Positions 1 through 39,861 of a stretch of 39,861 nt of DNA are shown here, piece by piece. A program made the position numbers and the translations under genes. Positions within the stretch are counted from its first letter, which is position 1. Each line of letters opens with the position of its first letter. Source of the DNA: a virus; the IMG/VR virus record IMGVR_UViG_3300048583_000181, positions 1-39,861 of that record. One strand, written 5' to 3'. Below the pieces are notes generated by a model, which worked only from the letters and a program-made list of their open reading frames with translations, did not search any database and had not been told where the DNA came from.

Positions 1-127
1 TCTGCGCGGTCGCGGTTTCGCTGGCGACGGAGTTCCCGCGGAGAATGTCAGAGACGCCGGTGATTTCGTAGATGACCTGCTTGCACTGTTCGCGCTGGAG
101 GTAGAGCGCCTGCACCACCTGCGCCAC
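1..127. repeat. Left copy of a 127-bp exact terminal direct repeat (same as 39735..39861). It is either a circular-assembly overlap or a terminal redundancy.
   Basis: Read directly: bases 1-127 (tctgcgcggtcgcgg...cacctgcgccac) recur verbatim as the last 127 bases of the window. Confidence 0.95.
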
Positions 128-1207
128 TTCGTTCAGCGGCATGAGGTAGATCAGCTTATCCACCCCCATCCCATCCGGCATTGACTGGAGGTTGGTCAGC
201 GGGATAAGCTGGTTATCCTCGGCCTTTAATACCTTGTCAATGTCTTCAACAGTTGAATTATAGAACCCGCGAATACGCAGCCCGTCAATAAGGTTCTTCA
301 GTCGAACAGTGATTTTGTTCAATTCCACCGCTTGCGATTGGTATTGCATATAGAGGGGGGTTGGAACAAGCGTCGAGATCTTCCGCATAAAATTCAACGG
401 CTTCGGCACTGGGAAAAAACCGGAGAGTTTCAGCGGATCGGGGATTGGCTCCTTGAGAAACCCATTTCGCATATTTGGGGAGACGAAAATAACCTCCCCA
501 TTATTCTTGTCCCAGACCTCATAAACTTTCGCCAGCTTCACCCCCTCCAGTTCGGATTTCTTATCCGACGATCCAGGTTCACTGTCGTCGCGGGCAGAAG
601 TGTATTCAAACTGCGCAGCCGTATCGGGGAAGGCTTCTTTCACCTCCTCCGGCGTCATATCCCATTCGAGGGAAAGCCAGGGCACTTTTTTCCAAGTCCG
701 AGCGAAGCCGTGGAGGATCTTGTCCCACCGCACAGCCTCGCCATAAACACATTCCGCGGAGACACTTTCTCCCGCTTCGGTTTGTTCGAGGTGCGGAACA
801 TACTTGAAACGGGTCAGCCCGCGGTTGGTGACGAGGGTTTCCAGAATGGCGGGCTGCATCAACTCGTCAAAGCTGTCATATTCCGCGTTTTCGGCTTCGA
901 TGAGATACTTGAGCAGGCGAGTGGAAACGTCTGCAGCGGCCTTGCCCACCGGGTCAGCGTCCTTAAACCGGCGCTCGACGATCGGAATTGGCCTGGCGTT
1001 GTAGATGGCCGGCTGCATCGTTTCGGTGTTGGAGTAGAGGATTGAAAAGGGTTCTTTCGCCCCTTCCTGTGCTTCATACAGCCGAACGCAGTGATTGCCG
1101 TCTTTTCGATAGTCCTTTTCCCGCTTCAGCGCGTCGTCAATCCTCGCCATCCAGGCACGATAGAGCTTTTCGCTGCCAAACTTCGCGGGGGAGACTTCAC
1201 CAGCCAT
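1..1207 (-). CDS. Portal protein, N-terminal part. The gene continues across the window junction into 38851..39861 and is 696 aa once the 127-bp overlap is collapsed.
   Basis: I translated the minus strand by hand from the ATG at 1207 (MAGEVSPAKFGSEKLYRAWMARIDDALKREKDY...). It stays open to base 1 and ends in VAQVVQALYLQREQCKQVIYEITGVSDILRGN, which is the start of ORF 38851..39861. 1207 + 884 nt = 2091 = 3 x 697. The ATG overlaps the terL stop (ATGGCTGGTGA). It is missing from the ORF track because it runs off the window edge. Confidence 0.85.
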   Translation of the reverse strand, partial: MAGEVSPAKFGSEKLYRAWMARIDDALKREKDYRKDGNHCVRLYEAQEGAKEPFSILYSNTETMQPAIYNARPIPIVERRFKDADPVGKAAADVSTRLLKYLIEAENAEYDSFDELMQPAILETLVTNRGLTRFKYVPHLEQTEAGESVSAECVYGEAVRWDKILHGFARTWKKVPWLSLEWDMTPEEVKEAFPDTAAQFEYTSARDDSEPGSSDKKSELEGVKLAKVYEVWDKNNGEVIFVSPNMRNGFLKEPIPDPLKLSGFFPVPKPLNFMRKISTLVPTPLYMQYQSQAVELNKITVRLKNLIDGLRIRGFYNSTVEDIDKVLKAEDNQLIPLTNLQSMPDGMGVDKLIYLMPLNEVAQVVQALYLQREQCKQVIYEITGVSDILRGNSVASETATAQ

Positions 1208-2660
1208 TTTCAAGTTCCTTCTGCCGCCGCATTTTGGTATTCTTTGCGACGAGTTGGTCAAAGGTCATTTCATGCGGAAGCTGCGTGAATGTCAAGCCGG
1301 GAGTGGAAAGTGCGCCCGCGGGTTTCCAAATTCTCGACATACAAGCATAGCGGAGTTCGTCAGCTGCGTGGTCTTCGGCTTCGGTGTCGAGATCTTCGAC
1401 ATCTTTGTCGTCGTGCTGGAGTGTCGGGAGAGTGCGAATTGTATCCTCACAGCTATCACCAATGTAAAGCATTGGGACTCCGTTTTCCCCGACCAACCGA
1501 TGACGAATTTGCTCCCAGCCCGGCGACCGCTTATTATCCGCCGCCCGCCAACTGCACCGATACATCAGCTCGTTGATCGACGGCCCGCCGTTTCTGATAA
1601 AGATCGACGGATCAGCAACAGCATACCGAATGCGCTCACCTTTCTCCATCCGCAAAATCCCGTCAGCTACATCACTGGCGGTCATTTTCAGCCCTTGGTT
1701 CGGGCCTTTTGCCCCATACCATTCTCGATATTTGAAAATTGCACCGGAGGGCATACCTCCCCAAAGTCCGTCACAGATAGCATACCACCCAACAGAAAAA
1801 GGTCTTGCAGACCCCCAATCAAAGGCACGGAAACGAATAGTTTGCGGTGTTGCTTGCAGAATAAGAGACGAGGGGCGAACGTGAGCTTCTTCCGAGAACT
1901 CGTCAAAGAAAGCGCCGTCCACAATATCCCAATTTCCCTCCAGCCACGCTTTGACCAGAGCTTCGGAACCAGACTGGCGAAGGCGGAGAACGTAGGTCGG
2001 GTCGTTTCGGAGGAGCAGCATGTTGTCGCCGAGCTTGCTGGGGATGAACACCCGATCAAGCGAGACAATGCGCTTGACGCCATCGACAATGATTTCTTCG
2101 TCTTCGGTGATTACCTGATAACCTGCGGGATTGGGCTCGATGTAGCGCTTTTTGACCCAATTATGCCCAGGGCCGCCAGGGTTGCCAGTAAGACGCATCC
2201 CGACAGGAACACCAGCGCCAGAGCGGAGAGTAGCTCGTAGTTTGTCGAGCGGGCCGGAGGAGGGGAAGTTGGTGACTTCTTCGACATACAAGCGGGTGTA
2301 GTTGTGGCCCTGGTATTCCTCGGCATCGGAGTCCCTTTCGAGGTAGGCGAATTTCAGTCGCGCCCCGCCGGGCATGACCCATTCTTTCCGCTGCTCGTGG
2401 TATTTGGCTCCGAGCTTGGGGAAGATTTGTTTGGTGCGGGCGATGACTTCAGCGAGCTGGATCAGCTTCCGGCGGACGAACAGGCCGATCGCGTGCTCGC
2501 CGTATGTTGATGAGTGCTGGAGCCAATCGCCAATCGAAGACTCAGTCTTTCCCCCTCCCCGCGCACCGCCGTAGAAGACCTCGAAAACCGGACACTGGAG
2601 AAGTGCGGTTTGCGGGCCTTCTTGCGGCGACCAGACGATGGTTTGAAGGTCGTCAGCCAC
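1197..2660 (-). CDS. terL: Terminase large subunit
   Basis: 487 aa. P-loop-like FYGGARGGGKTE near the N-terminus and a nuclease-type C-terminal half. It sits between a small HTH protein and the portal gene. GTG start at 2660. Confidence 0.9.
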   Translation of the reverse strand: MADDLQTIVWSPQEGPQTALLQCPVFEVFYGGARGGGKTESSIGDWLQHSSTYGEHAIGLFVRRKLIQLAEVIARTKQIFPKLGAKYHEQRKEWVMPGGARLKFAYLERDSDAEEYQGHNYTRLYVEEVTNFPSSGPLDKLRATLRSGAGVPVGMRLTGNPGGPGHNWVKKRYIEPNPAGYQVITEDEEIIVDGVKRIVSLDRVFIPSKLGDNMLLLRNDPTYVLRLRQSGSEALVKAWLEGNWDIVDGAFFDEFSEEAHVRPSSLILQATPQTIRFRAFDWGSARPFSVGWYAICDGLWGGMPSGAIFKYREWYGAKGPNQGLKMTASDVADGILRMEKGERIRYAVADPSIFIRNGGPSINELMYRCSWRAADNKRSPGWEQIRHRLVGENGVPMLYIGDSCEDTIRTLPTLQHDDKDVEDLDTEAEDHAADELRYACMSRIWKPAGALSTPGLTFTQLPHEMTFDQLVAKNTKMRRQKELENGW

Positions 2661-2730
2661 GCGGCGACCAGCCGATCATGAGCAGCATGACCCCAGCAAA
2701 AGCGGCGATTATCCCGGCGAGGTAGATCAT
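2653..2730 (-). CDS. Possible 25-aa hydrophobic micro-ORF between terS and terL
   Basis: Manual translation gives MIYLAGIIAAFAGVMLLMIGWSPRG, with the stop overlapping the terL GTG start. The RBS is weak and the ORF is very short. Confidence 0.2.
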   Translation of the reverse strand: MIYLAGIIAAFAGVMLLMIGWSPRG

Positions 2731-2787
2731 CAGGTTATCCGAAGAAAAAGGGGAATTGGGGGAAGTCGTGCGCTACGCACCCGCTGA

Positions 2788-3315
2788 TCATCCGTTAATA
2801 TCCAACCCACCAGCCGGCTCAACCGCCCGCGGGATCTCCAGCACTTTCTTCGGTGCATACGCTTCCGCCCATTCCGCCGCTGTCGCCACTTTTCCGGGCA
2901 TCTGCACGACGAAGTTATTAACCTGCTTCGGCCCGTTATCCCGCGCACCAAAGCCCAGGGCTTTACTGGTAATGTCCAGCGCTTTCAGCGCCAAATCCGC
3001 ATTACTTGTCGCCGACAATTTCTCCGCAATCACATCCAGCGACTGAATCGCCACTCCGCGCATCCGGCTTTCAATCGCTTCGATAATCCCAGGATCGACC
3101 AGCTCCGACTTTCGCTCTGCCAGCCTTGCCTGAAAAGCATTGCTGCCATAAATCCGCGAAATCCAGGGTTCGGTATAACCAAAAACTGCTGCAATCTCTT
3201 TCTGCGAAATCGACGGGTTGGTGATGATCAGATCAATCATCGCATCATGGCTATACCTCACCTTCGCAATCCGCGAATAGTTCTGCGAGTAGCCTTTTTC
3301 TTCTGCTGTCGGCAT
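2788..3315 (-). CDS. terS: Putative terminase small subunit (HTH DNA-binding protein)
   Basis: Lies immediately upstream of terL. HTH-like segment ISQKEIAAVFGYTEPWISRIYG. I moved the start to the internal ATG at 3315 (MPTAEEKGY), which has AAAGGGG upstream. The track start at 3348 lies inside the predicted promoter. Confidence 0.6.
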   Translation of the reverse strand: MPTAEEKGYSQNYSRIAKVRYSHDAMIDLIITNPSISQKEIAAVFGYTEPWISRIYGSNAFQARLAERKSELVDPGIIEAIESRMRGVAIQSLDVIAEKLSATSNADLALKALDITSKALGFGARDNGPKQVNNFVVQMPGKVATAAEWAEAYAPKKVLEIPRAVEPAGGLDING

Positions 3316-3337
3316 CGGAGCTGCCCCTTTCTCCAGC

Positions 3338-3367
3338 ATTAGTAGCAAATCGGGGGCGGGGTGTCAA
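3338..3367 (-). promoter_or_regulatory. Predicted sigma70-like late promoter: TTGACA-N17-TACTAAT
   Basis: On the minus strand, TTGACA is at 3367..3362, the spacer is exactly 17 nt, and TACTAAT is at 3344..3338. This is directly upstream of the terS RBS. Confidence 0.45.
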
Positions 3368-3434
3368 TGGGAGTCGGAAAAAGGGCGCGGGCAGAGGAAT
3401 AGTAGTTTTCCCACGGAGATTCGTTTTTGTTTTT

Positions 3435-3467
3435 CCGCGGGGATTGGAAATGCCTGACCGGGGGGAT
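3435..3467. repeat. Two direct copies of CCG(C/G)GGGGAT upstream of the late promoter
   Basis: CCGCGGGGAT at 3435..3444 and CCGGGGGGAT at 3458..3467. The same word forms the arms of the intergenic inverted repeats elsewhere in the genome. Confidence 0.6.
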
Positions 3468-3731
3468 AGGTGGATATGCCAGTTAATATCCGCCCTCGTT
3501 AACCCCCCTCTCCGGGTCTTACCACCCCCCCTCTTTCTAAGCCATTAGCCGTTGCCTGCCCGCCGATTAAGTGTTCAATCGACGCGTTCAATAATAAAGG
3601 TAGTAGTTATGGATTATTCCGCCTTGACACGGTTTCGGGGAATAGGGGTTGACATTCAGTCGATTAACCTAATTGGCGAAACGACTCGGGTTAGTTTTGG
3701 TTAGGTAATTTTGTTGCTTGGCCCTAGATAG

Positions 3732-3819
3732 CCCGACGTTGGCTTGTGGCGGGGAGAATTATTTTCGGGGGTGTAGTGCCCCAAACTGGTCAAGGCGTTC
3801 ACGGGGCAACGTCGGGCGT
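3732..3819. other. 88-nt element closed by an 11-bp perfect long-range stem
   Basis: GCCCGACGTTG (3732..3742) is complementary to CAACGTCGGGC (3809..3819), followed by GTTTTGG. An internal GGGG/CCCC hairpin is present. No ORF covers the element. Confidence 0.3.
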
Positions 3820-3930
3820 TTTGGGGGTATAAGGTTTTAACCAATTTGGTAACTGAGCGGCAATCAAATCAGGTTGGCACGAATCTTGCAACGCGCGCGG
3901 GCGGGCGCGCAGCGGATATGGCCGGGCAAT

Positions 3931-3964
3931 GCGGGGTGGTGGTGGCCGGGGATTAGTGCAACGG
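3931..3964. repeat. Direct repeat unit A, containing the 19-mer CCGGGGATTAGTGCAACGG
   Basis: The 19-mer at 3946..3964 is identical to 4014..4032, giving a 68-bp period. The flanks GCGGGGTGG... are similar. Confidence 0.9.
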
Positions 3965-3997
3965 GGCGACCAGCCGATGATCGGGCAGTGGGGTGGC

Positions 3998-4032
3998 GCG
4001 GGGGTGGCGCAATCCGGGGATTAGTGCAACGG
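3998..4032. repeat. Direct repeat unit B, containing the 19-mer CCGGGGATTAGTGCAACGG
   Basis: Identical 19-mer at 4014..4032. Confidence 0.9.
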
Positions 4033-4068
4033 AGCCGCGTCTGTCCGGAAAATGGGGCAAAGCAATAA

Positions 4069-4098
4069 TGTTGCGCCAAACACCCTATCTACGTTCTA
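4069..4098 (+). promoter_or_regulatory. Candidate plus-strand promoter: TTGCGC-N18-TCTAAT
   Basis: TTGCGC at 4069..4074 and TCTAAT at 4093..4098 (5/6 match to TATAAT). It points into an ORF-free, G-run-rich stretch. Confidence 0.3.
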
Positions 4099-4120
4099 AT
4101 ATTTTTTTTTGAGATTAGAA
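4094..4120. other. AT-rich island containing a 7-bp inverted repeat
   Basis: TTCTAAT (4094..4100) and ATTAGAA (4114..4120) flank a T9 run. This is the only strongly AT-rich patch in a GC-rich non-coding region. Confidence 0.6.
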
Positions 4121-4248
4121 CCAGCACGATTATTGTAAGATGGGTAGGGAAGGGGGGGTGGCAGAAATCCGGGGATAACGCCACCCCTATGCCACCCTAT
4201 CGCCACCCCCGGCCATATCACCCGATGATCGGGGGCAATCGGCATAGA

Positions 4249-4296
4249 GGGATTGGGGGGCGGGGGGAATAGGGGCAAAATAGGGGCGCTAGGGGG
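4249..4296 (+). other. Dense G-run cluster (potential G-quadruplex motif)
   Basis: Six G3-G6 runs separated by 1-7 nt: GGGattGGGGGGcGGGGGGaataGGGGcaaaataGGGGcgctaGGGGG. A second cluster lies at 4142..4158. Confidence 0.5.
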
Positions 4297-4321
4297 TTTC
4301 TAGCGCCATTTGCCACATGGT

Positions 4322-4352
4322 ATGGGGGGTAGCGGCACCCCATGCCGGTTTT
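4322..4352 (+). terminator. Terminator-like hairpin on the plus strand
   Basis: ATGGGG (4322..4327) pairs with CCCCAT (4338..4343), followed by GCCGGTTTTCG. Another hairpin, GGCGCTAG/CTAGCGCC, lies at 4285..4307. Confidence 0.3.
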
Positions 4353-4406
4353 CGCGTCCTACGGCCATCGTCGGGGGTTTTGGCACAAACGGGGAACACC
4401 GAGGAT

Positions 4407-4436
4407 AAAAAAAACCCCCGGCGCGATGGCCGGGGG
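4407..4436 (-). terminator. Rho-independent terminator of the small minus-strand cassette
   Basis: CCCCCGGC (4415..4422) pairs with GCCGGGGG (4429..4436). On the minus strand it is followed by a U8 run (A8 at 4407..4414), 30 nt after the stop at 4467. Confidence 0.75.
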
Positions 4437-4466
4437 CGATGACTGCCGGGGATGATCGGGGGCGGG

Positions 4467-4727
4467 TTACTGGTGGCGGACATCCCCCACGCCAATCGGG
4501 GGCGATAGCGGCGCGGGGTTGTGGATGGCCAGCCATGCTGTGCAATCGGCGATCATCGCCGCGTAGTCGCGGCGCGGGGGGTTGTCAGTCCATTGCGCGA
4601 CACGGACGGTTAGATCGGATTTCCGCAATCCACGAATTTTCATTCCGGCGGACATAATGCGGCATTGGCCGCGTAGCTGTGCGACGCGGAAAATATCGAT
4701 ATTTTCGGGGGCGATTAGGCTGGGCAT
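4467..4727 (-). CDS. Hypothetical protein (86 aa)
   Basis: ORF with the conserved TAGGGAGTCCGCC leader directly before the ATG, and a strong terminator downstream. Confidence 0.6.
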   Translation of the reverse strand: MPSLIAPENIDIFRVAQLRGQCRIMSAGMKIRGLRKSDLTVRVAQWTDNPPRRDYAAMIADCTAWLAIHNPAPLSPPIGVGDVRHQ

Positions 4728-4747
4728 GGCGGACTCCCTAATTAGAC

Positions 4748-4775
4748 AAAAAACCGGGGGGATTGTTCCCCCCGG
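4748..4775 (-). terminator. Rho-independent terminator or attenuator hairpin just upstream of the RBS of 4467..4727
   Basis: 9-bp stem CCGGGGGGA/TCCCCCCGG with a 4-nt loop, then U6 on the minus strand (A6 at 4748..4753). The TAGGGAG RBS follows about 10 nt later. Confidence 0.65.
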
Positions 4776-4789
4776 TCAGGTGTTAGTCG

Positions 4790-4818
4790 ATTATCGCGGC
4801 GGGTGTCAATCCCGCCAA
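4790..4818 (-). promoter_or_regulatory. Candidate sigma70-like promoter: TTGGCG-N17-GATAAT
   Basis: On the minus strand, TTGGCG is at 4818..4813, the spacer is 17 nt, and GATAAT is at 4795..4790. The element overlaps an ATTGACACCC word that recurs at 3358 and 5086. Confidence 0.35.
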
Positions 4819-5012
4819 AACAATCGCCAAAACAACGGGCGATAAGTCGGAGCGGGGGTTTGACGTTGCGGTTTTGGCGCAACGTCAAAATTGATCGTTG
4901 GAAACTGGCGCAACGCCCGATCGCCGAAGTTTTCGGCCCTGATGATCGGCAATAATTCGGCATGAGTTAACCGGGGGCGTTGGCGCATTAAATTATTCAA
5001 AACACTAGGCAT
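4806..5012 (-). CDS. Hypothetical protein (68 aa); coding status uncertain
   Basis: Has the same TAGGGAGTCCGC leader and MPS start as 4467..4727. However, the body contains a perfect 12-bp palindrome (4859..4889) and repeated TGGCGCAAC words. Confidence 0.4.
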   Translation of the reverse strand: MPSVLNNLMRQRPRLTHAELLPIIRAENFGDRALRQFPTINFDVAPKPQRQTPAPTYRPLFWRLFWRD

Positions 5013-5032
5013 AAAGCGGACTCCCTAGATAG

Positions 5033-5063
5033 AAAAATGCCGGGGCAAATTGTTGCCCCGGCA
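5033..5063 (-). terminator. Terminator or attenuator hairpin just upstream of the RBS of 4806..5012
   Basis: 11-bp stem TGCCGGGGCAA/TTGCCCCGGCA with a 4-nt loop, then U5 on the minus strand. The TAGGGAG RBS follows. Confidence 0.6.
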
Positions 5064-5136
5064 TGGTAGGTAACAACGAATTGCGGGGGTGTCAATCCGC
5101 CCAGTGCAGCCCAGTGGCGTCGCAATCTAAATGCGG

Positions 5137-5169
5137 AAAAACCCGCTAGGGATTGCCTAGCGGGTTTTT
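5137..5169. terminator. Bidirectional rho-independent terminator
   Basis: AAAAACCCGCTAGG (5137..5150) pairs with CCTAGCGGGTTTTT (5156..5169). It lies 20 nt after the stop of 5190..5750. Confidence 0.75.
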
Positions 5170-5189
5170 CTGCCCGATTGCAATAGGCG

Positions 5190-5750
5190 TCAACCGATAC
5201 CCAGTGCCGACAACATTGCGCCCGTATCGACCGACGAAGTTTTCGGCGCGGGGCGCAATTCGGCCATAATCGCGGCGATGGCCGGCTCCCGGCGCAATGC
5301 CAACTGTTCCGCGCGAGTTTTCGCGTCATAAATCGCGCGAGTTTTCGCGGCCATATCATCGGGGATCGGCAGCTTCTGGGCGGTAGCGGCATTGACCAGA
5401 AACTGGTGAAACGCCCGATAGATAATGCCCGAAACAGGAGCCGAGCCATCGCCCGACGACCGCTGCGACCAGTCACCCGCAATCAATGCGTCGGCAACGT
5501 CCTGCATCGCGGCCATTTTGTCAGCGGGGGCGGCGGGCAGCCCGTCGTCGTTCAGCGACATTGCCGCCGCGTCGGCAATTTTCTGTTTCAGCCCATGCAT
5601 CATTGCCGCCGCGCGGATATCCGCCGACAATGCCGCCGCGTTGACGGTGAATGAACCAGCGCCCGTGACGTTAAATGTCATAACCTCCCCGTCAATGACG
5701 GTGGTAATGACGCGGGCGCGTTTCGTTTCGACTTTCGTTTCTTTTGCCAT
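5190..5750 (-). CDS. Hypothetical protein (186 aa); paralog of 9163..9771
   Basis: Blocks shared with 9163..9771: HGxxQKxxD, an (A/I)AG(E/D)WS block, and the C-terminal SVDTxxxLxxLGxG. GTAGGGAGTC lies upstream of the ATG. Confidence 0.8.
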   Translation of the reverse strand: MAKETKVETKRARVITTVIDGEVMTFNVTGAGSFTVNAAALSADIRAAAMMHGLKQKIADAAAMSLNDDGLPAAPADKMAAMQDVADALIAGDWSQRSSGDGSAPVSGIIYRAFHQFLVNAATAQKLPIPDDMAAKTRAIYDAKTRAEQLALRREPAIAAIMAELRPAPKTSSVDTGAMLSALGIG

Positions 5751-6034
5751 GATAGTGACTCCCTACATATCGCCCCATTAGTGGCCGGGATTGGCGGGGG
5801 CGATGGCCCCTAGTGTCATGGCCAGCCGATAGTGTCAATATACCCCCGGCAATATATTTTCATATACCCTAGGCCAATCGCCCGCCCGCCCCCCGTGTGA
5901 CCGATGACGGCGACTGGGCATTGGGGGCGGCATGGCATATTGACAACGCGTGACACGCGCACGCGCGCGTGTAGCAAAAACCGTGCCAACCGACGACCGG
6001 CTGACGATTGATTGCCGATTGTTAATGTCGATAT

Positions 6035-6050
6035 CCGGTTGCACTAATCC
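6035..6050. repeat. Third, inverted copy of the GGATTAGTGCAAC core; it overlaps the early promoter -35 box
   Basis: The reverse complement of CCGGTTGCACTAATCC is GGATTAGTGCAACCGG, which matches the core of the 3946 and 4014 repeats. Confidence 0.85.
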
Positions 6051-6067
6051 TAAATGGCCGATAGGAT
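6039..6067 (+). promoter_or_regulatory. Predicted early promoter: TTGCAC-N17-TAGGAT
   Basis: TTGCAC at 6039..6044, spacer exactly 17 nt, TAGGAT at 6062..6067. It lies about 45 nt upstream of the first plus-strand ORF, in the divergent intergenic region. Confidence 0.5.
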
Positions 6068-6114
6068 GGCCAATCGCCGGGGATGATCGCGGCGATAATT
6101 TGGGGACTTAACCG

Positions 6115-6294
6115 ATGAAAATCTATAAGTGGTATTTCGGGGCTTCTGAAGGCATTTGCCGATCAACCGAAGCCGCAATGAAAGAAAAATCAATGCAATA
6201 CGCCCGCTCCTGCCTGGCAAAAGGTATCCCACTTTCGGAAATTAAGGCTTGTTATACCCCCGTGCAAATGCGCCAACCTCCAGTATCGATGTAA
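6115..6294 (+). CDS. Hypothetical early protein (59 aa); its TAA stop abuts hammerhead 1
   Basis: Manual translation: MKIYKWYFGASEGICRSTEAAMKEKSMQYARSCLAKGIPLSEIKACYTPVQMRQPPVSM. GGGGA lies 9 nt upstream. It falls below the 60-aa cutoff of the ORF track. Confidence 0.55.
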   Translation: MKIYKWYFGASEGICRSTEAAMKEKSMQYARSCLAKGIPLSEIKACYTPVQMRQPPVSM

Positions 6295-6346
6295 GGACGA
6301 AACCCGCTTCAGCGGGTCATCCGGTAACGCCGGGTCTGATGAGTCC
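6295..6346 (+). ncRNA. Type II hammerhead self-cleaving ribozyme (HHR1)
   Basis: Stem II is open: GGAC 6295..6298 pairs with GUCC 6343..6346. GAAA core at 6299..6302. Stem III: CCGC/GCGG with loop UUCA, plus the C6303-G6316 and A6302-U6317 pairs. The cleavage triplet is GUC, ending at 6318. Stem I is 6 bp (6319..6324 with 6330..6335) with loop UAACG. CUGAUGA at 6336..6342. A G10.1-C11.1 pair is present. Confidence 0.9.
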
Positions 6347-6692
6347 ATCAGTTACTGCTATTAGGGAGCCGATCACGCCAACCCCGCACAACCAGCGTAA
6401 AACCCCCGGCACACAGGGGGTAAAACTCAACGCCGATGAAGAAGATGCTATTCGCCTAATCTGCCCAGCGGTCTATCGTCAATTTGTCTTATACGACTCA
6501 CCATCAAAAGTCGCCCTGCAGTCAAAAGCGCTCGAAATAACCGAAGCCCGGCTGGTCGAATTGATCGAACGGCACAAGGAAAAACAAGCCCGCCACACGA
6601 CCCAGCTCTACGGCCCCAATCACCCGCAGTCTTGGGAAAACCTCTATTCCCCCGCAATCAAAATGCTGCGGGAAATGGGGATTGCGAAGTAA
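6339..6692 (+). CDS. Hypothetical early protein; start codon uncertain
   Basis: The frame is open from 6249, but the 5' part overlaps HHR1. The first in-frame ATG (6339) is the AUG of the CUGAUGA core. A TAGGGAG word (6362..6368) is followed by in-frame ATC and ACG but no ATG. The TAA stop (6690..6692) abuts HHR2. Confidence 0.55.
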   Translation: MSPSVTAIREPITPTPHNQRKTPGTQGVKLNADEEDAIRLICPAVYRQFVLYDSPSKVALQSKALEITEARLVELIERHKEKQARHTTQLYGPNHPQSWENLYSPAIKMLREMGIAK

Positions 6693-6750
6693 GGACGAAA
6701 CGGGCAGCGGTATTGCCCGTCCAGTGGTATTTTCCACTGCTGATGAGTCC
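6693..6750 (+). ncRNA. Type II hammerhead self-cleaving ribozyme (HHR2)
   Basis: GGAC 6693..6696 pairs with GUCC 6747..6750. GAAAC at 6697..6701. Stem III: GGGCA/UGCCC with loop GCGGUAU. The GUC triplet ends at 6721. Stem I: CAGUGG/CCACUG with loop UAUUUU. CUGAUGA at 6740..6746. Confidence 0.92.
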
Positions 6751-6770
6751 AAACACAGGGAGATAGCACA

Positions 6771-6968
6771 ATGACCACCTTTCGCGCAGTTCTGATAAAG
6801 ACAGAAAACAATACGGGCAAGACAACCGGCGAAGTCGTCACGTCGGTTCTCAAGACCGTCGGGCCATGGCAACAGACTTTGATCGGCGCGATCGAAGCTT
6901 GCAAGGCAACGTGGAAACGGGATTTTCCGCAGACCAACTACCGCGAAGCCCAGGATTTTTTCTGGTAG
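6771..6968 (+). CDS. Hypothetical early protein (65 aa)
   Basis: ORF track entry. GGGAG lies 9 nt upstream of the ATG. The ORF sits between HHR2 and HHR3. Confidence 0.7.
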   Translation: MTTFRAVLIKTENNTGKTTGEVVTSVLKTVGPWQQTLIGAIEACKATWKRDFPQTNYREAQDFFW

Positions 6969-7007
6969 TCCAGCGATGATCTTACCCAAAGCCACCACGT
7001 TCAATAA

Positions 7008-7059
7008 AAGCGAAACCGGCGTCAGCCGGTCGGTCGGTATCGCCGGCCCTGATGAGCTT
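7008..7059 (+). ncRNA. Type II hammerhead self-cleaving ribozyme (HHR3)
   Basis: AAGC 7008..7011 pairs with GCUU 7056..7059. GAAAC at 7012..7016. Stem III: CGGC/GCCG with loop GUCA. The GUC triplet ends at 7031. Stem I is 6 bp (7032..7037 with 7043..7048, including one G-U pair) with loop UAUCG. CUGAUGA at 7049..7055. Confidence 0.88.
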
Positions 7060-7090
7060 AATCGTCGGTTTTCCACCAGGAGTCAATTTA

Positions 7091-7318
7091 ATGGCTAAGA
7101 ATATCGCAAAGTCAAAAGGCAACACCGCCCGTCGCTCGGCGCAACGCAATAAAGGGCTGCCCGGCGGAGTCGTCAATCTTCACGGGAAGAACACCTTGCC
7201 CAGCCTCGAAAAGATGCTGGCCAATTCCACTTCTCTCTCCGACCTCGTTCGCAAACTTCGCCTTGCCCGGCGTTGGAAAGTCTTGCCAAAAGCAGCAACC
7301 GGGCGGGGGATGGAATAA
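7091..7318 (+). CDS. Hypothetical small basic protein (75 aa)
   Basis: I moved the start to the ATG at 7091 (MAKNIAKSKGNTARR), with AGGAG 7 nt upstream. The track start at 7052 is the AUG inside the HHR3 core. Confidence 0.75.
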   Translation: MAKNIAKSKGNTARRSAQRNKGLPGGVVNLHGKNTLPSLEKMLANSTSLSDLVRKLRLARRWKVLPKAATGRGME

Positions 7319-7521
7319 TGAAGACTTATTGGGGCGCCCGTATCCGCCGGGCTGATTCCAAATTCATTCGCCTTCTCCGCAGCCTGCCCGTCACATATCG
7401 CTATGTCTGGGCAGTTCGCATTGGCAATGACTGGACAACCTACTGCGTCATCGCCCGCCACAATCCATACTCCGCGCGCGGAAAGGCCCGGCAGTATGAT
7501 CTGACAAATCCGCTTGTTTGA
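7318..7521 (+). CDS. Hypothetical protein (67 aa)
   Basis: TAATG stop/start overlap with the previous gene. Begins MKTYWGARIRR. Confidence 0.7.
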   Translation: MKTYWGARIRRADSKFIRLLRSLPVTYRYVWAVRIGNDWTTYCVIARHNPYSARGKARQYDLTNPLV

Positions 7522-7537
7522 TTGGAAGGAAATCACT

Positions 7538-7774
7538 ATGCCCCGTCCTCTCTACCGCATCGCCGCTGACATTCGCGCAGACTGGCAACCGCTCTCCCCG
7601 CACGCCAGACCCTACATCATGGCGATGGGGGAGCTCGTCAACATCCACGACAGTTATGGCGCTGATTCGGCCAAATCAATCGTCCTCTACTTCCTCTCCA
7701 ACGCCGGGACATGGAAAGGGCAAACCGCCCGGACAATCAAGGCGGAATTGAAATCTCTTGCAGGAGTTCGTTAA
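7538..7774 (+). CDS. Hypothetical protein (78 aa)
   Basis: ATG at 7538 preceded by GGAAGGAAA. Begins MPRPLYRIAADIRADW. Confidence 0.75.
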   Translation: MPRPLYRIAADIRADWQPLSPHARPYIMAMGELVNIHDSYGADSAKSIVLYFLSNAGTWKGQTARTIKAELKSLAGVR

Positions 7775-8098
7775 ATGACGGAAATCGTAATCAACAGCTG
7801 CTATGGCGGCTTCGGGCTTTCCGATACAGCAATTCTCGAAATGCGAAAACTCGCCGGACATTGGGGGATTACCCCGTCCCTCTCCGTCGAAGCGCGTTGG
7901 GAAAATTATTTCCCCTCCCGCGATGTCAGTCGTGACTCGCCGATCCTTATTGCCGCCGTCAAAGCAATCGGCGGGAAGAAAGCATCTGGCCCCGGCGCCA
8001 GTCTCAAAATCGTCACCATCCCTGACGATGTGAAGTGGCAGATCGAAGATTATGATGGACTGGAATGGGTGGCAGAAGCCCATCGGATTTGGGGTTAA
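7775..8098 (+). CDS. Hypothetical protein (107 aa)
   Basis: ORF track entry, tightly packed after the previous stop. Confidence 0.8.
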   Translation: MTEIVINSCYGGFGLSDTAILEMRKLAGHWGITPSLSVEARWENYFPSRDVSRDSPILIAAVKAIGGKKASGPGASLKIVTIPDDVKWQIEDYDGLEWVAEAHRIWG

Positions 8099-8102
8099 TA
8101 AA

Positions 8103-8477
8103 ATGTCCAAGCCCAACACCCGCGAGGACGCAATCTTCCTCTCCCTCTGGCGGCGCGCGGGGCTTGACAACCCCCCGCCACCTATCACCCTCTCCAGCCA
8201 TTCCCTGGCAATCTCCGTCCGGGCGAAACTTTTCCGCGTCATCAAGCCCTACCGCGCTGGTCGGCTCGAGGACGCCGAATTGCTGATGGCCGCGGAAAAC
8301 TGGACAGTCGCCGTCAACGACTGCACAATCACCTTCGTCCGCAAAGTCACGCAAGCTGCAGCGGAAGAAATTGCCGCTCTGCTCGGCCTGACCGAAGCCG
8401 ATATTATGTCGCCGGAAGAAAAAGCTTCCGCCGATCGAATGGCGGCGATGCTCAGCAATCTTAAAGACAAGGAATAA
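8103..8477 (+). CDS. Hypothetical protein (124 aa)
   Basis: Internal ATG at 8103 (MSKPNTRED), directly after the upstream stop. Confidence 0.75.
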   Translation: MSKPNTREDAIFLSLWRRAGLDNPPPPITLSSHSLAISVRAKLFRVIKPYRAGRLEDAELLMAAENWTVAVNDCTITFVRKVTQAAAEEIAALLGLTEADIMSPEEKASADRMAAMLSNLKDKE

Positions 8478-8481
8478 AGCG

Positions 8482-8655
8482 ATGAAAAAGGAAAACATTA
8501 TCACGGGTAAACGAAGAGACAGTCTAACAGCCGAAGAAAAAAGGATATTGCGAAACGCTCTGCACACCGAAGCTTGTTTAAGCGGTAACTATACTGCAGG
8601 CACCGCTATTCGTGTTAAACTCGGCCTTGCCGCGCTTGCTTTTGAAAAGGAATAA
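8482..8655 (+). CDS. Hypothetical protein (57 aa)
   Basis: Manual translation: MKKENIITGKRRDSLTAEEKRILRNALHTEACLSGNYTAGTAIRVKLGLAALAFEKE. It fills the gap between neighbouring genes. Confidence 0.55.
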   Translation: MKKENIITGKRRDSLTAEEKRILRNALHTEACLSGNYTAGTAIRVKLGLAALAFEKE

Positions 8656-8659
8656 CTCC

Positions 8660-8977
8660 ATGCCCTCCTGGACTGCCCCCGGCAAATCCCCTGCCCTCTT
8701 CCCCGCCGCCTATGCAGAGGCTGTGCAAACAGCTGCGCGCGAAGAAGGCCGAGAAATCCCTCTTCCTTTTTTCCACACTTCCCACGACGCTGCCCGCGCT
8801 CGAGCAGAAGATTTTCGCTATTGGCGGTTTTCCCTTAGACATTTCACTTCTGGTCGCGGGTATGAAGTGGAAATTACCAAGTCGATCAAGACCAAAATCA
8901 TTCAAACGGATGACCTCTGGCGGGTTATGGTGATTGTGCGCCCGCGACTGGAACAGCTGCTCGCCGCACTCGATTAG
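8660..8977 (+). CDS. Hypothetical protein (105 aa)
   Basis: ATG at 8660 preceded by AAAAGGAA. Confidence 0.75.
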   Translation: MPSWTAPGKSPALFPAAYAEAVQTAAREEGREIPLPFFHTSHDAARARAEDFRYWRFSLRHFTSGRGYEVEITKSIKTKIIQTDDLWRVMVIVRPRLEQLLAALD

Positions 8978-9006
8978 GCGCGACTATCCCCGATCATACG
9001 GCCATC

Positions 9007-9046
9007 ATGCCGCCCCCGGTGACGTATCGGGGGCGGCATTATTATA
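9007..9046 (+). terminator. Rho-independent terminator
   Basis: 12-bp stem ATGCCGCCCCCG/CGGGGGCGGCAT with a 9-nt loop, followed by TATTATA. Confidence 0.65.
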
Positions 9047-9067
9047 CGCGGCGCGCGACATCGCCTA

Positions 9068-9096
9068 TTGCACCGCCCCTCGCCCTATGCGACTAT
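9068..9096 (+). promoter_or_regulatory. Candidate promoter: TTGCAC-N17-GACTAT, with a TG extension
   Basis: TTGCAC at 9068..9073 and TGCGACTATAAA at 9088..9099. It has the same -35 word as the early promoter. Confidence 0.4.
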
Positions 9097-9162
9097 AAAT
9101 AGGCCGTTCAAAACGGCCAAGGGCAACCCCGCCCCGCATCACCAGACACTGGAGACTTTTCA

Positions 9163-9771
9163 ATGGCAACCGAAACTGTCCGAACCCCCATCACCATGAC
9201 TGATGGCCGGGTCGTTGAATTTACCACCAAGCAAAAGCTCGTCAAGACCACTTCGATCGTCGATGGCGTCGTCAGCGTCCAGCTCGATTTCCGCAACGGC
9301 GCGACCCGCTCCTTCACCATCCCCGAAGCCATGATCCTGCAGTTCGCTGGTCACGGTGCCGAGCAGAAGCTCGGCGATGTCACCGCCGGTGAAGATACCG
9401 TCGAGGATGGCGTGGAAGCCCTCGATGATCTGATTGCCCGTCTCAACGCTGGCGAATGGTCGGTCAAGCGTCAGGCCGGTGCCTTCGCCGGTCAGTCCGT
9501 CCTCATCCAGGCCCTCTGCGAAGCGTCGGGCAAGCCGGTGGACGAAATCCGCGCTTACCTGTCCACCAAGACGGCGGCGGAAAAGACTGCCCTGCGCAAG
9601 ACCAATGCCCTCGCGCCGATCATCGCCCGCATCGAAGCGGCGAAGCCGAAGAAGGTTTCCACCGTCGATACCGCCTCGCTGCTTGCTGATCTCGGCGTCG
9701 GCCCGGCAGTCAATCCGGACGAGGACACTTCGGATCCGACGGCTGCCGTCACCGGCAAGCGCGGCAAGTAA
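9163..9771 (+). CDS. Hypothetical protein (202 aa); paralog of 5190..5750. Looks like a monocistronic unit.
   Basis: GGAGA RBS. Flanked by a terminator and promoter upstream and a terminator downstream. Shares motif blocks with 5190..5750. Confidence 0.85.
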   Translation: MATETVRTPITMTDGRVVEFTTKQKLVKTTSIVDGVVSVQLDFRNGATRSFTIPEAMILQFAGHGAEQKLGDVTAGEDTVEDGVEALDDLIARLNAGEWSVKRQAGAFAGQSVLIQALCEASGKPVDEIRAYLSTKTAAEKTALRKTNALAPIIARIEAAKPKKVSTVDTASLLADLGVGPAVNPDEDTSDPTAAVTGKRGK

Positions 9772-9788
9772 TCCCGCCCCCTGGGATA

Positions 9789-9844
9789 GAGGAGCGAAGT
9801 TCCCCGTAGTCGGCTCCCCTGCGATGCGCTGAGCGTCGCTCCTC
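9789..9844 (+). other. Structured 3' UTR element closed by a 9-bp stem
   Basis: GAGGAGCGA (9789..9797) pairs with TCGCTCCTC (9836..9844). It lies just upstream of the terminator. Confidence 0.3.
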
Positions 9845-9849
9845 CGAAG

Positions 9850-9885
9850 CCCCTGGCAGCCAAGTGTTGCCGGGGGTTTTTGTTT
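9850..9885 (+). terminator. Rho-independent terminator
   Basis: CCCCTGGCA pairs with TGCCGGGGG (one G-U pair), followed by TTTTTGTTT. Confidence 0.8.
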
Positions 9886-9903
9886 GGGGGCTGAATAAAC
9901 TAT

Positions 9904-9942
9904 TTGCAATCCCCGCGGGAATATGCCACTATATCCCCACGG
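9904..9942 (+). promoter_or_regulatory. Candidate promoter TTGCAA-N17-CACTAT, embedded in an imperfect CCGCGGG.../...CCCCACGG inverted repeat
   Basis: TTGCAA at 9904..9909 and CACTAT at 9927..9932. The arms CCGCGGGAATAT (9913..9924) and ATATCCCCACGG (9931..9942) pair at 10 of 12 positions. Confidence 0.4.
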
Positions 9943-9974
9943 TCAATCACGACCGCTTATCGGGAGCCACCTTA

Positions 9975-10511
9975 ATGACTGCACCAGCTATCGGTTTCGA
10001 CGACTTCCTCGCTTCCCTCGACGCAGCAATTGCGCCCGTCACAGCGAAGACCAAGCTCGAAGCTCGCAAAGACACCATCGCCAAACAGATGAAAGACCGG
10101 AAAGTCAGCGAACGGGAAAAAGCCTCTCTCCGCGACGAACTCTCCGCTATCTCCACTCAGATCGAAGAAATGCGCTGGCAGACCAAAGCCAACGTCGCGC
10201 TGATGGTCTATCAATCTTGCGCGTGTGGGCAGACTCATACATTCTTCGAACATCTCATGCGGCGACAGGTCACCGTCCAGCTCACCCCCAATTCGCCGAA
10301 GGTCGAACGCTGGCAACGGGTCGATCATCTACTGGCAGATTTCCCCAACGAAGTCATGTATCGCTTCCGTTCCGTTGCCCACTGTGCGACCTGCATCCCG
10401 CTGGCGGGATTCGACTTGGCAAATGGTAACGTCCGTATCGCCGACCAAGGCAATAACATCCACATCCCCCTGGCCGAGTTCATCGCCCAGATCAATGAGG
10501 ATAAACTCTAA
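9975..10511 (+). CDS. Hypothetical protein (178 aa) with a CxC...CxxC cysteine pattern
   Basis: ATG at 9975 preceded by GGGAG. Contains SCACGQTH and HCATCIP. Confidence 0.75.
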   Translation: MTAPAIGFDDFLASLDAAIAPVTAKTKLEARKDTIAKQMKDRKVSEREKASLRDELSAISTQIEEMRWQTKANVALMVYQSCACGQTHTFFEHLMRRQVTVQLTPNSPKVERWQRVDHLLADFPNEVMYRFRSVAHCATCIPLAGFDLANGNVRIADQGNNIHIPLAEFIAQINEDKL

Positions 10512-10693
10512 TGCCCCGTCCCAAGCACATCGACCCGCCAGTCGAATTCGTCGTCTCCATGCCGAAGTCCATCTTCGACGAGATGCAGACGAAACTTCAT
10601 TCCGAAGCCGTCAATCGTGTGCCAACTGGCCTGCGGTCAAAAGTCATCGCCCAACTCGTCCGTAACTGGATGGCCAACCAGAAGGGAAATTAA
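10511..10693 (+). CDS. Hypothetical small protein (60 aa), possibly a ribbon-helix-helix protein
   Basis: TAATG overlap with the upstream gene. The short beta-then-helix pattern (EFVVSMPKSIFDEMQTKL) only loosely resembles an RHH fold. Confidence 0.6.
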   Translation: MPRPKHIDPPVEFVVSMPKSIFDEMQTKLHSEAVNRVPTGLRSKVIAQLVRNWMANQKGN

Positions 10694-10694
10694 A

Positions 10695-11018
10695 ATGCTT
10701 CAACCCGAAATCCTCACCCGCGCTCGAGAAGCGTTGATTAAAGCCAGCGACAATCTACCGGAAGGTTACATCAGTGACATTCGGGCCGGTGACTGGGATC
10801 ATTCCGAAGGCATTGTTTCTTGCCTACACTTCGCCGAAGGGCTGAAGTTTCCACTTTCCTCAATCCAACCACCGACACCACGTTTGGCCGCTGCGCGGCA
10901 ATGGGCAGCGGGGAGACTGGAATCAAATGGGCTTTCCGGCGAAGCTGCAGATGTATTGGCTGGGAAGATGGATTGGCAACCGCTGGTTGTAGCCTTCCTG
11001 GCCGGGGCAAGTGCATGA
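10695..11018 (+). CDS. Hypothetical protein (107 aa)
   Basis: ATG at 10695, 2 nt after the upstream stop. Confidence 0.75.
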   Translation: MLQPEILTRAREALIKASDNLPEGYISDIRAGDWDHSEGIVSCLHFAEGLKFPLSSIQPPTPRLAAARQWAAGRLESNGLSGEAADVLAGKMDWQPLVVAFLAGASA

Positions 11019-11040
11019 CGCGGTGCAACGAGGAGGGAGA

Positions 11041-11244
11041 ATGATGACGGAACCGATGGCTTTTCCAATGGGAAATCCGACGCACGGCGGCTATAACGGC
11101 ATGACCTTGCGCGACTATTTTGCGAGGCAGATTATCGCGGCGATTATCACGAGCCGCGACGGGCATACGCCGACGGCATGGGCGCAGGCGGCTTACGACG
11201 TTACTGACGCCATGCTCGCCGCCCGCCAGGAGCCTTCCGCATGA
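11041..11244 (+). CDS. Hypothetical protein (67 aa)
   Basis: ATG at 11041 preceded by GAGGAGGGAGA. Confidence 0.7.
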   Translation: MMTEPMAFPMGNPTHGGYNGMTLRDYFARQIIAAIITSRDGHTPTAWAQAAYDVTDAMLAARQEPSA

Positions 11245-11420
11245 CCGCGCTCAACAAGGCGGGGCTGGTGGCGCTGGCAACGAACCGCGAGCGGGCGCAA
11301 GAGTTAGCCAAAACCATGCGATGCAACTGTGACCTTGATAACTGGGAGCCAGAGCGTTCGACCGGCCACAGTTGGGTTTGCCGTATCCACAAGGCCGCAA
11401 TCGCAGCAGGCCAGCCATGA
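11241..11420 (+). CDS. Hypothetical protein (59 aa)
   Basis: Manual translation: MTALNKAGLVALATNRERAQELAKTMRCNCDLDNWEPERSTGHSWVCRIHKAAIAAGQP. ATGA overlaps at both ends. Confidence 0.6.
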   Translation: MTALNKAGLVALATNRERAQELAKTMRCNCDLDNWEPERSTGHSWVCRIHKAAIAAGQP

Positions 11421-11764
11421 CCGCGCCGACTTATGCCCAGATCGAGCAGGCAGAGCGCGACCTGTTGAGCTTGCGATGGGCCTATCTCAAGCGTTGGGGC
11501 TGGGAGCATACTTGCCACAACCCCGGCTCATATTGGCTTTGGCGGCGGGACTGGACTTCTGACGACGAAGCAGCACTGGCGCGCTGGCATGAACGAAACG
11601 CCAAGCGTGAAGCTGAGCGTATTGAGCACGGCCACCCCTACACACCGAATAGCCCAACTCCGCCGCAGCCTTACGGCATGGCATGTGTTCCAATGGACAT
11701 TGCAATTCAGATGACGTTGCGGACGCTCGACGATCGGCCAGAACTAGGAGACTGTGATGACTGA
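11417..11764 (+). CDS. Hypothetical protein (115 aa)
   Basis: ATGA overlap with the upstream gene. Begins MTAPTYAQIEQAERD. Confidence 0.75.
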   Translation: MTAPTYAQIEQAERDLLSLRWAYLKRWGWEHTCHNPGSYWLWRRDWTSDDEAALARWHERNAKREAERIEHGHPYTPNSPTPPQPYGMACVPMDIAIQMTLRTLDDRPELGDCDD

Positions 11765-12110
11765 CGCCATGACGACGCCGATGAGTGATGAACTGATTCG
11801 CCGCTTGCGAACGCCGCATCGTCGAGCTGCCCGAATGATCGTGTTCGCATTCCTGGCAGCGCGGTTTGATCATGCACGAATTGACATCGAGCTCGACAAC
11901 AAACCTGCCAATTTTGAAGATTTCGACAGAGGTTGGGCAACGGTTTCGGGCGTCGAGGTGCCCTTTCGCATCGTGATTCGACCCGACGCGCTACGCGGGT
12001 TGCGATTAGTCGGTTTCGCCTTTGTACGATCAGCGAAGCAGCTGAGCCCGGCCCAAAGATTGGGGCTGTCTCTCATCGCTGACAGCAGAATGGCGAGGCC
12101 GACCGCGTGA
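11757..12110 (+). CDS. Hypothetical protein (117 aa)
   Basis: GGAG lies 6 nt upstream of the ATG at 11757. Confidence 0.75.
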   Translation: MTDAMTTPMSDELIRRLRTPHRRAARMIVFAFLAARFDHARIDIELDNKPANFEDFDRGWATVSGVEVPFRIVIRPDALRGLRLVGFAFVRSAKQLSPAQRLGLSLIADSRMARPTA

Positions 12111-12147
12111 TCGCGCGCCTGACCGAAGTCGATTGCGAGGAGGTGGC

Positions 12148-12675
12148 GTGACCCCTTTAGCGCACGCGATTATGGCCGAACTTGGTCAACCATTGAAGCG
12201 TCGTCGTTTCAACGACGTTGCGTCTGTGAGACCCAAAATGGAGGACTTCCACTGCTTTGAGGTTACCGCTGTCTATGATCTAGCGCTCGATCTGGCAAAA
12301 CGGATGGCTCAAAGCGAAGTGCCTGATTTGGCCGCTTTCCTTCCTGCTCCGCGCACATGGCTGGAATTTGCCGATGAGACTGGCCGTGTTGGCCTGTTTT
12401 TAGAAAAGCGAAGCGCCGGCAAACAATGTCACATCACGGTCTGCGCCCGAAATGACGGTAGCTTTGGCTCAAGATCGGCGATAATGCTGAATCTGTATGG
12501 TGAGCGCCAAACAGTGTTGATCTCGAATGACACACCTCAGGTAACGCCAGTATTTGGGATGATCATCTTTGCATTTCTTGCCATGATAAACAGCCCGCGA
12601 GTTATCGGGCGGAAACAGCACGCTCCGCACGCAGGGCTGGAAAGAAATACCTCTGGCGGGAGTTCTGGCAGCTGA
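12148..12675 (+). CDS. Hypothetical protein (175 aa); the 3' end may be affected by the adjacent helicase remnant
   Basis: GTG start at 12148 after GAGGAGG. The last roughly 48 codons overlap a second open frame that carries helicase motif VI. Confidence 0.6.
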   Translation: MTPLAHAIMAELGQPLKRRRFNDVASVRPKMEDFHCFEVTAVYDLALDLAKRMAQSEVPDLAAFLPAPRTWLEFADETGRVGLFLEKRSAGKQCHITVCARNDGSFGSRSAIMLNLYGERQTVLISNDTPQVTPVFGMIIFAFLAMINSPRVIGRKQHAPHAGLERNTSGGSSGS

Positions 12676-12857
12676 AAGAGGCCTTCCACGAAATCCGCCA
12701 CAGCTACGCGATCACCACTCACCGATCGCAGGGATCATCCTACCTCAAAACTTTCGTTGATCGGGAGGATATTCTACTCAACCGCAATCGGCAGGAGGCT
12801 TTTCGGTCGCTGTATGTGACCTGCACGCGGGCGAGGGAAGAGCTGAATATCTGTTGA
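12531..12857 (+). pseudogene. C-terminal remnant of an SF1 (RecD/Dda-like) helicase
   Basis: A manually translated alternative frame reads ...KKYLWREFWQLKEAFHEIRHSYAITTHRSQGSSYLKTFVDREDILLNRNRQEAFRSLYVTCTRAREELNIC*. YAITTHRSQGS and LYVTCTRAR match SF1 motifs V/VI. There is no start codon, no Walker A, and no earlier helicase motif upstream. Confidence 0.65.
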
Positions 12858-12874
12858 TCGGCTGAAATTTCCAT

Positions 12875-12919
12875 TTGACCGCATAATCCCGCGGGGTTAC
12901 TATAATGTTTCCCCGCGGG
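12875..12919 (+). promoter_or_regulatory. Candidate promoter TTGACC-N17-TACTATAAT, bracketed by a perfect 9-bp inverted repeat CCCGCGGGG/CCCCGCGGG
   Basis: TTGACC at 12875..12880 and TACTATAAT at 12898..12906. The arms are at 12888..12896 and 12911..12919, and CAATCAAGGAG follows. Confidence 0.5.
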
Positions 12920-12941
12920 CAATCAAGGAGCATCCCCCCGT

Positions 12942-13157
12942 ATGTCAGTCACCCCCGAAATGCAGATGAAGATCGCCCGCTGGCGTCAATCCGCCATCGC
13001 CGGAACCCTCTCCGAAGAAGAGTGCAAGGAGGCCATCATCTTCCTCCGCGGCGAACGCCTCGCCGCAGCATCCGCCCCCGGCGCAGCTTCCCGCGCAAAA
13101 GCTGTTGTCACCCAACTCAACGCGAACGATATGCTGAAAGACCTCGGCATTTTGTAA
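12942..13157 (+). CDS. Hypothetical protein (71 aa). Its C-terminus resembles that of the 5190/9163 paralogs.
   Basis: AAGGAG RBS. Ends ...NANDMLKDLGIL; compare SVDTASLLADLGVG and SVDTGAMLSALGIG. Confidence 0.75.
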   Translation: MSVTPEMQMKIARWRQSAIAGTLSEEECKEAIIFLRGERLAAASAPGAASRAKAVVTQLNANDMLKDLGIL

Positions 13158-13179
13158 CCTTAACCAGGGAGCCATTATC

Positions 13180-13425
13180 ATGGACGTTCACTGCCACACC
13201 CATACAATCCCCACTTCCGCCGGCCTGCGGGAGTTCGGCATCAGCGACGCCATTCGCCAGCCGTTTGTTACGCTCGATCTCCATCAACCACAGAGCCGTC
13301 TGTCGATCTTCATCAGCAACACACCGGAAGGTCGCGCACTCGCAAAGCAGATAATCGAGCTTCTCCAAGAAGCCTTCTTCACCCCGGTTAAGTCTGAAGC
13401 CGATTTGCCGGAATTCGCCAAGTGA
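13180..13425 (+). CDS. Hypothetical protein (81 aa)
   Basis: ORF track entry, with AGGGAG upstream. Confidence 0.7.
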   Translation: MDVHCHTHTIPTSAGLREFGISDAIRQPFVTLDLHQPQSRLSIFISNTPEGRALAKQIIELLQEAFFTPVKSEADLPEFAK

Positions 13426-14357
13426 CCCGCCGCCCCTTCCCCATGGCGATCGACTCGACCATGCTCGCCGCTTTTCGCTCGTGCCCGCAAAAGATGTTTC
13501 GCCAATACATCGAGCACTGGAAACCCAAAACCGACTCTGTCCACCTAATCGCGGGAGGCGCATTTGCAACCGGAATTGAAGAAGCTCGTCGCGCCTACTA
13601 TGAGCGAGGTGCAGACGCAGATACTGCTGTCGGAATTGGCCTTGGAGCACTGCTTCGTCACTACGGCGACTTTGAGTGCCCGCCCGACAGCGCAAAGTCT
13701 GCCGAACGCACTGCAGGCGCACTCGAATTTTATTTCGACAATTACCCCCTTGACAATGATCCTGCCGTGCCTCTCACTTTCGCTGACGGAAGCCGGGGCA
13801 TTGAGTTCTCTTTTGCTCAACCTCTTCCAATCCCACACCCAGTCACGGGAGACCCTCTCCTTTATACGGGCCGCAGTGATATGCTTGCATCATTCGCTGG
13901 AGGAAATTTCGTATTCGACGAAAAGACCACCAGCTCCTTAGGTGCATCATGGGGTCGACAGTGGGATATGCGGAGCCAATTCACCGGCTATTGCTGGGCT
14001 GCTCAGCAGTTCAGCATCCCAATCTCTGGTGTCATCGTTCGCGGGGTGTCGATCCTCAAGACCAAATACGACACTCAGCAAGCCATCACCTACCGCAGCC
14101 AGTTTGAGATCGACCGCTGGCTCCATCAGGTCTGCCGCGATATTCAGCGCATGATCGCTTGTTGGGAAGAGGGTTATTGGGACTACTCCCTCGACCACGC
14201 TTGCACGGAGTATTCCGGCTGCGTCCTCACCAATGTCTGCAAATCCGCCGACCCGGAGTCCTGGTTGCCGATCTATTTCGACCAAAAAGTCTGGGATCCT
14301 CTTGCCCGCCGGGAGCTATCCATCGCCGAATACGACGCCGGGCTGACAGGGCAATGA
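13422..14357 (+). CDS. PD-(D/E)XK (RecB/Cas4-like) exonuclease with a four-cysteine cluster
   Basis: Contains GRSDML...FVFDEKTT (a D...DxK nuclease core), an N-terminal Cys in FRSCPQK, and a C-terminal CTEYSGCVLTNVC. GTGA overlap with the upstream gene. Confidence 0.75.
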   Translation: MTRRPFPMAIDSTMLAAFRSCPQKMFRQYIEHWKPKTDSVHLIAGGAFATGIEEARRAYYERGADADTAVGIGLGALLRHYGDFECPPDSAKSAERTAGALEFYFDNYPLDNDPAVPLTFADGSRGIEFSFAQPLPIPHPVTGDPLLYTGRSDMLASFAGGNFVFDEKTTSSLGASWGRQWDMRSQFTGYCWAAQQFSIPISGVIVRGVSILKTKYDTQQAITYRSQFEIDRWLHQVCRDIQRMIACWEEGYWDYSLDHACTEYSGCVLTNVCKSADPESWLPIYFDQKVWDPLARRELSIAEYDAGLTGQ

Positions 14358-14689
14358 GCGTGTTCTATTCCTTCTTTTTCCGTGGGGAATACTATGGACA
14401 AGGGGAAGTCACGCCATTACTCCTTGGCTGGCAACACTCCCCATCCTATTCCTTCCTCTGTCCAAGTTGTGGTGAGGTCTGGCTCAAGGCAAAAGCAGAA
14501 GTTCGGGTCGATACGATTTACTCCGCCAAGCGTTTCCAGGGCTTTCACGCAGTCTGCCCCTCGTGCCCGCCAGCTCCTTACGACATTCCCGGAGTTATCC
14601 CCAATCATGCCCCCAAGCTTCCTTGGTCAGTGGAGGTTCTCCGTCAGCAGGTTATTGCTCTCGCAGCAAACACTTCTGTTTGTCCGTGA
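14354..14689 (+). CDS. Zinc-ribbon protein (111 aa)
   Basis: ATGA overlap with the upstream gene. Two CPSC motifs (CPSCGEVW and CPSCPPAP). Confidence 0.65.
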   Translation: MSVFYSFFFRGEYYGQGEVTPLLLGWQHSPSYSFLCPSCGEVWLKAKAEVRVDTIYSAKRFQGFHAVCPSCPPAPYDIPGVIPNHAPKLPWSVEVLRQQVIALAANTSVCP

Positions 14690-14752
14690 TTGTATCGGCC
14701 TGTTAATGCTGGTCTATTTCTTCATTTTCTTCTATTTCTCAGGAGTTCGTCC

Positions 14753-15616
14753 ATGACTGAAACCTACACCCTCCCCGGCTTCAACACCCTTCTCATGGGC
14801 CCTTCCGGTTCCGGCAAAACCCACGCCCTCGGCACCCTTGTCGATACCGGCATCGAAGTTTTCGCTCTGTTCAACGAAGCCGGGATGGAGTCTCTCCTCG
14901 GTTACTGGACTGACCGCGGCAAGCCCATCCCCGCCAATCTTCATTGGCACAAACTCGCCGCGCCAAAAGCATCTTTTGGTGATCTGATCAAATCCGCCAC
15001 TTCCATCAATACAATGAACCTCGAAGCCCTCGCCAAGATGTCCGATCCGCAGCGATCAAACCACAATCAATTCATCACTCTGCTGGAAGTCCTCAACAAC
15101 TTTCCGGACGATCGGACTGGCGAAAAATTCGGCCCGGTTGATCAGTGGGATCAGTCCCGCGTCTTGGCCATCGACGGCATGACTGGCATCAACAACGCAG
15201 CGATGTCGCTGGTCATCGGCGGCAAGCCCGTTCGCAACCAGTCTGATTGGGGGGTGGCGCAGGGTATCATTCTCAACCTTCTCCGCAAGCTGACTGACAA
15301 CTGCGTCTGCCATTTCGTCTTGATCGCCCACGTCGAGCGGGAAACTGATCAGGTGCTCGGCGGCATCAAGCTGTCTGTCTCAACATTGGGCAAGGCCATT
15401 GCCGGGCAAATCCCCGCCATGTTCTCCGATGTCATCCTGACCGTCCGCGAAGGTTCCGAATGGTATTGGGACACGGCCAACACCCAGGCCGATGTCAAGA
15501 CCCGCAACCTTCCAATCGCCGGCAAGCAAAAGCCCAACTTCGCCACCATCGTCGGCAAGTGGCGGGCGCGCAATGGGCTGAAAGAAACCATTGACACGCC
15601 CGCCGCCGCCGCCTAA
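14753..15616 (+). CDS. P-loop ATPase (phage AAA/RecA-like, Sak4-type context)
   Basis: AGGAG RBS. Walker A LMGPSGSGKTHA, and the hydrophobic strand plus acidic residue VLAIDG. Neighbours are a nuclease and an SSB-like gene. Confidence 0.7.
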   Translation: MTETYTLPGFNTLLMGPSGSGKTHALGTLVDTGIEVFALFNEAGMESLLGYWTDRGKPIPANLHWHKLAAPKASFGDLIKSATSINTMNLEALAKMSDPQRSNHNQFITLLEVLNNFPDDRTGEKFGPVDQWDQSRVLAIDGMTGINNAAMSLVIGGKPVRNQSDWGVAQGIILNLLRKLTDNCVCHFVLIAHVERETDQVLGGIKLSVSTLGKAIAGQIPAMFSDVILTVREGSEWYWDTANTQADVKTRNLPIAGKQKPNFATIVGKWRARNGLKETIDTPAAAA

Positions 15617-15662
15617 CCTAATCATCCACCACCACCAACCGCAACCGAAAAGGACTCTCCGC

Positions 15663-15989
15663 ATGAACATTTTTGAAGATATGGATGAAGCCGCTGTCTT
15701 AATCAGCACCCATTTTCCTGACGAGTCCGTTAGCATGGGCGTTGCCGCCAGCGTGTGCAGGGGCAAATACACCCCAGAGTGGCAAGCTTCGATGTATTGT
15801 GGCCGGACGAAATACACTTCGATCCGCGGCAGCGGCAACAGCTTCGTTGAAGCCGTGACCAATCTGATCGTCGCGCTGAAGGCGTATGAAGCCGCTTGCC
15901 TGATGCAGTCCGATGTCACGCATATCGAGCGCAATGTTTTGCAGATCGCTGCCCCGGCGGAGGCTGGTGAAAGCGATCTTCCGTTCTAA
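15663..15989 (+). CDS. Hypothetical protein (108 aa) ending in an SSB-like acidic tip ...ESDLPF
   Basis: ATG at 15663 (MNIFEDMDEAAV). The C-terminus is AAPAEAGESDLPF. Confidence 0.7.
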   Translation: MNIFEDMDEAAVLISTHFPDESVSMGVAASVCRGKYTPEWQASMYCGRTKYTSIRGSGNSFVEAVTNLIVALKAYEAACLMQSDVTHIERNVLQIAAPAEAGESDLPF

Positions 15990-16076
15990 CCCTTTCCTAT
16001 ACCAGCGCCAGGGAGTCGCTGGCATCTTAGCAACCCCACTCCCCAATTCCAACCTCAACAGAAAGAACCTTCAACC

Positions 16077-16526
16077 ATGACAACCTTCAACCCCGCCGAC
16101 TTCCTCAACCAGACCTTTGATGAAGCCAACTCAACCGTCTCCGTTCCCGTTCCTGAAGGCGAATTCCTCGCCATCGCGGACAAGGTCGATCTGAACACCT
16201 GGCAGAAGCGCGACGGTTCCGCCAGCGGCCTCAAGCTCGACATCGTCTGGGACATCCAGGACGCCGAACTCCTCGCCATGCTCGACCGCCCGAAGGCAAC
16301 TTCTCGCCAGTCGATCATGCTCGACCTCACCGAAACCGGCCAGCTCGATTTCGGCAAGGGCAAGAATGTCCAGCTCGGTCGTCTCCGCGCCGCACTGGAT
16401 CTCAACGAACCGGGCAAGCCTTTTAGCTTTCCGATGATCACTGGCCGCATGGGTAAGGTGTCGATCAAGCACCGCATCGACGGCGACCAGATCTACTCGG
16501 AAGTCAAGGCCGTCGCCCACCCGTAA
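16077..16526 (+). CDS. Hypothetical protein (149 aa), possibly a ssDNA-binding protein (assigned from position only)
   Basis: ORF track entry. It sits between the ATPase block and the ParB-methyltransferase gene and is followed by a strong terminator. Confidence 0.35.
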   Translation: MTTFNPADFLNQTFDEANSTVSVPVPEGEFLAIADKVDLNTWQKRDGSASGLKLDIVWDIQDAELLAMLDRPKATSRQSIMLDLTETGQLDFGKGKNVQLGRLRAALDLNEPGKPFSFPMITGRMGKVSIKHRIDGDQIYSEVKAVAHP

Positions 16527-16549
16527 CACCTCCCCAAGGTGCAACCTAG

Positions 16550-16583
16550 CCGGGGGGAGTTTCGCGCTCCCTCCGGCATTTTT
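16550..16583 (+). terminator. Rho-independent terminator
   Basis: 10-bp stem CCGGGGGGAG/CTCCCTCCGG (one G-U pair) with a 7-nt loop, followed by CATTTTTG. Confidence 0.8.
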
Positions 16584-16596
16584 GTGGAAGTCGATT

Positions 16597-17925
16597 ATGC
16601 CATTCATCAAACTCTCCGAAATCACCATTTCCCCAAATCGCCAGCGGCAAGACTTCGACCCCGAAGCACTTACCGAGCTGGCTAATTCCATCGCCACACA
16701 CGGCCTATTGCACGCGCCAGTGTTGCGTATGGGGGACGACGGCCAACGCGTGCTCGTGGCCGGGGAACGCCGGTTGCGGGCGATTGAAACCCTATACATG
16801 ACCGGGGGGACGTTTACCCATGACGGTCGCTCAGTCCCGCCCGATCACATTCCATTTACCGATCTCGGCGACCTATCCCCAATCGAAGCGGAAGAAGCCG
16901 AGCTCGACGAAAACCTCCGCCGGGTCGATCTGACGTGGCAAGAAGTTGCCGCAGCCACCGCCCGTCTGCACGCGCTCCGCTCCCGCCAAGCCGAAGCGAT
17001 CGGCAAGAAGCAGCTCCAATCCGACACCGCAGCCGAGTTGCACCCCGATCTCAACCCCGCGGCTGCGCAGACAAAAGTCGCCAATGCGCTTGTCCTCTCC
17101 CGCAACTTGGAAGACCCGGATGTAGCGAAAGCCAAATCCGCCGCCGAAGCCACCAAGATCATTGCGAAGAAAGAGCAGGCAATCCGCCACGCCAATCTCG
17201 CAACGACAGTCGGACGCACCTTCAATTCTTCCATCCACGAGCTGCATCACACCGATTGCATCACTTGGCTCACCACCTGCCCGCACAACACTTTCGATGT
17301 CATCCTGACCGACCCGCCTTATGGCATGAACGCGCAAGACTTCGGTGACGGCGCTGGTCGGCTGGTTAACTCCGAACACCACTATGACGACAGCTATCTT
17401 GCGTGGCAGAGGCTCGTCCAACAGCTTTGCCCTCTCCTATTCGCCGTTTCCAAGCCCGAAGCCCACGCCTATATCTTCTGCGACATCGACCGTTTCCACG
17501 AGCTGAAAGCTGAAATGACCAACGCCGGTTGGTATGTCTTTCGCACGCCAATCATCAACTATAAGCCCAATTCCGGTCGCGTCCCGCTCCCCGACCAAGG
17601 CCCACGACGGCAGTATGAAATCTGTCTTTACGCAATCAAGGGCAAGAAGAAGGTCAACGCGATCTACTCCGATGTCATCCCAACCGTGCTGGAAGAAAAC
17701 CTCACCCACGGCGCGCAGAAGCCAGTTGAGCTTTACGAAAACTTGCTCAAACGCTCCGTCGTCCCCGGCAACATTGTCCTCGATGCTTTCGCGGGCACCG
17801 GCACGATCTTTCCCGCTGCGCATAAGTTCCAGTGCAAGGCTGTCGGGCTGGAGATGTCTCCGGAATACTACGGCATCTCCGTAACTCGCCTCAACAGCCT
17901 CGACGAAGCTCCTAATCTCCTCTAA
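16597..17925 (+). CDS. ParB-like nuclease domain fused to a DNA methyltransferase (DPPY type, probably N6-adenine)
   Basis: N-terminal ParB box: ISPNRQRQDF...LLHAPVL...LVAGERRLRA. Methyltransferase motif IV is ILTDPPYG, and the AdoMet motif VLDAFAGTGT lies at the C-terminus. I moved the start to 16597, downstream of the terminator T-run. Confidence 0.8.
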   Translation: MPFIKLSEITISPNRQRQDFDPEALTELANSIATHGLLHAPVLRMGDDGQRVLVAGERRLRAIETLYMTGGTFTHDGRSVPPDHIPFTDLGDLSPIEAEEAELDENLRRVDLTWQEVAAATARLHALRSRQAEAIGKKQLQSDTAAELHPDLNPAAAQTKVANALVLSRNLEDPDVAKAKSAAEATKIIAKKEQAIRHANLATTVGRTFNSSIHELHHTDCITWLTTCPHNTFDVILTDPPYGMNAQDFGDGAGRLVNSEHHYDDSYLAWQRLVQQLCPLLFAVSKPEAHAYIFCDIDRFHELKAEMTNAGWYVFRTPIINYKPNSGRVPLPDQGPRRQYEICLYAIKGKKKVNAIYSDVIPTVLEENLTHGAQKPVELYENLLKRSVVPGNIVLDAFAGTGTIFPAAHKFQCKAVGLEMSPEYYGISVTRLNSLDEAPNLL

Positions 17926-17946
17926 CCACCTCACAGGGGAAAATTT

Positions 17947-19638
17947 ATGATTATGCCAGACGGCCTGCCCACCAGCCGTATCATGATCGTGCAAGAGTGC
18001 CCTGGAGAGCCAGAACACCAAATCGGTCGAGCTCTTCAGGGCCTCAATGGCATTGAATTTAACAAAATGCTTACCGAAGCTGGTATCATGCGGTCGGAGT
18101 GCTTTGCCACTTCTGTCATCCGCACGCGCATCTCAATGAACGATATCAACACCCAAATCTGCCACCGCAAGAAAGACGCCACCGATCGCCACTCCCCCTA
18201 TTTCGACAAGCTCGTAACTCAGGAGTTTCAAGATGGAGCATCCCTCCTCTTCAAAGAAATTGCTCTCGTCAAACCCGACGTTATTATTGCTTTGGGAAAT
18301 GGGGCATTGTTTGCGCTCACTGGAAAATGGGGAATTAAGCAGTGGCGAGGTAGCCAGCTTCCTTTCTCGACTGGAGACGGCGACAGCGCAGTATCGTGCA
18401 CTGTTATTCCCACCTACGACCCCGGCTGGATCAAGCGAATGTGGAGTGAGCGGTCAATCGCAGTGCAAGACCTCCGACGGGCAAAAGGGGTTAGGGACAC
18501 TGGATTTCATCAACCGCTGGATGGCGGACAGAGTAGAAGCCGAAAAGACCCCATTGTTGGGCGGGGATATAATTTCATTCTCCGGCCAAGCGTCGAAACC
18601 GTATTGTCTTGTCTGCAAGCGCTCCAACGAACTGTCGAGCTGTCTCCGACGCGATTGTCAGTGGATATTGAAACCCGCGCAGGGCACACCGCTTGCATTG
18701 GAATAGCTTGGTCGAAATCCGATGCAATCTGTATTCCGCTGATGTGTGTCGAGAGCCCGGCGGGCTATTGGCTGGAAGAAGAAGAAACCGCGATCAGCTT
18801 TGCGCTGTATAAACTCCTCACCCACCCAAATGCCGAAGTTATCGGACAGAATTTCGCCTACGATGCGCAGTATTTCTACCGCCATCTTCACTTCATCCCC
18901 AACCTCAAACGCTGCACGATGATCGCTCAGCATACGATGTTCTCCAACCTTCCTAAAGGTCTAGATTACCTGTCGAGCATGTATTGTGACGAGCACATTT
19001 ACTGGAAAGACGAGTCCAAAAACTGGGATCCAAAAGTCGGGGAAGATCAGCTTTGGGCGTATAACTGCAAAGACTGCGTGATCACTTACGAAGTCGATGA
19101 GAAACAGCAAAAGTCCATCGACGAACTTGGCTTGCGGAAAGTCCACGATTTCCAACAAGCTCTTTGGTGGCCAGTTCTTGAGACCATGAACCGCGGTATT
19201 CGGGTTGAGCAAGCTGGAAAAGCTCGCCTCGCCCAGGAGCTATTTGCTGCCATTCAAGAACGCGAAGCCTGGATTATCCGTGTCATCGGACGCCCACTGA
19301 ACCCAAAATCGCCAAAGCAAATGGCAGATTTTTTCTACCGGGAAATGGCGCAGCGACCAGTTATCAACCGCGCGACGGGCAGCCCAACTTGCAACGATGC
19401 TGCGCTGACAAAGATCGGGGAGCGGGAGCCGCTATTACTCCCTTTGATCAACGTCATATCCGAATTGCGAAGCCTCGGTGTTTTCCTGTCAACCTTTGTC
19501 CAAGCCCCACTCGACATCGACAGCCGGATGCGGTGCTCCTTCAACATCGCCGGGACAGTCACCTACCGCTTTTCGTCATCCAGCAACGCTTTTGACTCCG
19601 GCATGAATTTGCAGAATATCCCGAAGGGAGACGATTGA
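17947..19638 (+). CDS. DNA polymerase A family, part I: UDG-like N-terminal domain, 3'-5' exonuclease, and the N-terminal part of the polymerase
   Basis: UDG family-4-like QECPGEPE. Exo I is VDIETRA, Exo II is GQNFAYDAQY, Exo III is YNCKDCV. The ORF ends ...MNLQNIPKGDD*, immediately before where motif A is expected. Confidence 0.85.
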   Translation: MIMPDGLPTSRIMIVQECPGEPEHQIGRALQGLNGIEFNKMLTEAGIMRSECFATSVIRTRISMNDINTQICHRKKDATDRHSPYFDKLVTQEFQDGASLLFKEIALVKPDVIIALGNGALFALTGKWGIKQWRGSQLPFSTGDGDSAVSCTVIPTYDPGWIKRMWSERSIAVQDLRRAKGVRDTGFHQPLDGGQSRSRKDPIVGRGYNFILRPSVETVLSCLQALQRTVELSPTRLSVDIETRAGHTACIGIAWSKSDAICIPLMCVESPAGYWLEEEETAISFALYKLLTHPNAEVIGQNFAYDAQYFYRHLHFIPNLKRCTMIAQHTMFSNLPKGLDYLSSMYCDEHIYWKDESKNWDPKVGEDQLWAYNCKDCVITYEVDEKQQKSIDELGLRKVHDFQQALWWPVLETMNRGIRVEQAGKARLAQELFAAIQEREAWIIRVIGRPLNPKSPKQMADFFYREMAQRPVINRATGSPTCNDAALTKIGEREPLLLPLINVISELRSLGVFLSTFVQAPLDIDSRMRCSFNIAGTVTYRFSSSSNAFDSGMNLQNIPKGDD

Positions 19639-19639
19639 A

Positions 19640-20356
19640 ATGGATATGCCCAACATTCGCAAGCTATTCATTCCCGACCCCGGCTATTCTTTCTTCGACA
19701 TCGACCTTGACTCCGCCGATCTCCGTATCGTCGTCTGGGAGTCCGATTGCAAAGAAATGAAGGCCATGTTTGCAGAAGGGAAAAAGCCGTATGTCGAAGT
19801 CGCCAAAGAATACTACCGAGACCCCTCCATCGACAAGCATCACCCTTCCTATAAAATCTTTAAATCCCTCTGCCACGGAACTAACTACCTCGGCAAAGCC
19901 CGCGGCATCGCCCCGCGAGTTGGCCTTGTTGTCGCTGATGTCGAGCGTATCCAAAACTGGTATTTTGGTAAGTTCCCAGAAATCAAGCAATGGCAAGACA
20001 ATATCATCTCGTCCATCAATCGGCAAAAGTTTATCACAAACGTATTCGGTTATCGCATCAATGCTTTCGACCGGATTGACGACAATCTATATCGAGCCTT
20101 CGTCGCCTGGGTGCCGCAGTCCACGGTCGCTTGTCTTATCAACCGAGGTTATTACAACATCTATAAAAATCTCCGCGAAGTGCAGATCCTGCTCCAAGTC
20201 CATGACTCTCTGGCTGGGCAGTATGAAACGCATCTCGGAGATTGGGCCACTCGGAGAATTGTTGAAGAATGCTCGGTGCCGCTGCCATATGCCGAACCGC
20301 TGATTATTCCGGTCGGCATTTCCAGTAGTAATCTTAGTTGGGGAGATTGCAGGTGA
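19640..20356 (+). CDS. DNA polymerase A family, part II (motifs A, B and C)
   Basis: Begins MDMPNIRKLFIP... Motif A is FFDIDLDSADLRIV, motif B-like is YKIFKSLCHGTNYLG, and motif C is LLQVHDSL. It starts 1 nt after the part I stop, in a different frame. Confidence 0.85.
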   Translation: MDMPNIRKLFIPDPGYSFFDIDLDSADLRIVVWESDCKEMKAMFAEGKKPYVEVAKEYYRDPSIDKHHPSYKIFKSLCHGTNYLGKARGIAPRVGLVVADVERIQNWYFGKFPEIKQWQDNIISSINRQKFITNVFGYRINAFDRIDDNLYRAFVAWVPQSTVACLINRGYYNIYKNLREVQILLQVHDSLAGQYETHLGDWATRRIVEECSVPLPYAEPLIIPVGISSSNLSWGDCR

Positions 20357-20823
20357 GTAATGAAAAGCATGGGCACACGACAGCGGGTAAATGGTCGCCT
20401 GAGTATAACTCTTGGGTAGGGATGAAAGCCCGTTGCGATAATCCTAAACAGAAAAAATGGCATTTATATGGCGGTCGAGGTATTACCTACTGCCAAACAT
20501 GGACAAATTTTGAAGTTTTTTATGCGGAAATGGGAACCCGTCCAGCCGGTCACACATTGGAGCGCATAGACCGTGACAAAGGGTATAACCGAGAAAATTG
20601 TAAATGGGCAACTGCAACAGAGCAAAACTTGAATTTAGGATTACGCTCGGATAATACTTCCGGGTATAAAGGTGTGAGTTGGAAAAAGCAAATCCAACGA
20701 TGGATCGCTCGTGGGCAGATTGATGGTATTAGCTACCTTCTTTATTGCGGGCCGTCTTTTGACGAGGCAGTAGCGGCGCGCCAAGATTGGGAAGATGGAC
20801 AAGCAAGCAGGTTTTACTCATGA
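20353..20823 (+). mobile_element. Free-standing HNH homing-endonuclease-like gene with a C-terminal AP2-type DNA-binding domain
   Basis: GTGA overlap with polymerase part II. Contains SPEYNSWVGMKARC...YGGRGITYCQTW...LERIDRDKGYNRENCKWATATEQNLN, followed by SGYKGVSWKKQIQRWIARGQIDGISYLLYCGPSFDEAVAA. Confidence 0.75.
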
Positions 20824-22034
20824 CCCGCCATTTCGACAACTGGATTTCCTCTTTTCTGGATTATTCTTCCTACGGCGAAGCTCCGCGGCATATGTATTTC
20901 TGGACAGCAGTTTCTACTATTGCTGGAGCCCTCCGCCGGCGGGTATGGATTGACCAAGCCTATTTTCGGTGGTATCCCAACTTCTACATTGTTATCGTCG
21001 CACCTCCAGGCATTGTCTCCAAATCGACCACCGCTGGCATTGGTATGCAACTTCTCCGACGAGTTCCTGACATTCGCTTCGGCCCTGATGTGGTTACATG
21101 GCAGGCACTTGTTCAGTCCTTCGCCGAATCAGCAATGACTTTTGAGCTTGGCGGAGAGTATTATCCAATGTCGGCGTTGACGATTGAGTCGTCGGAGTTT
21201 GGAAACCTACTTAACCCGCAGGACAAGGAAATGGTAGATCTGCTCGTCTCTCTCTGGGACGGTAAGCAGGGGACATTCGAGAAGAAAACCAAAGCCTCTG
21301 GCAATGACGAAATTACCAACCCCTGGATCAACCTAATTGCCTGCACAACCCCTTCGTGGATTGCAGGTAATTTTCCAGAATACATGATCGGCGGGGGGTT
21401 TACTTCCCGCTGCCTATTCGTATACGCCGATGCAAAGTCCAAATACGTCGCCTATCCTGGTCTTGAAGTCCCCCGGAACCTCAGTCAGATGTCGCATATG
21501 CTGGTCGAAGACTTGACCCGCATCAGCGAGATGGCCGGTGAATATCGCATGACTCCACAAGCCATTGAATGGGGTAAAGCTTGGTATGAAGCCCACTACG
21601 CGACGAAAAATCTCGACCTCGATCAAGACCGTTTCGGTGGCTATATTGCCCGCAAGCAAACTCATATCCACAAACTCGCCATGATCCTTGCGGCAGCAGA
21701 AAGTTCGGAATTGAAGCTAACCGCAGAACACCTAGCCACCGCCGCAAAGATGGTGACTGACCTCGAACCCGATATGCAGCTGGTTTTCTCCAAAATCGGA
21801 AAGGCCGAGGACTCTGTCTACATTGACCGGCTGATTGAATACGTCGTCAAGCGCAAATCTTGTCCGTGGGCTGACGCTTATCGTTTCGTCCACGCACACT
21901 TTCCGAAAATCCAAGACTTTGAAGCTATGATTACTGGGGCTATTCGCGCGGAATATCTCGAATTAAAGCAAGAGGCCGGAGGGATGATCCTCCGGCCTGG
22001 ACGGGGTTTGAAGATTGTCGAAAAGCCGATTTAA
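20820..22034 (+). CDS. Putative replication P-loop protein (DUF3987/VirE-like helicase class)
   Basis: ATGA overlap with the HNH gene. P-loop-like VAPPGIVSKST and a Walker B-like segment. It is the last gene of the replication arm. Confidence 0.45.
   Translation: MTRHFDNWISSFLDYSSYGEAPRHMYFWTAVSTIAGALRRRVWIDQAYFRWYPNFYIVIVAPPGIVSKSTTAGIGMQLLRRVPDIRFGPDVVTWQALVQSFAESAMTFELGGEYYPMSALTIESSEFGNLLNPQDKEMVDLLVSLWDGKQGTFEKKTKASGNDEITNPWINLIACTTPSWIAGNFPEYMIGGGFTSRCLFVYADAKSKYVAYPGLEVPRNLSQMSHMLVEDLTRISEMAGEYRMTPQAIEWGKAWYEAHYATKNLDLDQDRFGGYIARKQTHIHKLAMILAAAESSELKLTAEHLATAAKMVTDLEPDMQLVFSKIGKAEDSVYIDRLIEYVVKRKSCPWADAYRFVHAHFPKIQDFEAMITGAIRAEYLELKQEAGGMILRPGRGLKIVEKPI
21973..21998. terminator. 10-bp GC-rich hairpin at the convergence point; likely the terminator of the minus-strand late operon
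   Basis: AGGCCGGAGG pairs with CCTCCGGCCT, loop GATGAT. It lies inside the last 20 codons of 20820..22034 and 33 nt past the stop of 22031..22267. On the minus strand it is followed by CUUGCUUUAAUU. Confidence 0.5.
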
Positions 22035-22267
22035 TCACCTTCATCAATAATCTTCTGCAACTTCGCAAACACAATCTTCTCCTGAACCGCAACTGCCGTG
22101 TAAAGTGCCTGCGCGGCTTTTGCTGTATCGGTGTCAGCTTTCTCCACCCCGTCAAGCAGCCCCGCCACGATCTTCGCTGCTTCGACCGCAAACTGCATTT
22201 TGTCCGATTGCAGCGCATCAGCCAGCAATCCACCGACACGAATTAAATCTTCCAAATTGATCTTCAT
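22031..22267 (-). CDS. Hypothetical protein (78 aa); last gene of the late arm
   Basis: ATGA overlap with the upstream gene, and GGAGAGG RBS. Its stop overlaps the stop of the convergent plus-strand gene by 3 nt (22032..22034). Confidence 0.65.
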   Translation of the reverse strand: MKINLEDLIRVGGLLADALQSDKMQFAVEAAKIVAGLLDGVEKADTDTAKAAQALYTAVAVQEKIVFAKLQKIIDEGD

Positions 22268-22479
22268 TTCACCTCTCCCAAGCACTCAACCCGCGCATTT
22301 TTCAAGCGGTCGATTTCGACCTGCGCTTCATCCGCCGATAGCGCCCCGGTGGCGATACGCGAATTGACGGCGGATAAATCCGCCGAATAGGCCCCGCACG
22401 CCGCTATACGCGCCGCGTCACCCCCGGAAACGCACCCGGATAGGGCGATTGCCGCCCCGATCACCAGCCAAGTTTTCAT
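22264..22479 (-). CDS. Small lipoprotein (o-spanin-like candidate)
   Basis: Signal peptide plus lipobox: MKTWLVIGAAIALSGC. Confidence 0.6.
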   Translation of the reverse strand: MKTWLVIGAAIALSGCVSGGDAARIAACGAYSADLSAVNSRIATGALSADEAQVEIDRLKNARVECLGEVK

Positions 22480-22685
22480 ACGTCCTTCTCCTCTTGCTTC
22501 GACGGTTCCAGATTGCTTCTTGGGCGAAAAGTCCCCAATACGCCAATTAAGCCCGAAACTGCTGTGCCGATGCCAACAGCTTCTACTGGATGGTCATAAA
22601 CTGCCATAATACAAGCCATACCAATTAGCACCGCAATCACAAGTAAAATAGCGATAAATGCGATGAGGTTAAATTTATCATTCAT
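22476..22685 (-). CDS. Small membrane protein with two hydrophobic helices (holin-like candidate)
   Basis: Contains LIAFIAILLVIAVLIGMACIMAV and AVGIGTAVSGLIGVLG. TGATG overlap with the upstream gene. Confidence 0.55.
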   Translation of the reverse strand: MNDKFNLIAFIAILLVIAVLIGMACIMAVYDHPVEAVGIGTAVSGLIGVLGTFRPRSNLEPSKQEEKDV

Positions 22686-24811
22686 CAATATGCCCCTGCA
22701 TCAGCGCCAGTTGCCGGTCGCAGCACGCCCGTGATTGTCCATGGCATCGGCGTCTGTGTGACAATCGACTTGGCTGGCGAGGTCAATTGCAGCGCGTAAT
22801 CGCCGCCGCCTGCTGTCGGCGTGCCCACATTGTTGCTTGACTGATCGTTGACAAACTGCGCCGACACCGCCGGCCCGACTGCTGCAACGATAGAGTTTAG
22901 CCCGAAATACTCCACACGCTGATTGGCGTTGTTGTTGAAGCCGATAAAATTGCCCCGGCTGTTGACGCCCATACCGAAGTTCCAGTTGCCGGTAAAGTCG
23001 CCGCCGTTCTGGACAAAGGTGTCAGACTTCCACGGCACGCGGCCCTTCCAGACGCAGCCAATCCATGACCAGTTGCGATGCTGTCGGTTCGTGCCGGCAA
23101 CGTCATTATAAGCCGCATTGAAGCGCGCGTTATCCTGAAACCCTGCCGACACCACATGCCAGACCAGAAAGTGATTGCTGTTCGATGTTGCGCCATCGGC
23201 TTGGAAAGACCAGCGGTTGATTTCGGTCGCGGCGCACTCCTCAAACACCACATTGGCGATGATCGTGCCTGTTGACATGCCCGCCGAGCGCCCGAAAGCC
23301 GACTGCGCTGCATCGGTAAAGGTGCCGACGCGCGACGATACCAGAATGAACGGCGTGCCGCCCGCGATGACACGGCAATTCGTAAAGTCGCAGCCCTGCA
23401 CATTATAGCCCTGAATGTCGGTCGCGTTCAAATTGTCTGACGTGCAGCCGATAAGCGCCGTGACCGGATTGGTGCCGGCGTTAAACCATGCCGAGCCGCT
23501 GGCGACGTTCGTGAAGCGCGTGTTGAACGCCTTTGGCCAGATTGCCGGCGAACCGCTGCCCAGGTTGCCAGCAACACCGCCGCCAGCATTCACATCGCAG
23601 TCATCGAGATAAACCGCCGCCGACGCGGTAGTGTTCGTGAAGAAGCTGTTCGTTCCGCTGCGGGTTATCGAACAACGCCGGATGATGAAGGTGTTTGCCG
23701 CCACGCCGCCGCCTGCCGCGTTCAACACCCGGACATTGAAATTGGCGCGCGAGGCAAAGACATAGCGCGATGAAATGTCGGTGTCCTGCTCGACAATCGG
23801 CGCTGCAATAACCATGTCGCGGCTTGTCACGGAACCGATGAACGAAGCCACGCCCTTGGGATGCAGCCGGATGCCATCAACGGCGTTGACGCCATAAAGA
23901 CTGTTGTTCAAGCTGATTGCGCGCGTGATCGCAACGTCCATCGACGCCGAGGGAGCCGCACGCGCCGCCGCTTCATCTGTGCTGGCAATGCCGCCGCTCA
24001 CGCCGTCCTCCCAATAGGCATGAACCGGCGCTGCGGCCATGGCGACATGCTTGCGGAAAATCAGCCGGCGCGGCGTGCCGACCGTCGTGCCGTTCGCCGT
24101 CGTGTTATAGGTCGTCGTGCCGACGCGAGGGAACACCTCCGCGTTGAGCGAAATCATCCCCGGCGTCGTGCCGAGCGTTTCGCTCAAGGCGGTAATATCC
24201 AGGGTCGCCACAAACTCGCCGATGGCAAAGCCAGATCGTGGGAACGTCCGAAGCGTCTGTGTCGAAACCGTCGCCGAAACGCTGCCGCCGTTCGTGTCGG
24301 TCGCGGTAAAGCGAACCGCCGCGATACCGTGGATATGGTATGCAGTGCAGCGCGCCGTCAGCGAATCGCCGACAACCGTGCGGTCATACATCGTCCACTC
24401 GAAAATCGGCGCGGGGCTTGTTTCTGTGCTGTTGTTCGTCGCCCCCGGCACGCTGTCGGTCGAATAGATGACATGGCTAAGCACCACGCCGGTCGCGGTC
24501 GGGCTGGCATTGTTCGGCCATGCTTGGCGGCGGCGAATTGTCGGCCAGATGTTTTGCACCCACGTGCCAGCCGTGCCGGTGCTGTCATAACCCTGCCGCG
24601 TTACCGCGATGTTGTAGGCCTCAAGCCCGCTATCGGGAGGCGTGCCGTCCCATGTCGCAAAGCCGCCCAGCGCGTCGATGGCCGTCAACGGCGCAGTCAG
24701 CACAGGCGGCGCCCCTCCTCCCGCCTGCACCGTCAGATACGGCACCAGCGGATCGGTCGTCTGCACTCCATACGCCCAAGGCCCGTAACTTTGGATAAGC
24801 GAAAAAGGCAT
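22685..24811 (-). CDS. Tail spike or fibre-like protein (708 aa); beta-helix-like repeats suspected
   Basis: Large G/N/T/A-rich protein with an MPF start like the neighbouring fibre gene and a GGAGG RBS. The fold assignment is inference only. Confidence 0.5.
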   Translation of the reverse strand: MPFSLIQSYGPWAYGVQTTDPLVPYLTVQAGGGAPPVLTAPLTAIDALGGFATWDGTPPDSGLEAYNIAVTRQGYDSTGTAGTWVQNIWPTIRRRQAWPNNASPTATGVVLSHVIYSTDSVPGATNNSTETSPAPIFEWTMYDRTVVGDSLTARCTAYHIHGIAAVRFTATDTNGGSVSATVSTQTLRTFPRSGFAIGEFVATLDITALSETLGTTPGMISLNAEVFPRVGTTTYNTTANGTTVGTPRRLIFRKHVAMAAAPVHAYWEDGVSGGIASTDEAAARAAPSASMDVAITRAISLNNSLYGVNAVDGIRLHPKGVASFIGSVTSRDMVIAAPIVEQDTDISSRYVFASRANFNVRVLNAAGGGVAANTFIIRRCSITRSGTNSFFTNTTASAAVYLDDCDVNAGGGVAGNLGSGSPAIWPKAFNTRFTNVASGSAWFNAGTNPVTALIGCTSDNLNATDIQGYNVQGCDFTNCRVIAGGTPFILVSSRVGTFTDAAQSAFGRSAGMSTGTIIANVVFEECAATEINRWSFQADGATSNSNHFLVWHVVSAGFQDNARFNAAYNDVAGTNRQHRNWSWIGCVWKGRVPWKSDTFVQNGGDFTGNWNFGMGVNSRGNFIGFNNNANQRVEYFGLNSIVAAVGPAVSAQFVNDQSSNNVGTPTAGGGDYALQLTSPAKSIVTQTPMPWTITGVLRPATGADAGAY

Positions 24812-24900
24812 ACTCTACCTCCAAAGCGCCATGGTGTTCAGACAAGTCCCGACAAGCATAAACAACCAAGGCATAATTAACTGTTCCATAAATTCTGACC

Positions 24901-25149
24901 CTACTCTTTTCTTTTCGACAGCAATTCCAAAGAAGCCTCCATCCGCGCAATTGCTTTGGAATCCTCCACACTCCGGCGTTCGAGCACCTCCACTCGTCTG
25001 CCGGTTTCTTCATTGGTCGTCCAGAGAACAGCTGCTTGCCAGACGAACCCAATCATTGTCAGCACAGTGGAAAACCAAGCCAGGATAATTTGCTTATTTT
25101 CTTGGCGACTTTTGTAAAAATCACCTTTTTGACCTTCTTCGTCGTGCAT
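24901..25149 (-). CDS. Small single-pass membrane protein with a coiled-coil tail (holin or i-spanin-like candidate)
   Basis: Transmembrane segment IILAWFSTVLTMIGFVWQAAVLW followed by a charged helical tail. Confidence 0.5.
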   Translation of the reverse strand: MHDEEGQKGDFYKSRQENKQIILAWFSTVLTMIGFVWQAAVLWTTNEETGRRVEVLERRSVEDSKAIARMEASLELLSKRKE

Positions 25150-25171
25150 GAATAAAAGGCCTTAAATATTT

Positions 25172-25627
25172 TTAGTCAAAGGCTTCAGCGTAGACGGTGA
25201 TGTCAGAAGAAGCGGAAGCGGAAACGCTGTCGGTAGCTGTGCAGCGATAGACGCCTTCCTTGAAAGTGCCGGCGCTTAGCGTTGTAGTGAACGTAGTTGA
25301 TGCTGACGATTCGCTGTTGACGGTGAAGGTGTCACCAGAAACGTGCGTCCAAGCATAAGAATACCCCGGCGTGCCGCCCGTCGCTGTCGCCGTCGCAGCG
25401 GCAGTTGTCACACTGCCCGCGCCAGTGCGAAAGCCCGATGGCGTGCCGCTGATAAACACCGCCAGCCCCGCACTTGCCGACTTACCGAGAAAATCCGCCA
25501 TCGTAATCGCGCCGCTGGACGGAAAGCCCGGCTTGCCAATGAACGAGCGCAAGCTGATAGGCAACGACAGCCCGAACTCGGTGGCAATCGCTTGCATCGA
25601 CAGCGGAAAGGACGCTGGCAACGTCAC
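25172..25627 (-). CDS. Hypothetical tail-fibre-associated protein (151 aa)
   Basis: ORF track entry. It overlaps the fibre gene stop and has S/T/A-rich repeats. Confidence 0.5.
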   Translation of the reverse strand: MTLPASFPLSMQAIATEFGLSLPISLRSFIGKPGFPSSGAITMADFLGKSASAGLAVFISGTPSGFRTGAGSVTTAAATATATGGTPGYSYAWTHVSGDTFTVNSESSASTTFTTTLSAGTFKEGVYRCTATDSVSASASSDITVYAEAFD

Positions 25628-26724
25628 AGCGCGGCCTCCAATGCAGCAATCCGGCTTGCCAACACTTGCACCGCGCCGATCAAGTCCGCGACAATGTTTT
25701 GATAAGCCAGCGACTTCAACCCGTCGCCATCGGTATGGACATATTCGCGCCGCACTTCCTCGACCTCTTGCGCGATAAGGCCAATCTGGCGCGAACCGTC
25801 GCTGATACGGGTAAAGCGCACCGGACGCATGGCGGTGACAGCCTCAAGCGCGCCAGTCAGCGGCTCAATATCGGCTTTCAAGCGCCGGTCAGAATTGGCG
25901 GTGACGTTGCCGGAAAAGACCGCATTGCCAGAGGCGTCGAGCGTCATGACAGTCGCAGTGTTAATCTGCATCCGAAAGCCGGAAAAATCGTTACCGCCTT
26001 GCAGGTCGCAGTTGTCGCCAAGCCGAATGACGCCGCCGTTCGTGCTGCCCTTTTGCACCCGCAGCCCGACAGCATCGCTGTAGGAAATGCTGCTGGTGGA
26101 TGCGCCATATTGTATCTGCCATCCGGCGAAATCGGTGCCACCGAAGAACCAGACGTTGTTACCGAGTTGGACAAGCCCTTGATTGGTGCCGATGTTCCTC
26201 ACGACCAGTGCAGGCGTAGTGCCCACCGCGGTGTCGGACTGTATCTCAACTTGCCCGGTAAAATCCGGCGCGTTCAGCGGTGCACCGCCAAGAGCTGCTA
26301 ATCCCGCTGCGGCTGTCGTCTGCCCCGTCCCGCCAGTTGCAATGCTCTCAACCGCACCTGCAGTTTTAAAATCTGAGGTATTATTCAGCGCTGCGGTTCC
26401 CAAGCCAAGATTTGTCCGAGCCGTCGCCACACTCGGTAGATCAGAAAGATTACTTACCTTCAGCAAGTAATTTCCCAAAGTCCCAAGCGTTGCCGCATCT
26501 GTCGACGCCACTGGAGCGGCCAAATTTGTCCCGCGAAAGCCGCCGAAATTCAAATTTCCCGTCATCGCCGCTTGTCCGTCCCGCACCAGCGTCTTGGACA
26601 GTCCATTCGACATCACATCGACCGTGAAGTTATTGTAAGCTGTGGACGAGATCGTTGTCCCTGTTACTGCGGGATAGTCGGGGGCGGGAAGGGGGACAAA
26701 AGTGCCTGAGCCGTTGAAGGGCAT
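25624..26724 (-). CDS. Tail fibre with a C-terminal intramolecular chaperone (peptidase S74-type) domain
   Basis: C-terminal SDRRLKADIEPLTGALEAVTAMRPVRFTR...IGLIAQEVEEV...LAYQNIVADLIGAVQVLASRIAALE matches the S74 auto-cleaving chaperone signature. The N-terminus MPFNGSGTF is fibre-like. Confidence 0.8.
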   Translation of the reverse strand: MPFNGSGTFVPLPAPDYPAVTGTTISSTAYNNFTVDVMSNGLSKTLVRDGQAAMTGNLNFGGFRGTNLAAPVASTDAATLGTLGNYLLKVSNLSDLPSVATARTNLGLGTAALNNTSDFKTAGAVESIATGGTGQTTAAAGLAALGGAPLNAPDFTGQVEIQSDTAVGTTPALVVRNIGTNQGLVQLGNNVWFFGGTDFAGWQIQYGASTSSISYSDAVGLRVQKGSTNGGVIRLGDNCDLQGGNDFSGFRMQINTATVMTLDASGNAVFSGNVTANSDRRLKADIEPLTGALEAVTAMRPVRFTRISDGSRQIGLIAQEVEEVRREYVHTDGDGLKSLAYQNIVADLIGAVQVLASRIAALEAAL

Positions 26725-26742
26725 GAAAGTCTCCTGATATTA

Positions 26743-26772
26743 CCAGGGGGATATAAAATTAAATCCCCGCGG
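26743..26772. promoter_or_regulatory. Imperfect CCAGGGGGAT / ATCCCCGCGG inverted repeat with an AT-rich loop, between the internal-virion and fibre genes
   Basis: The arms are at 26743..26752 and 26763..26772 and pair at 8 of 10 positions. The loop is ATAAAATTAA. It belongs to the same family as 12888, 35078 and 9913. Confidence 0.5.
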
Positions 26773-26774
26773 GT

Positions 26775-29399
26775 TTATTTTTCCTCTGGCGGGCTATTCG
26801 TCTGCGACATTCCGATGATCGTTGCCAAGATTGCCGCTTTGCGGCGGGACAATTTCGGCGTCTTGCCAAGTTCGATCAGTGTTTCGATATTTTCCGCTGA
26901 CGGGTTAGAGAACAATTCATCGAGTTGTCGAAATGTCTTTGCCTGCGTTCGCAACTTCAACCACCGATAAAACTGGTTCCCCGCGTTCAGGCTCAACAAC
27001 CGCAGCGCTGCCAATCCACGCAACTCGCCAGCAACTTCCGCCAGCTCCCGCATGTTGAGTGAGGTCGGGCGATCCGGCGTCCTTGCATTAGCATTGGCGA
27101 TTTCCCGCAGGTGGTCAAGCCCCCGGTGCATTGCCTGTCGTTCGGAGATTGGGAGTTTGTTAACATCAGCCACCGCGTCGATTGCAATGCGGAGGGCGTT
27201 CATACGGGCAGCGTTTGCCGGTTCGCTGGCGCTGCCCAGCGCTGCGGTTAGCTTCGTGCCGGGCTTTACCGCTGGTCGGCCAGTTGTTTCTTTGCCGAAT
27301 ACTTCCCCCATGAGGTTGTCGAGATAAGACTTAACCGCGGTGCTAAGCGCTGCCGGATCTTTCTGCCCGACGGTGAGCAGGGTCTTCCGCAGCCGCCCGT
27401 CCGTTGCATTTGGCGACTCGCCATCTTGCAGCAGCTTGAACACCGCACCGGCAGAAGCCTCCCCATCGGCATATGTCCCTGCTCGCGGGGTCAGTTTGCC
27501 AATGTCAGTCTCGTCGTGGATCTTGGCAATGTTCGCCTTCGCCGCTTTATAAGCATCATCTGCTGCCGCATACGCCGGGGTGACTTGGTTGCGGAGTGCC
27601 CTCAACGGCGCAATCGCCGCTCCGAGCACACTACCTTCCGAAATATCCGCCGGGCGGGAGTTGAGCTTTGCGCTCGGCAACTGGTGCCGAACGGAGACGA
27701 TGTAATTCTGCAATTCTTTCGTCGTGCGCAGATCTGCAAAGCCGTCGCGAATGGCCATCAGGTCTTCCACCATCTGCTGATTACCGCGCTGGCCAGCAAT
27801 CATCGCGTCGATGCGCGAGCGAGCTTCGGCGATGGCAGATGGCGGAAGCTGGTCAATCCCGGCGACTTTTGCAAGGGCGTTTTCGTGAGCTTCGGCGGCG
27901 TCGAGCCAATCTTTTTGGGCGCGAAGGATAGTTTCTTCCCCCATACGTCCGACACGACCAGCTTCCCCAGGGCTATAATCCCCCTGCATCGTGCCTGTTC
28001 CGCGAGTCACCGGCTGCCGACCTGCCACCAGCGCCCGCACTTCCTGACTCGTCAGTCCGGCATCCAGCAAATCTTGTGCCGAATAACTCGCCCGCGGATC
28101 TTTCCCTTCCCGCACCCGGCGGGCAGCCAGCATTGTGCCGTAGTTGCCCAGTTCGTCAATATTGAACCCGGTCGAGTTGGAAACTTCCCGACCAGCCGCA
28201 AGCTGATCTCTCCGCTCCGCATCTTTCGCGGCCCGCGTGCGATCGGTAAAATCCTCTTCAATCATCCGCCCGCCACCTTCAGCCGACGTAGCCATATCCT
28301 GCCGGCGGGCATCTAGCTCAACACCAGTCGCCGCAGCTTCCCGTTCCGCCGCTGCAATCTGCCGGGCTTTGACTGCTTGCAACTCCGCTTCAAATCCAGC
28401 CGTTGCTGCCTTCTGCAAATCCTGCTGCGCGCCAGTCGCTGCTCGACCGACCTGATTGGCGACGGTCTGCTTGGTAACAATATCCCCCGGCAGCGCGGCA
28501 ACTGTTTCGTTCGCCAGGGTTTGGATTTCCGGCCCTTGCTTGCGAATGTTCTGGGCGACCTTATCCGCTCCGCCAGACTGCATCAGGTTGGTTTGGAGAT
28601 CGGTCAGCGGGTTGCCCGGCCCGCTGTAAGGATCAAGGGTGTTCAGCGACACACCAGACGCACGAGCCTCGCGGGCAGCAGCGCCCGATGCGCGAAGCGA
28701 CTCAACCATATCATCCGACACCGTCCCTGCCAGCGTATCCCGCAGCGGTCGTGGGCCAAGTTCCGACAGCCCGGCCATGCCAAGTCCACCAGCCAGCCCG
28801 CCAGCAATCATCGCCGGAGCCTGCATCGACGATCCGGCAGTTCCTTCTCCCGCAGCCTGCGCGCTTGTCCCCGCCGTTCCGCCGATTATTGCTTCTCGAA
28901 GAAACCGTCCAGTTCCACTGGCTTTACCAAATACCCCACCGCCAAGCGCCCCTCGCACTCCCGCGTCAAGCACCCGCTCGCCAGCTGTCTCCGGCTTCGA
29001 CGCACCGATTGCGTCAGCAAAGTAATTTGTGATCTTTTCATTCGCTGCATTATCTTTCGCGTTCGGGGCGAGCAGATCCATCAGGCCAAGCGGATCGCCT
29101 TGAAAGGTATTCTTCGCCAACATCCCGACATCACCAAGCCCGCGGGCGAGGGAACCAGCCATGAACAGGCCGGACTTTTTGGCGTTTTCCCCAGTCGTTG
29201 GCTGGCGCAGAGTATCGCCGTCCTGCGTTAAATCACCAGTCGGATCGGACGCCGGGAAGTCCGAAGGCGGAACGTCAACCGCCTCAACCTCCGGAATACT
29301 CCGATAAATCTCCGCCAGCCGCGCGGCTGCTTCTACATCCCCCGCAGCATCAGCTGCTTTGAGCGCGGCGAATACTTCTGCTTTGTTTGGATTAGCCAT
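26775..29399 (-). CDS. Large internal virion or ejection protein candidate (874 aa)
   Basis: Assigned from its size, A/G/Q-rich low-complexity helical composition, and position at the end of a three-gene block between the tail tube and fibre genes (T7 gp14-16-like order). Confidence 0.4.
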   Translation of the reverse strand: MANPNKAEVFAALKAADAAGDVEAAARLAEIYRSIPEVEAVDVPPSDFPASDPTGDLTQDGDTLRQPTTGENAKKSGLFMAGSLARGLGDVGMLAKNTFQGDPLGLMDLLAPNAKDNAANEKITNYFADAIGASKPETAGERVLDAGVRGALGGGVFGKASGTGRFLREAIIGGTAGTSAQAAGEGTAGSSMQAPAMIAGGLAGGLGMAGLSELGPRPLRDTLAGTVSDDMVESLRASGAAAREARASGVSLNTLDPYSGPGNPLTDLQTNLMQSGGADKVAQNIRKQGPEIQTLANETVAALPGDIVTKQTVANQVGRAATGAQQDLQKAATAGFEAELQAVKARQIAAAEREAAATGVELDARRQDMATSAEGGGRMIEEDFTDRTRAAKDAERRDQLAAGREVSNSTGFNIDELGNYGTMLAARRVREGKDPRASYSAQDLLDAGLTSQEVRALVAGRQPVTRGTGTMQGDYSPGEAGRVGRMGEETILRAQKDWLDAAEAHENALAKVAGIDQLPPSAIAEARSRIDAMIAGQRGNQQMVEDLMAIRDGFADLRTTKELQNYIVSVRHQLPSAKLNSRPADISEGSVLGAAIAPLRALRNQVTPAYAAADDAYKAAKANIAKIHDETDIGKLTPRAGTYADGEASAGAVFKLLQDGESPNATDGRLRKTLLTVGQKDPAALSTAVKSYLDNLMGEVFGKETTGRPAVKPGTKLTAALGSASEPANAARMNALRIAIDAVADVNKLPISERQAMHRGLDHLREIANANARTPDRPTSLNMRELAEVAGELRGLAALRLLSLNAGNQFYRWLKLRTQAKTFRQLDELFSNPSAENIETLIELGKTPKLSRRKAAILATIIGMSQTNSPPEEK

Positions 29400-30733
29400 C
29401 AGCGGGGCCGATACTTATCGAGAAGGGCTTGGTCGGCGGGAGATAGGTCAGGCGTAACAGCCCCCATTGTCCCTGTATCATCCAGCACTTCAAAAGTTCC
29501 GATTGCATTTGCAACTTCCGGAACCCGTGCGTATTGCTGCTGATACCGTTTGACCTTACCATTATGCCGAGCGACTACTCGTGCACCATCGGATTTTGCA
29601 GCCCGCAGCGCCCGCTGCATTTCGCCAAGCGTCAGCGACAGATCCCCCGCCGTCATACGCTGAGCTGTCTTAACATCGGTGTCTGATGCCGGGCGAAGAG
29701 CCTGCAAGATCGGAAACAGCAGCTGACCAGTTTCGCGCAGATACGTCTGGCTGTTGGTAATCCGCTCATTGGTATCCTTGCCCGTAATGCCAAGCAACTG
29801 CCCTGCGCGGGCAGCGTCAAGTCGCAAGTTGGCCCCAAATCCGTTAATCAGCCCCTTCGACAAAGCCGCATCCGCTCGGTTCAGCGCTGGGCGACCTTGC
29901 ACATAAGTCTCCGCCGCAGTCTGCCCTGCCGACAACCCGTCGATCTGCGCCTTTGGAATTGCCTTACCCAGCGCATCCATTGTCGAGACGTCAAACTTCG
30001 TCGCAATGTTTGTCGTCGGGCGGCCAGCGGCGGCAATGGCCGACTTACTGGAAACAGCCATGGGATTGACTTCAAAGTTACCCATGACCTGCCCGAGAGC
30101 CGGCGTTCCCCGAATGACCGGAGCGGTTGGATCTTGCGGCCCCTGCACAACAGGCATACCAGTCAGCTTTTCCGTGAACACCCCGTTCGTGTTTTCCAGG
30201 TCCTTTGCTTCAATCCCCGGAAGCTGGCGCAAACTGCCATCGCCAAACCGCTGAACCGAAATCACCTTCGTCGGGTCGTTTGGGTCGCGAATGCTGACAA
30301 CATCTTTGACCTGCGAACCGCCCTTCAGCTTTTCGCCATAAGCGTCCATATACGGCTTTGCCAGCGCGGCAATCATCGGGTCGTTGGTGCTGGCAATGGC
30401 GTTGATAATCGCAGAATAGTCCGGCGCAGCCGTCGTCCCATCTGCCCCAGGTGCTGGACTTGCAGCCGCTTGGAATCGTTCAACAGCTGCTTGGCGATCA
30501 GCCATCCGCTGCTGATTAACCCCCCGTTCCATTTCATCCGCCGACTTCCGCCCAGATTTTGCGATGAGTGCCTGTGCGATCTTTGCAAACGGGGTAATGT
30601 AAGACTGCTGTCCATTGTCAACCGTCAGCGACTGCTTCTGCAGCGCTTCCGCAATTTCCCGCTTCCGCGCGATCTCGCCAAGCTGCTGTTCATACCCTGT
30701 GGGGATATACGCCCCCGCGACTTGCGTGACCAT
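29399..30733 (-). CDS. Internal virion protein candidate (444 aa)
   Basis: Assigned from position and composition only. Confidence 0.35.
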   Translation of the reverse strand: MVTQVAGAYIPTGYEQQLGEIARKREIAEALQKQSLTVDNGQQSYITPFAKIAQALIAKSGRKSADEMERGVNQQRMADRQAAVERFQAAASPAPGADGTTAAPDYSAIINAIASTNDPMIAALAKPYMDAYGEKLKGGSQVKDVVSIRDPNDPTKVISVQRFGDGSLRQLPGIEAKDLENTNGVFTEKLTGMPVVQGPQDPTAPVIRGTPALGQVMGNFEVNPMAVSSKSAIAAAGRPTTNIATKFDVSTMDALGKAIPKAQIDGLSAGQTAAETYVQGRPALNRADAALSKGLINGFGANLRLDAARAGQLLGITGKDTNERITNSQTYLRETGQLLFPILQALRPASDTDVKTAQRMTAGDLSLTLGEMQRALRAAKSDGARVVARHNGKVKRYQQQYARVPEVANAIGTFEVLDDTGTMGAVTPDLSPADQALLDKYRPR

Positions 30734-30736
30734 CTT

Positions 30737-31750
30737 TTATTTCCCCGCAAACGCTGCGCCGACAGAACCAAGCCCGCCCATCAGCGCGTTCCATGGCCCC
30801 ATTTGGGCTTCGAATTGTTTCAGCTGCGCGTTATACTGGTCATTCGTTGCCGAGTAAACCGGCGCTGCCGCAACCGCCGCTGTCGAGCTCCCTTGGAAAT
30901 TCGGCATTTGCGTTTGGTTCCCCGTTCGCAAAGCATTGAGGGTGTTAAGTGGCTGGTCGCGGAAGAATGATTGTTCCTGGATGCCTTGCTGACGGGAGGT
31001 ATTTGCGAAGCTTCCAGCGTTGATGTCCATACCTTGACGCGCCTGTGCCGCCATGATTGCTTTCACAATCGCGTCGTTTTTGAAATTTCCTGCGTTGAGA
31101 TCCATACCCTGCAGCCGGGACTGCTCTTGCCCGCCAGCCAAAAACGCGCCGATTTCCGCGTCATTCCGGCCCTGGTTGAATTGCTGGTATTCGTTGTTGA
31201 ACGCCTCTCCACCAGCCCGCAGACCCTGATTGGCAAGAGTATTCCGCAAGCTATTCTCTCGCCGCTCCATTTCCGGCCGCATACGCTCTAACAGCGCTTG
31301 TGTTACCCGATCGCGGTCGGCGGAATAGTCATCTGCTCCGGTAATTGTCTGCTGAAACTCTGGAGCCGGCCCCTGCGCACCAGCAACCGTATTCACCCGC
31401 CCAGCAAGGCTGGAAGTGTCAAACGGCTTGTTTGCTGTATTTCCAACGTAATCAATCCCACCGATCGCAACGTCATTCAACGCGCTGGCAATTTGATTGT
31501 TCTGGTCATACAGCTTTTGCTGATCTGGTGAGAGTGTTGTTGTTGCTGTTTGCCGTGGAATGACCGTTCCGTCCGGCAGCGTATAACTCCCCGTGTCCTC
31601 ATACGAAATCGTCCCTTGCGGCGTGATCTGATTGATCCGCCCGAGAGTATTCGTCGCAATCGCAGAGTTGAGATTAGCCGTCCCTTGCTCGCGGGCTGCG
31701 CCGGCGTAATCAGGAGCTTCAGGTGCTTTGGGTTTTCCCACTTGAGTCAA
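30737..31750 (-). CDS. Internal virion protein candidate (337 aa)
   Basis: Assigned from position and Q/N/G-rich composition only. Confidence 0.35.
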   Translation of the reverse strand: MTQVGKPKAPEAPDYAGAAREQGTANLNSAIATNTLGRINQITPQGTISYEDTGSYTLPDGTVIPRQTATTTLSPDQQKLYDQNNQIASALNDVAIGGIDYVGNTANKPFDTSSLAGRVNTVAGAQGPAPEFQQTITGADDYSADRDRVTQALLERMRPEMERRENSLRNTLANQGLRAGGEAFNNEYQQFNQGRNDAEIGAFLAGGQEQSRLQGMDLNAGNFKNDAIVKAIMAAQARQGMDINAGSFANTSRQQGIQEQSFFRDQPLNTLNALRTGNQTQMPNFQGSSTAAVAAAPVYSATNDQYNAQLKQFEAQMGPWNALMGGLGSVGAAFAGK

Positions 31751-32168
31751 TCCTCTTCAAATCCAGCCACCGGCATTTTTCCCTGCCCATCCGATAGAGC
31801 AGCAAATCCCCGCCGGGGGAACAGTCTTTGAGGGTCGCCTCAATATTAAAGCCGATGTGTTCAATAAACCGTCGGCAAGCTAGGTTGGTCGACTCGACCG
31901 GGGAAATAATTACCTTCGCACCTAGCTGAACGAAGGGATAATAGAATGAAAACCAAAGAAACTCTTTATTCAGCCAGCGCTTTCCGTCTCCGGCACAGTG
32001 CATCATAATCGACACACCGTTAAAAGCCTCAAACCCCGAAACCGCAACAATCTGCTCGCCGTCCCAAAGTCCAATATACTTCATTTTCCCGGAAACATAC
32101 TCTCCATCTGTTCGAGTTGCCAACCAAACACCAAGTAATTTCTGGCAATCGGTAACAACAACCTTCAC
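31719..32168 (-). CDS. GNAT-family N-acetyltransferase-like protein (149 aa)
   Basis: GTGA overlap start at 32168. Core: IVAVSGFEAF...MHCAGDGKRWL...AKVIISPVESTNLACRRFIEHIGFNIEATLKD...LLLYRMGRE, with the xN..A..F.E..GF pattern of GNAT motifs A/B. Confidence 0.5.
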   Translation of the reverse strand: MKVVVTDCQKLLGVWLATRTDGEYVSGKMKYIGLWDGEQIVAVSGFEAFNGVSIMMHCAGDGKRWLNKEFLWFSFYYPFVQLGAKVIISPVESTNLACRRFIEHIGFNIEATLKDCSPGGDLLLYRMGREKCRWLDLKRIDSSGKTQST

Positions 32169-33742
32169 AAAATTCCGCCAGCTTTCACAACAAAATCTGT
32201 TGATGCCCATGTGAAAATAGCACTGCTGGTCTGCACGCGCAAGCGCAAAGATTGAAAGTAGCCGGGTTCGTTGTTGGCGTGCAGCCACAAGGATTGATAC
32301 TGCTCTGGAGCACCTGACCAGACAGACACATCCCAAGTTCCGGTATCCCACAGTGCACTATTCGCGGTGCCGATGGTGACTTCGCTGAAGATCGGTGCGG
32401 TCTGGAAGTCGGTGTTGAAGCGAACATTCAGCGCGACTTGCCCGTTCAGCCCAATGTTTGGACGGACGAGCTCAATTTTCTTATTCCCATTCACCCCGAA
32501 TTTGTTGAAAGCAGCTTGCACTTCCGCGGAGATCGCTAAACCGCTGTCACTCGTTCCAACCCAAGCCTGGCAAACCTTCCCCGCAGTTCCGAAGAACAAC
32601 TTATTGTTGAAAATCTCCCAACAATTCGCGTTCCAGTTCAAAAATCGAGTCCAGGCTTTTGTAATCGTATTCATGCAATATTGATATTGAAGAGTGTTGG
32701 TGGTGACCGGGATATTCAGCAGTAGCGCATTTTCCGTCGGATAGACAATTCCTTGCCAGCCAAAATTATTCCCATACAGCGCAGCCGACTCGGAAATCAC
32801 CTTCTGGATTTTCTGGCTCAGCGCACGATCTCGCCCGATGATTGCAGACTGCAAAATCTTCGAAAATTCCACAACACCGGACTGGCTCATGTAAATCAGA
32901 TCGCCACCATACTTGACAAAGCACTTCGGTCCGACCGGAGCGCCGAGAAAATACGTGCCGACAAGCTCCCAATTCGCCGCTACCGCCGGATCAGTCCCGC
33001 GGTAGACCGCCGCTTCCCCTTCCGAAGTCACTGTTACTTGATAATCATCTGACCCATTTCCGCCGTCGATTGTCCAACTGGCTTGAGCCATCAGATAGCC
33101 ACCAAGTCGGAAAATCCCGCCCATTGGGAAAGTAATAAGCGCTCCGCCGATCGCGTCGGTTGCCAAATAGTAAGCATTAAGTGAGTTTTTCCGCAGGAAC
33201 CAAACCCGGCGCTTGTGTTGGCTGACGAACGAAAGTTCTGTTGTTGCAACTCCGGTAATCGCGGGAGTGCTAGTGCCATCAATGTTTGTCCAGGTCGCTC
33301 CATCATACAGTTTAAGCTTATCAACCCCATTTACTGCGATCAGATACGACCCGCCGGTATTGGTGAAGTTGATATACTCAAACCGAGCGTTGGTGATTGT
33401 GCTGGCCGATGCGCCAACTGCACCTGGCGAAGTGGCGTTGTAAATTCCCGTTCCTGCCGCTGCCCAAAGCGAACGGGTCAGGCCGTTATAGGCCATTAAA
33501 CTTTCAACATTCCCGGTAATTGCTGTCGCGTGATCAGCGCTGCCTTTCCGAATTTCCAGCTGTTCCGTGCTTGGCCAGAAATTGTCAATCACCACGCAGT
33601 CCAGCGGAGGCATGGCGGCAAGTGCTGCTGTTGTATTCCAGCCGCCGATCGGGGCTGCAAGTGTCGTGACTTCCGAAGTCGCTTCATCTCGCGGGGAAAA
33701 TACTTCCCCGCGACGCTTCGGATTTCCCAAAGTCCTGCCCAT
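32165..33742 (-). CDS. Tail tubular (nozzle) protein B-like candidate (525 aa)
   Basis: TGATG overlap with the upstream gene. Assigned from its size and position after an adaptor-like gene. Confidence 0.4.
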   Translation of the reverse strand: MGRTLGNPKRRGEVFSPRDEATSEVTTLAAPIGGWNTTAALAAMPPLDCVVIDNFWPSTEQLEIRKGSADHATAITGNVESLMAYNGLTRSLWAAAGTGIYNATSPGAVGASASTITNARFEYINFTNTGGSYLIAVNGVDKLKLYDGATWTNIDGTSTPAITGVATTELSFVSQHKRRVWFLRKNSLNAYYLATDAIGGALITFPMGGIFRLGGYLMAQASWTIDGGNGSDDYQVTVTSEGEAAVYRGTDPAVAANWELVGTYFLGAPVGPKCFVKYGGDLIYMSQSGVVEFSKILQSAIIGRDRALSQKIQKVISESAALYGNNFGWQGIVYPTENALLLNIPVTTNTLQYQYCMNTITKAWTRFLNWNANCWEIFNNKLFFGTAGKVCQAWVGTSDSGLAISAEVQAAFNKFGVNGNKKIELVRPNIGLNGQVALNVRFNTDFQTAPIFSEVTIGTANSALWDTGTWDVSVWSGAPEQYQSLWLHANNEPGYFQSLRLRVQTSSAIFTWASTDFVVKAGGIL

Positions 33743-34455
33743 CAGACATTCCAATTACCAGAGGGAACCCAAATACCGGGGCGGATATTAAAGTCATTTC
33801 CGGTGCCGAGGCTCATCACTCGACGAGGCTTGCTATTGGAAATGATGTTGTTCAGCTGCCCGCGGTAGGCAGTTTCATCGGCCTGATACGGCAGGCCTTT
33901 GATCTGCTTCCAGCGATACGACAACCCGCGCTGCATTAACGCTTCCGGCAGCACCGGCACATCATCATCAGCGGTGAAGTATTGCTTCGTCGTTCCCGCC
34001 GCTGCCCGCACACCATGGCTGCTGGCATATTCAAACGCGATCAGAGAAAGCGGAGCGGCAGGCACTGGATTGATCAAAAACCGATCGCCGCGCACACGAA
34101 ACTTATAAAACGGCCCTGGATTGGGGATGGCTTTCAACGCTTGCCATTCGTCATCTTCGACCGGGCCAAACAGCGGGCGGCGAAGAGTGCGGTCGAAAAA
34201 TGTCTGGTTGTGGAAAAACAAGAAGCCATCCGGCGCGAGGTCGGTGACAGCTCCTTGATCTTCCTGCGCGATGCAAGTCCAAAGCGCTTCTTTCGTGAAC
34301 GCTTGATACTTGCTATCCTGCAAAATCTCATCCAGCAGCTCGTTCAAAATACCCAAATACTGGAGCACAGTCTGATCTTGACTGCTCACGACAATATTCG
34401 GCTGGGTCATGCCGTTGACGAGGCAAAACCTTTGAACGAGCGTCAGGAGAGACAT
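33742..34455 (-). CDS. Tail tubular or adaptor protein A-like candidate (237 aa)
   Basis: Assigned from position and size only. Confidence 0.4.
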   Translation of the reverse strand: MSLLTLVQRFCLVNGMTQPNIVVSSQDQTVLQYLGILNELLDEILQDSKYQAFTKEALWTCIAQEDQGAVTDLAPDGFLFFHNQTFFDRTLRRPLFGPVEDDEWQALKAIPNPGPFYKFRVRGDRFLINPVPAAPLSLIAFEYASSHGVRAAAGTTKQYFTADDDVPVLPEALMQRGLSYRWKQIKGLPYQADETAYRGQLNNIISNSKPRRVMSLGTGNDFNIRPGIWVPSGNWNV

Positions 34456-35046
34456 TTACTTTCCTTTTTGCAAATCCAAGACGGCCTTTTCCAGCGTCTT
34501 GAGCTTTTCCTGCTGCTCGGCGACTTGGGCCTTGAGCGTTTCGTTTTCCGTGCGGAGGGCGGAAGTGACTTCCGAAACCTGCCCGACATTTGCCGCGGCT
34601 TCGATGTAGTCCTTCGCCCGCTGGATCAGTGCCCGCGCGCCCATGCCGATCATCATGATGGCGCTTTCATTGGCATTGGCCAAATCTTCCACCGTGAGGA
34701 TATTTGCCTCGGTGATGGCCTTGACCTGCGATGGCGACAGCACCGGCCAGGTGCGGATCGGCGTGCCGTTTTCGGGGATGGACTGACCTTTCTGCCAATC
34801 GGCATAAATGCCTTCATAGGCGCGGAGCCACTCGGCAGGAAAGCGGCCCTCATTGACCTGCTGGCGGAGATACGGGAACCATTCGGAGACAACCCGCTCG
34901 ATCTTATCTTTCGACCCCTGCGGGGTGATGATGGCATAGTCAAGGTCTTTTGCCACATACTTCCCTTCGGCAATCGAAGCATCACGATCTTCGATTGCGC
35001 GGGTTTCGAAGGTGACGTAGGCGGGGCGGTCGGCAGCGGCTTGCAT
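34456..35046 (-). CDS. Hypothetical virion-module protein with a C-terminal coiled coil (196 aa)
   Basis: I moved the start to the ATG at 35046 (MQAAADRPAY) after AAAGGAAA. The track start lies inside the 35078..35109 hairpin region. Confidence 0.65.
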   Translation of the reverse strand: MQAAADRPAYVTFETRAIEDRDASIAEGKYVAKDLDYAIITPQGSKDKIERVVSEWFPYLRQQVNEGRFPAEWLRAYEGIYADWQKGQSIPENGTPIRTWPVLSPSQVKAITEANILTVEDLANANESAIMMIGMGARALIQRAKDYIEAAANVGQVSEVTSALRTENETLKAQVAEQQEKLKTLEKAVLDLQKGK

Positions 35047-35077
35047 TGGTGGGTTTCCTTTACTGTTGCGGAGAAAA

Positions 35078-35109
35078 CCCGCGGGGATATTTTTCGGTAT
35101 CCCCGCGGG
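35078..35109. promoter_or_regulatory. Perfect 12-bp inverted repeat CCCGCGGGGATA / TATCCCCGCGGG
   Basis: The arms are at 35078..35089 and 35098..35109, with loop TTTTTCGG. It is intergenic within the late operon. The flanking GCAATCA word is shared with 12920. Confidence 0.7.
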
Positions 35110-35116
35110 CAATCAG

Positions 35117-35287
35117 TTATTCAGCCGACGCTTCCTCATCCGGCTGTTCGACTTCCAGCTCACCCCGATCGGCGGCCAGAACCCGTTCGACGTAAGCATC
35201 CGGTTCGGGATGCCCATTGGCAACCGCGATTGCGCGCAGCAGCCGGGTGTCGAGATCAGGCTTTGTTTCAGTCGGCTTGAGTGCCAT
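35117..35287 (-). CDS. Hypothetical small acidic protein (56 aa)
   Basis: Manual translation: MALKPTETKPDLDTRLLRAIAVANGHPEPDAYVERVLAADRGELEVEQPDEEASAE. GGAGAAG RBS. Confidence 0.55.
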   Translation of the reverse strand: MALKPTETKPDLDTRLLRAIAVANGHPEPDAYVERVLAADRGELEVEQPDEEASAE

Positions 35288-35299
35288 TGTAACTTCTCC

Positions 35300-36031
35300 T
35301 TACGTGATGGCGCCCTGCGCAAAGGGCCGGTTGAGGTGGGCGACGTTGAAAAACACCGTGCCGTTGTTGTAAGTCGCAGTGACCGACCCATTGACCGCGG
35401 CAGTGGTGTTGGCTGACAGTGTGACGACACGACCGCTGGGGTTGATGTCCGTTACGACAGTCGCCACAGCAATACCAGTGCCCGACAAAAACGCGCCGAT
35501 GAACCAGCCGTCCGAGTTGGGGACAAGCAGCTGATTGCTGGCGGCATTGGCGGTGCAATTGGCCTTGACCACCGTGGTCGTGGCCGGAGCCATGATGCGG
35601 GCGTTCAAGATCTGCTTGCCGGCCGAGTTGGCGCCGATCTGACCAGCCCCGGTGATGCCGAAGGTTGTGTCAGCGGCAACCGAAGCCGTCGAACGAACCG
35701 GGCAAAGACCGCCGACCTGAACCCAGAAGAACTGACCAGCAGCTGCTGAAGTGCAGGCAACGCCGACCGTTCGGCCGAGGTTTGCGGTATTGGGGACTTC
35801 CGTTGCGTTGTAACGGTAAGTATTGATATCGAACACCGGCGTCAGCACAACCAGCGCGCCCATGTTGATGGTACCGTTGGCGCGGCAGTAGATAAACTCG
35901 CCAGCGCCCCACCAGTTATCCACCGCCGCAAGCAGCATCCCCGACTGCATCCGAGCAACGTTATCCGGCAGGCCGTAAAACGCGATCTGCTGTGTGCCGA
36001 CAATCTGGTCGACAGGTGCGAAATTTGGCAT
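35300..36031 (-). CDS. Capsid-associated (decoration-like) protein candidate (243 aa)
   Basis: Lies immediately downstream of the major capsid gene. G/A/T-rich, beta-type composition. Confidence 0.4.
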   Translation of the reverse strand: MPNFAPVDQIVGTQQIAFYGLPDNVARMQSGMLLAAVDNWWGAGEFIYCRANGTINMGALVVLTPVFDINTYRYNATEVPNTANLGRTVGVACTSAAAGQFFWVQVGGLCPVRSTASVAADTTFGITGAGQIGANSAGKQILNARIMAPATTTVVKANCTANAASNQLLVPNSDGWFIGAFLSGTGIAVATVVTDINPSGRVVTLSANTTAAVNGSVTATYNNGTVFFNVAHLNRPFAQGAIT

Positions 36032-36054
36032 CGAACTTACTCCTTTCCGGCCGA

Positions 36055-37029
36055 TTAGGCCTTTGCCACGGCCTGAAGCCGGCGATTGCTGGTGACCATG
36101 TTGCCCATCCAGAGGATGGGAATGACCGTCGCATCCTGATTGTAGGGCTTCATATCTTCCTGGACGGTCAGGTCGGCATCACGATGGACGACCAACTCGA
36201 TATAATCCGTGTTCAGGAAATACATATGCGCCGCCGGAATACCGCTGCCACCGTCGAACATGACATCGGCAGTTTTGTATTTCAGCGACGTGAAACCGCC
36301 CTTGGCTTCGCCAGCGGTCGTGTAGCGCTTGATCGAAACCTGGCTGGTTTCGTAGAACGAGAACCAGTCGTTCGACGAGATAATCAGATCCGGCTTATCG
36401 TCGCCACGAACCTGGTTGAGCCACAGCGGCAGCATGATCGAGTTTTCGATCGTGGTTGCCGAAACGGTAACTGCGCCGCCTCCCTGGATGGGGGCTGCCG
36501 CTGACTGCACGGCGTTCTGCCAGAAAGGCCAAGCCGAAGAGTCGATGCCACCGATCGTGCCGGTGCCGTTGTCGGCCACCAGTGCCTGCAGCCCGCCGAT
36601 CTGATTGGGCAGCGTGCCATCGCCGTAGAGGTCGAATGAGAAGTTGTTCTTGAACGTGCGCATCGCGTTCTTGATGCGAGCCTTGGCCAGCGAGACGATC
36701 TTGTTGTCGCCGGAGTTGACACGCATTTCCAAGCCCGAAGCGACGACATTCAGGGCGATCTGACGCCACTGAAATTCGACCGCCGTGATGACATCGGACT
36801 GCGAGATGTTCAGCACATCATAACCCGAGTAGCGCTGATACGTGCCGTTTTCGGCGTAGTCCAGCGGCTGGGTGATGGTGAGACCGCCATCTTCCTTCCG
36901 TGTCTGGCCCTTCTCGACCATGCGGGCGTAAAGCGCGTTGTTGCGCGATACGTTGTCCTTGACATCCTTGGCGTGGTTGCGCCAGGTGGTGGAGACGAGC
37001 TCCGTGAAAATTGAACTTGGGGTTGCCAC
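36055..37029 (-). CDS. Major capsid protein (324 aa)
   Basis: Follows the scaffold-like gene and has a GGAGAAG RBS. Its size is typical of HK97-fold capsid proteins. Confidence 0.75.
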   Translation of the reverse strand: MATPSSIFTELVSTTWRNHAKDVKDNVSRNNALYARMVEKGQTRKEDGGLTITQPLDYAENGTYQRYSGYDVLNISQSDVITAVEFQWRQIALNVVASGLEMRVNSGDNKIVSLAKARIKNAMRTFKNNFSFDLYGDGTLPNQIGGLQALVADNGTGTIGGIDSSAWPFWQNAVQSAAAPIQGGGAVTVSATTIENSIMLPLWLNQVRGDDKPDLIISSNDWFSFYETSQVSIKRYTTAGEAKGGFTSLKYKTADVMFDGGSGIPAAHMYFLNTDYIELVVHRDADLTVQEDMKPYNQDATVIPILWMGNMVTSNRRLQAVAKA

Positions 37030-37045
37030 TTTCTTCTCCTATTGG

Positions 37046-38068
37046 TCAGCTCGCTGCGCGCAGTCGAGCCATGGTTTCATTGAGAGTGTCGTCAATGCTT
37101 CCAACAGGGGTCGTTCCACCCGCTGATTTCATGCTTGTGCGGACGTTGACGGCAGACGCCGCTTTGGCAGCTTGCAGTTTTGCTGCGTTAGCCTGGGCGA
37201 TTTTCTCAGCCGCTTCCGTTTGTCGACGGGTCAGCTCCAGTTCTCGCGTCTCAGGGTTCAGCATGACTGCTTGCTGGTAGGCATCGGCAAGGTCTTTCGC
37301 AATCCCGCTCTGTAGGAGGCTTGGGATTAGGTGAGAGACTTTGTCGAAGTGAGGATTTGCTGGGTCGGAGGCGAATTCGGTGATCTGGCGGCCGATGGCC
37401 TCGCGGGCAGAGTTTGCTTCCCGCGCCGCGAGCATTTCGCGTTCGCGCTTCAACTCGGCCAATTCGTCCTGAACCGATTTAAGCGCCGGGTCGATATAGG
37501 GAGCGGGGGAAAATTGATCTGCCACTTCGTCCGGGTCGATGCCATACCCCTGCATCAAATTCTTGACGATTGAGATTTTCTGCTCTTTCGTCCCACGGGC
37601 AAGGGTGTAATGATTGGCGGCGAAGGCTTTGAACAGCTCAACCGGGTTGATGTTTTCTGCCGCCAACGCCGCGCGATACGGCTCGACAACCGAATCATAG
37701 GCTTTGCCGATTGCAGCACTCTCCTTATACTGCTCGATCCCCTTGAAAAAATCCTGCTCCCGCTTGTGGATTTCCGCTTTGACCTTTGGCGGAATTGTCG
37801 CCCATTCGGCAATGGCTTCCTTTGTCCAGGTTTTCGGCGGCTCGTCGTTTGGAGCTGCCGGCGTGTTTTCCGCGACTGTCTCCGCAGCAGCCTCGCTTTC
37901 ACCTTCCGGCAGCTCCACCGCCGACTCGGCTTCATCATCGGCTGTTTCCAGAGCGGGAGCAGCTTCACCTTTCCCCGCACCACCAAACAGATCGAGAGAA
38001 ACTGCTTCCACACCAGCGTCGATGTCGAAGTCAAAGTCGTCGGTATTCTTATCTTCAATCTCGGCCAT
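37046..38068 (-). CDS. Scaffolding protein (340 aa)
   Basis: Very acidic N-terminus (MAEIEDKNTDDFDFDIDAG) and long helical, coiled-coil A/E/K-rich segments. It lies between the portal and capsid genes. Confidence 0.7.
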   Translation of the reverse strand: MAEIEDKNTDDFDFDIDAGVEAVSLDLFGGAGKGEAAPALETADDEAESAVELPEGESEAAAETVAENTPAAPNDEPPKTWTKEAIAEWATIPPKVKAEIHKREQDFFKGIEQYKESAAIGKAYDSVVEPYRAALAAENINPVELFKAFAANHYTLARGTKEQKISIVKNLMQGYGIDPDEVADQFSPAPYIDPALKSVQDELAELKREREMLAAREANSAREAIGRQITEFASDPANPHFDKVSHLIPSLLQSGIAKDLADAYQQAVMLNPETRELELTRRQTEAAEKIAQANAAKLQAAKAASAVNVRTSMKSAGGTTPVGSIDDTLNETMARLRAAS

Positions 38069-38073
38069 ATTGA

Positions 38074-38484
38074 TTACCTTCTTTCCACGGAGACATCGAG
38101 ACCGGAAAGTAGCTCATTTGCAAGCTTTTCTTTCTTGTCCGACGGGAGGGCTTCGTATTGCTTTTCGACAGTCGTCTCGATTTGGCGGTCGAAATCTGCT
38201 TCAAGCTTTTCTCGGTATTTGTGCGCCGCTTCTGTCTCACCCGGTTCAAGAAGGCGGGAGTCGGTGCGCTTGAGGTTCTCCTCGTGTTGCCTGCGTCCGG
38301 AAATCCATTTTCCTGTTACCGGGCAGTTATACCCCGCGTAGTCAACGGAAATCCTGGTTGCAGTAATGACACGATCGGCCATCGCCCCGCAAGCACAATC
38401 TTGCGGCTTAGCACTATCGGCCATCGGGGCAAAACGATCGAAAATAAATCCGCTGCTTAAGCACTTATATGAGTAGAGCGGCAT
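38074..38484 (-). CDS. Zinc-ribbon-like protein (FmdB-type N-terminus), 136 aa
   Basis: Begins MPLYSYKC...DCACG. Confidence 0.5.
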   Translation of the reverse strand: MPLYSYKCLSSGFIFDRFAPMADSAKPQDCACGAMADRVITATRISVDYAGYNCPVTGKWISGRRQHEENLKRTDSRLLEPGETEAAHKYREKLEADFDRQIETTVEKQYEALPSDKKEKLANELLSGLDVSVERR

Positions 38485-38851
38485 CGCGGTTCCTTTTCTT
38501 CAGCAGCTTTTTTGCAGCTCTGCGTTCGAGTTTTCTAACTATAAAAGCGGGATCATTTTTCCAGCCCGGATGCCTTTCAGCGCGATCGCGCATATTGTCA
38601 GCTTGCGTTCCCCAGTAAAGATGTTTCGGGTTGACGCAAGATTTATTATCGCATTTATGAAGTATAAATAAGCCACCTTGACGCAATTCCCCCTGCAAAA
38701 GAAGCATAAACTCCGTCGCTATCCAATAACGACCCTCAAACCAAAATTGACCATAACCACTTACTTGCGTGCCGCCTACCCAAGGCCAGCATTCTTCTGA
38801 GGAGCCTTTTTGAACTTTTGCCCAAAATCTAACTACATCACGCTGTAACAT
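38465..38851 (-). mobile_element. Free-standing HNH endonuclease gene between the portal and head-assembly genes
   Basis: Contains CWPWVGGTQVSGYGQFW...HKCDNKSCVNPKHLYWGTQADNMRD (an HNH_3-type signature). TGATG overlap with the portal stop. Confidence 0.8.
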
Positions 38852-39861
38852 CAGGCGGCGACCTTTTCCTTTGACCTGGCAGTGGCTGCGGCCATTTTCA
38901 AGCTGTGATTATGGGATGCAAATTGAGCTTTCTGCGCCATTTCCTGACCCTGCAAGACGATTTCCTGCTTACGGAGTTCAAGCTCCTGGCGTTTGATGTC
39001 GAATTCCAGTTGCATTTCCTGCATACGAATGTTGGCTTCGGCTTGGGCAAGTTGGAACTCCAGCCGCATCTTCTCAATTTCAGATTTCTGTTTCGCGGCT
39101 TCCCATTCCAATTTCTGTTTTTCCGATGCAACTTTTGCTTCCGCTGCCGGGTCAGCCTGGGGCTGCGGAGCCCGCATCTTCATCAGCTCATCTTCCAACT
39201 GGCTGCCAAAAGTGTATCGACGAGAGACGGCGAGCATCATCTGCTGCGCAACTTCAAACGGCAGCACCCCGCGCTCAATCAACGGAGCGACGCCGTTGAG
39301 GAATTGACTCAAGGAATTAAGCAACTCGGAAATGTCCCGCTTATCCTGCGTCGCTTCGACATCGACAGTCGAATTGGTTTCGATGTCCACGCGGTAACTG
39401 CGGGCAACTTCATTTTTCAGCAGGCCAAGAACCTCTTCCCAAGTCGGCTTACCCATCATTTCGATAATTTCCGGCGGGGGAGGGGGTGGCGGGGGAAGTT
39501 GCTGACCGGTTGCCGCGGCTTGCTGCGCAGCCATCTTCATCTGCTGAACCTGCGCCTGCACTTGCTGCTTTTCCGCCGCGGTCGGCAGTTGCAATCCGGT
39601 CATCTGCTTGATCGTTTCCGGCGAGAACTGCTGCACCGCGATCTCCAGCATGATACGGAGGGAGTCCCGGCAATACCGTTGAGCCTCCTTCTGCATCTTT
39701 TTCAGTCGGAGAGTCCCCCACTGGTTTTTGATGTTCTGCGCGGTCGCGGTTTCGCTGGCGACGGAGTTCCCGCGGAGAATGTCAGAGACGCCGGTGATTT
39801 CGTAGATGACCTGCTTGCACTGTTCGCGCTGGAGGTAGAGCGCCTGCACCACCTGCGCCAC
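38851..39861 (-). CDS. Portal protein, C-terminal part (continues from 1..1207)
   Basis: The frame runs off the window end, and its first residues duplicate the translation of bases 1..127. It contains a P8 run and a long Q/E/K/A-rich helical tail. Confidence 0.85.
   Translation of the reverse strand: MAQVVQALYLQREQCKQVIYEITGVSDILRGNSVASETATAQNIKNQWGTLRLKKMQKEAQRYCRDSLRIMLEIAVQQFSPETIKQMTGLQLPTAAEKQQVQAQVQQMKMAAQQAAATGQQLPPPPPPPPEIIEMMGKPTWEEVLGLLKNEVARSYRVDIETNSTVDVEATQDKRDISELLNSLSQFLNGVAPLIERGVLPFEVAQQMMLAVSRRYTFGSQLEDELMKMRAPQPQADPAAEAKVASEKQKLEWEAAKQKSEIEKMRLEFQLAQAEANIRMQEMQLEFDIKRQELELRKQEIVLQGQEMAQKAQFASHNHSLKMAAATARSKEKVAA
39735..39861. repeat. Right copy of the 127-bp exact terminal direct repeat (same as 1..127).
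   Basis: Read directly; identical to 1..127. Confidence 0.95.

Follow-up and report, generated by a model that had tools for sequence, protein, structure and literature searches.

The window, i.e., the whole stretch of 39,861 nt that was analysed, represents a complete circular phage genome of ~39.7 kb from a metagenome. At the head of a rightward operon of early and replication genes, small orphan ORFs are separated by three type II hammerhead motifs (HH1, HH2 and HH3) on the same strand as the genes. Downstream of these motifs follow the PD-(D/E)XK nuclease, AAA_24, ParB-methylase, UDG-PolA and DUF3987 genes. No terminator-like sites were found on the + strand near the hammerheads, and neither tRNAs nor further Rfam families were found in the window. 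The following features were assigned at the operon head:

6039..6067, + strand: candidate early promoter, with a putative -35 element TTGCAC (6039-6044), a 17-nt spacer and a putative -10 element TAGGAT (6062-6067)
6115..6294, + strand: orphan ORF1 of 59 aa; the final A of its TAA stop doubles as the conserved A 5' of HH1 stem II
6294..6347, + strand: HH1, type II hammerhead with predicted cut after C6318 (descriptor, Rfam E-value, model R1, fold, orthologue); A6294, stem II 6295-6298/6343-6346 (GGAC/GUCC), GAAA 6299-6302, stem III hairpin 6302-6317, C17 = C6318, stem I hairpin 6319-6335, CUGAUGA 6336-6342
6336..6351, + strand: alternative hairpin CUGAUG/CAUCAG, capturing the HH1 core, AUG 6339 and the last stem II base
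6339..6692, + strand: ORF2, 117 aa if counted from the core AUG at 6339 or 105 aa from ACG 6375; its TAA adjoins HH2
6363..6377, + strand: Shine-Dalgarno sequence AGGGAG (6363-6368), followed after 6 nt by ACG (6375-6377), the position at which ORF2 starts with ATG in the relatives
6692..6751, + strand: HH2, type II hammerhead with predicted cut after C6721 (descriptor, R1, orthologue); stem II 6693-6696/6747-6750, GAAA 6697-6700, stem III 6700-6720, C17 = C6721, stem I 6722-6739, core 6740-6746
6771..6968, + strand: ORF3, 65 aa, orphan, with a TAG stop
7007..7060, + strand: HH3, type II hammerhead with predicted cut after C7031 (descriptor, Rfam E-value, R1); stem II 7008-7011/7056-7059 (AAGC/GCUU), GAAA 7012-7015, stem III 7015-7030, C17 = C7031, stem I 7032-7048, core 7049-7055
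7049..7068, + strand: alternative hairpin CUGAUGA/UCGUCGG with 7 pairs (2 of them G-U) and a 6-nt loop, capturing the HH3 core
7092..7318, + strand: ORF4, 75 aa, orphan, the first gene past HH3, with Shine-Dalgarno sequence GGAG (7079-7082)

All three motifs share the order 5' stem II strand, GAAA, stem III hairpin, C17, stem I hairpin, CUGAUGA and 3' stem II strand, which is the permuted type II topology with loops capping stems I and III and an open stem II. Judged by the hammerhead core criterion (CUGANGA, GAAA and an N-U-H triplet, H not being G), CUGAUGA, GAAA and the cleavage triplet GUC are exact throughout, without a single core deviation. Stem II measures 4 bp, stem III 6-8 bp and stem I 6-7 bp; the core-closing pairs are G-C (G10.1-C11.1), A-U (A15.1-U16.1) and A-U, C-G or G-C (N1.1-N2.1). 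For each of the minimal sequences, the minimum-energy structure is the three-way junction. HH1 and HH2 are spaced by 403 nt and HH2 and HH3 by 310 nt; each hammerhead lies between consecutive + strand ORFs and nearly fills its intergenic gap, the final A of the stop codon serving as the conserved 5' A of the ribozyme and the next ribosome-binding site lying 17-20 nt past stem II. A preliminary description of this DNA had noticed that the word GTAAGGACGAAAC occurs at both 6291 and 6689, which we confirmed, and that a TAA stop touches the ribozyme in two cases. The latter holds for HH1 and HH2 and applies to HH3 as well, a case that had been missed: the frame of ORF3 stays open for 12 codons beyond its TAG, up to TAA 7005-7007, which adjoins stem II of HH3.

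The descriptor matched exactly three times in the window, each time on the + strand at HH1, HH2 and HH3, compared with a single match in total when both strands of 300 dinucleotide shuffles of the whole window were searched. At the gathering threshold, Rfam yielded no match in the window. For Hammerhead_II (RF02276) this cut-off is 37 bits; it is a curation threshold and no structural feature. By E-value, HH3 was detected with 32.9 bits (E 1.7e-4 on 1.3 kb, 0.005 on the whole window) and HH1 with 29.2 bits (E 1.6e-3 on 1.3 kb, 0.049 on the whole window), and HH2 was absent from the Rfam matches even at the E-value threshold. Among 36 descriptor-perfect type II hammerheads at 10 phage loci, Rfam reported two at the cut-off and thus missed at least 34, which shows that the RF02276 cut-off is insensitive for this phage sub-class. 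Since these misses were calibrated on other phage loci, we do not count the missing gathering-threshold match against HH1-3.

A covariance model, R1, was built from 110 independent, unrelated phage type II hammerheads. It scored HH1 at 65.5 bits (E 8e-17), HH2 at 63.5 bits (E 3e-16) and HH3 at 56.8 bits (E 3e-14), with the next-best match in the window at 11.9 bits. Another, weak R1 match at 15682-15729 falls within an ORF, has no C-GAAA core and was rejected. By their motifs, their statistical significance and their class membership, HH1-3 are genuine type II hammerheads, and the three complete hammerheads proposed on the coding strand in the preliminary description were corroborated by the descriptor with its shuffles, by Rfam E-values, by R1 and by compensatory changes in two orthologues. 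A lack of significant covariance-model matches, which it had named as a possible refutation, was not observed: the matches are significant by E-value (RF02276 for HH1 and HH3, R1 for all three), though below the Rfam gathering score.

The ribozyme class to which they belong is present in unrelated phages as well. In a set of 238 phage type II hammerheads from IMG/VR, ~62% have a stop codon no more than 3 nt away from stem II, and the median distance from stem II to the next start codon downstream is 25 nt. Up to 12 hammerheads were counted on one strand of a fetched locus, and their median spacing is 540 nt. Conservation in the class extends to A(-5) (99%), A(+5) (74%) and the loop I motif UNANG. 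Its modal architecture (stem III segment of 16 nt, stem I segment of 17 nt, A(-5), loop I UNANG) is matched here: HH1 fits the class features in full and HH3 in four of five, and the loop of HH2 has 6 nt. The published type II consensus includes a pseudoknot of at least 4 bp between loop I and the 3' tail. At the corresponding positions, HH1 offers four Watson-Crick pairs (6325-6328/6351-6354), HH3 a weak set of four including one G-U pair and HH2 none that is convincing. In the sub-class, this pseudoknot, considered as the tertiary contact, was not enriched over shuffles (2.69 vs 2.62).

A search of INPHARED gave no close phage relatives. Comparison with other relatives adds evidence from natural variation. 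Two short orthologous contigs, L257 for HH1 and L131 for HH2, retain their hammerheads with changes that are either confined to loops or compensatory. In L257, stem III was rebuilt yet is intact, and the core and stems I and II are identical, next to an ORF1 that has diverged by 21%. The HH2 orthologue in L131 reaches 64.6 bits with R1 and differs at four positions, two in loop III (6710 and 6712) and two forming the compensatory replacement of the pair U6725-A6736 by C-G, and the flanking ORF2 is 11% diverged. Disruptive stem changes, which the preliminary description had named as a possible refutation, were found in neither of these two orthologues; an orthologue of HH3 was not found. Among more distant relatives identified via ORF7 (L001-L010) or the divergent gene p186 (L133-L149), the descriptor, Rfam and R1 detected no hammerheads at the equivalent early position, which indicates that the ribozymes are dispensable for the lineage. 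One of these contigs, L133, contains two hammerhead-like elements elsewhere, one of them with a CUGGCGA core.

The candidate promoter at 6039..6067 is invariant in L131 and L257; a simple sigma-70 scan made no call there because the hexamers are too weak. When its conserved 20-mer was searched in collections of metagenomes, genomes and viruses, the single match, in a Sphingobacteriales MAG, was attributed to chance. The small ORFs were consecutive and at the head of the rightward operon, as had been described. ORF1 has a homologue with 85% amino acid identity in L257 (P0006); 25 of the 37 nucleotide differences fall on codon position 3, and codon changes are synonymous in 20 cases and non-synonymous in nine. 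Homologues of ORF2 (P0002 and P0003) share 64-73% identity, and in its C-terminal part eight of 13 differences fall on codon position 3. The start of ORF2 is the part of the earlier gene model that did not hold up well: the ATG at 6339 that opens it is the AUG within the CUGAUGA core of HH1, and the conserved protein starts at the position of ACG 6375, where the sequence reads AGGGAGCCAATCATG in L131 and AGGGAGCCGATTATG in L132 vs AGGGAGCCGATCACG in the window, so a start at 6339 appears doubtful. Class-wide, use of the core AUG as a start codon was rejected as well, as 46 of 188 open at least 50 codons, which is about chance level. A profile search with ORF2 against metagenome and viral contigs gave no match, and a search for ORF3 homologues among 5.8 billion proteins returned the self-match only. 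Searches of ORF1-4 against Pfam, PHROGs and PDB sequences also gave no match, and the role in anti-defence or host takeover that had been considered for these genes is therefore still a guess.

Taken together, HH1-3 are probably genuine self-cleaving ribozymes of the early operon, predicted to cut the transcript after each C17 into single-gene pieces. Judging from established hammerhead chemistry, they would fold during synthesis of the polycistronic RNA and cut after C6318, C6721 and C7031, releasing pieces of ~245 nt (ORF1), 403 nt (ORF2) and 310 nt (ORF3) and the remainder of the operon. The upstream pieces would terminate in the stem III hairpin, 24-29 nt past the respective stop codon, and carry a 2',3'-cyclic phosphate. 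The downstream pieces would start with a 5'-OH, on a base that already forms a pair of the stem I hairpin. In the case of HH1 and HH3, the downstream piece could form a second hairpin directly after stem I from the freed CUGAUGA box and the 3' tail. The products would be held together by the 4-bp stem II alone, so that upstream and downstream pieces should separate. Considering also what is known of mRNA decay, each small early gene may in this way obtain its own mRNA, stabilised and translated independently and insulated from neighbouring genes.

A more elaborate reading concerns when the ribozymes would cut. Nearest-neighbour energies for HH1 with its flanks favour the alternative hairpin by 2.0 kcal/mol over the hammerhead fold, and for HH3 with its flanks by 5.4 kcal/mol; therefore, cleavage could be partial or conditional. 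The tail of HH1 is the exact motif NUCAG, which stands directly past stem II in 12.5% of 367 unique class members vs 0.22% in the background and covaries with core position 7 (U7-A 28, U7-G 3, C7-G 15, C7-A 0; Fisher p = 1.6e-9). HH3 carries a 7-pair variant that is not the canonical NUCAG form; helices of at least 7 pairs arise in 0.7% of shuffled tails. The hammerheads might thus be conditional switches, in which a terminating ribosome covers the 5' strand of stem II, the tail captures CUGAUGA and cutting depends on translation of the upstream gene. We consider this unlikely, even with the perfect covariation and with stop codons adjoining stem II in HH1-3 and, within 3 nt, in the majority of the class. 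HH2 has no such hairpin, the L257 orthologue of HH1 lacks the AUCAG tail, and 85-90% of the class are without it; moreover, the abutment of stop codons is also explained by compaction of phage genomes together with the ribozyme's need for the 5' A, and it is just as conceivable that the alternative hairpin comes into play only once the RNA has been cut. A more general form of this idea is similarly tentative and, in our judgement, improbable: phage type II hammerheads might serve as translation-coupled, self-locking punctuation, with the stop fused to the 5' A so that the terminating ribosome controls stem II, and with the NUCAG hairpin of a sizeable subset including HH1 either holding the ribozyme off until translation or locking the cut 3' product as a doubly hairpinned 5'-OH leader. 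In the papers and reviews consulted on phage and bacterial hammerheads, we found no description of stop-stem II abutment as the norm or of the covarying core-sequestering hairpin.

The exchange of genes around the ribozymes could be taken to suggest a different role. In relatives, ORF1 together with HH1 is swapped for an unrelated ORF1' without ribozyme, even within one sample (L132 vs L257), ORF3, HH3 and ORF4 are swapped for an unrelated ORF3', and similarity to L131 drops directly past HH2. From such replacements, and from the occurrence of the class in unrelated phages, one could argue that the hammerheads persist mainly as boundary or linker sequence for the exchange of small gene cassettes between phages, cleavage being secondary. 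This appears decidedly improbable, as the exact shared words of just 9-11 nt are a poor substrate for homologous recombination, the perfect cores and compensatory stems point to selection on RNA structure instead of DNA identity, and published examples do cleave.

RNA circles are less probable again. The stem II strands of HH1 and HH2 are identical, and an excised ORF2 RNA (6319-6721) might pair its 5' GUCC with its 3' GGAC into a nicked hammerhead, which the ribozyme or host RtcB would ligate into a circular mRNA. Ends with 5'-OH and 2',3'-cyclic phosphate are RtcB substrates, and GGAC/GUCC stems occur in 163 of the 238 class members, a figure that the way of collecting the set has inflated. 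However, a loop of 400 nt would be closed by a weak helix of 4 bp, and Perreault et al. found neither circular nor spliced products when they looked for them in such clusters (PMC3088659). For ORF3 no circle is expected, as the stem II strands of HH2 and HH3 are incompatible (GUCC vs AAGC).

That HH1-3 are chance matches or decayed, inactive relics, for which the missed Rfam gathering threshold and the energetically competitive alternative folds might be cited, is the least credible reading of all in view of three observed matches vs one in 300 shuffled windows, R1 E-values of ~1e-14 to 1e-16, cores without deviation, orthologues kept with compensation, and a gathering score that also leaves out at least 34 of the 36 phage hammerheads with equally perfect structure.

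Self-cleavage into single-gene pieces agrees with what has been published on such loci. The arrangement, which the preliminary description considered to deserve experimental attention, is not unusual: clustered phage hammerheads flanking single small genes have been known since 2011, and their cleavage was demonstrated both in vitro and in vivo (PMC3088659; PMC6155905); the HH1-3 locus is one clean addition to these examples. Reviews still call the role of hammerheads in bacteria and phages open (PMC6765202, PMC6155905), and the punctuation reading, if true, would supply a concrete, testable function. The regularities of the class, namely the fused stop, the fixed 17-nt stem I module, the start codon ~25 nt downstream and the covarying hairpin, make the vague idea of "mRNA processing" specific. 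With three perfect hammerheads at the head of an early operon in a complete circular phage genome, and with two natural variants in which the gene-plus-ribozyme cassette is present or absent, the locus could serve as a test bed. Furthermore, as the Rfam gathering threshold misses nearly all members of the phage sub-class, annotation pipelines under-report them.

The closest precedents are the prophage clusters of Perreault et al. 2011, a triple around ardA in Agrobacterium tumefaciens and others in Azorhizobium caulinodans and Clostridium scindens, where cleavage of tandem hammerheads was observed in vitro as well as in E. coli (PMC3088659). As in these clusters, the hammerheads of the window are oriented like the genes and follow one another at intervals of a few hundred nt around single small genes in phage DNA; one published set also comprises exactly three, and the role proposed in 2011 was likewise the conversion of polycistronic RNA into gene-length mRNAs. 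In contrast, the genome here is that of a complete free phage and not a prophage, all three motifs are of type II, they mark the start of an early/replication operon among orphan genes without ardA, and their cleavage is predicted. Type II hammerheads of Desulfovibrio vulgaris, located near hypothetical and phage genes, were found by cyPhyRNA-seq to produce cleavage ends in vivo (PMC8782182). Two of them lie ~310 nt apart on one strand near phage genes, which resembles the present spacing, but they belong to a bacterial chromosome, and an arrangement at the start of an operon was not reported (PMC8782182).

With RF02276, HH1-3 share the core, the permuted topology and the conserved A 5' of stem II, and two of the three reach significant E-values. 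They differ in their sub-threshold scores and represent a sub-class with a 4-bp stem II of the GGAC/GUCC type and a 5-nt UNANG loop I, in which the loop I-tail pseudoknot of the consensus is not enriched.

A functional parallel comes from phage T7, in which, as Dunn and Studier reportedly found, RNase III cuts the early polycistronic mRNA between genes and the hairpins at the ends affect stability and translation. There, a host protein enzyme acts on double-stranded RNA and leaves 5'-phosphate and 3'-OH ends, whereas the RNA described here is predicted to cut itself, with 5'-OH and 2',3'-cyclic phosphate ends; the two systems are not homologous. The synthetic insulator RiboJ of Lou et al. 2012, derived from a type III satellite-RNA hammerhead, is said to remove the upstream context and to standardise the 5' end of the mRNA. 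As in RiboJ, a hammerhead followed by an extra hairpin precedes the ribosome-binding site.

A strict type II hammerhead descriptor, run on both strands of the window, returned exactly three matches, all on the + strand. It requires in order the 5′ strand of stem II, GAAA, the stem III hairpin, H17, the stem I hairpin, CUGANGA and the 3′ strand of stem II, with stem III closed by A15.1-U16.1; the region 5900–7400 was also inspected directly. Their positions and cleavage sites are identical to those in the preliminary description:

6295–6346, + strand: HH1, match to the strict type II descriptor, predicted cut after C6318
6693–6750, + strand: HH2, match to the strict type II descriptor, predicted cut after C6721
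7008–7059, + strand: HH3, match to the strict type II descriptor, predicted cut after C7031

The word GTAAGGACGAAAC, said to occur twice, is indeed present at 6291 and 6689. When the whole window was shuffled 300 times with dinucleotide frequencies preserved, the descriptor matched once in total across both strands, so three matches within 770 nt of one strand are far beyond chance. The minimum-energy fold of each minimal sequence is the hammerhead three-way junction.

At gathering thresholds, Rfam gave no match anywhere in the window. Under an E-value threshold, its Hammerhead_II model (RF02276) matched HH3 with 32.9 bits and HH1 with 29.2 bits (cut-off 37), with E-values that rose from 1.7e-4 (HH3) and 1.6e-3 (HH1) when 1.3 kb was searched to 0.005 and 0.049, respectively, for the whole window; HH2 was unlisted in both searches even at this threshold. 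The Rfam check proposed in the preliminary description therefore recovers HH1 and HH3, below the cut-off. When ten phage loci with 36 descriptor-perfect type II hammerheads served as calibration, only 2 matches reached the cut-off, which means that the Rfam threshold is insensitive for the phage type II sub-class. A covariance model of phage type II hammerheads (R1), trained on 110 diverse examples from unrelated IMG/VR contigs with the window and its relatives left out, scored HH1, HH2 and HH3 at 65.5, 63.5 and 56.8 bits with filters off (E about 1e-16 to 1e-14). The next-best R1 match in the window (11.9 bits, 15682–15729) lies within an ORF, has no hammerhead core and was rejected.

The window ends share an exact 127-nt direct overlap (1–127 and 39735–39861), which marks the assembly as complete and circular, at about 39.7 kb. 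The hammerheads separate the first ORFs of the operon on the + strand:

6115 to about 22000, + strand: small ORFs, then PD-(D/E)XK nuclease, AAA_24, ParB-methylase, UDG-exonuclease-PolA and DUF3987
− strand: large structural-type ORFs and a terminase large subunit

The proteins of ORF1 to ORF4 (59, 105–117, 65 and 75 aa), the first four small ORFs, had no match in Pfam, PHROGs or PDB. Further along the operon, the family A DNA polymerase seems to be split, with a UDG-exonuclease-PolA N-terminal ORF (17947–19638) directly followed by a second ORF (19640–20356). Upstream of the operon, the block 6008–6110 is nearly invariant in two to three relatives, with the conserved words GATTGATTGCCGATTGTTAA and CGGTTGCACTAATCCTA..CGATAGGATG. 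Its conservation exceeds that of the neighbouring coding sequence and is consistent with a candidate promoter or operator of the early operon; the block contains TTGCAC-17 nt-TAGGAT, which a simple promoter scan did not call.

No close phage relative was found in INPHARED or IMG/VR, and protein searches led to three short metagenomic contigs (L257, L131 and L132), which we compared over positions 1–560, 1–1066 and 1–505, respectively, with 6115–7320 of the window. L257 carries an ORF1 homologue (85% amino acid identity) followed by an HH1 orthologue; 25 of the 37 nucleotide differences in ORF1 fall on codon position 3, which identifies it as a real gene. Core and stems I and II of this HH1 orthologue are identical, loop I differs by one base, and stem III is rebuilt yet intact (ACCCC-UCCG-GGGGU in L257 against ACCCGC-UUCA-GCGGGU). 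L131 contains ORF2 and an HH2 orthologue (R1, 64.6 bits) with four differences, two in loop III and a compensatory change of the pair U6725-A6736 to C-G, next to ORF2 sequence diverged by 11%. Non-compensatory stem changes in homologues, which the preliminary description had named as evidence against its reading, are thus absent from both orthologues. In L131 and L132, an unrelated ORF1′ (73 aa) leads straight into the ORF2 ribosome-binding site without a hammerhead, and in L131 ORF3, HH3 and ORF4 are replaced by an unrelated ORF3′ (58 aa), leaving HH2 as the only ribozyme common to the window and L131 across the swapped cassettes. L132 and L257 come from one ENA sample, in which both the ORF1+HH1 and the ORF1′ forms are therefore present. 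In these comparisons, ribozymes are gained and lost together with gene cassettes among close relatives.

More distant relatives, reached through the divergent gene p186, had no hammerheads at the equivalent position. One of them (L133, p186 homologue with 39% identity) carries two hammerhead-like elements (4166–4219 and 4430–4484; R1, 52.9 and 44.0 bits). Both precede the p186 homologue on its strand, at a genomic position unlike that in the window. The core of one reads CUGGCGA (A6 to G), a change that normally inactivates hammerheads.

The exact pattern GGACGAAAC...GUC...CUGAUGAGUCC occurs in at least 120 IMG/VR contigs, and its CUGACGA version likewise in at least 120. In the contigs of the first pattern (L011–L130), the descriptor identified 238 distinct type II hammerheads among the matches listed, nearly always on one strand per locus, with up to 12 per fetched locus and a median spacing of 540 nt. 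An upstream ORF of at least 50 codons ends just before 212 of these 238 listed hammerheads. Among them, the stop codon abuts stem II, as in the window, in 49 cases, is a TAG whose last G is common to stem II in 43, and lies 1, 2 or 3 nt upstream in 10, 31 and 14, so that in about 62% of the 238 it is at most 3 nt away; random positions gave a flat distribution, versus the sharp peak observed. In the listed matches, a median of 25 nt separates stem II from the next start codon that has a Shine-Dalgarno motif. Within the same set, A directly precedes stem II in 99%, often supplied by the upstream stop codon, and directly follows it in 74%; the stem I module measures 17 nt in most and almost always 17–18 nt, with a UNANG loop I.

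In the window, the TAA stops ending at 6294, 6692 and 7007 supply this conserved A with their final base, so the stop overlaps the ribozyme beyond mere contact. The preliminary description had seen such contact in two cases, which holds for HH1 and HH2; this count was too low, as TAA 7005–7007 likewise abuts stem II of HH3. The latter stop is in the frame of ORF3, 12 sense codons after its TAG (6966–6968), which could reflect a premature stop, read-through or chance (estimated at roughly 0.2). The ribozymes of the window are thus textbook representatives of the sub-class, and in HH1 and HH3 the stem III and stem I segments show its modal lengths (16 + 17 nt). Altogether, motif integrity, significance, class membership, compensated conservation and exact intergenic packing confirm that three hammerheads are present, and their identification as type II hammerheads between early ORFs is supported.

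The start of ORF2 had been placed at about 6339, from where the frame is indeed open. ATG 6339, the only in-frame ATG, used by the JGI gene call and adding 12 residues, is the AUG within the CUGAUGA box of HH1. The homologous protein of L131 and L132 starts at an ATG 6 nt past AGGGAG; behind the same Shine-Dalgarno sequence (6363–6368), the window has ACG (6375–6377), with which the relatives' start aligns. ORF2 thus is without the canonical start codon kept by its relatives. Initiation at ACG 6375 may occur at low efficiency, or the base at 6376 may be a variant, arising from assembly or present in the population. Translation may also begin at the core AUG, a codon that lacks a Shine-Dalgarno motif and is base-paired within an alternative hairpin. 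As a class-wide start codon the core AUG was rejected, with frames of at least 50 codons in 46 of 188 listed matches, about the chance rate.

With flanks included, ViennaRNA pairs the CUGAUGA box with the 3′ tail in HH1 and HH3, in a hairpin preferred to stem II; HH2 has no such alternative under the same conditions:

6336–6341 with 6346–6351, + strand: HH1 alternative hairpin, 2.0 kcal/mol better than the active fold
7049–7055 with 7062–7068, + strand: HH3 alternative hairpin, 5.4 kcal/mol better than the active fold

The HH1 tail 6347–6351 is an instance of a NUCAG motif that directly follows stem II in 12.5% of 367 unique class members (L011–L256, among the matches listed), versus a background of 0.22% per position elsewhere in the listed tails. 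Its N covaries with core position 7, the sole variable core base: among the matches listed, N is A in 28 and G in 3 members with U7, and A in 0 and G in 15 with C7 (Fisher's exact p = 1.6e-9, no mismatches). The sequences behind this covariation are diverse; listed C7 members without UCAG have A as first tail base in 60%. Enrichment and covariation argue for a selected NUCAG helix that would be mutually exclusive with the active core. It is not universal, being absent from HH2 and the L257 HH1 orthologue. The hairpin may act ahead of cleavage and delay or switch it, perhaps under the control of the terminating ribosome, or it may follow cleavage as a lock. In the sub-class, the pseudoknot published for loop I and the tail shows no enrichment (mean longest helix 2.69 vs 2.62 in shuffles); HH1 has a 4-bp candidate for it. 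We found no description of the core-sequestering hairpin in the hammerhead literature cited here, though one may exist elsewhere.

Type II hammerheads are common in bacteria, and three tandem arrangements cleave at all sites in vitro, the A. tumefaciens triple arrangement around ardA also in E. coli; circular or spliced products were sought and not found (Perreault et al. 2011, PMC3088659). In D. vulgaris, three type II hammerheads beside phage-like genes were found to be cleaved in vivo (Olzog et al. 2021, PMC8782182). De la Peña et al. (PMC6155905) regard the role of hammerheads as an open question tied to phages, as do Weinberg et al. (2019, PMC6765202), who raise different stabilities or translation efficiencies as a suggestion. 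The ORF-hammerhead arrangement and its proposed role are therefore already published ideas, and the locus adds one further member to a published phenomenon, with low novelty. The class-level regularities make the question of the purpose of phage hammerheads more directly testable.

By hammerhead chemistry, cutting after C17 would leave a 2′,3′-cyclic phosphate and a 5′-OH, and the products should dissociate because only the 4-bp stem II joins them. A stable hairpin would form the 3′ end of the upstream mRNA 24–29 nt beyond the stop codon, with room for normal termination, and should impede 3′ exonucleases. The downstream mRNA would begin with a 5′-OH on a paired first base, a configuration unfavourable to RNase E or RNase J when these attack from the 5′ end. 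A further 5′ hairpin could form in HH1 and HH3 from the freed core and the tail, and would render the cut irreversible. Overall, the small early genes would probably each yield a message of their own, stabilised and translated independently. Functionally, such gene-wise early messages would resemble those from RNase III processing of T7 early RNA, and the proposed effect is also similar to that of synthetic ribozyme insulators.

Follow-up and report, generated by a model that had tools for sequence, protein, structure and literature searches.

A type II hammerhead ribozyme between phage operon genes, followed by a sequence complementary to its own catalytic core

Introduction

How does a hammerhead ribozyme that lies between two genes of a phage operon fold, and where does the gene behind it begin? 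Hammerheads clustered around small phage genes were reported in 2011, together with their cleavage in vitro and in vivo (PMC3088659), and their association with small, nonconserved phage genes is the published picture (PMC3088659, PMC6155905). A role in the processing of polycistronic mRNA has been suggested (PMC6765202), and what bacterial and phage hammerheads do biologically is still treated as an open question in reviews (PMC6155905, PMC6765202).

We describe here a hammerhead, designated HHR1, in an uncultured phage sequence of 39,861 nucleotides (IMG/VR record IMGVR_UViG_3300048583_000181), all of which was analyzed and is referred to as the window. Comparative sequence analysis makes it likely that HHR1 is a self-cleaving type II hammerhead situated between phage operon genes, that it can refold through a CAUCAG element just downstream, and that the following gene starts at position 6375. 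Taken alone, HHR1 is a further case of a well-known arrangement, in which hammerheads separate small phage genes; what may be new is solely the tail complementary to the catalytic core, which recurs across the class.

Methods

Hammerheads were judged by their core nucleotides (C3, U4, G5, A6, N7, G8, A9, G12, A13, A14, the pair A15.1-U16.1, and C17, where H is accepted). A covariance model, R1, was derived from 21 independent phage hammerheads of HHR1 geometry, with the window left out, and was run on both strands of the 39.9-kb window with filters off. Type II hammerheads collected from IMG/VR comprised 131 with GGAC/GUCC stems and, among the matches listed, 170 with all stem II sequences in those loci; because this sample was seeded by the GGAC/GUCC pattern and consists of the matches listed only (120 stretches), class fractions are approximate, and the collected sequences are not phylogenetically independent. 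Pairing between loop I and the tail, the sequence 3′ of stem II, was scored over the first 20 nt of the tail for short loops and over the first 8 nt for long loops.

Results

The window is a fragment of a phage genome, encoding a family A DNA polymerase, a ParB/methyltransferase fusion, a PD-(D/E)XK nuclease, an AAA_24 protein, a DUF3987 protein, and a tail fiber with an S74 chaperone domain. Judged by DNA polymerase (56% identity), its closest complete relative is MW202489, an uncultured phage of 40 kb that contains no hammerheads and is therefore of no help in judging their conservation; neither the region nor HHR1 gave anything useful in blastn searches against INPHARED phages. A motif scan located two hammerheads besides HHR1 on the same strand, HHR2 (6693-6750) and HHR3 (7008-7059). 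The features follow one another in the order 59-aa gene, HHR1, 105-codon gene, HHR2, 65-aa gene, HHR3, and 75-aa gene (Table 1), the three plus-strand hammerheads falling within 6295-7059 and flanking the genes at 6375-6692 and 6771-6968 in a clustered, intercistronic arrangement. The trio marks the beginning of a series of small plus-strand ORFs. A 330-bp intergenic region (5782-6114), which two short metagenomic relatives have conserved, lies just upstream. PHROGs and Pfam assigned no families to the small ORFs flanking the hammerheads.

Table 1. Positions of HHR1, its parts, and neighboring features in the window (SD, Shine-Dalgarno sequence)
Feature	Position	Strand	Details
Upstream 59-aa ORF	6115-6294	+	TAA stop 6292-6294 abuts HHR1
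HHR1, type II hammerhead	6295-6346	+	Core and three helices read from the sequence
HHR1 stem II, open	GGAC 6295-6298 with GUCC 6343-6346	+	4 bp
HHR1 GAAAC	6299-6303	+	GAAA is 6299-6302; read from the sequence
HHR1 stem III	6302-6307 with 6312-6317	+	6 bp, loop UUCA 6308-6311; read from the sequence
CCGC/GCGG and GUC of HHR1	CCGC 6304-6307 with GCGG 6312-6315; GUC 6316-6318	+	Within or next to stem III
HHR1 stem I	AUCCGG 6319-6324 with CCGGGU 6330-6335	+	6 bp, one G.U; loop UAACG 6325-6329
HHR1 catalytic box CUGAUGA	6336-6342	+	Read from the sequence
Predicted self-cleavage site	C6318 (C17) / A6319 (N1.1)	+	From the hammerhead consensus, GUC then stem I
CAUCAG anti-core element	6346-6351	+	Pairs with CUGAUG 6336-6341, 6 bp, loop AGUC
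GUUA	6351-6354	+	Complementary to loop I UAAC 6325-6328; judged a chance match
SD AGGGAG	6363-6368	+	Block TAGGGAGCC shared unchanged by L121 and L122, where the ATG follows at a 6-nt spacing
Downstream gene, by orthology	6375-6692	+	105 codons and stop; first codon ACG
HHR2, type II hammerhead	6693-6750	+	R1 57.1 bits; begins directly after the TAA of the 6375-6692 gene
65-aa gene	6771-6968	+	Between HHR2 and HHR3
HHR3, hammerhead	7008-7059 (7008-7068 with tail)	+	Stem II AAGC/GCUU; R1 63.6 bits
HHR3 anti-core tail UCGUCGG	7062-7068	+	Pairs with CUGAUGA 7049-7055, 7 bp, two G.U
SD AGGAG, then ATG	7078-7082; ATG 7091	+	3′ of HHR3
75-aa gene	7091-7318	+	After HHR3

The initial annotation had placed a full hammerhead core at 6295-6346 and a 6-bp stem I capped by the loop UAACG, and both hold exactly. 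All conserved core nucleotides are present (CUGAUGA, GAAA, U6317, and C6318), and the helices meet in a three-way junction where loops cap stems I and III and stem II is left open; all 16 pairs are aligned by R1. That model found exactly three matches in the window, HHR1 (6292-6349, 71.3 bits, E 5e-17), HHR3 (7005-7062, 63.6 bits), and HHR2 (6690-6753, 57.1 bits). Rfam at its gathering thresholds gave no match in the window. At relaxed thresholds the type II model, RF02276, scored HHR1 at 29.2 bits (E 0.0017) and HHR3 at 32.9 bits (E 0.00018), neither reaching the gathering cutoff of 37, which is the cutoff of one model and not a biochemical criterion, and it missed HHR2 entirely. In the RF02276 consensus, stem II measures 2 bp and loop I about 10 nt, and the low score of HHR1 is attributed to this difference in geometry; no defect in HHR1 is indicated. 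HHR1 shares with RF02276 the same core (CUGAUGA, GAAA, and GUC followed by cleavage), a bacterial or phage origin, and an intergenic position (PMC3088659); it differs in lacking the loop I/tail pseudoknot of the published consensus and in having an A-flanked, 4-bp stem II and a 5-nt loop of the form U..G, which are features of loop-loop contacts. By sequence and structure criteria HHR1 is a genuine type II hammerhead, for which self-cleavage is predicted.

One ortholog of HHR1 was available. The upstream 59-aa protein has a single homolog, P0005 (85% identical), which is encoded on the sequence L123 and followed by an HHR1 ortholog; the comparison covers this one sequence, which ends 15 nt after stem II. 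Its stem I is identical, its loop I is UAAUG instead of UAACG, and its stem III has been rebuilt from CCGC/GCGG to CCC/GGG with the loop UCCG, all helices being kept. The L123 tail after GUCC, AGAUGAUAAUUAGGG, is unrelated to that of HHR1. In the HHR2 ortholog, on L121, a compensatory change from U-A to C-G has occurred in stem I. Helices have thus been maintained through compensatory change in L123 for HHR1 and in L121 for HHR2, with one ortholog each. L121 and L122 carry another gene, of 73 aa, in place of the 59-aa gene and HHR1; L121 furthermore lacks HHR3 and the 75-aa gene, and its similarity to the window stops just after the start codon of the gene following HHR2. These gene exchanges around the hammerheads indicate that the ribozymes are located at junctions between exchangeable gene cassettes.

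In the published type II consensus, loop I forms a pseudoknot with the tail right after stem II (PMC3088659; PMC6155905). The initial annotation proposed such a pseudoknot for HHR1, between UAAC (6325-6328) and GUUA (6351-6354), and pointed to the AUG within CUGAUGA (6339) as the only ATG in frame for the downstream ORF. An account built on these claims would have the pseudoknot stabilize HHR1 and the ribozyme toggle against the CAUCAG hairpin, while initiation at 6339 would couple folding to translation. Loop I/tail pseudoknots are indeed typical of many type II hammerheads (PMC3088659; PMC6155905), the 4-bp match in HHR1 exists, and the loop UAAUG and an AUUA in the tail of L123 can be read as a change from C:G to U:A. 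The wider comparison points the other way. Among the 158 hammerheads listed with a loop I of at most 6 nt, the class of HHR1, at least 4 Watson-Crick bp with the hammerhead's own tail were found in 9.5%, against 10.6% when the tails were permuted. The 12 listed with a loop I of at least 7 nt, which come from the same contigs, served as a positive control: here the figures were 83% and 9%, and pairing always began at tail nucleotide 1 among these matches, so that the method does detect real pseudoknots. UAAC/GUUA in HHR1 begins at tail nucleotide 5, and when loops of 5 nt and tails of 20 nt are combined by permutation, about 10% of the combinations show 4 bp.

Closer relatives gave the same picture. 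Two of the 50 members of the CAUCAG-tailed subclass (the window and L088) reach 4 bp between loop and tail, against 5 to 9% expected, and none of 14 metagenomic hammerheads with the HHR1 stem I top and a UAANG loop has a tail that matches its own loop. In L123 the AUUA occupies tail positions 9 to 12 rather than 5 to 8 and overlaps the SD. Because the short-loop class lies at the permuted level, the tails of UAANG loops are unmatched, and the position in L123 differs, we judge UAAC/GUUA to be a chance match; pairing of at least 4 bp directly 3′ of stem II and beyond chance expectation, as in pseudoknot-stabilized type II hammerheads, was not found in HHR1.

The features of a loop-loop class are found instead, with U6325 at the start of loop I and A6294 beside the 4-bp stem II. 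Among the 126 hammerheads listed, an A precedes stem II at -1 in 123 and follows it at +1 in 100, and loop I has the form U..G in 93. In type I and type III hammerheads, a reverse Hoogsteen pair has been described that joins the helix I loop to the helix II loop (PMC6155905), and a comparable tertiary contact would give HHR1 a loop-loop, nonpseudoknot architecture. The textbook pseudoknot is thus not universal in type II hammerheads, and a second architecture is set apart by a quantitative test. Extension of stem II by pairing UUAC (6352-6355) with GUAA (6291-6294) was also considered and rejected; it is not predicted and is not conserved in L123.

The second part of that account, initiation at 6339, has in its favor that this is the sole in-frame ATG between the upstream stop TAA at 6243 and codon 6663 and that the JGI gene call begins there. 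That call adds 12 residues which are absent from every homolog: nine of nine begin 12 codons downstream of 6339. The two close homologs of the downstream protein, on L121 and L122, begin with MKPPVN/MQPPVN, and a profile search of 1.84 billion representatives returned six more, of 86 to 109 aa, with the same start and without the 12-residue extension; in IMG/VR no relatives of the downstream protein were found. When the window sequence TAGGGAGCCGATCACGCCA is aligned with TAGGGAGCCGATTATGAAA (L122) and TAGGGAGCCAATCATGCAA (L121), the orthologous start at 6375-6377 reads ACG in the window and ATG in L121 and L122, the two homologs read at the DNA level, and the SD and its spacing likewise point to 6375. 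No SD precedes the core AUG, which is base-paired in either fold. Of the 151 phage hammerheads listed, 36 (24%) have a core AUG that is in frame and open, and so does HHR3, whose gene clearly starts at its SD and the ATG at 7091; HHR2 is likewise followed by an SD, AGGGAGA, and the ATG at 6771. The downstream ORF has been called into the ribozyme core because its true start reads ACG. As regards the start codon, we therefore retain from the initial annotation only that 6339 is the sole in-frame ATG, and place the start of the gene, by homology, at 6375. ACG is a very poor bacterial start codon, so expression from 6375 is uncertain; the ACG may be a weak start, or it may result from mutation or faulty assembly. 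The account joining a pseudoknot to initiation at the core AUG is largely refuted by these comparisons, and we consider it very unlikely.

The remaining element described initially, a perfect 6-bp hairpin of CUGAUG (6336-6341) with CAUCAG (6346-6351), proved exact and of wider occurrence. The pairing excludes stem II and the catalytic core, and the RNAfold minimum free energy (MFE) structure flips to the anti-core fold once 6347-6351 are included. By nearest-neighbor energies, which describe secondary structure and ignore tertiary structure, the alternative fold of HHR1 (-24.6 kcal/mol) is favored over the active one (-23.0 kcal/mol) by 1.6 kcal/mol, which lends plausibility to the two competing folds that had been suggested. 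The same advantage of 1.6 kcal/mol for the alternative fold over the active secondary structure holds for the class as a whole, and in HHR3 the difference is 5.5 kcal/mol (-29.4 against -23.9 kcal/mol). Pairing between core and tail in the 3′ product has a predicted probability of 0.45, compared with 0.33 for shuffled tails (Wilcoxon p 7e-7); singly, the values are 0.83 for HHR1, 0.99 for HHR3, and 0.22 for HHR2, which has no anti-core tail.

CAUCAG occurs in or just after the stem II strand in 35 of the 170 phage type II hammerheads listed, against 0.56 expected from background, a 60-fold enrichment among these matches, and AUCAG directly follows GUCC in 27 of 126 listed. The register of the element shifts with stem II (GUCC+AUCAG, GACC+AUCAG, GUCA+UCAG, and GGUC+CAUCAG). 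Since its position follows stem II, what is conserved is the complement of CUGAUG and not a fixed tail. A complete scan of IMG/VR for CAUCAG-tailed hammerheads gave 81 stretches, 50 of them nonredundant, with 42 different stems I, 37 different stems III, and 43 different downstream tails; past AUCAG the tails are G-poor for about 8 to 10 nt and then reach the SD. In representative bacterial genomes only two CAUCAG-type matches were found, both in one Acidobacteria MAG. A second type of tail, GACUYG, can pair with UGAGUC in 17 cases among the matches listed. Classical covariation cannot be shown for CAUCAG because its partner is the invariant core. The literature searched contained no description of the anti-core element, and the supplements of key hammerhead papers contained no natural CAUCAG-tailed hammerhead sequences.

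Judged from this distribution and the fold energies, the CAUCAG hairpin truly competes with the active fold and recurs in many unrelated phage hammerheads. It is quite possible, though we stop short of calling it probable, that it represents a conserved and so far undescribed two-state device, in which about a fifth of short-loop phage type II hammerheads would carry in cis an antisense sequence to the catalytic box and others would achieve the same with different tails (GACUYG with UGAGUC, or UCGUCGG in HHR3).

The tail might instead be neutral in HHR1, having been carried in with a recombined ribozyme module. The nearest ortholog, that of L123, has a completely different tail despite the similarity of the upstream protein; it lacks CAUCAG, and its MFE structure is the active fold, so the element is dispensable for the HHR1 lineage. 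The hammerheads of this phage group also lie at mosaic junctions, where similarity starts and stops. Near-variants of AUCAG are rare (28 exact occurrences against a handful one mismatch away, among the matches listed), which could also reflect the spread of one module; few are single substitutions compatible with wobble pairing, and one, GUCAG, keeps the pairing through a G.U. Spread of a neutral module fits poorly with the enrichment among the listed matches, with the diversity of stems I and III around an invariant tail, with a register that adapts to different stem II sequences, and with HHR3, which obtains the same pairing from a different sequence. We regard neutrality as highly improbable.

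Nor do we favor a DNA-level explanation, in which CTGATG...CATCAG would be a palindrome serving as a protein-binding or recombination site rather than an RNA hairpin. The sequence is an inverted repeat in DNA as well, and the hammerheads coincide with mosaic junctions; against this, the half-sites lie 3, 4, or 5 nt apart, depending on stem II, HHR3 and the GUCAG variant pair only by way of G.U wobbles, which form in RNA and not in DNA, and one half-site is fixed by ribozyme function anyway. The chance that this explanation is right seems to us close to negligible.

Discussion

On the reading we prefer, in which the CAUCAG hairpin is an RNA structure with a function, the polycistronic transcript would cut itself between C6318 and A6319. 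The 5′ product, the mRNA of the 59-aa gene, would end in the stem III hairpin with a 2′,3′-cyclic phosphate, and the 3′ product would open with a 5′-OH directly at the stem I hairpin. Because only the 4-bp stem II would hold them together, the products would part, and the remnant CUGAUGAGUCC would refold with CAUCAG (6346-6351) into a second hairpin that would make cleavage irreversible, block reassociation, and hide both the core AUG and the single-stranded remnant. The spacer UUACUGCUAU (pyrimidine-rich here; most class members have an A/C-rich one) would stay free together with the SD AGGGAG, and the downstream gene would be translated from this conserved SD with its start at 6375 rather than at the core AUG. 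Before cleavage, the hairpin would be a nearly isoenergetic competitor of the active fold and for that reason may limit or delay cleavage.

Since the inactive fold is the more stable one by calculation (by 1.6 kcal/mol in HHR1 and 5.5 kcal/mol in HHR3), the hairpin could be mainly inhibitory and not a postcleavage lock. CAUCAG would then be chiefly a negative regulator acting before cleavage, by which only a fraction of transcripts, or transcripts under certain conditions, would be cut and the ratio of polycistronic to monocistronic mRNA would be set; the conditions might include temperature, Mg2+, or a ribosome terminating at the UAA at 6292-6294 and covering GGAC. The alternative fold becomes the MFE structure as soon as the tail is transcribed, the local hairpin needing just 5 nucleotides beyond the ribozyme, and the energy differences seen class-wide and in HHR3 agree with such a role, although tertiary stabilization of the active fold is absent from the energy model. 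The helix appears to stop at 6 bp: 9 of 50 members could form a seventh pair, where 15.2 would be expected (p about 0.03), and that pair is never G:C, a weak hint that stability is tuned and not maximal. In many members a stop codon abuts stem II, with TAA at -3 to -1 in 26 of 126 listed.

About three quarters of the class, among the matches listed, have no such tail, and no ligand-binding or sensor element is evident. Rfam gave no riboswitch match in the window, as might mark a ligand-controlled ribozyme; there is no room for an aptamer in 6347-6362, and the tails beyond CAUCAG are unconserved. The observations that suggest regulation are moreover compatible with a postcleavage lock. We consider a mainly regulatory role of the kind just described unlikely, while the narrower choice between CAUCAG acting after cleavage as a lock and before it as a regulator is at roughly even odds. 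The tail is strongly nonrandom across unrelated phage contigs and could determine if the ribozyme is active or how long it stays so. If the two-state device is real, the RNA would either be cut first and its 3′ product then locked as a double-hairpin leader, or be restrained until conditions favor the active fold, and the anti-core tail would provide a testable handle on what phage hammerheads are for.

The arrangement resembles that of the prophage clusters reported previously (the Agrobacterium tumefaciens ardA triple, Azorhizobium caulinodans, and Clostridium scindens; PMC3088659), which are likewise clustered and flank single genes. Here three ribozymes within 0.8 kb flank two small phage operon genes that have no assigned function and, as in those clusters, are not conserved between relatives. 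Unlike the prophage clusters, the present one lies on an uncultured phage contig of about 40 kb, the closest complete relative (MW202489) has no hammerheads, and cleavage is predicted. The supplementary oligonucleotide table of the same study (PMC3088659) includes antisense oligonucleotides that are marked as pairing with CUGAUGA in every A. tumefaciens hammerhead; they target the same strand as CAUCAG does but were added in trans, whereas here the antisense is in cis, 4 nt downstream.

Hammerheads of viroid and satellite RNAs (for example, satRPV; cited through PMC6765202, reference 84) similarly have active and inactive states, in which a competing fold hides core nucleotides. That fold is a large rod or pseudoknot and serves the replication and ligation of circular RNAs. 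The alternative fold of HHR1, in contrast, would be a minimal, local hairpin of 6 bp in the mRNA leader of a DNA phage.

In RiboJ-type insulators, which were engineered from a type III satellite ribozyme, a hammerhead and then a hairpin precede the ribosome-binding site, which should give the transcript a defined 5′ end and a leader unaffected by the sequence upstream. The order of parts in RiboJ is the same as at HHR1, namely, hammerhead, hairpin of the 3′ product, unstructured spacer, SD, and start. The RiboJ hairpin is not known to include the catalytic core, whereas that of HHR1 is built from the core itself.

Two other partners for the tail were considered and rejected. Loop I can form at least 4 bp with CAUCAG in only 4 of 30 loops listed, the HHR1 loop forming none, and no complementarity to AUCAG was present upstream of GGAC among the matches listed. 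In favor of the first partner, loops of the sequence UARAUG are enriched in the group with AUCA tails, where they account for 9 of 30 among the matches listed.

The 105-codon gene that follows the type II hammerhead HHR1 has ACG at its orthologous start codon (window positions 6375 to 6377), a position occupied by ATG in both relatives whose DNA was read (2/2). The Shine-Dalgarno (SD) sequence ahead of this start, TAGGGAGCC, is identical in the window and both relatives and is equally spaced. The ACG either serves as a weak noncanonical start or stems from an assembly error or an inactivating mutation. Because of it, the gene call was stretched as far as the ATG in the core of the ribozyme.

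HHR3, the third hammerhead of the cluster, has an anti-core hairpin in which the CUGAUGA of its catalytic core pairs with the tail 3′ of stem II. The sequence is unlike that in HHR1, and the predicted stability of the hairpin fold exceeds that of the active fold by 5.5 kcal/mol. No anti-core hairpin is present in HHR2. The coordinates of this and other features are listed in the table.

Features of the hammerhead cluster and their counterparts in metagenomic relatives
Feature	Window position	Pairing partner or counterpart	Description
HHR3 anti-core hairpin	CUGAUGA, 7049-7055	UCGUCGG, 7062-7068	7 bp, including 2 G.U; sequence unlike that of HHR1
Long intergenic region	5782-6114	L121 3-200; L123 126-315	~330 bp, 5′ of the gene that opens the hammerhead cluster
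59-aa gene and HHR1 swap	6115-6362	L121 198-419; L122 2-190	
65-aa gene, HHR3, and 75-aa gene swap	6778-7318	L121 835-1020	

Among the 50 nonredundant hammerheads of the CAUCAG class, a seventh pair extending the 6-bp anti-core hairpin (last stem I nucleotide with tail nucleotide 6) is rarer than expected, with 9 cases observed versus 15.2, and is never G:C. This shortage hints that the stability of the CAUCAG-class hairpin is capped. A second recurrent tail, AG-N3-5-GACUYG, follows GUCC in 17 of 126 hammerheads from the sampled IMG/VR contigs (L001 to L120) and has a potential pairing partner in the core/stem II strand, (U)GAGUC. A third tail type leads from GUCC directly into an SD sequence (AACAGGAG and AAACAGGGAG). 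Example loci for the second and third types are L003, L017, L041, L061, L071, and L100.

Pseudoknot-type type II hammerheads, here those with a non-GUCC stem II, are also present in the same IMG/VR phage contigs (L019, L034, L047, L052, L060, L100, and L102). These have a loop I of 7 to 14 nt, often a mismatch closing the 5′ strand of stem II (GACA, GUCA, and GCCU), and a G/C-rich tail that forms 4 to 6 bp with loop I, starting at tail nucleotide 1. Both architectures occur side by side in single clusters, e.g., in L100 and L060.

Sequence comparison with the short metagenomic relatives indicates that the gene cassettes are mosaic, with borders at the ribozymes. In L121 and L122, the 59-aa gene and HHR1 give way to a 73-aa gene that is unrelated, and a single 58-aa gene in L121 replaces the 65-aa gene, HHR3, and the 75-aa gene; similarity between the window and L121 returns at the MKTYWG... 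gene (window position 7319). The long intergenic region shares ~78 to 80% identity with L121 and L123 despite the different gene behind it and is probably the promoter/regulatory region of the hammerhead operon; a simple scan called no sigma-70-like promoter within it.

The family A DNA polymerase of the window is encoded by two adjacent open reading frames in different frames, 17947 to 19638 (563 aa) and 19640 to 20356 (238 aa), whereas that of MW202489, the closest complete phage by DNA polymerase, is a single 779-aa gene. The gene may truly be divided, or the two-part arrangement may stem from a frameshift or a sequencing error. In the 5,180-aa protein P0011, found by profile search with the family of the small protein encoded downstream of HHR1, six separate stretches match the N-terminal part of that family (profile positions 10 to 39).

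Follow-up and report, generated by a model that had tools for sequence, protein, structure and literature searches.

A probable self-cleaving type II hammerhead ribozyme between two small early genes of a metagenomic phage

Type II hammerhead ribozymes occur in clusters that flank single prophage genes, and such clusters cleave in vitro (PMC3088659). The clusters of A. tumefaciens, A. caulinodans, and C. scindens self-cleave while being transcribed in vitro, and for the A. tumefaciens triple cleavage was also seen in vivo, in E. coli. That work suggested the processing of long phage transcripts as a role and called the function unproven (PMC3088659). Three type II hammerheads of Desulfovibrio vulgaris likewise cleave in vivo and in vitro (cyPhyRNA-seq; PMC8782182). 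Hundreds of hammerheads are known from bacteria and phages, and what they do is still considered unproven, with transcript processing having been proposed (PMC6765202).

Tandem hammerheads also occur in viroids, satellite RNAs, and retrozymes, where the repeats excise a defined RNA with a 5′-OH and a 2′,3′-cyclic phosphate and process multimeric replication intermediates to circularised unit-length RNAs. An engineered use of a hammerhead is RiboJ, an insulator derived from a type III satellite-RNA hammerhead with an added hairpin and placed just upstream of a ribosome-binding site. RiboJ removes the upstream RNA and leaves a message that is led by a 5′-OH hairpin and is expressed independently of upstream context.

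The stretch of DNA analyzed here, termed the window, is a complete JGI metagenome contig of 39,861 bases that represents a phage of roughly 40 kb. It encodes a terminase, a PD-(D/E)XK nuclease, an AAA ATPase, a ParB-methylase, a UDG-exonuclease-PolA protein, and a DUF3987 (primase-associated) protein. Among the first small genes of a rightward operon that runs toward the replication genes lie three hammerheads within 770 nt, denoted HHR1, HHR2, and HHR3 (Table 1). The order along the DNA is the 59-aa gene, HHR1, gene A, HHR2, gene B, HHR3, and gene C, with the three ribozymes bracketing genes A and B. We consider it likely that positions 6692-6750 form a genuine type II hammerhead, the middle of three at the start of the early operon, that serves as a self-cleaving insulator between cistrons. 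The data presented here cover the sequence and fold of HHR2, its family membership, the covariation of that family, the conservation of an ortholog, and the placement of the ribozyme relative to a stop codon and a ribosome-binding site (RBS).

Phages have been known to carry this arrangement since 2011, and HHR2 is of a well-documented kind that will not surprise a specialist. As expected of clustered phage hammerheads, several copies are present, on the coding strand and flanking single genes. The locus resembles the A. tumefaciens triple, which flanks ardA, in that three type II hammerheads on one strand occupy intercistronic positions and bracket two small phage genes. It differs in that the flanked genes are different and unannotated, and in that the DNA is a phage contig rather than an integrated prophage. 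The D. vulgaris copies, two of which are close together, similarly lie beside hypothetical or phage-like genes; by description, their minimal 3′ fragment is 39 nt, whereas the ribozyme part of the 3′ fragment here is 29 nt. The insulator logic is the same as that of RiboJ, but HHR2 is natural, belongs to type II, and would also shape the 3′ end of the upstream message. As in viroids, satellite RNAs, and retrozymes, the repeats are predicted to excise defined RNAs with 5′-OH and 2′,3′-cyclic phosphate ends. Here, however, the units are different coding cistrons of a DNA phage, and circles enter only as a rival reading.

Table 1. Positions of the HHR2 elements, the sister ribozymes, and the surrounding genes in the window.
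Feature	Position	Strand	Basis or relation
59-aa gene	6115-6294	+	upstream of HHR1
HHR1, type II hammerhead	6294..6351 (descriptor 6295-6346)	+	R1, Rfam, descriptor
Gene A, ~105 aa; its TAA (6690-6692) adjoins HHR2	6375..6692	+	homologs P0003 and P0002; alignment with L131 and L132
TAA stop upstream of HHR2	6690-6692	+	sequence
Unpaired conserved A, 5′ of HHR2 stem II; last base of the TAA	6692	+	family
HHR2 stem II, 3′ strand GGAC (11.4-11.1); C11.1 = 6696	6693-6696	+	pairs with 6747-6750
HHR2 core G12 A13 A14	6697-6699	+	sequence; invariant in alignment A1
HHR2 stem III hairpin, A15.1 (6700) to U16.1 (6720)	6700-6720	+	sequence, fold
HHR2 C17 (6721) and C1.1 (6722); predicted scissile bond	6721/6722	+	hammerhead consensus
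HHR2 stem I hairpin	6722-6739	+	sequence, fold
HHR2 core C3 U4 G5 A6 U7 G8 A9 (CUGAUGA)	6740-6746	+	sequence; invariant in alignment A1
HHR2 stem II, 5′ strand GUCC (10.1-10.4); G10.1 = 6747	6747-6750	+	sequence, fold
Gene B, 65 aa, ATG 6771 to TAG 6968; RBS GGGAG 6758-6762	6758..6968	+	sequence
HHR3, type II hammerhead	7007..7059 (descriptor 7008-7059)	+	R1, Rfam, descriptor
Gene C, ATG 7091	7091-7318	+	3′ of HHR3

From 5′ to 3′, HHR2 consists of GGAC, GAAA, hairpin III, C17, hairpin I, CUGAUGA, and GUCC. Loops cap both stem I and stem III, and HHR2 is a type II permutation because the ends of the molecule lie in the open stem II. Stem III pairs ACGGGCA (6700-6706) with UGCCCGU (6714-6720) in seven Watson-Crick pairs below the loop GCGGUAU, within which G6707-U6713 is a possible eighth pair. 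Stem I pairs CAGUGG (6722-6727) with CCACUG (6734-6739) in six Watson-Crick pairs and is capped by loop I, UAUUUU (6728-6733). The pairs next to the core are all standard, namely G6747-C6696 (10.1-11.1), C6722-G6739 (1.1-2.1), and A6700-U6720 (15.1-16.1). Every core element used to define hammerheads in PMC3088659 is in place (C3-A9, G12-A14, A15.1, U16.1, and an H17 other than G), the core has no deviation and no mispair beside it, and the stems hold 4, 6, and 7 perfect Watson-Crick pairs. Direct reading of the window bears out, base for base, the description of HHR2 in the initial annotation, including the presence of all conserved core positions with the three core-adjacent pairs, the perfect helices of stems I and III, and an RBS, GGGAG, that starts 7 nt past the ribozyme. 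That annotation also placed the start of HHR2 directly after the stop codon. The GGAC at 6693 does adjoin the TAA, but the preceding A6692 is best counted as the first nucleotide of HHR2, since an A precedes GGAC in 145 of the 148 copies listed from the wider family.

In HHR1, C17 is position 6318, the core occupies 6336-6342, and the GUCC strand of stem II occupies 6343-6346; the ribozyme begins at the last A of the TAA that ends the 59-aa gene. The tail of HHR1, AUCAG (6347-6351), is complementary to the core, and an alternative hairpin is present in the minimum-energy fold of this copy. HHR3 has AAGC/GCUU as stem II, with C17 at 7031 and the core at 7049-7055, and is followed by AGGAG and gene C. 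The AUG inside CUGAUGA misleads gene callers: the JGI call for gene A starts at that of HHR1, and a mechanically derived gene C ORF begins at the corresponding AUG in HHR3.

The flanked genes are small and sparsely represented elsewhere. Genes A, B, and C and their neighbours have no match to Pfam or PHROG profiles and none to ArdA. Gene A, which starts with ACG where its relatives have ATG, has two close homologs, P0003 and P0002, and a profile search among 1.84 billion representatives returned only 8 remote relatives, all small, unannotated, and without a Pfam domain. The gene A profile has no match among JGI metagenome contigs, gene B finds only itself in a set of 5.8 billion proteins, and neither gene A nor gene B has a match in IMG/VR.

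The occurrence of HHR2 is not explained by chance. An intentionally permissive type II descriptor with stems of at least 4, 4, and 2 bp, the core CUGANGA plus GAAA, and an H17 other than G was applied to both strands, and it finds exactly three sites in the 39,861 bases, 6693-6750 and the two given for HHR1 and HHR3 in Table 1, all on the + strand; on 300 dinucleotide-preserving shuffles the mean is 0.03 matches per window. For the isolated 60-nt HHR2 RNA, the minimum-energy and centroid folds both coincide with the hammerhead secondary structure, at -24.8 kcal/mol (z = -3.0), and none of 200 shuffles is as stable. When 20-30 nt of flanking sequence is added at either end, a structure other than the hammerhead is predicted as the minimum-energy fold, although the ensemble is then diffuse. 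HHR2 had been described as the best-formed hammerhead, which is arguable. Its minimum-energy fold is the active fold, unlike that of HHR1, but HHR1 ranks above HHR2 with both R1 and Rfam, and HHR3 heads the Rfam ranking.

R1 is a covariance model built solely from other, unrelated viral-contig sequences. On the window it gives HHR1 68.1 bits (6294-6352), HHR2 60.8 bits (6692-6756, E = 2.2e-15), and HHR3 51.2 bits (7007-7065). No further hammerhead or other ribozyme was found in the window, where the next-best R1 hit with filters off has 10 bits and a relaxed descriptor returns nothing more. Rfam at its gathering threshold finds no match in the whole window. In E-value mode, the Rfam model Hammerhead_II (RF02276) scores HHR3 at 32.9 bits and HHR1 at 29.2 bits against a gathering cut-off of 37, and HHR2 is not listed for either the whole window or a 151-nt segment. 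On a 75-nt slice, the best match of HHR2 is Hammerhead_II at 24.1 bits (E = 0.0019), which is below the 37-bit cut-off, an operational threshold of one model and not a biological criterion. The covariance-model check proposed for HHR2 is favourable with R1 and falls short of the cut-off with Rfam.

Hammerhead_II, which belongs to clan CL00010, is the Rfam model that best matches each of the three copies and has the same topology and core. Its aligned consensus differs in that stem II is paired at two positions and the 3′ tail (AGCCaAAg) is conserved, whereas here stem II has 4 bp, the tail shows no conservation, and complementarity for the pseudoknot stays at background. With scores of 24.1, 29.2, and 32.9 bits, all below 37, the three copies escape routine Rfam annotation. 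The subfamily that combines a 4-bp stem II with the lack of a pseudoknot is probably under-counted by standard annotation.

In most type II hammerheads, loop I and the 3′ tail form a pseudoknot of at least 4 pairs, which is critical for fast cleavage where tested (PMC3088659). About 40% of all hammerheads use a pseudoknot (PMC3088659), so one is not required for the hammerhead class. The copies of the window differ from the majority form in PMC3088659 by their 4-bp stem II and by the lack of this pseudoknot. For HHR2, loop I can form no more than 3 Watson-Crick pairs with the tail (6 if G-U is counted), at a site 9-12 nt downstream. Across 128 members of the subfamily, loop I matches the real tails no better than permuted ones, and the pseudoknot was rejected as the tertiary contact of the subfamily after HHR1-3 and these 128 members showed no enrichment. 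The tertiary contact here is probably of the loop I/open-stem-II, non-Watson-Crick kind.

The wider family was collected by a scan of IMG/VR that required only the letters of the core and stem II (GGACGAAAC...GTC...CTGATGAGTCC) and left stems I and III unconstrained. At least 120 viral contigs, with at least 148 matches, came out of this exact-core scan. Of the 148 listed matches, 142 have both hairpins flush with the core and at least 4 bp long, compared with 15 of 2960 (0.5%) when the variable part is shuffled. The matches listed include 79 distinct hexamers in stem I and 58 in stem III; C occupies H17 in 147 of 148, and loop I is usually UNNNG. The A just before stem II, found in nearly all of these matches, is present in 200 of 211 copies in another family count. 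Alignment A1 (87 sequences) has changes on both sides of the helix in 10 of the 12 modelled pairs of stems I and III, comprising all 6 pairs of stem I and 4 of the 6 modelled in stem III. The rows of A1 were preselected for hairpins, and for that reason the unbiased test of covariation is the count of 142 of 148 against shuffled sequence. Stem II also covaries among co-resident copies, with GGUC/GACC, GACC/GGUC, and AAGC/GCUU all represented. Species-representative bacterial genomes of many phyla also contain this exact pattern, in 36 stretches. Roughly one family member in four, HHR1 included, has a covarying hairpin that sequesters CUGAN7 of the core.

The gene context of HHR2 is that of its family. 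An upstream ORF ends no more than 60 nt away in 125 of 136 family copies. Its stop codon abuts the ribozyme in 31 copies and overlaps it in 28 (59/136 together), and it lies at most 3 nt away in 96 of 136; in the overlapping cases, TA and the first G of GGAC form TAG. Downstream, a Shine-Dalgarno sequence, a start codon, and an ORF follow within 120 nt in 124 of 136 copies, with a median distance from the ribozyme of 24.5 nt. Co-resident copies are nearly always on the same strand, with a median spacing of 543 nt, and arrays in viral contigs reach 13 copies by R1 and 12 by the descriptor, on one strand.

An ortholog of HHR2 is present in contig L131 (Logan SRR31920100), where a gene A of 64% amino-acid identity is followed by TAA and a hammerhead that scores 61.8 bits. 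The two ribozymes differ by four substitutions. Two of these are in loop III, leaving stem III intact, and the fourth pair of stem I (6725-6736) changes from U-A to C-G, which is compensatory; loop I is UAUUUU in both. A third hammerhead, L133, likewise lies directly against a TAA and has the same UAUUUU loop on a stem of unrelated sequence. The central claim of the initial annotation, a hammerhead that would cut between 6721 and 6722 and lies between the stop codon and the RBS, is supported by the type II sequence and structure, by the R1 score, by the hairpins of the core-only family matches, and by the L131 ortholog with its compensatory change.

Beyond gene A and HHR2, which are kept, the window and L131 have different genes on either side; HHR1, HHR3, and their adjoining genes are absent from L131, and the two become homologous again from the MKTYWG gene (window 7319) onward. 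Loci with relatives of ORF 7775-8098 (L121-L130) contain no hammerhead. Megablast of window positions 5000-9000 against GenBank phages gave no match. The closest complete GenBank relative is the 40,250-bp phage MW202489.1, whose PolA shares 56% identity with the PolA encoded in the window. No hammerhead was found in MW202489.1 by a search with filters off, and the hammerhead is thus dispensable for this type of phage.

Experiments on related ribozymes indicate that HHR2 is very probably a real self-cutting RNA, and a course of events can be proposed. While the polycistronic early transcript is being made, hairpins III and I would form first, and GUCC 6747-6750 would next close the 4-bp stem II with GGAC 6693-6696. 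The core would then catalyze attack of the 2′-OH of C6721 on the adjacent phosphate, leaving a 2′,3′-cyclic phosphate on C6721 and a 5′-OH on C6722. The products would be expected to separate because after cutting only the 4-bp stem II joins both pieces. The gene A message would gain a 3′ end 29 nt past its stop codon, consisting of the G+C-rich stem III hairpin with a 2′,3′-cyclic phosphate. The gene B message would begin with a 5′-OH flush in the stem I hairpin, with its RBS 19 nt further on. Cuts at HHR1, HHR2, and HHR3 together would release a gene A RNA of 403 nt (6319-6721) and a gene B RNA of 310 nt (6722-7031). A hairpin 3′ end with a cyclic phosphate and a hairpin 5′ end with a 5′-OH are expected to resist exonucleases and 5′-end-dependent entry of RNase E. 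In this manner the translation and decay of neighbouring early genes would be uncoupled, and HHR2 would act as a natural intercistronic insulator. We infer the insulator role, and the effects on stability and translation are drawn from general knowledge of RNase E and mRNA decay.

The placement of the stop codon invites another explanation, in which cleavage depends on the translation of gene A. A ribosome terminating at UAA 6690-6692 would cover GGAC, G12-A14, and the start of stem III, thereby unfolding HHR2 and making it a switch. The abutting and overlapping stops of the family, which occupy the innermost positions that the sequence allows, are consistent with such gating, as is the TAA found directly before GGAC in HHR1, HHR2, the L131 ortholog, and L133. 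Nevertheless, compact phage genomes are expected to pack tightly, and the conserved A before GGAC makes TAA, TGA, and TAG easily formed. The stop also lies more than 3 nt away in about 30% of copies, and within the window the annotated stop of gene B is 39 nt before HHR3. Gating by translation is on balance unlikely. If it did operate, the stop embedded in the 5′ edge would be a functional design and not compaction, the downstream message would be timed by translation, and the core-sequestering hairpin of some family members would add a second layer of conformational control.

A further explanation places the role of these elements in DNA, with the ribozymes marking, and perhaps promoting through their shared core and stem II of ~20 nt, the recombination of early-gene cassettes, and with any effect on RNA being secondary. 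Between the window and L131, gene content changes exactly at the hammerheads. In two other comparisons, one of L026/L037 with L038 and its relatives and one of L056 with L114, the ribozymes are near-identical and the downstream sequence is conserved, yet the upstream sequence is unrelated. The identities of flanked genes are not constant in the described clusters either (PMC3088659), and the closest GenBank relative does without a hammerhead. These are only three independent comparisons, however, and the strong covariation of the fold together with the invariant core argues that selection acts on the RNA and not on DNA homology. The sense-strand bias is nearly absolute as well. A role confined mainly to recombination is for these reasons quite improbable, although marking of module boundaries is compatible with RNA cleavage and the two are not mutually exclusive.

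It is very unlikely that the cuts give rise to a circular or spliced RNA like the circles of viroids and retrozymes, as would occur if the ends of the 403-nt gene A RNA reassembled a hybrid hammerhead, with GUCC, stem I, and the core at its 5′ end from HHR1 and GGAC, GAAA, and stem III at its 3′ end from HHR2, and were joined by self-ligation or by an RtcB-type ligase. The stem II strands of HHR1 and HHR2 are indeed identical (GGAC/GUCC), and the idea has been raised for clustered phage hammerheads (PMC3088659). Against it, the stem II of HHR3 differs (AAGC/GCUU), which would leave the gene B RNA incapable of the reaction, co-resident copies elsewhere also differ in their stem II, and a 4-bp helix is weak for joining ends; moreover, circular or spliced products were sought in the earlier work and none were found (PMC3088659). 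Least credible of all is that HHR2 is an inactive look-alike, a chance match to the consensus or a decayed copy that does not cleave: it scores below the Rfam gathering cut-off and has no recognisable pseudoknot, and some consensus-matching candidates are inactive (PMC3088659), but three copies lie on one strand within 770 nt where 0.03 are expected per window, the R1 E-value is 2e-15, every change in the L131 ortholog is structure-neutral, and HHR2 has neither a core deviation nor a core-adjacent mispair.

The preferred reading remains that of a self-cleaving insulator between cistrons, for which the window is a clean test case, combining three ribozymes and two tiny genes with a relative, L131, in which the middle ribozyme alone is retained. 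If active, the three copies would show a DNA phage defining the ends of its early messages by RNA catalysis and not by host RNases or terminators.

The three type II hammerheads of the early phage operon (HHR1, HHR2, and HHR3) score 29.2, 24.1, and 32.9 bits, respectively, with the Rfam Hammerhead_II model RF02276, all under its gathering cut-off of 37, and the speed filters remove HHR2 from whole-window Rfam searches. The type II subfamily with a 4-bp stem II and without a pseudoknot is likely under-annotated.

Directly 3′ of stem II, HHR1 carries a tail with the sequence AUCAG, the complement of CUGAU(G) in the catalytic core. Its minimum-energy fold is the hairpin between this tail and the core, which replaces the active fold. 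The element occurs in 38 of 211 type II hammerheads (HHR1 and the matches listed from viral contigs L001–L120), against ~3 expected, and its usual form is CAUCAG; neither HHR2 nor HHR3 has it. Its position varies by 1–6 nt among hammerheads, while complementarity to the core is retained. The variable core position N7 covaries with the tail: U7 is accompanied by AUCAG in 36 cases and GUCAG in 7, and C7 by GUCAG in 11 and AUCAG in 2 (Fisher p = 1.2e-5, for sequences that are incompletely independent). The tail has the appearance of a conserved hairpin, acting either as an anti-ribozyme or in refolding after cleavage. The account in PMC3088659 does not include such an element.

No canonical start codon for gene A, which lies between HHR1 and HHR2, follows its ribosome-binding site (window 6339–6377); the ACG at 6375–6377 is ATG in the gene A relatives of L131 and L132. 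The JGI call of 117 aa starts at ATG 6339–6341, which is the AUG within the HHR1 core CUGAUGA, in frame by chance. The mechanical ORF of gene C, after HHR3, likewise begins at a core AUG (7052). Gene B, between HHR2 and HHR3, stops at TAG 6966–6968, the least frequent stop codon by count among long ORFs in the window, and the same frame runs on to TAA 7005–7007. This TAA directly adjoins HHR3, the usual stop position in the hammerhead family. Read-through of the TAG, if real, would extend gene B by 12 residues (SSDDLTQSHHVQ).

Coordinates of features in the window
Feature	Position	Detail
HHR1	6294-6352	below RF02276 cut-off
HHR2	6692-6756	below RF02276 cut-off
HHR3	7007-7065	below RF02276 cut-off
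HHR1 core and complementary tail	6336-6351	minimum-energy fold
Gene A ribosome-binding site	6363-6368	AGGGAG
Terminator-like hairpin	5064-5037	minus strand
Terminator-like hairpin	4777-4752	minus strand
Terminator-like hairpin	4437-4414	minus strand
Terminator-like hairpin	4307-4285	minus strand
Polymerase ORF 1	17947-19638	UDG, exonuclease, N-terminal polymerase part
Polymerase ORF 2	19640-20356	separate frame

A scan of window 3500–12000 found 22 terminator-like sites against 10.6 expected. Strong terminator-like hairpins with U-tracts cluster on the minus strand at 4285–5064, probably where a leftward transcription unit ends, next to the point at which the early rightward operon begins. At 17947–20356, the family A DNA polymerase is divided between two ORFs that lie in different frames. 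The relative MW202489.1 encodes its polymerase in a single 780-aa gene. A GGGAG ribosome-binding site lies directly 5′ of the second ATG, overlapping the TGA of the first ORF.

Gene content switches exactly at hammerheads when the window (6347–6362 and 6751–7318) is compared with L131. The two share gene A, HHR2, and the MKTYWG gene (window 7319); the gene A–HHR2 unit of L131 is flanked on both sides by genes unrelated to those of the window, and L131 lacks HHR1 and HHR3. Identical or near-identical ribozymes with conserved downstream and unrelated upstream sequence are found in L026/L037 versus L038/L083/L090/L113/L115, and in L056 versus L114. Among the matches listed, some IMG/VR contigs (L100, L085, L097, L078, L060, and L001) carry long one-strand type II arrays, with up to 13 matches per contig (L100; 11 in L085) to R1, a covariance model built from other viral contigs only. 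The hammerheads in these arrays are spaced roughly 250–750 nt apart, so almost all small genes within a block have a ribozyme on either side.

Follow-up and report, generated by a model that had tools for sequence, protein, structure and literature searches.

Positions 7008-7059 of the window, by which we mean the whole 39,861-nt stretch of viral DNA that was analysed, very probably form a genuine type II hammerhead ribozyme (HHR3), the third of three in the 5'-proximal early operon of a phage. On sequence grounds the motif is a putative self-cleaving element located upstream of a small gene (gene 4), and the AUG at 7052 that lies within its catalytic core would not be a start codon. The window represents the genome, about 40 kb long, of a tailed phage; its products include a large terminase, a UDG-PolA fusion, a ParB-methylase, a DUF3987 primase-like protein and a tail fibre with an S74 chaperone domain. 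Coding is rightward (+) from 6115 to about 22000, and one hammerhead stands in each of the first three gaps between the small genes of this rightward early operon, so that together they flank genes 2 and 3 and precede gene 4. The features referred to below are as follows.

6295-6346 (+): HHR1, sister type II hammerhead, directly after the TAA at 6292-6294; predicted cut after C6318
6693-6750 (+): HHR2, sister type II hammerhead, directly after the TAA at 6690-6692; predicted cut after C6721
6771-6968 (+): gene 3, 65 aa, upstream of HHR3; Shine-Dalgarno GGGAG upstream of ATG 6771
7008-7059 (+): HHR3, complete type II hammerhead motif by sequence, descriptor, RF02276 (32.9 bits), model R2 (61.1 bits) and minimum free-energy fold
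7008-7011 (+): stem II, 3' strand AAGC, pairing with GCUU 7056-7059
7011 and 7056: C7011-G7056, innermost stem II pair (the conserved 11.1-10.1 pair), invariant in 13/13 and in 60/60 family members
7012-7015 (+): core GAAA (G12, A13, A14 and A15.1); A7015 pairs with U7030
7016-7029 (+): stem III hairpin, CCGGC-GUCA-GCCGG
7030-7031 (+): U16.1 and C17; scissile bond C7031/G7032 predicted from the hammerhead consensus
7032-7048 (+): stem I hairpin of 17 nt, GGUCGG-UAUCG-CCGGCC, from sequence and predicted fold
7049-7055 (+): core CUGAUGA, holding AUG 7052-7054
7056-7059 (+): stem II, 5' strand GCUU
7052-7318 (+): 88-aa ORF from the core AUG, as given in the ORF list
7078-7082 (+): Shine-Dalgarno AGGAG, 8 nt before ATG 7091
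7091-7318 (+): gene 4, 75 aa, MAKNIAKSKGN...; five homologues begin at this Met

Sequence, fold and covariance models of HHR3

The segments listed above, read in order from AAGC to GCUU, reproduce the letters at 7008-7059 exactly as an earlier note on this DNA had laid the motif out. The topology is that of type II: loops close stems I and III, and stem II is an open helix of 4 bp. All bases of the catalytic core are present: the C3-A9 box is CUGAUGA (7049-7055), G12, A13 and A14 are supplied by GAA (7012-7014), and the A15.1-U16.1 pair, invariant in 60 of 60 family members, corresponds to A7015-U7030. The cleavage triplet GUC (7029-7031) fits N-U-H with C7031 unpaired between stems III and I, and the cut placed by the earlier note between 7031 and 7032 agrees with the hammerhead consensus alignment. 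Stem III comprises 6 bp with the A-U pair counted, stem I 6-7 bp and stem II 4 bp. The predicted minimum free-energy fold of an isolated 57-nt HHR3 RNA is the hammerhead three-way junction (-23.9 kcal/mol), and none of 200 shuffled sequences reached an equally good fold. HHR1 and HHR2 likewise carry every core base despite their diverged stems.

Rfam at its gathering thresholds reported nothing in the window. The best Rfam match in the window was that of HHR3 to RF02276 (Hammerhead_II), at 32.9 bits and an E-value of 0.0052, below the gathering score of 37; HHR1 also scored below it (29.2 bits). Relative to the RF02276 consensus, HHR3 has shorter loops on stems III and I, and the 3' tail of the model differs. 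RF02276 reported neither HHR2 (E up to 10) nor its orthologue in a related contig, L165 (E up to 1), both being perfect hammerheads, and thus appears to under-detect a compact subclass. Since HHR3 and HHR1 were scored below gathering and HHR2 was omitted, covariance models of our own were built. The pattern AGCGAAAC...CTGATGAGCT matched at least 119 stretches in IMG/VR viral contigs, so that compact hammerheads (4-bp stem II, 17-nt stem I) are abundant there even by one narrow pattern, and model R2 was derived from 81 hammerheads of those contigs with the sequences of the window excluded. R2 assigned 61.1 bits to HHR3 (E 4e-16), 58.8 to HHR1 and 54.4 to HHR2, the next best match in the window scoring 9.8 bits; HHR2 obtained 52.6 bits with another model in which it was not included.

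The remark in the earlier note that stem II of HHR3 (AAGC/GCUU, as against GGAC/GUCC in HHR1 and HHR2) varies while still pairing was borne out in an alignment of five sequences, namely the three hammerheads of the window, the L165 orthologue of HHR2 and the hammerhead of a phage contig, L019, found through its homologue of the window gene at 7538-7774. Three of the four stem II pairs change on both sides in this alignment. Counting all helices, 10 of 16 pairs do so; 98.8% of cells are paired, a share that drops to 26-48% once the partners are slid. Among 60 distinct viral examples 99.3% of cells are paired. These figures are partly circular in that the descriptors or models by which family members were collected themselves require pairing. 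The clearest individual example is the passage from HHR2 to its L165 orthologue, in which stem I changes from CAGUGG/CCACUG to CAGCGG/CCGCUG by a compensatory U-A to C-G replacement. The orthologue also differs in the stem III loop, and the downstream gene is a different one in the two phages.

HHR3 belongs to the compact subclass by its 4-bp stem II and its 17-nt stem I with a 5-nt loop. A stem I of 17 nt is found in 53 of 73 family members, and the first base of its loop is U in 48 of those 53, as is U7038 in HHR3. Directly 5' of stem II an A is present in 56 of 59 compact-class members (A7007 in HHR3), and directly 3' of it in 42 of 59 (A7060). We speculate that the two flanking A residues and the loop U take part in a tertiary contact other than a pseudoknot. 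A pairing of 4 bp between loop I and the 3' tail can be drawn in HHR3 (AUCG 7039-7042 with CGGU 7066-7069); the loop I/3'-tail pseudoknot, seen in many type II hammerheads, does not stand out from chance in the family, the pairing potential over 76 members matching that of shuffled tails (3.34 vs 3.24). The L019 hammerhead (L019 4701-4764), which lies 237 nt upstream of the homologue mentioned above, can form such a pseudoknot of 5 bp (UAACC/GGUUA).

When HHR3 is folded within a context of 151 nt, CUGAUGA 7049-7055 is predicted to pair with UCGUCGG 7062-7068 over 7 bp, replacing stem II. This modelled anti-core pairing might act against the active fold, or it might arise once the RNA has been cut, hiding AUG 7052 within it. 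The complementarity of the tail to CUGAUGA is striking in HHR3 and is not enriched across the family, and the anti-core hairpin was thus discarded as a family feature.

Three other readings of the motif itself were weighed. Chance resemblance to the hammerhead consensus has in its favour that the motif is short and that a fourth candidate at 4901-4945 (GAAAC...CTGATGA) is indeed a chance match, scoring 8 bits, without a stem II and antisense to minus-strand genes. Against this, a strict type II descriptor, demanding the core boxes and three paired stems, found exactly three matches in the window (6295-6346, 6693-6750 and 7008-7059), all on the plus strand and in three consecutive intergenic gaps, while of 300 dinucleotide-preserving shuffles made from the window, four yielded one match each and the remaining 296 none; 387 kb of unrelated phage loci yielded a single match. 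These shuffle counts, together with the R2 score of HHR3, effectively refute a chance origin. It is also barely credible that, on the minus strand, the stem III hairpin (7031..7014) and the T-rich tail TTCGCTTTTAT after it act as an intrinsic terminator of leftward transcription. A scan for terminator-like sites does list this hairpin with 7 pairs, 5 of them G-C; however, the T run is interrupted rather than a continuous U tract, right of the hairpin there is no credible end of a minus-strand gene (6115 to about 22000 being coded entirely on the plus strand), the same arrangement recurs at 6302-6317 inside HHR1, and the GAAA, GUC and CUGAUGA boxes and the stem I hairpin are left without an account. 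A catalytically dead or very slow relic, which would now be a pair of GC-rich intergenic hairpins acting as a stabiliser, RNase target or pause site, is in our assessment unlikely. It would agree with the score below the Rfam gathering value, with the finding of no significant tertiary pairing between stems I and II, with the competing hairpin predicted to sequester CUGAUGA in the longer context and with the lack of HHR3 in the closest relatives. Decay is expected to lose core bases first, whereas the core is intact in all three copies while the stems diverged; the subclass signature bases are conserved in HHR3, compact hammerheads are abundant in viral contigs as noted, and similar type II hammerheads cleave in vivo (PMC8782182). 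A genuine hammerhead therefore stays our preferred reading of 7008-7059.

Start codon and annotation of gene 4

As the earlier note had pointed out, the start of the 88-aa ORF at 7052 is the AUG inside CUGAUGA, and it lies in frame with ATG 7091, which the note had proposed as the real start on account of its AGGAG. An exhaustive HMMER search recovered five homologues of gene 4 (P0007-P0011, 37-71 bits) from other phages, and each has its first residue aligned with residue 14 of the query. They share the beginning MGK/MAK-x-[VI]AKSKGN, and each has its own Shine-Dalgarno site 6-9 nt upstream of the start. A word-indexed protein search, scans of viral contigs and a genome scan returned no homologues of gene 4, which also has no Pfam or PHROG family match. 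No hammerhead was found on the contigs of the five homologues, and a scan of metagenomes by pattern for HHR3 orthologues returned only unrelated hammerheads that share stem III. All 11 of these fit R2, and 9 of the 11 have a Shine-Dalgarno site and a start codon 11-26 nt downstream. A Shine-Dalgarno site, start codon and ORF lie no more than 80 nt downstream of 58 of the 73 family hammerheads, the median distance being about 26 nt; the start codon behind HHR3 lies at +31. The core AUG is in frame into the downstream ORF in 9 of 53 family members, approximately the frequency expected by chance.

Taken together, the starts of the homologues, the Shine-Dalgarno sites and the chance-level frequency of in-frame core AUGs place the real start at 7091, so that, judged by comparison of sequences, AUG 7052 shares the frame of gene 4 by coincidence, is no start codon and misleads gene callers, and the 13-residue extension MSLIVGFPPGVNL is an artefact. 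Genuine translation of the 88-aa ORF from AUG 7052, with the ribozyme doubling as the first codons of gene 4, is in comparison highly improbable. This reading can point to a frame that is open through to 7318, to an AUG that remains on the 3' cleavage product and to the automated call of 88 aa in the protein collection. The homologues, nonetheless, start exactly at residue 14 and have no common N-terminal extension; 7052 is preceded by the stem I strand CCGGCC and hence by no Shine-Dalgarno sequence, whereas AGGAG stands 8 nt before 7091; in-frame core AUGs occur at chance frequency; and AUG 7052 can be buried in the predicted 7-bp hairpin. As a cut at 7031/7032 would leave the AUG on the 3' product, the case against it is made by the homologues and the absent ribosome-binding site and not by cleavage.

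The expectation that automated annotation would hide the ribozyme within a coding sequence was confirmed for this contig, since the protein collection holds for it exactly the 88-aa product, from which it follows that the automated caller chose 7052. Pipeline behaviour was seen on this contig only, as no related genome carrying both HHR3 and gene 4 was found, and an exact-sequence look-up did not find the 88-aa product in the assembly index.

With respect to the surroundings of gene 4, its homologues at L168 1808-2134, L169 403-729 and L171 257-592 are located in early regions beside a gene of the Phage_N4_Gp1 family, and L168 also encodes Tad2-like and Sequestin/gp49 genes. This suggests that gene 4 belongs to a host-takeover or counter-defence neighbourhood.

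The early operon, its relatives and the distribution of hammerheads

HHR1 and HHR2 begin right after the TAA stops of genes 1 and 2, while HHR3 begins 40 nt after the TAG of gene 3 (6966-6968). Twelve in-frame sense codons follow this TAG up to a TAA at 7005-7007, which abuts stem II of HHR3 just as a TAA abuts HHR1 and HHR2. This layout may reflect a premature stop acquired recently, amber read-through or coincidence. The scan for terminator-like sites found none on the plus strand between the three hammerheads. The leftward unit, on the minus strand, has three strong terminator-like hairpins with long T runs (5064-5037, 4777-4752 and 4437-4414), each after a small gene, and therefore uses terminators where the rightward unit would use ribozymes. 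Two paralogous genes, at 5190-5750 (-) and 9163-9771 (+), bracket the early region in divergent orientation with 33% identity (E 9e-13), and neither has a family match.

Gene 2 presents a start codon question of its own. In relatives (L165 421-432; L166 191-203) the start of this gene reads TAGGGAGCCrATyATG, whereas the corresponding region of the window reads AGGGAGCCGATCACG, with ACG (6375-6377) in the place of the canonical ATG. The sole ATG remaining in frame is AUG 6339 in the CUGAUGA of HHR1, so that this core triplet might now serve as the gene 2 start, and the database call (P0002, 117 aa) begins there. Initiation may take place at the ACG or at the ribozyme AUG, gene 2 may have lost function in part or whole, or a sequencing error may have affected base 6376. 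Further along the genome, the family A DNA polymerase is split: an N-terminal ORF comprising UDG, exonuclease and polymerase parts ends at TGA 19636-19638, and the remainder of the polymerase domain is read from ATG 19640 in the +1 frame. In MW202489.1 one uninterrupted ORF encodes the homologue, and the break at 19636-19642 could reflect a gene that is truly split, a frameshift or an error of assembly.

By its PolA, the phage is closest to the uncultured phage MW202489.1 (56% amino acid identity) and next to Microcystis phage Mel-JY34, and neither of the two carries a hammerhead. A blastn search of 5800-8200 against GenBank phages gave no match. The nearest metagenomic relative, represented by the Logan contigs L165 and L167 with about 79% DNA identity in the flanks, has kept HHR2 (L165 749-808, corresponding to window 6691-6750) and lacks HHR1 and HHR3. 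Window 6777-7317, with gene 3, HHR3 and gene 4, has as its counterpart in this relative a single gene of 58 aa that is unrelated (L165 834-1066, L167 1-150). The left boundary of this mosaic swap falls at the first codons of gene 3, a short way past the conserved HHR2, and similarity resumes exactly at the ATG of gene 5 (7318). Relatives of gene 5 itself (7318-7521) were absent from viral and JGI metagenome contigs, and one Logan contig was found by way of the protein index.

HHR3 is dispensable for the phage lineage, as it is absent from the two closest sequenced phages and from the nearest metagenomic relative, and the patchy occurrence in relatives marks the hammerheads as sporadic and cassette-like rather than fixed parts of the lineage. 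That units of hammerhead plus gene may be exchangeable cassettes of the early operon, with the ribozyme sometimes drawn into coding, is a suggestion that we regard as doubtful. Tandem series are also seen on other contigs, with seven type II hammerheads on one strand at L099 7234-11137, five of the seven followed by the same ribosome-binding site AAGGGAGAGAGAA, and four on one strand at L161 4562-8755.

Proposed role and comparison with known systems

On the mechanism proposed here from the sequence, the 52-nt motif would fold while the polycistronic early RNA is being made and would cut after C7031. The two products would be held by the 4-bp stem II alone and would for that reason probably separate. 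The stem III hairpin and a 2',3'-cyclic phosphate would form the 3' end of the upstream product, the mRNA of gene 3. The downstream product, carrying gene 4 and the following genes, would have its 5'-OH on G7032 and the stem I hairpin at its front, with AGGAG 46 nt and ATG 7091 59 nt further on. Ends of these kinds, a cyclic phosphate with a hairpin or a 5'-OH with a hairpin, are expected to slow exonucleases and 5'-monophosphate-dependent RNases. With the operon cut upstream of gene 4, stability and translation could differ on either side, and the outcome would be early messages that are stable and translated separately. A translational role of phage hammerheads can be inferred from their recurrent spacing to a Shine-Dalgarno site and start codon.

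The hammerheads of the window provide one more clean case of tandem type II ribozymes predicted to split a phage early operon into mRNAs, and a cultivable relative would offer a compact system in which to ask whether ribozyme processing sets the stability and translation of single early genes. The AUG in the invariant CUGAUGA can generate false N-terminal extensions, of 13 residues in gene 4 and possibly 12 in gene 2. In view of such extensions and of under-detection by RF02276, compact ribozymes are probably hidden in called coding sequences of metagenomic phages. The value of HHR3 is mainly that of an annotation lesson and a tidy candidate system.

Engineered insulators such as RiboJ place a self-cleaving ribozyme some tens of nucleotides upstream of a start codon and resemble HHR3 in this position. 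Hammerheads in the 5'-UTRs of fungal and plant RNA viruses are needed for translation (bioRxiv 10.1101/2024.05.16.594327). In RiboJ and these viral elements, as would apply to HHR3, cleavage sets a downstream 5' end that is independent of the upstream sequence; they are, however, type I or III and eukaryotic or synthetic, whereas HHR3 is of type II and from a phage.

Closer parallels are found among bacterial and phage hammerheads. In Desulfovibrio vulgaris, three type II hammerheads cleave in vivo as detected by cyPhyRNA-seq (PMC8782182), an experimental precedent for the activity of such predicted motifs in cells. They are like HHR3 in type and in lying near phage-like genes, and they sit at separate loci in contrast to the tandem series of the window. 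RF02276 (clan CL00010; PMC3088659) shares with HHR3 the core, the permutation and the bacterial and phage habitat; HHR3 departs from it in its compactness and its score (32.9 vs 37 bits), and the loop I/3'-tail pseudoknot of the consensus is not detectable above chance in the subclass.

Perreault et al. (2011) described type II hammerheads clustered around single prophage genes, among them a triple arrangement in Agrobacterium tumefaciens that was active in vitro and in E. coli, and the proposed role of such clusters is to convert a long phage transcript into gene-length mRNAs (PMC3088659), a role still unproven according to a 2019 review (PMC6765202). As clustered prophage type II hammerheads have been known since then, HHR3 adds an example and not a new phenomenon. 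Like those clusters, the window has several hammerheads on a single strand, spaced over about 1 kb and separated by small genes that vary in identity. It differs from them in that the hammerheads lie in the early region of a free, podovirus-like metagenomic genome rather than an integrated prophage, that all three are of type II and that two of them abut the upstream stop codon.
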